A stretch of DNA of 29,003 nt from a virus (taxonomy: Duplodnaviria; Caudoviricetes): the IMG/VR virus record IMGVR_UViG_3300027804_000175, positions 1 through 29,003 of that record; one strand, 5' to 3'. The position numbers and the translations under genes are program-made. The notes beneath the pieces were generated by a model. That model was not told where the DNA came from. It did not search any database and was given only the letters and a program-made list of their open reading frames with translations. Within the stretch, counting starts at the first letter, position 1; every line of letters begins with the position of its first letter. Shown piece by piece: positions 1 to 29,003 of this stretch.

Positions 1-35
1 AGAATTAACTCTTTGGCTAGGTTTTCTACATCCAT
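1..35 (-). CDS. Partial CDS downstream of portal (MDVENLAKELI..., runs off the window)
   Basis: ATG at 35-33 overlaps the portal stop (TAATG coupling); open to the window edge. Confidence 0.6.
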   Translation of the reverse strand, partial: MDVENLAKELI

Positions 36-2110
36 TATTCAGTACCAGTTTGAGCAGAACTTAATTGCTTGGTAAGTTGGTTCAAGAAGTCTTCTTCCAT
101 GCCTGAAATCTTGTTGTTTTTCTCAGCCATCTGCAATTCAACAATCTTAGACTTGTTTTTGATGTCAGCTTCCTTCAACATCAACTCAGCAATCTTAACT
201 CGCTTGTCAAATTCCCTAGATGCTTGGTCATCTTCATTAGGAAGATTCTTAGTTATTGCCGCCATGTTCTTAGCTTGTACTTCTTGCGGCATTAACTGCG
301 CTTCAACAGCCAGTTTAGTGGCTTCAGCACGATTTTGCTCTGCTTGCGTAGTATTAACAGCAATCTGAGCCTGTGCCGCTTGTACCGCCAACTGCTGTTG
401 CATCTGCTCCATCTGCTGTGCTTCAGGATTTGGTTGCATCATCTCATCCAGCTTGGCAATCAACTCCATTCTGTTAGACAGACTGCTGTTTCCTACAATT
501 CCTTTAAGCAAAATAGGCAAAACAGGGGTGTTTGCACCCAAAGTCTGCAACAAACCAATGAATTGCTGTTGTTCATACTCACGGGCAATGATTCCAAGGG
601 TTGCAGTAGGTATGAAATTCATGTCCACAGAGGGATAACGCTCTGGGTCAAACTGCATATAGCGGAAAGCCGCTTTTTTGATGAATGGAACAAGGAAATC
701 TTCTTGGAAATTCACCAAAGTGCGCTTGTATTTCTTGATGATGGAGGCAACAGCCATCGACATACCACCACCATCACGGCTAGATTGGGAAACCATGCCG
801 TTCGAGTCCAAAGTACCAGTAGCCTGAAGCAACATACGCTCAAATTCTTTGGCAGTTGCTAGGTTATTGGGGTCATTTTGACCAAACTTGAATGGGTAAA
901 TGATCTCATTTGGGTTGCCATTGGTAAGAATAGCCTTACCAGCCTTGACTTCAAACTTCATACCACGGGGCAAGCGTGTGGCATCCATAGCAACCATAGG
1001 GGCAGTGGTCAAAGCGAGTGAATCCAAGTGAGCCCGAGTCTGAGCATCAATAGCTTTCTGCATATTGAAGGCTTTTTCCACTGTACCTCGCCCCAACAAG
1101 CGGTTCGGAACTGTATCGTCTTGGTAAGACATTACAGGTCTATCTTTCATCATGTAGGGGTTTTCTTCAGCCTTGAGCAACAGACCATCGTTGGCAATCA
1201 CGACAATGGCTTCAACCATGTCTGTGTAGTCTTCAGCCGCTGAATTCTCAGGGAACAACTCAACAATGTCTTTGTTTTCTTCCATGTTGTTAAGGTATTC
1301 ACGAGGAACTAACCCGTAGTACGTCAACAAAAGAACCTTTTCATCTTGGTACTGGCTAACCTCTTGGGTAGGCTCTAAGTCAGTATCTTCATAGGTGGGC
1401 GTGATGTCTACCTTGCGATAGATGCCTTTTTCAATACCAGCTACAACCTTGTGGATAGAGACGTATTTCTCAATAGCCACGCCCATGCAGTCATCAATAG
1501 ATGTTCCATTAGGGTCAAACAAGAAGTTCTTCGGGTTGATAGGCATGATCTTCACGCCAATCCTGTCTCTCTCAATCACGCCAATAGCGGCTTGACCCTG
1601 TTGATTAGGGATGAGTTGAGTAGAGGGAATAAATTCTTTTTCAGTCTTGACAATGATCTCGCCAATGCCTGTTCCATAGATTTCAGCCATCAACTCGATC
1701 TGGTCGATAGATTTCCTGATCTTGTCTTTCTTGAAGTCTTCCATTAATTGAGCTTTAATCATCTCAACATCAATGGGATTTCCATTAACGTCTTGGATGT
1801 TGTCCTCAATGTCAAAGAAGTCACCCTGACCAAAGATAGCTTCCATGATCTCGGCATGGCGAGTCTCGACTGCTTGTTGGGTAGCAGGAGTTACGATTCG
1901 GCTACGCTCAGACTCACGGGTCTTGTCTTCAGAAGCCCATTGACCTCGGAAGATGCGTTCGTATTCCAGCCAATCAGGAAGAAAGTTGGTATCTCTGTAG
2001 TCACGCCACTTAGTACAGTGGTCAACAACAAATGCTGTAAGTTCTTCGTCAGCCTCGGTAGGCTGATAAAACTCGTTTTGCTCTAACTTGACTTGTTTGT
2101 CTGTTGCCAT
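35..2110 (-). CDS. Portal protein (P22-like head-tail connector)
   Basis: 691 aa directly after terL; RLLGRG and ERMLLQATG-type portal segments; Gln/Ala-rich coiled-coil C-terminal barrel. Confidence 0.9.
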   Translation of the reverse strand: MATDKQVKLEQNEFYQPTEADEELTAFVVDHCTKWRDYRDTNFLPDWLEYERIFRGQWASEDKTRESERSRIVTPATQQAVETRHAEIMEAIFGQGDFFDIEDNIQDVNGNPIDVEMIKAQLMEDFKKDKIRKSIDQIELMAEIYGTGIGEIIVKTEKEFIPSTQLIPNQQGQAAIGVIERDRIGVKIMPINPKNFLFDPNGTSIDDCMGVAIEKYVSIHKVVAGIEKGIYRKVDITPTYEDTDLEPTQEVSQYQDEKVLLLTYYGLVPREYLNNMEENKDIVELFPENSAAEDYTDMVEAIVVIANDGLLLKAEENPYMMKDRPVMSYQDDTVPNRLLGRGTVEKAFNMQKAIDAQTRAHLDSLALTTAPMVAMDATRLPRGMKFEVKAGKAILTNGNPNEIIYPFKFGQNDPNNLATAKEFERMLLQATGTLDSNGMVSQSSRDGGGMSMAVASIIKKYKRTLVNFQEDFLVPFIKKAAFRYMQFDPERYPSVDMNFIPTATLGIIAREYEQQQFIGLLQTLGANTPVLPILLKGIVGNSSLSNRMELIAKLDEMMQPNPEAQQMEQMQQQLAVQAAQAQIAVNTTQAEQNRAEATKLAVEAQLMPQEVQAKNMAAITKNLPNEDDQASREFDKRVKIAELMLKEADIKNKSKIVELQMAEKNNKISGMEEDFLNQLTKQLSSAQTGTE

Positions 2111-3370
2111 TTATATCCCCGAAATAATATCTAGAGGCTCCCACTCATCTTCTTGGTCATCAACAAAGTATGAGGTTACAGCCAGTTGGTCAATGTAGGA
2201 GAGAGCATCAGGCAAGTCATCGTGAACACCTTGTGAGGGAAACATCAAAAGTTGATCTTTGAATTCATCCCAATCTTCCTCGGAGTTCAGCACAATACGC
2301 CCATGCTCAAACCTTCCTTGGAGACTCCAGATAATTCTGTCAGTCTTTTTCCTGTTGCCATGCGTTAAGTCAACTATGTGGGAATATACATTATTTTTCC
2401 TCATTAGGTCACTCAAATAAGGCAAAACAGCGTTTTTTAACGCTCCCCTCTCAATTCCAACACTCAAAGGGCGGTATTCCCGCATCTTCAGCAGAATCGT
2501 GGCGGCAGTCTCCCGAATGTCCCAACGCCCATAAACAATCTCTTTGACAAACCACTTGCCATCCTCAGTCACCTTGACCACAGCTACGGCAGTCTGGTCT
2601 AGCCTTTTCTTAGAGTTAGCCGCTTGTCTAGCCACTTCCTCAAAGCCAGCCAAGTCAACAGCTATGAAGTAAGAACCATACTCAGGTTCTTCCCCGTACT
2701 TAATCCATTCTTCTTTAAAGACATCTGACCCTGCATTGTCGAAAGATGCCATATACTCTTGCTTGAAGGCGAACGAACTTAGGGTCTTCTTTGCACTCTC
2801 TATTTCACTAGGGTCGATCAAAGGGTTGTCTTTTGTGGTGAAATGCCAACTTTTCCAGTCTGTATCTTCTTCTGACATTCCAAGTTTAAAGATGTCATAG
2901 AAGAAATTGCGACCCTTGGGAGTGCCGATGAACATAGCCCTACCCTTTTTGTCTGACAGAGAAGCACGAATAACCTGTTCCCATGCTTCTGGTTTGATGT
3001 CTGCAACCTCGTCAAGCACAGCATAGGTGAGCGACACTCCTCGCAAAGTATCTGGTCTATCTGCACCTCGGACATAAATCTTTGCTCCGTTTATCAAGGT
3101 AATGTCCATATTATTGATGTGGCTGGCTTGGATAACCTCCCGCCCCAACTCCATCAATACATCCCAAATAATCTGACGAGCCTGACCATTGGTAGGTGCA
3201 ACATAAAGCACAGCAGAGCCAGCAGTACATTGCAGTCCTTCAATCAATAGGGTGATGGCTGAGAGTCTAGACTTACCGCAACGCCGCCCTGCCGCAATGA
3301 CTTTGAACCTTGTTTTATCACTAAAAACAATTTGTTGCCACGGAAGCAAACTAAAATTTAAATCAGACAT
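2111..3370 (-). CDS. terL: Terminase large subunit
   Basis: Walker A AGRRCGKS, LRG motif, Walker B AVLDE, coupling motif GTPKG, nuclease AVDLA and HDDLPDALSY. Confidence 0.97.
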   Translation of the reverse strand: MSDLNFSLLPWQQIVFSDKTRFKVIAAGRRCGKSRLSAITLLIEGLQCTAGSAVLYVAPTNGQARQIIWDVLMELGREVIQASHINNMDITLINGAKIYVRGADRPDTLRGVSLTYAVLDEVADIKPEAWEQVIRASLSDKKGRAMFIGTPKGRNFFYDIFKLGMSEEDTDWKSWHFTTKDNPLIDPSEIESAKKTLSSFAFKQEYMASFDNAGSDVFKEEWIKYGEEPEYGSYFIAVDLAGFEEVARQAANSKKRLDQTAVAVVKVTEDGKWFVKEIVYGRWDIRETAATILLKMREYRPLSVGIERGALKNAVLPYLSDLMRKNNVYSHIVDLTHGNRKKTDRIIWSLQGRFEHGRIVLNSEEDWDEFKDQLLMFPSQGVHDDLPDALSYIDQLAVTSYFVDDQEDEWEPLDIISGI

Positions 3371-3893
3371 TGTGATCTTTCAAATACTGCATTGCCTTTA
3401 ACAAAACATCTTGATTGTCCTTGAAAGAACCTAATCCTGTGTTGCAGTTTTTGCAAAGTAACTTTCTTGTTTTCCCAGTTGTGTGGCAATGATCTACGGC
3501 TAACCTTGCTGGTTCTTTTGTTTTGGAATGTACAAAAGTTTCTGGGTTATTGCAAATAGCACATAAACCTTTTTGTTGTTTGTGCATCTGCTCGTAATCT
3601 TCGTATGAAAGACCAAACTTCCTCAAGTTTGTTGTTCGTTGATATTTCTTTACCTTATCAGGATTGTTCTTCTTCCACAATAACGATGCAACTTCTAGCT
3701 TTTCCTTGTTTTCTTCTTTGTATTTTTTAAGTTGGGCTTGAAGTTTGTCTTTTTGCTCTACATAGCGTTTTGCATGATATTTCTTACTGCAATCAATGCA
3801 ATGATACTGAAAGCCATCCTTTTCCTTTTTTGCTTTATGGAAGCATGAAGTTGGCTTGTACTCAACACAGCTTAAGCAAAGTTTTGTTTCCAT
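3363..3893 (-). CDS. Endonuclease VII-like HNH homing endonuclease
   Basis: CAIC...LAVDHCH...RKLLCKNCNTGLG EndoVII motif; N-terminal CxxC...CxxC; AT-rich; lies between terS and terL. Confidence 0.9.
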   Translation of the reverse strand: METKLCLSCVEYKPTSCFHKAKKEKDGFQYHCIDCSKKYHAKRYVEQKDKLQAQLKKYKEENKEKLEVASLLWKKNNPDKVKKYQRTTNLRKFGLSYEDYEQMHKQQKGLCAICNNPETFVHSKTKEPARLAVDHCHTTGKTRKLLCKNCNTGLGSFKDNQDVLLKAMQYLKDHNV

Positions 3894-3904
3894 GTAACCA
3901 TCCT

Positions 3905-3991
3905 TTATAGATGGTGAATTATATCACAAACATTCTTTAAAGCAAAGACTTCTTGTTGCCAAGGCAGGAGGCTAAAGTTAAGGTCAGACAT
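3905..3991 (-). pseudogene. Relic original terL 5' end (MSDLNFSLLPWQQEVFA plus an 11-codon junction tail)
   Basis: First 13 aa identical to the TerL N-terminus; start overlaps the terS stop (ATGTCTGA), exactly as terL overlaps the HNH stop. Confidence 0.9.
3918..3945 (-). promoter_or_regulatory. sigma70-type promoter of the HNH cassette
   Basis: TTGCTT-16nt-TATAAT with extended TGn. Confidence 0.65.
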
Positions 3992-4418
3992 CTTTGCTTT
4001 CTATATCTTCAGCTTCTACTGTGTTGTCACCAATGGTTACACCACCAATGCCTGAAATCGTAATGTTTACGGCACTTCTCTGATTCTTCTCTTTTTCAAA
4101 CAGAGTAACGGGGAGCATCCTATCCATACATAGCTTCAGAGCCGCCATCTGTGCGGGGTGGTCATCATCAAGGGCAATCTGAACAGTCTTCTGTACAACA
4201 TTGACTCCAGCACTGTTTATCAGGAGTTCTTTGAGTTCCTTGACCCTTTGATTCTCAGTCTTAGGCAATAAAGCTAATGGCTTGGCATCAGCATACTTTG
4301 CCATAGTCAATTTACCTGAACCCTTTGGGCGACCTCTTGGCGTAGCCAAGTTGTCTTGTTCCTTCGGAGGACGACCCTTTTTCTTCAGATTCTCAGGGAG
4401 TGCATCTACTACGTTCAT
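3984..4418 (-). CDS. terS: Probable terminase small subunit
   Basis: First gene of the packaging operon; two GRP (AT-hook-like) motifs; QMAALKLCMDR helix; INITISG-like C-terminal strand. Confidence 0.7.
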   Translation of the reverse strand: MNVVDALPENLKKKGRPPKEQDNLATPRGRPKGSGKLTMAKYADAKPLALLPKTENQRVKELKELLINSAGVNVVQKTVQIALDDDHPAQMAALKLCMDRMLPVTLFEKEKNQRSAVNITISGIGGVTIGDNTVEAEDIESKDV

Positions 4419-4439
4419 CTTTTATCCAATCAGGAAGAT

Positions 4440-4542
4440 TACCAACACGGCTGGAGACTGTTCACATAAAGCAGTGTACAAATCCATTTAACAACAACAA
4501 TCAATGGCGCTAACCCATCGTCAGTCTCCATGCGTCTTGGTA
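4440..4542. ncRNA. Long imperfect inverted repeat upstream of terS (candidate structured leader)
   Basis: TACCAACACGGCTGGAGACTG (4440-4460) pairs with CAGTCTCCATGCGTCTTGGTA (4522-4542). Confidence 0.45.
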
Positions 4543-4554
4543 GTTAGTACATAC

Positions 4555-4583
4555 TTTACATGAGAACAGGAATCTTGTATAGT
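4555..4583 (+). promoter_or_regulatory. sigma70-type promoter facing an ORF-free region
   Basis: TTTACA-17nt-TATAGT. Confidence 0.6.
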
Positions 4584-4586
4584 GGA

Positions 4587-4815
4587 CTCAAACGGGGGCA
4601 TCACCCACCCCTCTATGCGGTTGAGCCGACCAAGTAGGATAAACGTAGTGAACCATGTAGTTCTCAAGTAAAGACTCACATCTTGAACGGGGCTGGTAGC
4701 GTGGAGTGAATGATCTGACAGTCATCACTAACTTAGATAAACGAGAGGCTCTCCTTTAAAAAGGACTCACCCATCACGGGTGACATTCCTATTTGTCAAC
4801 ACACCTTCTTTTCTA
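4587..4815 (+). ncRNA. Candidate hairpin-rich non-coding RNA
   Basis: Follows a promoter; no credible ORF; consecutive stems CTCAA/TTGAG, TCAAG/CTTGA, ATGA/TCAT, TCCTT/AAGGA, TCACCC/GGGTGA, TGACA/TGTCA. Confidence 0.4.
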
Positions 4816-5146
4816 ATCCAAGCCAGCCTTTGTTCGTGTTAAACACTACATTTGGCTTTTTCAGTGGAGGAGAGGGTACACAAATATTTACTCACCACAC
4901 ACCACCCCTCCCCCCCATCAAAGTAAGCGCCAACTAACATAAGACACGTTTCATAATGCGGAATGAGTTAACCGACTAGGTGGTCGGGTAATGCTAGTGA
5001 TAATGAGTTGTCGTTATCAATAGGCATATATGGGATATGCACCTTTTCAAGGACACCTAATAACTTCCAGTAATATACACTCTGAATTCTGAATGCAATA
5101 AATTAGGTTTCACATTATGAAACACCATTTCACGGAGAATCGTTAT

Positions 5147-5225
5147 TGCACCAAGTTGGTGAATAGTGCTTACTAACATCCCTTTTTTGGTGCATAGTGT
5201 CTACTAACTTCACCATTTTGGTGCG
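5147..5225 (+). promoter_or_regulatory. Three phased NtrC-type enhancer sites
   Basis: TGCACCAAGTTGGTGAA (5147), ATCCCTTTTTTGGTGCA (5178), TTCACCATTTTGGTGCG (5209); 31-bp spacing; NtrC consensus TGCACCA-N3-TGGTGCA. Confidence 0.65.
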
Positions 5226-5279
5226 CTCTGTTAGTGACCACTATCATTGCATTGCTTGATTTTGCTGAAAGTGCAAAAC

Positions 5280-5295
5280 TGGCATGGTATGTGCA
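5280..5295 (+). promoter_or_regulatory. sigma54 (-24/-12) promoter
   Basis: TGGCATGGTATGTGCA: GG-N10-GC with a TGGCAY start, about 50 nt before the first early gene. Confidence 0.65.
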
Positions 5296-5347
5296 TTAGT
5301 AAAATGCCTCAAGGCAAATCATTCAACATTTTTTTAAAGGCGTTAAT

Positions 5348-5548
5348 ATGATAAACATCACAACAATCAACAGCAAGGCACTTAATAGCGTCATCAAGCC
5401 AATGGATTATGTTTCCAATGGGGTAGATGTAGGGCGCTATTTTGGCACGACCAAAAGAGGCGTACACGTTGTGGCATGGGGTGACAAGCGAGATGACTAC
5501 GACACTGCTATCATGCTGACAGAATATTTGGCAAGGCACTCAAACTGA
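5348..5548 (+). CDS. Early hypothetical protein
   Basis: 66 aa; AAAGG RBS. Confidence 0.75.
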   Translation: MINITTINSKALNSVIKPMDYVSNGVDVGRYFGTTKRGVHVVAWGDKRDDYDTAIMLTEYLARHSN

Positions 5549-5613
5549 CAGTCCAGCGGTAAGCCCTCACGGGCTTATCAGTGCGCTGTTGCACTACTTT
5601 GAAAGGCTTCAAT

Positions 5614-5847
5614 ATGAACAACATTATCATCTTTAAACAGTCCTATGGTGAATTCACCACCGAGCAAGATGGGCGCTTGTCAGGTCATGTAATGACCATT
5701 ACAGGGAAGCGAAAAGATGGAAAATATACTGTCACCCATGCTTTCGGTAATGGCAAGCGCTTCAGGAATATCTACACTGTCGAGCAGTTACAGTGGGAAA
5801 TATTCAAGATGGAACGCAAAGAGCAAGAACTCAAGGCGGTGGCATGA
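5614..5847 (+). CDS. Early hypothetical protein (MNNIIIFK...)
   Basis: GAAAGG RBS before ATG 5614; 77 aa. Confidence 0.75.
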   Translation: MNNIIIFKQSYGEFTTEQDGRLSGHVMTITGKRKDGKYTVTHAFGNGKRFRNIYTVEQLQWEIFKMERKEQELKAVA

Positions 5848-5930
5848 TGGAAACAATAGACAAAATTGTGGTGTCAGTCTCACTGGCTGGCTTTGCTTGC
5901 CTAATGCTCATCATAGGATTGTGGGGATAA
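5844..5930 (+). CDS. Small membrane peptide (MMETIDKIVVSVSLAGFACLMLIIGLWG)
   Basis: ATGA overlap with the upstream gene; one hydrophobic helix; 28 aa. Confidence 0.55.
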   Translation: MMETIDKIVVSVSLAGFACLMLIIGLWG

Positions 5931-5998
5931 GAGTCCAAACCCTTGGGGATTTTGTCCCCTTGGGCTTGCGCTTTTGCAAGGTTTTGAAAGGCTTAAAA

Positions 5999-6319
5999 AT
6001 GGAAAACTTTTTTGAACAATTCCAAGGCGCAGACCTCGACCGACTCGCCGAATGCTTAACTGCCATCCGCAAAGCAGGGCTTAAAACAGACAAACACACA
6101 CAGGCAGGGGTCAATCAATCCTCGGGTAATGTTTGGGTGTGGTCTGAAGATTGGGCGGGATGTATAGCTTGTTCCATCGGTTTCGATGTGTTTTGGGTTC
6201 ACTCATGCCGAGAATGTGGTGAAGAATTTGAATTTGAGACTTATCAGGAATTAGACGACTTTTTGCAGGATAACTGGAACGACTGCACATCATGCCGCAC
6301 TGAAGAGGTGACAGCATGA
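5999..6319 (+). CDS. Early hypothetical protein with Cys pairs (possible Zn ribbon)
   Basis: GAAAGG RBS before ATG 5999; CREC...CTSC; 106 aa. Confidence 0.75.
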   Translation: MENFFEQFQGADLDRLAECLTAIRKAGLKTDKHTQAGVNQSSGNVWVWSEDWAGCIACSIGFDVFWVHSCRECGEEFEFETYQELDDFLQDNWNDCTSCRTEEVTA

Positions 6320-6366
6320 TCTATGCTTCGATCGCTCTATTATTGAGAATATTGTTCCGAAAATAA
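6316..6366 (+). CDS. 16-aa hydrophobic/basic peptide (MIYASIALLLRILFRK)
   Basis: GAGGTG RBS; ATGA overlap; last ORF before the terminator. Confidence 0.45.
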   Translation: MIYASIALLLRILFRK

Positions 6367-6389
6367 GTTAGTGAGTACTTTTCAATTTT

Positions 6390-6409
6390 AAGCCCTTCGG
6401 GGCTTTTTT
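6390..6409 (+). terminator. Intrinsic terminator between convergent operons
   Basis: AAGCCC-TTCG-GGGCTT followed by a T tract. Confidence 0.85.
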
Positions 6410-6483
6410 CTTGCCTACTGCCGCCCCACTATTCCCACGCCATTAAAAGCCGCTTCTAGGCACTTTTAAAGCCTTTTTAGCCA

Positions 6484-6681
6484 CTAATCTGCCACTGTGC
6501 AAAGCCCAATATATTCCAGATTGTCATCAGACCTCAAACCTATGGCGTGAAAATGGACTGCCCAACGCAGACAAACCCTAAACCCTTCGCTTAGATTACC
6601 CTCACCTATTGCCCGAATAGCTTCGTATTCAACAGGGTCAAACTTGATAACAATGCCCTTTTTTTCGTCATTGTCAGACAT
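6484..6681 (-). CDS. Small hypothetical protein, possibly ribbon-helix-helix
   Basis: 65 aa; IVIKF strand then helices with GNLSEGFR; coupled to the upstream stop. Confidence 0.6.
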   Translation of the reverse strand: MSDNDEKKGIVIKFDPVEYEAIRAIGEGNLSEGFRVCLRWAVHFHAIGLRSDDNLEYIGLCTVAD

Positions 6682-7132
6682 TGGCTTGCCTCCAGTATTC
6701 AGCGATTAGCAAAGCCTCTGCCCTGTTTATGTCCTTTTTTAGCTTTAGTGGCGCTTTGGGGAATAGCTTCCTTGCAAGGTCTAATGCCTCGTTTTTGTCT
6801 GCTGTTAGCCCAAAATAGCCCTTCCACTTTTGAGGGCTTACCAAGTGAAAAGGGTAATTAGTCAATTCGCAAACTGCACTTATAACCCCGACTGCTCTAG
6901 CAAAATTCCATGTTGACGATATACCTTGTTTTGGCATAGCGTGTACCTGTTCCATGCAAATCTGTGCGCCTTCTTTGGGGTCAACAATGGATAGGATTCG
7001 ACTCTTAAACACCAAGGCGAGGATATGCTTGTCTTTGTGCTCAATCATGAATGACTCGACATAATTCCCATCATGGTCAATCGCCCCAAGTGCGCCATTA
7101 ACTGAACCAGCGTCTATACCTATGTAAATCAT
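6674..7132 (-). CDS. RuvC-like Holliday junction resolvase
   Basis: YIGIDAG, MEQV, VSPQKWK and RAEALLIA motifs. Confidence 0.85.
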   Translation of the reverse strand: MIYIGIDAGSVNGALGAIDHDGNYVESFMIEHKDKHILALVFKSRILSIVDPKEGAQICMEQVHAMPKQGISSTWNFARAVGVISAVCELTNYPFHLVSPQKWKGYFGLTADKNEALDLARKLFPKAPLKLKKDINRAEALLIAEYWRQANV

Positions 7133-7133
7133 A

Positions 7134-7961
7134 TTAATCTCCACAGAAACAAGCGATTGTTTCCTCGTTTGGGTCGAACATATCGGTTTGCTCAGACGAG
7201 AATTTAATCATTGAGGCATAAGATGGTCTGTCAGATCGGAAAACTGCACCACTTGGTTTAGATGCGATTTGTGATGCTAAATTTTCCATTTTTGCCCACC
7301 AAATACCTCGTTCAGGCTTTTCAGCAATCAAAGATAAAACTTGAGAGCCGCCCTTGAGAAAACACAAATCACAATTTCCGTGATAAGTAACTCCATTTAT
7401 GTTTGGCAATTCAAGATCAAAAGATTGGTTGCGCCAAAACTCACCAACAGTTTCTTTTGTAACGCCAGCAGTTACTAAGGGAATCCTTGATTTATCAACA
7501 ATCTTAGCGGCTCGTCTTTGCTCATCTGCCCGCATCCCAATCCAATCCATTGTTTCGGTATGGTCATGCCATCCAAGAGATTTTAAATATTTATGAATGG
7601 TGCGAATCTTCAATATTGATGTGCAAAATCGTGTTACAGGGTTTGGCAAATATTGGCGTTTGCGAATAATTGCCTCAAATGGCTCGCCGTTTCTACTAGC
7701 AGTATCAAAAGTAACCCTTTCAAAGGCAGGGTCTGCATCCCGATATTCAAGCCAATGAATTTCAACGCCCCAGTTATCAGAACAGGCTTGCACAAATCTT
7801 AAAGTCGCTTCGTCTTCTTTGCCTGTATTAGCAAAAATCACCTTTGCATCACTTGGCAAGCTCATATTGTGAGCTTCTAACACCCTGTAAAGCATATAAG
7901 CTGATGTTCTGCCACCTGAAAAACTGATGCAAGTTGGTTCTTTAATTTCAAACGGATTCAT
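7134..7961 (-). CDS. Phosphoadenosine phosphosulfate (PAPS) reductase family protein
   Basis: PP-loop SFSGGRTS, NTGKE, RFCT, GMRADE, NCDLCFLK, terminal CFCGD. Confidence 0.88.
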   Translation of the reverse strand: MNPFEIKEPTCISFSGGRTSAYMLYRVLEAHNMSLPSDAKVIFANTGKEDEATLRFVQACSDNWGVEIHWLEYRDADPAFERVTFDTASRNGEPFEAIIRKRQYLPNPVTRFCTSILKIRTIHKYLKSLGWHDHTETMDWIGMRADEQRRAAKIVDKSRIPLVTAGVTKETVGEFWRNQSFDLELPNINGVTYHGNCDLCFLKGGSQVLSLIAEKPERGIWWAKMENLASQIASKPSGAVFRSDRPSYASMIKFSSEQTDMFDPNEETIACFCGD

Positions 7962-7963
7962 TT

Positions 7964-8233
7964 TTACGCCTTTTCCTTGATATTGTTCATTCTTCTTTTC
8001 AAATCATTAGCGGCGGGTAACCCACGCTTTTTCTCTATGTCGGATAAGGTCTGCCACCACCATGCGGATGCTTTCATTTTCCCAAGGTCTTTGGTTTTCC
8101 TCTTGTGTCTCAAAATCCATTCCTTCGCCTCCATCTGCTTCAATGTCTCCCGTAGCTGTAAGCGCTCTTGTGGTGTCAGCGTAGCTAAGTTGCGAGGTTT
8201 CCCTGCATCTGTCCAGTAGTTGATTGGCTTCAT
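7964..8233 (-). CDS. Hypothetical protein (start uncertain; overlaps the next ORF)
   Basis: EAKEWI...IEKKRG...DLKRRMN helical protein ending 2 nt before the PAPS reductase start. Confidence 0.6.
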   Translation of the reverse strand: MKPINYWTDAGKPRNLATLTPQERLQLRETLKQMEAKEWILRHKRKTKDLGKMKASAWWWQTLSDIEKKRGLPAANDLKRRMNNIKEKA

Positions 8234-8243
8234 ATTTCGTCAT
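8007..8243 (-). CDS. Hypothetical protein (MTKYEANQLLD...ALTATGD)
   Basis: GAGG RBS and ATGA coupling to the upstream stop. Confidence 0.55.
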   Translation of the reverse strand: MTKYEANQLLDRCRETSQLSYADTTRALTATGDIEADGGEGMDFETQEENQRPWENESIRMVVADLIRHREKAWVTRR

Positions 8244-8578
8244 GAGCGCCTCAATGCTTGTAATTTAGCCCTTATATCGTCAGGCATAGGAACTGACATT
8301 GCCCTGCTCTTTTCAATCGCTTCTAGGGCGGTTTCTGTGCGTTTAATCTCAGGAACTTCTGCGCCATCCCATCGCTGTTGGTTCAGATAGACCAAAGGTG
8401 CAGGAATAAATGCACCATTTAACTTTAACCATTGTTCTGTTGTTTTTAGCCAATTGATGTGTTTTAGGATTTGTTCGGCTTGGGTGTCGCAATAGGACTT
8501 GTCCCACACCTGTTTGCATTTAGCCTTTCCACCCTTGCGTGGTGTGCTTGGGTAGGCTTTCCAAAAGTCTTCAAACAT
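8240..8578 (-). CDS. Replication initiator (replisome organiser)-like C-terminal domain protein
   Basis: FEDFWKAYP..RK.GK and FIPAPLVYLNQQRWD motifs; AGGAG RBS before ATG 8578. Confidence 0.75.
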   Translation of the reverse strand: MFEDFWKAYPSTPRKGGKAKCKQVWDKSYCDTQAEQILKHINWLKTTEQWLKLNGAFIPAPLVYLNQQRWDGAEVPEIKRTETALEAIEKSRAMSVPMPDDIRAKLQALRRS

Positions 8579-8792
8579 CTGTTTTCTCCTGCTCAGGCGA
8601 AACGTATACACCTACCCATCTTTCCTGTTGCTCTTTCATCAAATCAGGCAATATGGCAAAAATGATTTTTGTTTGTTCAGGTGAAATTAAGAACATCCTT
8701 TCACCATCACCATCATTCAAATCCTGTTCAATTACCAGATAGCCAATATCTGAAACATAAACATCGGTTGTGTAAGATTCAAGTAATTTCAT
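8571..8792 (-). CDS. Hypothetical acidic protein
   Basis: 73 aa; AAGGA RBS; 8-nt overlap with the next gene. Confidence 0.7.
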   Translation of the reverse strand: MKLLESYTTDVYVSDIGYLVIEQDLNDGDGERMFLISPEQTKIIFAILPDLMKEQQERWVGVYVSPEQEKTDV

Positions 8793-8814
8793 GTGTTTCC
8801 TTTAGACATAGTTT

Positions 8815-9100
8815 CTCCAAGGGTGGATAGAGTCATTTCTATCCTACCTTCTCCAGACTGATTGATGTTCATTTATTGAATCCTATTAACATTGAAAAAC
8901 CAAAAAGCCCCAAGTGCGCTTGACGGATTTGTTCGCTTATACACATGGCCTTGTTTACCACCGATGAACCATGTGCTTTACCAGTCGCCAAATCAACGCT
9001 GGTCACATTTTGCACAAGGGGTGTACTTGTGTGCGGTGTTTTCTTCCAAGCAGTCCATGCAGACTCACTACTATCGTGTGGAGTACGGATGCTATGAAAA
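8815..9100 (-). ncRNA. Candidate structured RNA or origin region upstream of the replication genes
   Basis: Stems ACAAG/CTTGT, ACCAG/CTGGT, GCACATGGTT/GGCCATGTGT, GGATAGA/TCTATCC. Confidence 0.4.
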
Positions 9101-9106
9101 GACAAT

Positions 9107-9208
9107 AAAAAAAGCCACTTAGCTCTACCCTCGGTGGAAACCCAAAGGTAAAAACCAAGGGCGAGAGTAGAATTAAGTGGCCTTACTTCATTGCTTTCCA
9201 CGGCAACG
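9107..9208 (-). terminator. Attenuator-like leader: short hairpin, then a long terminator stem with a U7 tract
   Basis: About 20-bp stem 9162-9181/9114-9133 with G-U pairs, then TTTTTTT; loop GTGGAAA complements bulge TTTCCAC. Confidence 0.7.
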
Positions 9209-9214
9209 GAACAA

Positions 9215-9242
9215 ATCATAGCAACCTTTTTAGGTTTGTCAA
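9215..9242 (-). promoter_or_regulatory. Strong sigma70 promoter of the replication operon
   Basis: TTGACA-16nt-TATGAT with extended TGn. Confidence 0.8.
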
Positions 9243-9244
9243 CA

Positions 9245-9412
9245 TCAATTTTTGTCTTCCTTAATTTTCTTTTGTTTTTCAATGGATTTAGCTAAAAATG
9301 GTCGCAACCACTTAGCCCCTCCCAGTCGTTTGAACTCATTCCACTCGCTTAAAGTGGCTCGTACGGCAATGGTCTTGCCGCTTTTGGTCATTTCAGTTTT
9401 AGGTCTTGGCAT
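9245..9412 (-). CDS. Small RHH/Arc-like transcriptional regulator (55 aa; absent from the ORF track)
   Basis: MPRPKTEMTKSGKTIAVRATLSEWNEFKRLGGAKWLRPFL...; sits at the divergent promoter region; no SD, so possibly leaderless. Confidence 0.7.
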   Translation of the reverse strand: MPRPKTEMTKSGKTIAVRATLSEWNEFKRLGGAKWLRPFLAKSIEKQKKIKEDKN

Positions 9413-9425
9413 AGAGGCGTGATTG

Positions 9426-9496
9426 TGTAGTGTTTAACAAATACCACAATTAGGGTTTGTCCTAGTGTTAAACATTATAATCTGTGTAACACTACG
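9426..9496. promoter_or_regulatory. Divergent control region with repeated TGTTAAACACTAC-type operators
   Basis: Copies at 9426-9439 (rc), 9465-9478 and 9484-9495; TAGGG-N4-TCCTA dyad at 9451-9464. Confidence 0.65.
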
Positions 9497-9527
9497 AACT
9501 CTACCAACCACATTGAAAGGCGTAAAC

Positions 9528-9755
9528 ATGGAACTGGACATAGATTTTTGTGACCTTGAAATAGATATCAAGGCTTGGGTCGAATGGGAATATGACCCCG
9601 ACTACTCTCCCAATGAGGGAGTCTACGATAAATTCATTTGGGTAGCTTATTTACAGATAGGCAACGACCGCATTGACATTACAGACGAACTCTCTGCCAA
9701 GGAGTGCAAATTAATTGAAAAACAGATTGAGGAGTCTCTCGATGACAGCCTTTAA
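9528..9755 (+). CDS. Acidic hypothetical protein (MELDIDF...)
   Basis: GAAAGG RBS before ATG 9528; 75 aa. Confidence 0.75.
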   Translation: MELDIDFCDLEIDIKAWVEWEYDPDYSPNEGVYDKFIWVAYLQIGNDRIDITDELSAKECKLIEKQIEESLDDSL

Positions 9756-10032
9756 CAAAGCCGTTTGGGAGTCCTACCAACAACTCAATGATGATGACAT
9801 TATGGAAGCTATCTCTGGCTCTGTAGCCATTCCTCTTGCCATCAAATCAGGCGACTGGGAGTATGCCTTCCAGTTCATCAAAGAACGCATTGACAACAAG
9901 ATGACTCGCAGGGCTGAGTTTTATCTGTCCAGCTATTGCACAACAGAATCAATTGATGATGATGATGAACTGCGTACCTTGCGAACCCTTTGGTTAAAAA
10001 ACGAATATAGGGGAGAGAAAGATGAAACTTAA
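9742..10032 (+). CDS. Hypothetical protein (MTAFNKAVW...)
   Basis: GAGGAG RBS; overlapping operon structure. Confidence 0.7.
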   Translation: MTAFNKAVWESYQQLNDDDIMEAISGSVAIPLAIKSGDWEYAFQFIKERIDNKMTRRAEFYLSSYCTTESIDDDDELRTLRTLWLKNEYRGEKDET

Positions 10033-10237
10033 AAACACCATTGCAACGATCTTAGAGGAAAGCCAAGATGAATATTTTTGCCAGTTTTGCACAAAGCCTA
10101 AAGTTGGCTCTCTCCCGATCTGCTCATGTTCAGGGAATTGGTTCAAACTTGCCGACTTTGACTTTGATACCCAATTCTCCATTGCCCAACAAATCTTTAA
10201 CTCACAGAAAGGTACTGCCAACAAAGAAACTGACTGA
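10022..10237 (+). CDS. Small Cys-containing (Zn-binding?) protein
   Basis: CQFC...CSC; GGAG RBS. Confidence 0.7.
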   Translation: MKLKNTIATILEESQDEYFCQFCTKPKVGSLPICSCSGNWFKLADFDFDTQFSIAQQIFNSQKGTANKETD

Positions 10238-10306
10238 CCCTGAGTTTGTATATACAGACTCAACCAAAACAAACATTTCAAAAACTTTTCAAGAATTTAA
10301 ACAGGA

Positions 10307-10876
10307 GTGAAGATGAATCAAGAACAGGTGTTGATGTTGCTCAACAAGAACGTAAATGAGCATACCGAAAAGAAAGCCAACCTAACCTATCTCTCATGGG
10401 CATGGGCATGGGCTGAAGCACTAAAGGCAGACCCTACAGCCATATACAAGGTGGATATGTTTGGCGACAAGTGCTACATGGACATAAACGGCACAGCAAT
10501 GGTGTTCGTCACAGTCACCATGTTTGGCAAACCAATGACTTGCCAACTTCCAGTAATGGACTACCGCAATAAAGCCATCCCTAACCCTGACGCATTTGCA
10601 GTCAACACCGCCATCATGCGTTGCATGACTAAGGCATTGTCATTACATGGCTTGGGTCTGTACATCTATGCTGGAGAAGACTTGCCCGAGGGTGACTCAG
10701 GTTCAGATATAGATGTAGGCATGATGATTGACCACTTGGCGGCTATTGATGCGGCTTCAACTTTAGAGGAACTCAAAAATGTATACAGCACTGCTTACTC
10801 TGCTTGCGCTGGTGATAAAGGTTGGCAGAAAAAGGTAATTGATGCAAAAGAAAAGCGTAAAGGAGCATTGAAATGA
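10307..10876 (+). CDS. Sak3-like (DUF1071) single-strand annealing protein
   Basis: LTYLSWAWAW, LPVMDYRNKAI, RCMTKALSLHGLGLYIYAGEDLP. Confidence 0.88.
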   Translation: MKMNQEQVLMLLNKNVNEHTEKKANLTYLSWAWAWAEALKADPTAIYKVDMFGDKCYMDINGTAMVFVTVTMFGKPMTCQLPVMDYRNKAIPNPDAFAVNTAIMRCMTKALSLHGLGLYIYAGEDLPEGDSGSDIDVGMMIDHLAAIDAASTLEELKNVYSTAYSACAGDKGWQKKVIDAKEKRKGALK

Positions 10877-11493
10877 GCGATGTAGAACAAGGCACACCCG
10901 AATGGTTTAAACAGCGTTGCGGTAAAGCTACTGCCTCTCGTATCTCTGACATTGTTGCCAAGACAAAGACAGGCTACAGCACCAGCAGGGCTAACTACAT
11001 GGCTCAACTGGTAGTCGAGAGAATGACTCAGACTGTTGCTGAATCCTACTCAAATGCGGCTATGGAATGGGGGATTGAGAATGAACCCTTTGCCCGTGCC
11101 GCATACGAGGCTAAGACAGGCAATATGGTCGATCAGGTAGGTGCTATTGACCATCCAACTGTTCCTATGTCTGCCGCCTCTCCTGATGGCTTGGTGGGTG
11201 ATGATGGATGCCTAGAGATCAAGTGTCCCAATACGGCAACCCACATTGATACCATTTTGGGAGATGAGCCAGCAAAGAAGTATTACGACCAAATGCAATG
11301 GCAGATGCGATGTGCAGATAGAAGTTGGTGCGACTTTGTGAGTTTCGACCCACGAATGCCTGAACACCTACAACTGTTCATCAAAAGAATCGAGCGCAAT
11401 GATCGTTACATTGCAGAACTCGAAAAAGAGGTTATCCAGTTTCTTGCGGAAGTGGATGACAAGGTTAAAAAACTCAATGAAATTAAGGTGTAA
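10873..11493 (+). CDS. YqaJ/lambda-type exonuclease
   Basis: EQGTPEW...RCGKATAS, AMEWG, ASPDG, LEIKCP, QMQWQM, DFVSFDPR. Confidence 0.95.
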   Translation: MSDVEQGTPEWFKQRCGKATASRISDIVAKTKTGYSTSRANYMAQLVVERMTQTVAESYSNAAMEWGIENEPFARAAYEAKTGNMVDQVGAIDHPTVPMSAASPDGLVGDDGCLEIKCPNTATHIDTILGDEPAKKYYDQMQWQMRCADRSWCDFVSFDPRMPEHLQLFIKRIERNDRYIAELEKEVIQFLAEVDDKVKKLNEIKV

Positions 11494-11495
11494 AT

Positions 11496-11999
11496 ATGGA
11501 AGTTACTTTATCAAGATTGCATGAATTGTTTGATTACAAGGATGGCAACCTGATATGGAAAATTGCAAAAGCACAAATTATTAAAGTTGGAGACATTGCT
11601 GGAAATGTAGATAAATACGATGGGTATGTACGCATTGGAATTGATGGAAGTATTTATAAAGCACACCGCTTAATTTATTTTTATCACAATGGGCATTTAC
11701 CTTCGTTTATTGACCACATTGATGGCGATAGATCAAACAACAAAATTGAGAATTTGAGGTGTGCGACAAAATCGCAAAACTCAATGAATCAAAAAATCAG
11801 CACAAGAAATTCATCGGGTATCAAAGGCGTAATGTGGCACAAGAGAGATCAGAAATGGTTTGTTCAAATAAGAAAAAACAAGAAGTGCCATAGCTTTGGA
11901 TATTTCAATGATAAAGAGTTGGCAGAGTTGGTTGCGATAGAAGCAACTGATTTGTTACATAAAGATTTTTCAGCGTACAAAGGAGTTCTAAATGGATGA
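11496..11999 (+). CDS. HNH homing endonuclease with AP2-like C-terminal domain
   Basis: AHRLIY...IDHIDGDRSNNKIENLR, NSSGIKGV.W, GYF; AT-rich. Confidence 0.92.
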   Translation: MEVTLSRLHELFDYKDGNLIWKIAKAQIIKVGDIAGNVDKYDGYVRIGIDGSIYKAHRLIYFYHNGHLPSFIDHIDGDRSNNKIENLRCATKSQNSMNQKISTRNSSGIKGVMWHKRDQKWFVQIRKNKKCHSFGYFNDKELAELVAIEATDLLHKDFSAYKGVLNG

Positions 12000-12246
12000 A
12001 AACCAAAGAGATAACAGTGGCGTGATGTTCAAAAACGATAGGCGTGAAAAAGAATCACAGCCTCACTATAAGGGAAACATCACAGTTGATGGTCAGTCCT
12101 ACTGGCTCTCAGCTTGGATTAAAGAGGGTAAATCAGGCAAATTCATGGGTCTTGCAGTAAGCCCTAAAGAAGAAGCCAATACTTCCTCGCCAAAGAAGAA
12201 GCCCTCAAGTGGCTTTGACGACATAGAGTCCGATATTCCCTTCTGA
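11992..12246 (+). CDS. Small SSB-like protein
   Basis: PHYKGNITVDG..YWLSAW fold; acidic C-terminal DDIESDIPF tail; in the recombination module. Confidence 0.75.
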   Translation: MDENQRDNSGVMFKNDRREKESQPHYKGNITVDGQSYWLSAWIKEGKSGKFMGLAVSPKEEANTSSPKKKPSSGFDDIESDIPF

Positions 12247-12308
12247 TGTAACACAACGGGGAAAGCGCAAGTGAGTACCCACTAACTTTTTAATTGATAG
12301 GAGTTGAT

Positions 12309-12641
12309 ATGAGTTTAGATGACACACATTTTGGCGGCAGTGTAAAGAAGTTCTTTGACTTGCCAATCTTCAACAGGGTTAGATGTTCCGACCCAGTAAC
12401 CAGCTATGAAGCCGCTGATGCCGCTAAAGACTTGGCATCCAAGCATTTCAGCATCATTGTGGACTGTTTAAAGGCTCATGGTGCGCTTGGTAAAGATGGC
12501 ATAGCCACACATACCAACTTAGACAGAAATCAAGTCTCACGCCGTTTAAACGAACTGGAGAAGATGAATCTGATTCAGTTGACAGGCAGGACTGTAAAGT
12601 CTTCATCGGGGCGCAATGAGCGTGAATGGAGGGCAGTCTAA
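12309..12641 (+). CDS. Winged-helix DNA-binding protein
   Basis: SDPVTSYEAA, QVSRRLNELEKMNLI, SGRNEREW; AGGAG RBS. Confidence 0.75.
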   Translation: MSLDDTHFGGSVKKFFDLPIFNRVRCSDPVTSYEAADAAKDLASKHFSIIVDCLKAHGALGKDGIATHTNLDRNQVSRRLNELEKMNLIQLTGRTVKSSSGRNEREWRAV

Positions 12642-12760
12642 TGTGGGATGTACTCGTGACTTTTATGCTGATGATGTTTGGCGCATTTGTCGTGATTGCC
12701 TTTGGTGCAATCCTCATTGGTGCGCTTTATTTCCTACAAAACGAGGCTGACAATGACTGA
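12641..12760 (+). CDS. Small membrane protein (39 aa)
   Basis: TAATG coupling; long hydrophobic stretch. Confidence 0.6.
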   Translation: MWDVLVTFMLMMFGAFVVIAFGAILIGALYFLQNEADND

Positions 12761-12977
12761 AGAAGATGAAGCATTCAACGATATTGAACGACAAGCCAAG
12801 CAACGCCAAGAGTCTGTCAAAGCAAACTTCCTAAGACCCAAGTCGGCACAGGAGTTCTATGACGAACTACGCAATGGCGTTATTGATGAAGTTGTTAGAG
12901 AGGTTAGGAGATTAACTTCCTTTGGCAAAGATACCATTGACAGTTTGGCTGTTTACATTGAGGGAATGAAGAAGTGA
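12753..12977 (+). CDS. Hypothetical protein (MTEEDEAF...)
   Basis: GAGG RBS; coupled overlap. Confidence 0.7.
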   Translation: MTEEDEAFNDIERQAKQRQESVKANFLRPKSAQEFYDELRNGVIDEVVREVRRLTSFGKDTIDSLAVYIEGMKK

Positions 12978-13195
12978 CACAAGATGAAATCATTGAGATG
13001 GCTAGACAAGCTAGTGTTTGGACAGAAGCGGACTGGGTGTTTGCTGATATTTTGAATCCAAAGATTGAATCCTTTGCCAAATTGGTGGCCGCCAAAGAAC
13101 GTGAATCCATCATACAAATCATTAAAGCCATGCCATTCAGTAATTGGTTTCAATTTGATGTGATTGAAGCCATCAGAGCAAGGGGACAAGCATGA
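12974..13195 (+). CDS. Hypothetical protein, MTQDE...IRARGQA family, copy 1
   Basis: 4-nt overlaps; termini shared with the next gene. Confidence 0.75.
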   Translation: MTQDEIIEMARQASVWTEADWVFADILNPKIESFAKLVAAKERESIIQIIKAMPFSNWFQFDVIEAIRARGQA

Positions 13196-13455
13196 CACAA
13201 GATGAAATTATGGGTATGGCCAAAAAGGTTGGCTTTCCAATACGGCATCCTGATTGGCAAAAAGCCGCAGAAGAATTTGCCGCATTGGTGGAAGAGAAAG
13301 CAACAGAGAAATCCAACGCAAGAGCCAATAGTTCTTGGACATTGATGTGCGAAAAGATGGTTGTGCTTGAACGTGAAGCCTGTGCAAAGGTGGCTGATGG
13401 ATTTATTGGTGGCGATGTGATTGCTGAACGCATCAGAGCAAGGGGACAGGCATGA
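13192..13455 (+). CDS. Hypothetical protein, MTQDE...IRARGQA family, copy 2
   Basis: FAALV and EREACAKV motifs; shared termini. Confidence 0.75.
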   Translation: MTQDEIMGMAKKVGFPIRHPDWQKAAEEFAALVEEKATEKSNARANSSWTLMCEKMVVLEREACAKVADGFIGGDVIAERIRARGQA

Positions 13456-13670
13456 GCAACGTCATTCTATTCAACGGCATTACCAAACTTGACCTCGACC
13501 CCGACATGGTGCTTGAAAACACCAAGGGAAAACTGGAGGGTGTAATCCTGATCGGTTACGACAAGGAAGGTGAAGAGTATTTTGCCTCGACCTACGCCGA
13601 TGGCGGGGATGTTCTGTGGTTACTTGAGCGCATGAAACTTCGCTTGCTGAACGTGGGGGAAAAGGAATGA
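13452..13670 (+). CDS. Hypothetical protein
   Basis: 72 aa; ATGA coupling; VILIGYDKEGEEYFAS...LWLLER. Confidence 0.75.
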   Translation: MSNVILFNGITKLDLDPDMVLENTKGKLEGVILIGYDKEGEEYFASTYADGGDVLWLLERMKLRLLNVGEKE

Positions 13671-13993
13671 TTGAAGTATTGAAACAGATGTATCAACTAT
13701 TGTTGACTGAGCCTCATGCGCCAGCAGTATGTGACCAGCTTGAAGTTATTTTGCGTAAAGCCATTGCAGAGTTGGAAAGCCAAGAGCCTTGCGGTTGGCA
13801 GTTTTACCAAGATGGTAAGTGGCACAACGGCATGGAAACAAACAACCATAGAGCAAATACAGAATCTGCTGGAATACCTGTGCGTGACGTTTACTCCGCA
13901 CCACAACTCACAGAGCAAAACTTTTGCTCACGATGCGGCAAACGCACAGCAGACCTGACCACTATTCACACTTGCACACCACCACAGGATTAA
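13667..13993 (+). CDS. Hypothetical protein with C-terminal CxxC...HxC motif
   Basis: 108 aa; NFCSRCGKR...IHTCTP. Confidence 0.7.
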   Translation: MIEVLKQMYQLLLTEPHAPAVCDQLEVILRKAIAELESQEPCGWQFYQDGKWHNGMETNNHRANTESAGIPVRDVYSAPQLTEQNFCSRCGKRTADLTTIHTCTPPQD

Positions 13994-13996
13994 CAC

Positions 13997-14146
13997 ATGA
14001 CACAAGCAGAAAAAGTATTTGAAGCAATGATGCGAGCCAAAGGGCATACAGATTTCAGTACAACAAAAGGTAGATATAACATTCCTGCCCTGCAAACCCG
14101 ATGGAACTACTTTTTGATGGGATGGGAAATGAGAGGTGTGTTATGA
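13997..14146 (+). CDS. Hypothetical protein (49 aa, MTQAEKVFE...)
   Basis: AGGA RBS; fills the gap; ATGA coupling downstream. Confidence 0.65.
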   Translation: MTQAEKVFEAMMRAKGHTDFSTTKGRYNIPALQTRWNYFLMGWEMRGVL

Positions 14147-14364
14147 CATTTAGACAGTCAACAATCAAGTACGTCAAAGACATAATGAGAGCAAGAACTA
14201 TCTATGAGGTAATTGCCAAAGAACTGCAAGAGGCGCATCTACGCAAATTAGAGGCAGAAACTGCCGCCGAATATGCTCGTGCCGCCATTCAGTACAACGA
14301 TGCAAGAATTGCTAGACTTCAGAAACGACTTTTAGAACATACCCAAGAGGGCGATTACACATGA
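14143..14364 (+). CDS. Hypothetical coiled-coil protein (MTFRQ...)
   Basis: GAGGTG RBS; ATGA overlaps at both ends. Confidence 0.7.
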   Translation: MTFRQSTIKYVKDIMRARTIYEVIAKELQEAHLRKLEAETAAEYARAAIQYNDARIARLQKRLLEHTQEGDYT

Positions 14365-14543
14365 ACAAACCCAAAACAGCCTTTGATTGGAAAGGCGAGC
14401 CAAGTATTTGGACAACCGATAAGAAGCTAAAGCAAATAACAGCGGGTCATATCCTTGGTAAAAACGCAAGAGAACGCATTGCCATGACAGAAAAGAAAGA
14501 GTTCCTGATCTATTCAAGGGCTAAATTAAAGAATGATTCGTAA
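14361..14543 (+). CDS. Hypothetical basic protein
   Basis: 60 aa; GAGG RBS; coupled. Confidence 0.65.
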   Translation: MNKPKTAFDWKGEPSIWTTDKKLKQITAGHILGKNARERIAMTEKKEFLIYSRAKLKNDS

Positions 14544-14736
14544 GATAAGAACCTTTTACGGCAGACGCAATGGTCAGCATGGGAATAAAGTAACCACCAT
14601 TGACCGAGGTGAAGCATGGCTATGTGAGAAGTGCGGGGAGGTGATCTTCTTTGAACACCTTGTCCCCAAACACTTCTGCAAGCGGCTAATTAAGCCTGTA
14701 GTCCTTGGAGATACTGGGTCTTCCCTGCCACCTTGA
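14533..14736 (+). CDS. Small Zn-finger-like protein
   Basis: WLCEKCG...KHFC; 3' end overlaps the endolysin antisense. Confidence 0.6.
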   Translation: MIRKIRTFYGRRNGQHGNKVTTIDRGEAWLCEKCGEVIFFEHLVPKHFCKRLIKPVVLGDTGSSLPP

Positions 14737-15154
14737 CAGCAGTCAATTCCTGCTTCTTGAGGTTATTGGGGTCATACGACACATGAACCCAACCAGAGTC
14801 GGGTATACCCTGTGTGTAGAATTCCAAGATTAATTGTGTATAGTCCAAATTGTCCATAATCCATTGGGCGAGATCAGCATTGGCAACGCCAGCAATCTCA
14901 ATGTCTGCCGCCATACCTTTGCAGTGGTCTGAGGTCTTAGAACCACCAACAGCGGCATTGGACTCAGGGCTACGATAGGCAGAATTCACAGTCACAGACT
15001 TACCAAAATGCTCACGAACAGGCTGAAGCACCTTGTCGCACAAAGTCTTAAGGTTGTCAATGGCTTCTTCATCAGGTGTGTTGTCGATACCAAGACGGGT
15101 AGCGGTGTCAGATTTCGTTAGTTCTTTCAAAGAAAAATTGGCAGATAAGTTCAT
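14690..15154 (-). CDS. Endolysin, peptidase M15A family
   Basis: NFSLKEL, SAYRS, SDHCKGMAADI, WVHVS Zn-peptidase motifs. Confidence 0.92.
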   Translation of the reverse strand: MNLSANFSLKELTKSDTATRLGIDNTPDEEAIDNLKTLCDKVLQPVREHFGKSVTVNSAYRSPESNAAVGGSKTSDHCKGMAADIEIAGVANADLAQWIMDNLDYTQLILEFYTQGIPDSGWVHVSYDPNNLKKQELTAVKVAGKTQYLQGLQA

Positions 15155-15259
15155 TTATTTAACCTTTCGTTGTAAAAATTGATGGATTATGGGTGGAAGC
15201 TGTCACAAATGAGAGATAGGATTTTACTTGGCAATAGTGCCATAACCAAGGGGAATATC

Positions 15260-15559
15260 ATGTACAAGATTGAGATTAACATTGCAGAGTGGGAATTTGG
15301 AGATGACTCAGTAACTATTGAGACAGATGATTTTGACAAGATTGCAATCATCCAAGAATTCATCGAGTTCCAGCAATTGCATGGCTGGTGCGTTGATTAT
15401 GACGTTACCGAAGAATTTGCTGACAACCAGTCCGAAGAAGAAGTCAGCGAAGACGAAGTTGACGAAGACGAAACCTATGAAGACGAAGAATCCGAAGAAT
15501 ACGAAATCGGAGAGATCGTAGAAGACGAAGATGGCTTAGTCTGGGTTCGTGTGTCATAA
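15260..15559 (+). CDS. Extremely acidic small protein (DNA-mimic candidate)
   Basis: AAGGGG RBS before ATG 15260; about 38 Asp/Glu versus 3 Lys/Arg in 99 aa (manual count). Confidence 0.75.
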   Translation: MYKIEINIAEWEFGDDSVTIETDDFDKIAIIQEFIEFQQLHGWCVDYDVTEEFADNQSEEEVSEDEVDEDETYEDEESEEYEIGEIVEDEDGLVWVRVS

Positions 15560-15581
15560 TTCAGGTGCAGTTGTTACTTGC

Positions 15582-15609
15582 AGGGGGGTCTTAGGACTCC
15601 CCTTTTTTT
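15582..15609 (+). terminator. Intrinsic terminator after the acidic gene
   Basis: AGGGGGGTC-TTAG-GACTCCCCT followed by a T tract. Confidence 0.85.
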
Positions 15610-15820
15610 ATTCAATATCGTGATCTGCTTCTATGTCCCTAGCTAACTGTCGCCAATCAAGACTACGGCGGTAAAGCGTGTATATACGCTCTTCAGTTAA
15701 AGGTTCAGATCGGCGGTTGAGCCTGTCATTTGCTTGTGCCAAAGCAAGTTGCGTTTCATGCAATATATTATGCAGTTCTTTGATTTCTGATCTGAGATAA
15801 GCTACAAGGTCATACGTCAT
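15608..15820 (-). CDS. Hypothetical coiled-coil protein (MTYDLVAY...)
   Basis: AAGGT RBS; overlaps the phosphoesterase stop. Confidence 0.65.
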   Translation of the reverse strand: MTYDLVAYLRSEIKELHNILHETQLALAQANDRLNRRSEPLTEERIYTLYRRSLDWRQLARDIEADHDIE

Positions 15821-16766
15821 ATACCTTACCCCTAAACTCAACTTGACCTTCAGCCCATTTATGGACTAACTCAGGCCAAAGCAATTTCCCATTATGAAAT
15901 GTCAGTACAGCAAACCCTGACCTCCAGTTAGTAGGAGAGTCTTCAAGATAGTTTACAAACTGCGCCCCATCAATATCTGCCAATGTGCCTGTATCCACGC
16001 CAAACCTGTTTCCTTGGTAGTCAGCATACGGGGTCACTTTAAGGCTGTGTAGATGCCCTGTAACGATGCTTACGCCAGCATTGACTGTATTATTGTGTGT
16101 AGCGTGTATACCGCCCTTCCAGCGATGTTTAACCACTACATTCTCTGTAGGCCAGCAAGACCAGCATGGATGCCATGCAGGGAAATGATCTTTCAGGGAA
16201 AAGCCCTTAACTTGCTCATATTGAGGCGCATTGGCGGCTAGGCGGTTCTCAAACCTAGCATCATGGTTACCAAGTGTCCACACTAGGTTTACATTATGTC
16301 TTGCTTTCTTGGCGGCTTCCTCTATCTCGCCCATTGCCAGTTCACAGGCCTTCAACTCTTGTATAACACTTGGCGTTGAGTCCCATCCAATGCGAGGATA
16401 GCGAGAGATACTAGCGCCATCAAATATATCTCCATTGGCAATGACAGCCTTGGGCTGAAACTCCTTAATCGCCCAAAGAAGACCCTTGTACGCTGTTGTA
16501 TGGATGCTAGGCCAGAAGTGAGCATCACTAAACACCAAAACAATGCCATTCTCAATCCCCAATTGTTTGCGAACTGAATTTTCTTTGATGGTTTGATGCT
16601 TACTATTCTTTGACTTGAGTGATTCGCCGTACTTAACTTCTAAGTTGTTTTTGCGCCTAATGATATTACGCATATCCATGCCAACAGCTTTGGCAAAGGC
16701 ACTGGCAGATTCATAAGTTTTCCAAAGTTCAATGAACTCTTGATCGCTGTAAACAGTTTTACCCAT
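15810..16766 (-). CDS. Calcineurin-like metallophosphoesterase
   Basis: SDAH, NGDIFD, GNHD, KH and GHLH motifs. Confidence 0.9.
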   Translation of the reverse strand: MGKTVYSDQEFIELWKTYESASAFAKAVGMDMRNIIRRKNNLEVKYGESLKSKNSKHQTIKENSVRKQLGIENGIVLVFSDAHFWPSIHTTAYKGLLWAIKEFQPKAVIANGDIFDGASISRYPRIGWDSTPSVIQELKACELAMGEIEEAAKKARHNVNLVWTLGNHDARFENRLAANAPQYEQVKGFSLKDHFPAWHPCWSCWPTENVVVKHRWKGGIHATHNNTVNAGVSIVTGHLHSLKVTPYADYQGNRFGVDTGTLADIDGAQFVNYLEDSPTNWRSGFAVLTFHNGKLLWPELVHKWAEGQVEFRGKVYDV

Positions 16767-16823
16767 GACAACTCCAGTAAAGTTGTCTGAAATTAAACTA
16801 AATCAATGACAACAGCGTGAATC

Positions 16824-16859
16824 TTAACGTGATTTGTTCAAAGTTTGGTAAACATTGTT
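16824..16859 (-). pseudogene. Probable relic C-terminus of the i-spanin (NNVYQTLNKSR*)
   Basis: Sits at the far edge of the HNH cassette; length and V/L register match the current tail ESVRKSLIQVER. Confidence 0.55.
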
Positions 16860-16867
16860 GTTATAAT
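16859..16867 (+). promoter_or_regulatory. Extended -10 promoter for the antisense HNH gene
   Basis: TGTTATAAT about 70 nt before the ATG. Confidence 0.6.
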
Positions 16868-16935
16868 AGCGCAGAGAACAGGGATTGCAGTCCCTGCCTC
16901 CACTTTCCAAACCATTGTCAAGAAAGGACAACAGC

Positions 16936-17385
16936 ATGAACAAAGACGATTTTAAACACATTAATTACAACCCTGATACAGGTTTGTTTTTCTCCATCAC
17001 AAATATTGAAACGCCAATTGGCACAATCAATAAAAGTGGATATGTTATTTTTAGGGTAAATGGGAAATTACTATATGCCCATAGAGTTGCGTTTTTTCTT
17101 ATGCATGGTTTTTTACCAAAAATGGTAGACCATATCAATAGGAATCGATCTGATAATAGATTAGCAAATTTGCGTGAAGCTGATGCAAAATTGAACTCAG
17201 AAAACTCCAAAGGTTATGGAGTTACCAAGCCAAAACATACGAAAAAATGGGCTTCTTCTATAACGAATAATAGGAAGCGTATTCACTTAGGGTATTTTGA
17301 TACTGCCGAAGAAGCAAACAAAGCCTACCTCTTAGCAAAACAAAAATACCATCCTAACGCTCAACCTGAATCAGCGATTTCCTAA
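16936..17385 (+). CDS. HNH-AP2 homing endonuclease, antisense to the lysis operon
   Basis: AHRVAF...VDHINRNRSDNRLANLR; W.S.I..NRKRIHLGYFDTAEEA..AY; AAGGA RBS. Confidence 0.92.
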   Translation: MNKDDFKHINYNPDTGLFFSITNIETPIGTINKSGYVIFRVNGKLLYAHRVAFFLMHGFLPKMVDHINRNRSDNRLANLREADAKLNSENSKGYGVTKPKHTKKWASSITNNRKRIHLGYFDTAEEANKAYLLAKQKYHPNAQPESAIS

Positions 17386-17839
17386 CTGATTCATAAGCAT
17401 CAATACAAGCATTCAGTTGTCTGATGGCTTTGTCTCCATCGTCTGTGATGGCGACAAGAGATTTAGCAACCTCTCTGTCAAGTTCGGCTGTTGCTTGAAC
17501 GCTATCTCCGCTGGCAACGGGGGTATCTGTGGGGGCGTGTACGGGGCAGTCGGGGGCTTTGACAGGAATCCGCAACTTGAGAGCGCCAGAGTCAATGTCA
17601 AAGTTGCGCTTTTGTTGAGCAAGTTTCGCATCTAGATTTGCTTTCTGAAGTTTTGTAGATTGAGTCTGAACAGCGGCTATGAGGGCTTTTTCCTTCTCCC
17701 TAGCTTGGGCATTCAGGGCGGCAATCTCAAGTTGTTGACGAGTAACCTCATCATTTGACCCCTTGAGATAACCACCACCGAAAGAACTAACTACCGCCAT
17801 CAGGATGCCTAGAAGCACCCAAGGATTAAACAGGCTCAT
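17354..17839 (-). CDS. Rz-like i-spanin
   Basis: N-terminal TM helix; coiled coil; LKLRIP; DKAIRQLNAC; contains an embedded lipoprotein gene. Confidence 0.85.
   Translation of the reverse strand: MSLFNPWVLLGILMAVVSSFGGGYLKGSNDEVTRQQLEIAALNAQAREKEKALIAAVQTQSTKLQKANLDAKLAQQKRNFDIDSGALKLRIPVKAPDCPVHAPTDTPVASGDSVQATAELDREVAKSLVAITDDGDKAIRQLNACIDAYESVRKSLIQVER
17413..17631 (-). CDS. Rz1-like o-spanin lipoprotein embedded in the i-spanin gene
   Basis: Signal peptide with lipobox LSSC followed by a Pro-rich segment; alternate frame on the same strand. Confidence 0.8.
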   Translation of the reverse strand: MRNLLNKSATLTLTLALSSCGFLSKPPTAPYTPPQIPPLPAEIAFKQQPNLTERLLNLLSPSQTMETKPSDN

Positions 17840-18159
17840 GGTGCGGGTGGGTCATTGTCAGTTGCTTCAGCCTTGGCACTGGCATTGGCAATAGCCTTAA
17901 CACCAGAACGACCAGCAACACCACCAAGCACACCAGTGATAAACACCATGATGGTGCTGATCTGTTGGGTGTAAACCTTGTCGATTGCCGCCATACTGCC
18001 ATTCATAGGCTGTGTGACAAAAGAAACTGAGTACAGGAACATACCCATAGAAGCCAACAGAATGGTCACCAAGACCACAATGACAAATGCCCATACCCTG
18101 ACTTCAATCTCGTCAGCAGTCAGGCGATTATTAGGTTTATATCCAATGGTAGGCATCAC
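17836..18159 (-). CDS. Holin-like two-TM membrane protein
   Basis: Two hydrophobic helices; adjacent to the spanins. Confidence 0.6.
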   Translation of the reverse strand: MMPTIGYKPNNRLTADEIEVRVWAFVIVVLVTILLASMGMFLYSVSFVTQPMNGSMAAIDKVYTQQISTIMVFITGVLGGVAGRSGVKAIANASAKAEATDNDPPAP

Positions 18160-18341
18160 TTTTTCTCCTTTTCTGGGGTTACTAGAAACTCAGGGCAAGT
18201 ACCAGCGGCGGTACAGATTGGCGGCTTGCATTCAGCGTTTTGCCAATTCTGGGGGTCTTGGCAAGGATACCGATAGCGGTCATCACAACCAACTAACAGT
18301 ACCAGTAAAACTGATAAACCCCAAATACAGTAAATATTCAT
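18156..18341 (-). CDS. Small Cys-rich lipoprotein
   Basis: Lipobox LVGC; four further Cys in the mature part. Confidence 0.7.
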   Translation of the reverse strand: MNIYCIWGLSVLLVLLVGCDDRYRYPCQDPQNWQNAECKPPICTAAGTCPEFLVTPEKEKK

Positions 18342-18502
18342 TTCTGCTTCTCTCTTTCTTTCTGTTCAACTTGTCTTCTGAGTTTCTCGACCTTCTCTAC
18401 TTGCTGTTTGGCTTCATGCTTGGTTTGCAGTACATCCATGTACAACATACCCAAAATAGGCAACAGCAATATGACAAGAACACAAGCGGCAATCCATCCC
18501 AT
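18338..18502 (-). CDS. Single-TM plus coiled-coil protein (alternative start at 18625)
   Basis: TAATG coupling and GGAG RBS at 18502; MGWIAACVLVILLLP... Confidence 0.6.
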   Translation of the reverse strand: MGWIAACVLVILLLPILGMLYMDVLQTKHEAKQQVEKVEKLRRQVEQKEREKQK

Positions 18503-19191
18503 TACGCTCTCCCAATCCTGCTTACCATACCTATCATTAACCAAAGATATAGGAGGAACAGGAAAGCTACCAACAGGTATGCTTGTTTTTCTGCTAGGAG
18601 TCGCTCCCTTTCCTTTCGTAGCCATGCTTCTGCATCCCGCTTCTTCCTTGCCTTTTCTTGCTCTCCAGCAATGATGTCTCTCATGCTGAACACTTCAGAA
18701 TACAAAGCACCCATCTCAGGGGGCGACTGATAGACCATGCACTCTCGTATCTGAACTACCAATCTCTCCATCTCTTGTTGCGCCAAAACCCTGTTTAGGG
18801 CTTCTTCCATCAAGTTCACATCATCAGAAAAAACAACAGTCCTAGCCTTCTCCTCTGACTCCCTGATGTGCGCTTCTAACTGCTCCTGTAGCTTGAAAAA
18901 CTCAGTTAGGTTCTTAACTATCTCAGCTTTGACTTGAGTTTCGTCAACAGCAACAAAATCAGATTTTTTAGGCTTCCCAGCAGGCTTTGCAACTTGAGGT
19001 TTAGGTTTATTGCCAAAGAATCCAAGAAGCGTACCCCAGATTCCTTTAACCTCTTTGCCAATGGCAACAACTTCATTAGCAGTGTTCCTGATTTCAACAA
19101 AAGACTCTTTAGCTTGCTTGTAAAGGTCACAGCCAGCTTGGATGTTTTTAACCAAGCCAGCCGCAAGAAGACAAATAGAGATTGGGTCAAT
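18502..19191 (-). CDS. Coiled-coil protein with C-terminal TM anchor; probable ATT start
   Basis: GGAG-TAACAC-ATT GAC CCA ATC (xDPISICLLAAG) in frame with the TTG-started ORF at 19155. Confidence 0.7.
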   Translation of the reverse strand: MDPISICLLAAGLVKNIQAGCDLYKQAKESFVEIRNTANEVVAIGKEVKGIWGTLLGFFGNKPKPQVAKPAGKPKKSDFVAVDETQVKAEIVKNLTEFFKLQEQLEAHIRESEEKARTVVFSDDVNLMEEALNRVLAQQEMERLVVQIRECMVYQSPPEMGALYSEVFSMRDIIAGEQEKARKKRDAEAWLRKERERLLAEKQAYLLVAFLFLLYLWLMIGMVSRIGRA

Positions 19192-19194
19192 GTG

Positions 19195-20883
19195 TTACTC
19201 CAAATCTGTTGGGAATCTTAATTGTGGAGGCATACGTTCAGATTTGTTGTACTCAAAGATAGCACTTGGGGCTAATACAGCGCCAGCTTGAGGAGAAACG
19301 CCTGTCAACATTCCTCCAGCTTTCCTCATCAGATCAGGTCTTGAGCGCAACAACGCATCCAATGCCTTTTGACCAGCAGGGCTATACATGGTTGGAACTG
19401 TTGCCGCCAGAGGGATTCCAATTTGAGGTTGAGAAAGCATACCCAATCCACCAAGAGTAGATGCGGCAACTCGACCCTCTAATGTGGCTCTTGACTGATC
19501 TCCAAGTACATCAACTGCGGCATCTGATATTTCTTGACTCTTGGCGCTTCCTTTTGCAAATGCAGATTTGCGTCTTGTCATATCAGCCTGCCTGACAGCA
19601 GTAGAAAATTGCTTTGGTGTAAACACACCACTTGGAGCGCCAGAATTGGCGGCGGCAATGTTGATTACAGATAAGTCGGCATAAGCACTGTCAATCCTAC
19701 GTAATTTTGGCGTTTGCTTTGGGTTTTGAAAGTACAGTTCTTTTTTCATTACACCCAAAACATCGCTAAGTGCCTGACCAACATCTCTTTCTGACGCAGT
19801 GGAACTATTCATATAGTTACTTGCTTTTTTACGCAAGTCTGACTCAATGCCTTTAAATGTTTGACCATCTATCTTTTGACCAGAAAACTTCCCTAAAACT
19901 ATGTCGTTTAGTGTTTGAGCAACCTCTTGTCTCTGGTTTGGAGATAAATTTGTCTTCTTGCTCAAAGCAGAAAGGATATTGCTTGTGGTGGCAAAATCCA
20001 AGTCAAATGACATTTTTGACAAAACGTCATCGTATTGATTTGAAACTTGTTCTGATGCGTACTTGATTGCATCTCTGCCAATTACATCTTCAGGCAATTT
20101 ATCTTTGACTTTATCTAACGCCTTGTTAATCACGCCTTTATTAAAGTCAAACAAAACACGCTGTCTTGCGTTTTCTATACTAGAGCCGATCAAAGGTAGA
20201 TTCTGTGCAAATTCTTCTATTGACTTGAATTGACCACCCAAGGTTTGCCCTGTTGTTGGCGTGATACCTAAATCACGCATTGTTTGCTCGGCTTTAGAGA
20301 TAAGAGGATTCAATACTCGACCAGCACCAGCAACAATCCTTTCACCAAGTGGCGCAGTAACAGCACTAACTCCTACTTGCTCTGCTTTTTGTGGCAAGAA
20401 CTCACCCTCACCTGTAACAGGTTGCATTACTCCACTGGTAATGCCTCCCGCTACAGCTTGAGCCGTTTTTCCATAGCCAGCACCTCTGGCTAATTGAGCC
20501 GCCCTAGTAGCAGGAACAATACTCGCAGGATTTATGACGTTTCCAGCTAATCTTGAAAAATCAAATCCAGTCTCACCACGAGCCTGACGCTGTTGCTGAT
20601 AAGCCTGTTCTTCAGCACGAGCAAGTTCATCCATGCGCTGTGCCTCGCTTGTAAAGAACTCACTTACAGGGTTTTGATAAGCGCCAAATCCAGATGTTGC
20701 TCCAGCCAATGCACGAGGCAAAAGTTGAGCGCCTCCAGTAATAGGGTCTTTTAAACCCATTAAAAACCCTGAAGATGGTGGAGTTACTTGAGGTTCACCA
20801 GATATAGCTTGAGCAATCTGCTCATCAGTCATACCATCTGGAAACTCAATTACATCATTACCTACTTGAACATAGCTTGGCAT
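19195..20883 (-). CDS. Internal virion/DNA ejection protein (large)
   Basis: GGAG RBS before ATG 20883; IEFPDGMTDEQI motif; Ala/Gly-rich; third of three ejection-type genes. Confidence 0.7.
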   Translation of the reverse strand: MPSYVQVGNDVIEFPDGMTDEQIAQAISGEPQVTPPSSGFLMGLKDPITGGAQLLPRALAGATSGFGAYQNPVSEFFTSEAQRMDELARAEEQAYQQQRQARGETGFDFSRLAGNVINPASIVPATRAAQLARGAGYGKTAQAVAGGITSGVMQPVTGEGEFLPQKAEQVGVSAVTAPLGERIVAGAGRVLNPLISKAEQTMRDLGITPTTGQTLGGQFKSIEEFAQNLPLIGSSIENARQRVLFDFNKGVINKALDKVKDKLPEDVIGRDAIKYASEQVSNQYDDVLSKMSFDLDFATTSNILSALSKKTNLSPNQRQEVAQTLNDIVLGKFSGQKIDGQTFKGIESDLRKKASNYMNSSTASERDVGQALSDVLGVMKKELYFQNPKQTPKLRRIDSAYADLSVINIAAANSGAPSGVFTPKQFSTAVRQADMTRRKSAFAKGSAKSQEISDAAVDVLGDQSRATLEGRVAASTLGGLGMLSQPQIGIPLAATVPTMYSPAGQKALDALLRSRPDLMRKAGGMLTGVSPQAGAVLAPSAIFEYNKSERMPPQLRFPTDLE

Positions 20884-20884
20884 C

Positions 20885-22138
20885 TTATTCTCCAGAGATG
20901 GATTCAACTTTTTTGGTCTGTGGGTTATACCGCTTAGTTGGTTTTGGTTGAGATGGTATTGATTGGATTGGCTGTAAAGGTAAAGCCTCTCCAGTTTTCC
21001 CTGACTCTGCTTGTTTTTGCAAGCGAGCAATATTGTTGGCAATTTTCTTTTCAGCACTTGCCAAAATACGCCTCATGGATTCTGGTTCTAAGCGTTGATC
21101 GCCAGCAACAACTTTTTGCAGATATTTCAACTCCTCATTAGAGTCATTACCACCAAATTGTTGCAATCTTGGAATAACAATTTCGCCAATATTTGCCAAG
21201 AAAACTTCTGTGTTTTGAACTTTCTTGGGGTCGCCAATACCAGTGAATTTTGCAATAAAGCCTTTTTCAGGGCCATATGCTCCAGCATAGATTCCCTTGT
21301 CAATCAATTTCAAAGCATCACCAACACCAGTTTTTAAAGAGTATTGACTTTCAATATTTGCAACATTTTCTCCAATGACTTTTCCAGCCGCTTTAGCCGC
21401 CGCCCCAGTATCAACAGATATGCCACCAACAAATACATTTCCTTTGCCTTGAGCCGCACCTTTAGTTTCTTGATTTATGTAATCAAGCATTCGTCTTTGG
21501 AATGGCTCAGTATCTGGCGTTAAGCCAGCTTCAATAAGTTTTCTAGCAAAGTCAGAATACTTTTCTGGCTTCTCGCCTTGATAAATGGGTTGTCCAGTTG
21601 TTTTTGACACCAATGCGTTTCCAACAACAACAACATCATCCTTTGTTTTCTCAAGCAAAACTAAATCAGCAACATTTTGAGATTCTTGGTATTTAGCCAA
21701 ACTTTCAGGAGTGTATTTTCCAGAACGGATGATCTGTTGGAATGGGTCAGCACCTTGTCGCTCTCTAGTTCTTTGCTGAATAAGAGCATATTCACTCATG
21801 GCTTTTCTACCAGCATCAGCAACAGCTATAGCAAACTGTTGGTCACCAGATTGAGCCGCTATCTCAGCAATCTTCATATAAGAATTAGGGTCATTTGGAT
21901 TTAGTTGACTAGCCAACTGTTGACGCTGAGAGATCATCTTCAACTGTGGGTCTTCACCGCCCAATGCACCACCAATAGCACCACCTAGCTTTTGACCAGC
22001 AAGGAAAGTCCCATAATTAGCACGAGCCATTGGGTCAAGATTTGCATACTGAATAGCTTGAGCCTGTTGTGCTTGCTGTTGAGCAAGTTGGTACTGTTCA
22101 GGAGTAGTAAATAAACCAAGAATTTCTGAGGTTGCCAT
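20885..22138 (-). CDS. Internal virion/DNA ejection protein
   Basis: 417 aa, Gln/Ala/Gly-rich and helical; position after the tail genes. Confidence 0.7.
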   Translation of the reverse strand: MATSEILGLFTTPEQYQLAQQQAQQAQAIQYANLDPMARANYGTFLAGQKLGGAIGGALGGEDPQLKMISQRQQLASQLNPNDPNSYMKIAEIAAQSGDQQFAIAVADAGRKAMSEYALIQQRTRERQGADPFQQIIRSGKYTPESLAKYQESQNVADLVLLEKTKDDVVVVGNALVSKTTGQPIYQGEKPEKYSDFARKLIEAGLTPDTEPFQRRMLDYINQETKGAAQGKGNVFVGGISVDTGAAAKAAGKVIGENVANIESQYSLKTGVGDALKLIDKGIYAGAYGPEKGFIAKFTGIGDPKKVQNTEVFLANIGEIVIPRLQQFGGNDSNEELKYLQKVVAGDQRLEPESMRRILASAEKKIANNIARLQKQAESGKTGEALPLQPIQSIPSQPKPTKRYNPQTKKVESISGE

Positions 22139-22147
22139 GATTACTCC

Positions 22148-23212
22148 TTAAATTTGTTGTCCATCATAGGAAAAAGTAGATGGCTGTCTATAGTATTGAC
22201 CTTGAGCCGCCAACATATCATTTTGTGCTCCTGTCATTCCACTTTGAGTTTGACCACCTCCAAATAAGTTTTCAAATCCAGTTTGCAGTCTTGGGTTGCT
22301 ACCAAGTCCCTGTAACAAACCAGCTAAAGGACTATATCCTTGTCCAGCTTGTTGAGTCTTAGCGGCACTCATACCACCAGTTAACAATGATTGACCAACA
22401 TTACCACCATAAGCCGCCGCTTGACCACCCAAACCAGCACCCAATGTCAAAGGAGATTGACCCAACTTTTCAAGTGATTCACTAGTGCTTAAATAGGTTG
22501 TAAATGGACTCAATGCGCCAGTTTGACCAGTTTGGTATTGATTCAACAAATTAGAACCAGTTTCAAACAATCCAGTACCAAACGCAATATCCTTTTGACC
22601 AGCTTGCTGTGCTTGTGCCGCTAATGTTGCATCCTGTTGAGCAATAGCGTTGTAGTAGGCTTCTAACTCAGGTGTAGTCGCACCCAATCCAGCCGCACCA
22701 CTTGGGCGTGTACCTGTAGCACCTACAGATAAGCCACCACGACCTTGTTGGAATAACTGGTTCTGCAACTGAGCCATTTGACGCTCACGAATAGGTGCAA
22801 GCAAATCCTGTTGTTTAGCCATGTATTGAGCCGCAACTTGTTCAGGAGTCTGTGCAAGATACTGCTGACCCAAGCCAAACAAACCTGTAGCCGCAGTCTG
22901 CAATGGTGCATACTGTTGTCCAGCCTGTTCTGCTTGAGTTAAAGCACCACCAGTTAAACCCATCAAACGATCTTGATAGGCTTTGAGTTCGGGACTAACT
23001 GTATATCCAGCACCAGTTAAGTAGCCTTCAGGCGACATTTGAAAGTTGGAAGCGCCATAACGTGTAGTGATTCCAACAGGGCGAAATCTAGCCGCTTCAG
23101 CCGCTAACCTAGCCGCTTCACGTTGAGCCGCCGCAGATGTATTTGCCGCCGCCTCCATAGCGCCAGCTTGCTCTTGCGCCCCTAAAAATCCTAATACTGC
23201 ACTAATAGGCAT
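22148..23212 (-). CDS. Internal virion/DNA ejection (pilot-like) protein
   Basis: 354 aa, Ala/Gly/Gln-rich low complexity typical of P22 gp7-like proteins. Confidence 0.7.
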   Translation of the reverse strand: MPISAVLGFLGAQEQAGAMEAAANTSAAAQREAARLAAEAARFRPVGITTRYGASNFQMSPEGYLTGAGYTVSPELKAYQDRLMGLTGGALTQAEQAGQQYAPLQTAATGLFGLGQQYLAQTPEQVAAQYMAKQQDLLAPIRERQMAQLQNQLFQQGRGGLSVGATGTRPSGAAGLGATTPELEAYYNAIAQQDATLAAQAQQAGQKDIAFGTGLFETGSNLLNQYQTGQTGALSPFTTYLSTSESLEKLGQSPLTLGAGLGGQAAAYGGNVGQSLLTGGMSAAKTQQAGQGYSPLAGLLQGLGSNPRLQTGFENLFGGGQTQSGMTGAQNDMLAAQGQYYRQPSTFSYDGQQI

Positions 23213-23213
23213 A

Positions 23214-23522
23214 TCAATCCCCTTTAATCAAAATCTCATCCACTTTAGACGGGTCTTTCTCGTCTGTGGCATGAATGCAAAACCAAACACAATCAGTAAT
23301 CGCCTTAACACCATGAATCAATCCCGCCTTAATCTCAAGGCAAGCAGGAGCATTCACAATGTCAATCTCATCACCACGCAATACAGCAACTTTACCCTCA
23401 GCTAATATAGACAAATGGCTAAAGGTATGCGTATGCTTCAAGATGGCAGTACCCGCAGGAAACCTAGCTTCCTTGGCATACAGTCCATCAGAAAAGTGGT
23501 GTGTAATATTAGAATAATTCAT
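23214..23522 (-). CDS. Cupin-fold protein
   Basis: HHFSDGLYAKE, KHTHTFSH, G..H.V.A.TD.VWFCIH; likely start ATG 23522. Confidence 0.75.
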   Translation of the reverse strand: MNYSNITHHFSDGLYAKEARFPAGTAILKHTHTFSHLSILAEGKVAVLRGDEIDIVNAPACLEIKAGLIHGVKAITDCVWFCIHATDEKDPSKVDEILIKGD

Positions 23523-23523
23523 A

Positions 23524-24378
23524 TTAGCGGAATATGGATACGTTAATGTAATTGGAGTCAGCCAAACCACCTGCACCACCTTGTGACCAAATACGAATAC
23601 TTGAAGTCTGTGGTGTTGCTGTACCTGATGGTGGTTGAGTTAAAACTAGAGCCGCATTTCCTGAACCTAAACCAGCGGCTTGCCTTACAGAGCCAACAAC
23701 ACAATAATCTACATCTGGCATTGCAGTTGTAAATGTGATTGTGTAATCACCCGTAGCGTTTTTATATACTGTATCCACATTACCATCTCCACGAATAGTT
23801 TGGTTTGTAGATACAGTTCCTGTTCCATCAAAGGATACCCAAGCACGACATCCAAAAAGAGGTGCTGAACCAGATACAGTAGAAAATGGGGCAGAGTTAA
23901 TGCTTGGCGTTGTTAATGTTGGACTGGTCAATGTTTTATTGGTTAAAGTCTGTGTATCAGATGTTCCAACTACAGTTCCGCTAGGAGGCGTCTTAGTAGC
24001 CCATGTATCAAGGTCAGCATCCCAAGCCTGAACATTCGTTCCAATTACCAAACCAAGGTTAGTTCTTGCATTAGCGGCAGTAGAAGCACCAGTGCCACCA
24101 TCAGCAACAGCTAAATCCGTAATGCCTGTAATAGTACCCGCTGAAATAGTTGCAGTGCCTATTGTTGCCGTTGTAATTCCTGCTGTTGTAATTGTTGCTG
24201 TTGGGATGACTGCTGTTCCTGTAAAAGTAGGACTTGCTAGATCAGCTTTAGTAGCAATGGCGGTCTGAATATTATTGAACTCAGTATCAATCTCAGTACC
24301 CTTGACAATCTTTAAAGGATTACCAGAAGATAAAGAATCTTTAGTGGCAAAGTTAGTTGATTTTGTATAGTTTGACAT
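23524..24378 (-). CDS. Tail fibre/spike protein
   Basis: N-terminal anchor (EIDTEFNNIQTAI); Thr-rich 5-aa repeats; DGGTGASTAANARTNLGL; RAWVSFDG C-terminal domain. Confidence 0.8.
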   Translation of the reverse strand: MSNYTKSTNFATKDSLSSGNPLKIVKGTEIDTEFNNIQTAIATKADLASPTFTGTAVIPTATITTAGITTATIGTATISAGTITGITDLAVADGGTGASTAANARTNLGLVIGTNVQAWDADLDTWATKTPPSGTVVGTSDTQTLTNKTLTSPTLTTPSINSAPFSTVSGSAPLFGCRAWVSFDGTGTVSTNQTIRGDGNVDTVYKNATGDYTITFTTAMPDVDYCVVGSVRQAAGLGSGNAALVLTQPPSGTATPQTSSIRIWSQGGAGGLADSNYINVSIFR

Positions 24379-24388
24379 GGTTACCCCT

Positions 24389-25948
24389 TTAACTCAGTTT
24401 GCCATTTTTGGCTTGAATTTCAATCTTTTGAATAGACAAGGCAGAACCATTGATGTCTGTCTCATATCCTGTTTGAACAACTTTACCACTTCCCGATGCA
24501 GAAACAGTTAAAGTTTGCAATGCAACACCATCAGAGTATTGTGCAATTACAGTGGCATTAGCCCCATACTCAGCAATCCCATAATATGACTCGCCTTGAG
24601 TTGGAATTAAATCATCAGCAGACAAATAATTTGTCTTGAAGTCAAATCCCCACTTAAAGCTAACAGTCTGGTTTGTACCGCCAATAACAACAATAGACAA
24701 CTTCTTCAAAATAGAAGTTTGGTTCTGATTACCAAGGTCTGCATGGTTCGTGTAATACAACATACGATATGCAGATTGATAATCTTGATAGGTGTTATAC
24801 AAACCAACATAACCATTCTTGCCAATGTACAAAGTACCATTTCGCCTAGATAAAAATGCTGTTGGAGTGATTGAATCCCAAGTTGTTGCTCTAGCCGCAC
24901 CATCAGGCAAATAAGCCTTTGTATCAAAACAAAAAACAGCACCTATGGATGGTGTAGTCAACAAATAAAATGCTTCACGCTCAGAATAGACAGACTTAAT
25001 GTTTGCCAATGTCTCACCAGCAACAACAGACATTAAGTCATTGCGAATATTCTTAGACAAGTCTCTCTCAGGAGCAGACTTCTCTTGAATCGTTCTCATC
25101 AAAGAACGAACACCAGAATTGGACAAGAAAAGCACATCAGTGCTAGTTGTCTGAATGCTGTCTCGTGCAATGCAACCAATACCTTCAACAGTGTCACTCA
25201 GTGTCATAGTTGATGGAGCAGTAGCGCCAGCATAAACCAATATCTGACGCTTTCCAAAGATAAACAAGAAACCATTGTGAGCCGCTAAACCAGTAATCTG
25301 GTCAGCACCATTAGGCCAAACATTGTTTACATTCAAGCTACCAGCAGTGCCTGTAGACCATACATGACCTGAAATTAAGTCGCTGAAATAAACAGTAGAG
25401 TTGTTGGTTGTTGTATCTGCCGCCCACAAACGACCAAATGCCGAAATACAAATGTTTGCATCAGGAACAGTAGCCGCATAACCCGTCTTTTCGCTAACTC
25501 TACGATATGTTGTTGTGCTAACAGCAGGGTCATAGATCAAAGCATTATGACCAGACTGAAAGAAGTAAGTAATGCCATTCAAAGATGCACATTGCCAATT
25601 ACTTGCCGTAATGGTAGGCGCAGTACCACCCCCCCCATAGGTTAATTCAACAACAGCATTGCTTCCATCAAGTTTAAATAGCTTGTTGTTTCCAGCAAAT
25701 AATACAGTCAAAGTGCCATCAGCTTGGACTAACTCATGTATAACTGTTACATCATTATCGCCAAGATTACCGCTAGATGAGTTAACCCTCGACCAACCTT
25801 TGCGTGAACCCATGCGACCATACTGGTCAATAATGCAGTTTGTTGCAACCAAAGCAAATCCAGCCGCAAGATCAAGAGGCGAGTCTTGCGTATTCAGCCC
25901 ATAAAGTGCTGGCGCTGAAATGCTATAGGTTTGTATTTGTTGGCTCAT
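24389..25948 (-). CDS. Tail nozzle/DNA stabilisation protein (P22 gp10-like)
   Basis: 519 aa, beta-rich; GRLW, YFSD, IGCIARDSI, FLSNSGV; follows the adaptor. Confidence 0.8.
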   Translation of the reverse strand: MSQQIQTYSISAPALYGLNTQDSPLDLAAGFALVATNCIIDQYGRMGSRKGWSRVNSSSGNLGDNDVTVIHELVQADGTLTVLFAGNNKLFKLDGSNAVVELTYGGGGTAPTITASNWQCASLNGITYFFQSGHNALIYDPAVSTTTYRRVSEKTGYAATVPDANICISAFGRLWAADTTTNNSTVYFSDLISGHVWSTGTAGSLNVNNVWPNGADQITGLAAHNGFLFIFGKRQILVYAGATAPSTMTLSDTVEGIGCIARDSIQTTSTDVLFLSNSGVRSLMRTIQEKSAPERDLSKNIRNDLMSVVAGETLANIKSVYSEREAFYLLTTPSIGAVFCFDTKAYLPDGAARATTWDSITPTAFLSRRNGTLYIGKNGYVGLYNTYQDYQSAYRMLYYTNHADLGNQNQTSILKKLSIVVIGGTNQTVSFKWGFDFKTNYLSADDLIPTQGESYYGIAEYGANATVIAQYSDGVALQTLTVSASGSGKVVQTGYETDINGSALSIQKIEIQAKNGKLS

Positions 25949-26592
25949 ACTGCCACAAACTCCTGATTCTCAGGATAACGAGTGCCTTCTAAAGCAATGT
26001 AGTCAGACAACATGGATTTATACAACTGGTACGCTTCAGAAGAAGACAAACCACCATCTTCACCACGCTCTACCAATGCCCTAGCATAAGCATTCTGAAC
26101 CACTAAAACATCAGGAACAGCAACAACTGTTGCATCTGATGACAATGTGGCTTGTGGCACTGCAAGGCTAAAAGGAATGCTATACACACCATCAGGGCGT
26201 GGATACAAAGTTACCTTAGTGTCATAGCTACCATTTACGCCATCAAAACAAAATTCTGATGGGATGCCACTTACAGGAGTAGAGAAATTCTGCTTGCGAT
26301 TCATTGAAGCAAAATCGATATTCTTCATGCCAATGTTGCTTGTGGCATTGATAACATCAATGACTTGGAACTTTTGACCAGCCCCTGTCAAAGCATAAGA
26401 GTATGTGCCAGCAGTAGTAGACAGGGTAATAGTCGTGCCTAGAACATTCCAAGCATAAGCATCTTCAATTTGACGCTTGGCATCATTGACAAACTTACCT
26501 ATTAAAGTTGAATAAGTTGTTTCAGAAACAGTTGAGACTGTTGTCTCACGCAACCTAACTAATACGTCATTTACAAGTTCTAAATAGGTCAT
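25945..26592 (-). CDS. Head-tail adaptor/tail tubular protein A
   Basis: MTYLELVNDVLVRLRE start, LYPRPD; position. Confidence 0.8.
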   Translation of the reverse strand: MTYLELVNDVLVRLRETTVSTVSETTYSTLIGKFVNDAKRQIEDAYAWNVLGTTITLSTTAGTYSYALTGAGQKFQVIDVINATSNIGMKNIDFASMNRKQNFSTPVSGIPSEFCFDGVNGSYDTKVTLYPRPDGVYSIPFSLAVPQATLSSDATVVAVPDVLVVQNAYARALVERGEDGGLSSSEAYQLYKSMLSDYIALEGTRYPENQEFVAV

Positions 26593-26897
26593 CTGCTTCC
26601 AGCCTTTGCTTTGTTCCTTGCGGATATAGCTTTAGCTTTTGTCTTTGCGTCTTCCTTGGAGTTTGCACCCCAAGCCTTCAACGAAAGAAGCAGTCTTGTT
26701 GGTTCACCATTCTTGTACTCTGCACCAGCCATGTTGCCCATGCGAGCCAAGAAACTTGCTCTGCGAGGATTGTCCCCCGACTTTACTGGAGGTTTCAGAT
26801 TACCACCAGTTTCCGCATTATAAGATGATCTTCCCTTGGCATTCAAGCCGCCTTTTGGATTTTGACCAGCTTTTGTTTGCCAAGTTGGAGATTTCAT
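26589..26897 (-). CDS. Basic conserved phage protein (DUF6321-like)
   Basis: NPKGGLNAKGR, RRASFLARM, SLKAW. Confidence 0.75.
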   Translation of the reverse strand: MKSPTWQTKAGQNPKGGLNAKGRSSYNAETGGNLKPPVKSGDNPRRASFLARMGNMAGAEYKNGEPTRLLLSLKAWGANSKEDAKTKAKAISARNKAKAGSR

Positions 26898-27055
26898 CAC
26901 TTCACCTTTTTAGGCTTCTTTGCGGTCTTTGCCGCCTGTTTAAACGCTTCAGCAGTAGGCGCACCCTTGCTACCTACCTTACGCATCTTCTCGCCAGACC
27001 CCGCCTTGATTCGGGCTTGTTTGGCATTGATATTGGCGTAGAGTCCTTGCTTCAT
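26897..27055 (-). CDS. Small Lys-rich protein (52 aa, MKQGLYANINAK...)
   Basis: Hand-translated; overlaps couple it at both ends; absent from the ORF track. Confidence 0.75.
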   Translation of the reverse strand: MKQGLYANINAKQARIKAGSGEKMRKVGSKGAPTAEAFKQAAKTAKKPKKVK

Positions 27056-27219
27056 TTCATCTTCTTCTTAGGCTTGGACATTCCTGCCTCAGACAAAGCA
27101 ATCGCAACCGCCTGTTTTGGGTTCTTGACTACTTTGCCTCCCTTGCCTGAATGCAAAGTACCTTCCTTGAATTCACCCATGACTTTCTTGATTTTCTTCT
27201 GTGGTTTAGTCATCTTCAT
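27052..27219 (-). CDS. Small Lys-rich protein (55 aa, DUF6496-like)
   Basis: KVMGEFKEGTLHSG...KQAVAIALSEA; AAGGAG RBS. Confidence 0.8.
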   Translation of the reverse strand: MKMTKPQKKIKKVMGEFKEGTLHSGKGGKVVKNPKQAVAIALSEAGMSKPKKKMK

Positions 27220-27230
27220 AGGGTTTCTCC

Positions 27231-27515
27231 TTAGTACATGATCTTGGCTGTAATCGTACCTGTGACAAAAACTGTGCAGTTTGCTCGCAAATACTTAGGA
27301 GCATTAGCAACAGTAATGATGCCGTTAGCAGTCAAAGCAGTTCCAATGGTTGCCCAATTAGTGCCATCAAGACTACCTTGCAAAGCAACAGTGGCTGATG
27401 TAATACCTGAAACTTGCAAGAATGCTGGCTGACCAGAGTCAACTTGAACAGCTTTAGATTCACCTGTAGCGCCAACTGCGTTCAGGAGTGTGATAGGAGT
27501 GGTTAAAGATGCCAT
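27231..27515 (-). CDS. Small beta-rich putative virion protein
   Basis: 94 aa; LQGSLDGTNW...YLRA. Confidence 0.7.
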   Translation of the reverse strand: MASLTTPITLLNAVGATGESKAVQVDSGQPAFLQVSGITSATVALQGSLDGTNWATIGTALTANGIITVANAPKYLRANCTVFVTGTITAKIMY

Positions 27516-27700
27516 TATTTACCTCTTGAAGATTTCTTCATCATGTTGGTAGCAGTCCTACTACCCTTCATAGGCAGACCCTTTGGTTTGCCAATAGCTA
27601 CCATAACAGTCACGGGAATACCCTTTTTCTTTCCGTATTCTTTTGCTTCTTTTTCACCTTTTTCGGTGTATGGGAACTTCTTTTTTCCAACTGAAGGCAT
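27515..27700 (-). CDS. Small Lys-rich protein (MPSVGKKKFPY...)
   Basis: AAGGA RBS before ATG 27700. Confidence 0.75.
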   Translation of the reverse strand: MPSVGKKKFPYTEKGEKEAKEYGKKKGIPVTVMVAIGKPKGLPMKGSRTATNMMKKSSRGK

Positions 27701-27710
27701 AGTATTTTCC

Positions 27711-27914
27711 TTATTTCCAGAGTCGATCAGCAATAAAGGTAATGAAACCGCCCATAAATGAAGCGATTGTCATACCCATCCAAAAACCACCTTTGCCTTT
27801 GTTGGCAAGTTCAAGCAATGTTTTTACATCGTTACTAAGTGAGTGGACTTCCTTTTGTAGAGCCTCGACTTGAGCCTCTAACTTACCAAAGTCTCTTGCG
27901 TCAACTTCAGACAT
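27711..27914 (-). CDS. Coiled-coil plus C-terminal TM protein (XhlA/holin-like)
   Basis: 67 aa; heptad repeat then GGFWMGMTIA... Confidence 0.65.
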   Translation of the reverse strand: MSEVDARDFGKLEAQVEALQKEVHSLSNDVKTLLELANKGKGGFWMGMTIASFMGGFITFIADRLWK

Positions 27915-28125
27915 TTGCTACCTTTCTGGGTCTTCCCATGCGCTTAATTGATGGAATGACAGGCGCAAATGCGGTATCTGTTCTAGTCTCTGATTCTACA
28001 GATTCTATGGTTACTTCTGGTTCGTCTACTCTAACATAACCCTGATGACCCTTCATAGAGTCAATGTCATGTTGGAGGGTAAAAGTCACTGTATTACCCG
28101 ACTGAAGACAACGAAAAGTAGCCAT
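27907..28125 (-). CDS. Hypothetical protein with C-terminal GRPRK
   Basis: 72 aa; AAGGG RBS. Confidence 0.7.
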   Translation of the reverse strand: MATFRCLQSGNTVTFTLQHDIDSMKGHQGYVRVDEPEVTIESVESETRTDTAFAPVIPSIKRMGRPRKVANV

Positions 28126-28134
28126 AAAACCCTT

Positions 28135-28163
28135 TAAATGAGAAAGGGGGGACTAGCCCCCCT
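28135..28163 (-). terminator. Intrinsic terminator
   Basis: AGGGGGG-CTAGT-CCCCCCT then TTCTCATTT. Confidence 0.7.
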
Positions 28164-28167
28164 ATCC

Positions 28168-28491
28168 TTACACCATGCGAGCGATAACGATACGCAAAGT
28201 AGCCGAATCGAGATTTACTGTTGCCTCTGATTCGTTCTGAATGCGGAATTTAACAGTATTGGCGGCACTGACATAGCCAGTAACAGTCAATCCAACTAAA
28301 TCTACACCCAAAGATGCACCAATAACCATGTCACCCAAAGCGACACCAGCCACTGTTACATCATCTGTTTCACCAGCGCCGTTAACAAGTGAACCAGCGT
28401 CTAAGGTAGCTTTAACTACCCAAGTGTCGCTGAAAATGCCTCGGAACTGGTCATTACCACGGCGTGAAACTACTGCTGAAGCGGTTGCCAT
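28168..28491 (-). CDS. Probable capsid decoration/cement protein
   Basis: 107 aa, beta-rich, directly after the capsid gene; VTVAGVALGD, VSAANTV; AGGAG RBS. Confidence 0.65.
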   Translation of the reverse strand: MATASAVVSRRGNDQFRGIFSDTWVVKATLDAGSLVNGAGETDDVTVAGVALGDMVIGASLGVDLVGLTVTGYVSAANTVKFRIQNESEATVNLDSATLRIVIARMV

Positions 28492-28514
28492 TTTTGATTT
28501 CTCCTAATTAGATT

Positions 28515-28556
28515 AAAAAAAGTCCCCCTACCCCTATCGCTAGAAGTAGGAGGGAC
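28515..28556 (-). terminator. Intrinsic terminator after the capsid gene
   Basis: About 15-bp stem with GCGA tetraloop, then T7. Confidence 0.8.
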
Positions 28557-28564
28557 AACTGCAA

Positions 28565-29003
28565 TTAGCTAGGAACAACCAAAGCAAACATGGAAGAAGA
28601 CTTAGCCGCACCAGTTGAAGCGGCACTACGCAAGGCGGCTACGCCATACAGAGTGTCACTTGTGAACAAGGTGGCAAGGTATTCTTGCTTGTATTGCACT
28701 TGTGAGCGAACACCAACTTGCTCAACCAGAACCATAGAGTCCTTGTGACCCATCAAGCACACACGAGCAATGGCAGAGCCAGATGCAGGGTATGTAGATG
28801 TAGCAGATGCAGAGTCAGCATTGCTGGAAGTGAACACAGGGATACCATACAGGTTACCGATTTCACCATTGCGGATGGCATCACCATTACCGACAAATGC
28901 TTGTTCGGTGTAGCGAGCCAGACCCATCAGGGTGTTGCGGCTTGAGGGAGGAATCAGGAAGAAACGATTGTCCATAGGAGTATCGTTGTCATCCAAACGC
29001 TGA
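28565..29003 (-). CDS. Major capsid protein, C-terminal part (5' end outside the window)
   Basis: LDDNDTP..NR, NGEIGNLYGIPVF.S, DTLYGV HK97-fold motifs. Confidence 0.88.
   Translation of the reverse strand, partial: QRLDDNDTPMDNRFFLIPPSSRNTLMGLARYTEQAFVGNGDAIRNGEIGNLYGIPVFTSSNADSASATSTYPASGSAIARVCLMGHKDSMVLVEQVGVRSQVQYKQEYLATLFTSDTLYGVAALRSAASTGAAKSSSMFALVVPS

Follow-up and report, generated by a model that had tools for sequence, protein, structure and literature searches.

The large terminase gene (terL) of the virus contig studied here is split near its start by a 621-bp cassette that consists of a leader, a nuclease gene and a replacement terL start (3320..3940, minus strand, delimited by sequence comparison). 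The analyzed stretch, referred to below as the window, comprises 29,003 nt (positions 1 to 29,003 of IMG/VR record IMGVR_UViG_3300027804_000175, 84% complete). Comparison with related loci makes it probable that this is a target-splitting terL cassette with a captured rescue start which spreads by homing. Such an element would offer homing nucleases a further way of residing within an essential phage gene, one that needs no splicing.

On the minus strand, the gene order is a 144-aa gene (3984..4418), a 28-codon ORF (3905..3991), a 176-aa nuclease gene (3363..3893), terL (2111..3370) and the portal gene. The upstream gene is probably the small terminase. The label terS, given to it in the initial annotation, fits its position; the protein has no Pfam or PHROG match, and its look-alikes are all hypothetical viral proteins. 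Its stop overlaps the start of the 28-codon ORF by 8 nt. This ORF comprises 17 terL-like codons (3941..3991, hereafter the stub) followed by 11 more sense codons and a TAA read from cassette DNA (3905..3940), exactly as first described; the length of the read-through tail varies among carriers. Standard annotation will miss or mis-call such a stub. The replacement for these 17 codons (3320..3370) forms the beginning of the functional terL gene, and the stub and terL starts each overlap the preceding stop, that of the nuclease gene in the latter case, by an identical 8 nt. Among GenBank phages we found no close cultured relative, the best terL matches being below 60%, and no nuclease that is close over its full length.

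Of the 17 residues encoded by the stub and by the replacement, 15 agree, as do 36 of the 51 nt. At 8 of the 13 degenerate codons whose residue is unchanged the spelling differs, so that a near-identical peptide, a different codon usage and an identical overlap are found together, as had been noticed from the sequence. The GC content is 45% in both the stub and the rest of terL, 36% in the nuclease gene and 29% in the replacement. A six-frame self-comparison of the window returned this pair as its best non-self match (E 4.7e-12), and the likeness is thus not due to chance. Nor is the layout an assembly artifact, since 16 distinct stub/replacement pairs were recovered in 21 records.

The terL frame downstream of the nuclease gene is intact (419 aa; Terminase_6N, phrog_2) and matches its relatives over residues 1-419. 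Ten aligned terL proteins, with identities down to 57%, all keep LLPWQ and V15, and terminase profiles match from residues 4-5 onward, which suggests that the first terL codons, around LLPWQ, are likely indispensable. We take LLPWQ to be the adenine-binding Q motif; a literature search for LLPWQ as a terminase Q motif found no support. The predicted structure of terL is uninformative, with a mean pLDDT of 52 and residues 1-16 below 50.

The uninvaded state is common among relatives. A terL scan covering 25 of the 64 parts of the collection gave 596 confirmed loci, of which the best 80 were kept. One locus (L042), whose terL gene is truncated at residue 9, was set aside, and another (L008) is a carrier, which left 78 empty alleles, 75 of them distinct. 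Among these best 80 of 596 loci, 78 of the 79 scorable close relatives have a single terL start and no copy of the nuclease upstream, and L008 is the sole locus with this nuclease in that position. In two empty alleles (L003 and L010) the stub sequence recurs at 51 of 51 nt and is followed directly by DKTR, the fusion that the initial annotation had predicted for nuclease-free relatives. The window's replacement reaches at best 44 of 51 nt in any of the 75 distinct empty alleles. The stub is therefore the original terL start and positions 3940-3320 are an insert after codon 17, so that the nuclease gene indeed lies inside terL. In ten relatives (L012, L013, L025, L030, L031, L035, L037, L039, L040 and L082), 150-500 extra bases separate the upstream gene from terL; this junction thus takes up other inserts too.

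Scans with the nuclease and the leader provided 26 records for junction analysis. Three of these are truncated and two (L092 and L093) lack a long stub; the remaining 21 carrier records, some of which repeat one contig and one of which (L177) is the window itself, contain the 16 distinct pairs mentioned above. Carrier nucleases are 72-100% identical to that of the window. All 21 records have a stub of 16 or 17 codons and the 8-nt stop-start overlap, with a start-to-start spacing of 619, 621 or 623. L089 and L174 are 100% identical in leader, nuclease and replacement, against 85% in the stub, 72% upstream and 78%, then 71%, in terL after codon 17. The window and L082 agree at 98%, 100% and 100% in the three cassette parts, with 94% in the stub, 59% upstream and 93-97% in terL. 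For L086 and L181 the corresponding values are 100%, 99% and 98%, with 81% in the stub and 89-93% in the flanks, while the window and L084/L085 show 92-96% in the cassette parts and 74-92% in the flanks. These patterns indicate that the cassette, replacement included, moves as a unit and that the stub follows the host. Consistent with this, on a terL tree of 101 rows built from codon 18 on, nine long-stub carriers need seven changes. Recombination also reaches into the cassette: L175 has a leader (94%) and a replacement (92%) of the window type around a nuclease that is 76% identical to that of the window and 87% (nt) to that of L088, which points to a nuclease swap. Phages of this group recombine often.

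The tract common to L089 and L174 runs from stub codon 9 to terL codon 21, and we infer that its limits bracket the DNA break. In the proposed cycle, the nuclease would cut an empty allele somewhere between codons 9 and 22, which places the putative cut site within about 13 codons. The stub would then provide left-hand homology and terL from codon 18 on right-hand homology; repair would copy the cassette in, and the recipient's own terL start would become the new stub. A carrier would likely be protected twice, first because its site is interrupted by the insertion and second because codons 14-15 are different in the rebuilt junction. Repair that copied only replacement codons 14-17 would yield working, nuclease-free and possibly resistant alleles.

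Codon 14 lends indirect support to a putative cleavage resistance of the replacement. Among empty alleles 63 of 75, and among stubs 15 of 16, have G as its first base; none of the 16 replacements does, and there the codon encodes I (nine), Q (four) or T (three). A larger excess over background is seen at just one other position, the third base of codon 10. The exceptions are the stub of L088, which lacks this G, and the terL gene of L093, which has it.

According to the initial annotation, nuclease-free relatives should not use the downstream codon set. For codons 1-10 of the replacement they never do; codons 14-17, the IVFS patch (3320..3331 in the window), also occur alone, in 7 of the 75 empty alleles (six exact, one with a single change), on host-type codons 1-10. 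In 7/7 cases such an allele differs from its nearest non-IVFS neighbor at 5-7 of the 12 nt; for 68 control alleles the median is 0 (p 6.5e-6). A census based on a pattern in which the patch is obligatory gave 29 loci, namely seven carriers and 22 loci without this nuclease. Among the latter, 19 distinct alleles agree with every replacement at 24 or fewer of the 30 nt in codons 1-10. The distribution of the patch over 20 rows of the terL tree requires 14 changes, of which well-supported branches force 10; the neighboring variants Y16 and D14 require three changes for 11 rows and two for five. Individual alleles resemble particular replacements: L208 matches that of L085 from codon 9 on, and the difference between L056 and L059 at codons 12-15 is the same as that between the L180 replacement and its stub. 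The patch fits a repair event that copied only the break-adjacent part of a replacement, or excision between the two copies, and the patch alleles are possibly resistance alleles. The window encodes Sak and YqaJ recombination proteins; proteins of these kinds tolerate short homology. The patch could also be an older polymorphism picked up by the cassette, given that recombination is frequent and that other variants scatter on the tree too (changes/rows: E13 7/15, K17 7/13, T14 3/4).

This scatter also bears on an unlikely alternative in which the element homes but is protected only from elsewhere, either by a cut site outside codons 9-22 or by splitting alone, with the spelling incidental and the patch an ordinary polymorphism. 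The stub and the replacement diverge within the natural range, since 36% of empty-allele pairs differ by at least 15 of 51 nt (mean 12.0; 18% among pairs of 32 close alleles). Moreover, the state of codon 14 is perhaps one inherited donor trait, with T in L212, L213, L087 and L176, and these are therefore not four independent tests. Free-standing T4 nucleases, as described in an excerpt of PMC2988022, cut hundreds to thousands of bases from their own gene. However, in the recent carriers identity falls before codon 9 and right after codon 21, leaving no long co-converted tract, and a cleavable rebuilt junction would mean that the carrier cuts itself. The patch, furthermore, is a dense block of 5-7 nt differences within otherwise near-identical alleles.

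It is less likely still that a passenger nuclease and a foreign terL start entered by a one-off insertion-duplication, through a single crossover or end-joining, and were later passed on by inheritance and ordinary recombination, with no homing. Recombination is evident, as in the L175 nuclease swap, and the cassette probably did originate in such a step. Passive inheritance nevertheless accounts poorly for the state of the nuclease gene, which has a dN/dS of 0.05-0.17 in 10 of 10 pairs (dS up to about 1.7, some values saturated) and so is under purifying selection over such distances, though 78 of 79 scorable relatives lack the gene here. It accounts equally poorly for 100% identical, sharp-edged cassettes in divergent hosts.

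The nuclease matches PF02945 (Endonuclease_7; E 5.9e-21) over residues 91-172 of 176. It has Cys pairs in the N-terminal part and the elements of the DHHRN motif (CX2-4C, D-H-x-H, R and CX2C-N) in the C-terminal part; the residues concerned, C111/C114, D134, H135, H137, R143, C147/C150 and N151, are invariant in all 13 aligned rows. The gene is optional: cognate empty alleles exist, and there are signs that it has spread laterally. In the window it is not free-standing in the sense of an intergenic gene beside an uninterrupted target, a state found in L092, L093, L212 and L213. We consider it highly improbable that this nuclease is a host-serving packaging cofactor of the HK97 gp74 type or a Holliday-junction resolvase, with the duplication a side effect of its acquisition. 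Its place between the terminase genes would suit such a role; T4 EndoVII is a resolvase, and excerpts of PMC10448857 and PMC12724721 describe nucleases beside terL that can serve packaging. But a gp74-type gene should be conserved in all members of its phage group and this one is absent upstream of terL in nearly all scorable relatives, the C-terminal position of the EndoVII motif is the endonuclease-clade and not the resolvase-clade arrangement (criterion from an excerpt of PMC6083498), and the phage has a separate resolvase-family gene at 6674-7144. Finally, the idea that the insert is a cryptic intron and that splicing or ribosomal bypass connects the stub, as a functional exon, to codon 18 deserves almost no credence in spite of the insert length of 621 nt in the window, a multiple of three, and the terL introns of phage ICP1 (PMC10448857, in excerpt), as only 47 nt are non-coding, the start-to-start spacing varies among carriers, terL has a complete frame without splicing, and no Rfam intron matches up to E 10. 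Thus no ribozyme core surrounds the ORF as in a mobile group I or II intron; with the full-length terL and no intein family match, split inteins and genes in pieces, where both halves are needed, do not apply either, and the element is intron-less and intein-less as initially proposed.

The 47 nt before the nuclease gene contain a predicted extended -10 promoter element, TG-n-TATAAT (3918..3926, minus strand), and a predicted 7-bp RNA hairpin over the purine tract of the nuclease ribosome-binding site (3897..3915, minus strand). The hairpin is modest (-8.1 kcal/mol, equaled by 8 of 200 shuffles). The terL codons 16-17 occupy the -35 position of the promoter (3946-3941), which lies 17 nt upstream. 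A sigma-70 scan did not report the site, because the -35 position matches only 3/6. In the short-stub relatives L092, L212 and L213 the place of these terL codons is taken by a near-consensus -35, and TG precedes the -10 in 13 of 13 long-stub leaders tested versus one of four short-stub leaders. Only two sites in the window match TGnTAnAAT, each preceding a nuclease gene. Each of the 16 family leaders tested covers the purine tract with a predicted stem, built from differing sequences, that 0-19 of 200 mononucleotide shuffles equal; the leader stems of two stub-less and two helicase-linked relatives do not stand out (52-120 of 200). Two further roles were considered and rejected. As a target-mimicking operator, as in I-TevI, the leader gave best 16-nt matches (10-11) that 81-277 of 300 shuffles reach. 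The stub is not a general coupling leader peptide, as its end falls within the hairpin loop only for the clade of the window and comes earlier in L086-L091.

The origin of the replacement may be sought among relatives of the nuclease that lack the long stub. In L092, L093, L212 and L213 (56-64% identity) the nuclease gene follows the upstream stop directly and no more than three codons are left over; three more distant relatives (L096, L097 and L113, ~38% identity) have no stub. Where it could be read, the nuclease gene of all these relatives overlaps the terL start by 8 nt. The terL starts behind the nucleases of L212 and L213 contain the unusual codons of the replacements (AAT, TTG and T14). 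Most likely, the replacement is the terL start of the donor phage itself, captured together with the nuclease. Such a donor would have carried the nuclease gene between its two terminase genes, and a stub would arise when the cut end of a recipient was joined to the cassette promoter via short homology. This stub-creating junction may have formed in one event and not two. In the nuclease tree the short-stub clade has a support of 74/79 and long branches, and the tree does not prove that short stubs came first. The initial term, a recoded replacement, stands insofar as the replacement N-terminus is real and travels with the nuclease; the implied special rewriting does not, since the 15/51 difference lies within the natural spread of alleles given above. 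A captured foreign allele is therefore the better wording, as intergenic nuclease relatives precede similar terL starts.

The logic of the cassette is already known from fungal mitochondria, for gene tails. In the mORF gene hybrids of Allomyces macrogynus (atp6) and Glomus sp. (atp6, atp9, cox2 and nad3), as presented in an excerpt of PMC3630166, an intron-less endonuclease gene in an essential gene likewise brings a foreign replacement end, the orphaned native end matches uninvaded relatives, and the differences are largely synonymous. There, however, the 3' end, encoding the C-terminus, is replaced by LAGLIDADG or GIY-YIG elements in a mitochondrion, whereas here the N-terminal end is replaced in a phage and the nuclease has an EndoVII motif. 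Start-stop coupling and a predicted promoter of its own are features of the phage cassette. For mitochondrial insertions with a host-gene duplicate in the fungus Tremella fuciformis (excerpt of PMC7315562), element loss is proposed to leave a foreign fragment, much like the IVFS patch. Although called an N-terminal duplication, the copy, which is found at the insert's 5' end, duplicates the following exon, so the downstream part is replaced; unlike the reading given here, the excerpt carries no resistance argument.

Among phage systems, intronless homing by SegF, SegG and MobE of T4 (excerpts of PMC2988022 and PMC12724721) also involves an optional nuclease gene beside an essential gene, a resistant donor allele of the target, and a nuclease with its own promoter and a hairpin over the ribosome-binding site, a layout like that described above. 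The T4 genes are intergenic and cut at a distance (PMC2988022, same excerpt), while here the gene lies inside its likely target and has left a duplicate start; the relatives L092, L093, L212, L213, L096, L097 and L113 look like the intergenic, T4-type state. F-CphI of the DHHRN family, compared by the motif described in the excerpt of PMC6083498, is a free-standing phage gene with the same C-terminal EndoVII motif (CxxC, D-H-x-H, R and CxxC-N), but owes its protection to a group I intron in psbA (collaborative homing), and there is no intron here. Fractured genes, such as Aeh1 nrdA-mobE and split inteins (excerpt of PMC2677866), have, inside an essential gene, an endonuclease gene whose 3' end overlaps and supplies the downstream start codon, together with a leader hairpin. 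Both of their halves are needed and reassemble, whereas here the upstream piece is replaced by a duplicate. Synthetic home-and-rescue drives (HomeR, recoded kh and RpL35A; excerpt of PMC11432399) also place a nuclease cassette with a differently coded rescue in an essential gene; they are Cas9-based and built in insects, and the likeness is one of working principle, not of kinship. A search of the open-access literature found no description of a phage homing nuclease with a replacement gene start. Integrase elements that replace the 5' end of a gene are known, as with SXT in prfC and the dusA-associated integrases.

More tentatively, the cassette might be a natural home-and-rescue phage gene drive, in which an intergenic homing nuclease became an intron-less target-splitter via a captured rescue, and this rescue keeps seeding drive-resistant 12-nt patch alleles that outnumber the carriers; we regard this wider reading as possible, though somewhat doubtful. 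Patch alleles and carriers stand at 7 to 1 in the unbiased terL set (best 80 of 596 loci) and at 22 to 7 in the patch census. The empty alleles, the 16 carrier junctions, the intergenic relatives and the candidate resistant alleles bear on the origin of such elements and on rescue-bred resistance, a standing question for gene drives. In addition, the cassette swaps the first terL codons between lineages.

Other nuclease genes were found in the window and in related loci. An HNH nuclease of phrog_99 (16936-17385, plus strand) lies on the strand opposite its neighbors, preceded at 16859 by a promoter-like site, the second of the two TGnTAnAAT sites in the window. An HNH-AP2 nuclease (11496-11999, plus strand) is located between the YqaJ gene and an 84-aa gene and overlaps the start of the latter by 8 nt; the self-comparison of the window revealed no stub for it. 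In L034 (2612-3085) a different EndoVII gene (37% identity) lies between terL and portal without a duplication, and L156 is similar. When 82 nuclease-bearing loci were screened for duplicated peptides (two were passed over because their flanks were too short), the hits were the terL carriers, L139 and L115, the last being a false match of low complexity. L139 (=L228, about 2560-3530) and L133 (=L229) show a mirror layout, with a complete helicase-like gene, a promoter inside a hairpin, an EndoVII-motif nuclease and an orphan copy of the helicase tail. This form is clear in two of the 10 closest loci; L232, L234 and L235 keep only the last few tail residues. Elsewhere in the window, two adjacent small ORFs (12975-13455, plus strand) are nearly the same at their starts (28 nt, 86%) and also at their ends (31 nt, 90%). 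A 44-nt repeat (77%) precedes two small genes (5582-5625 and 5967-6010, plus strand), and a 31-nt tandem pair occupies the gap upstream of the terminase genes (5156-5217); both may be regulatory sites.
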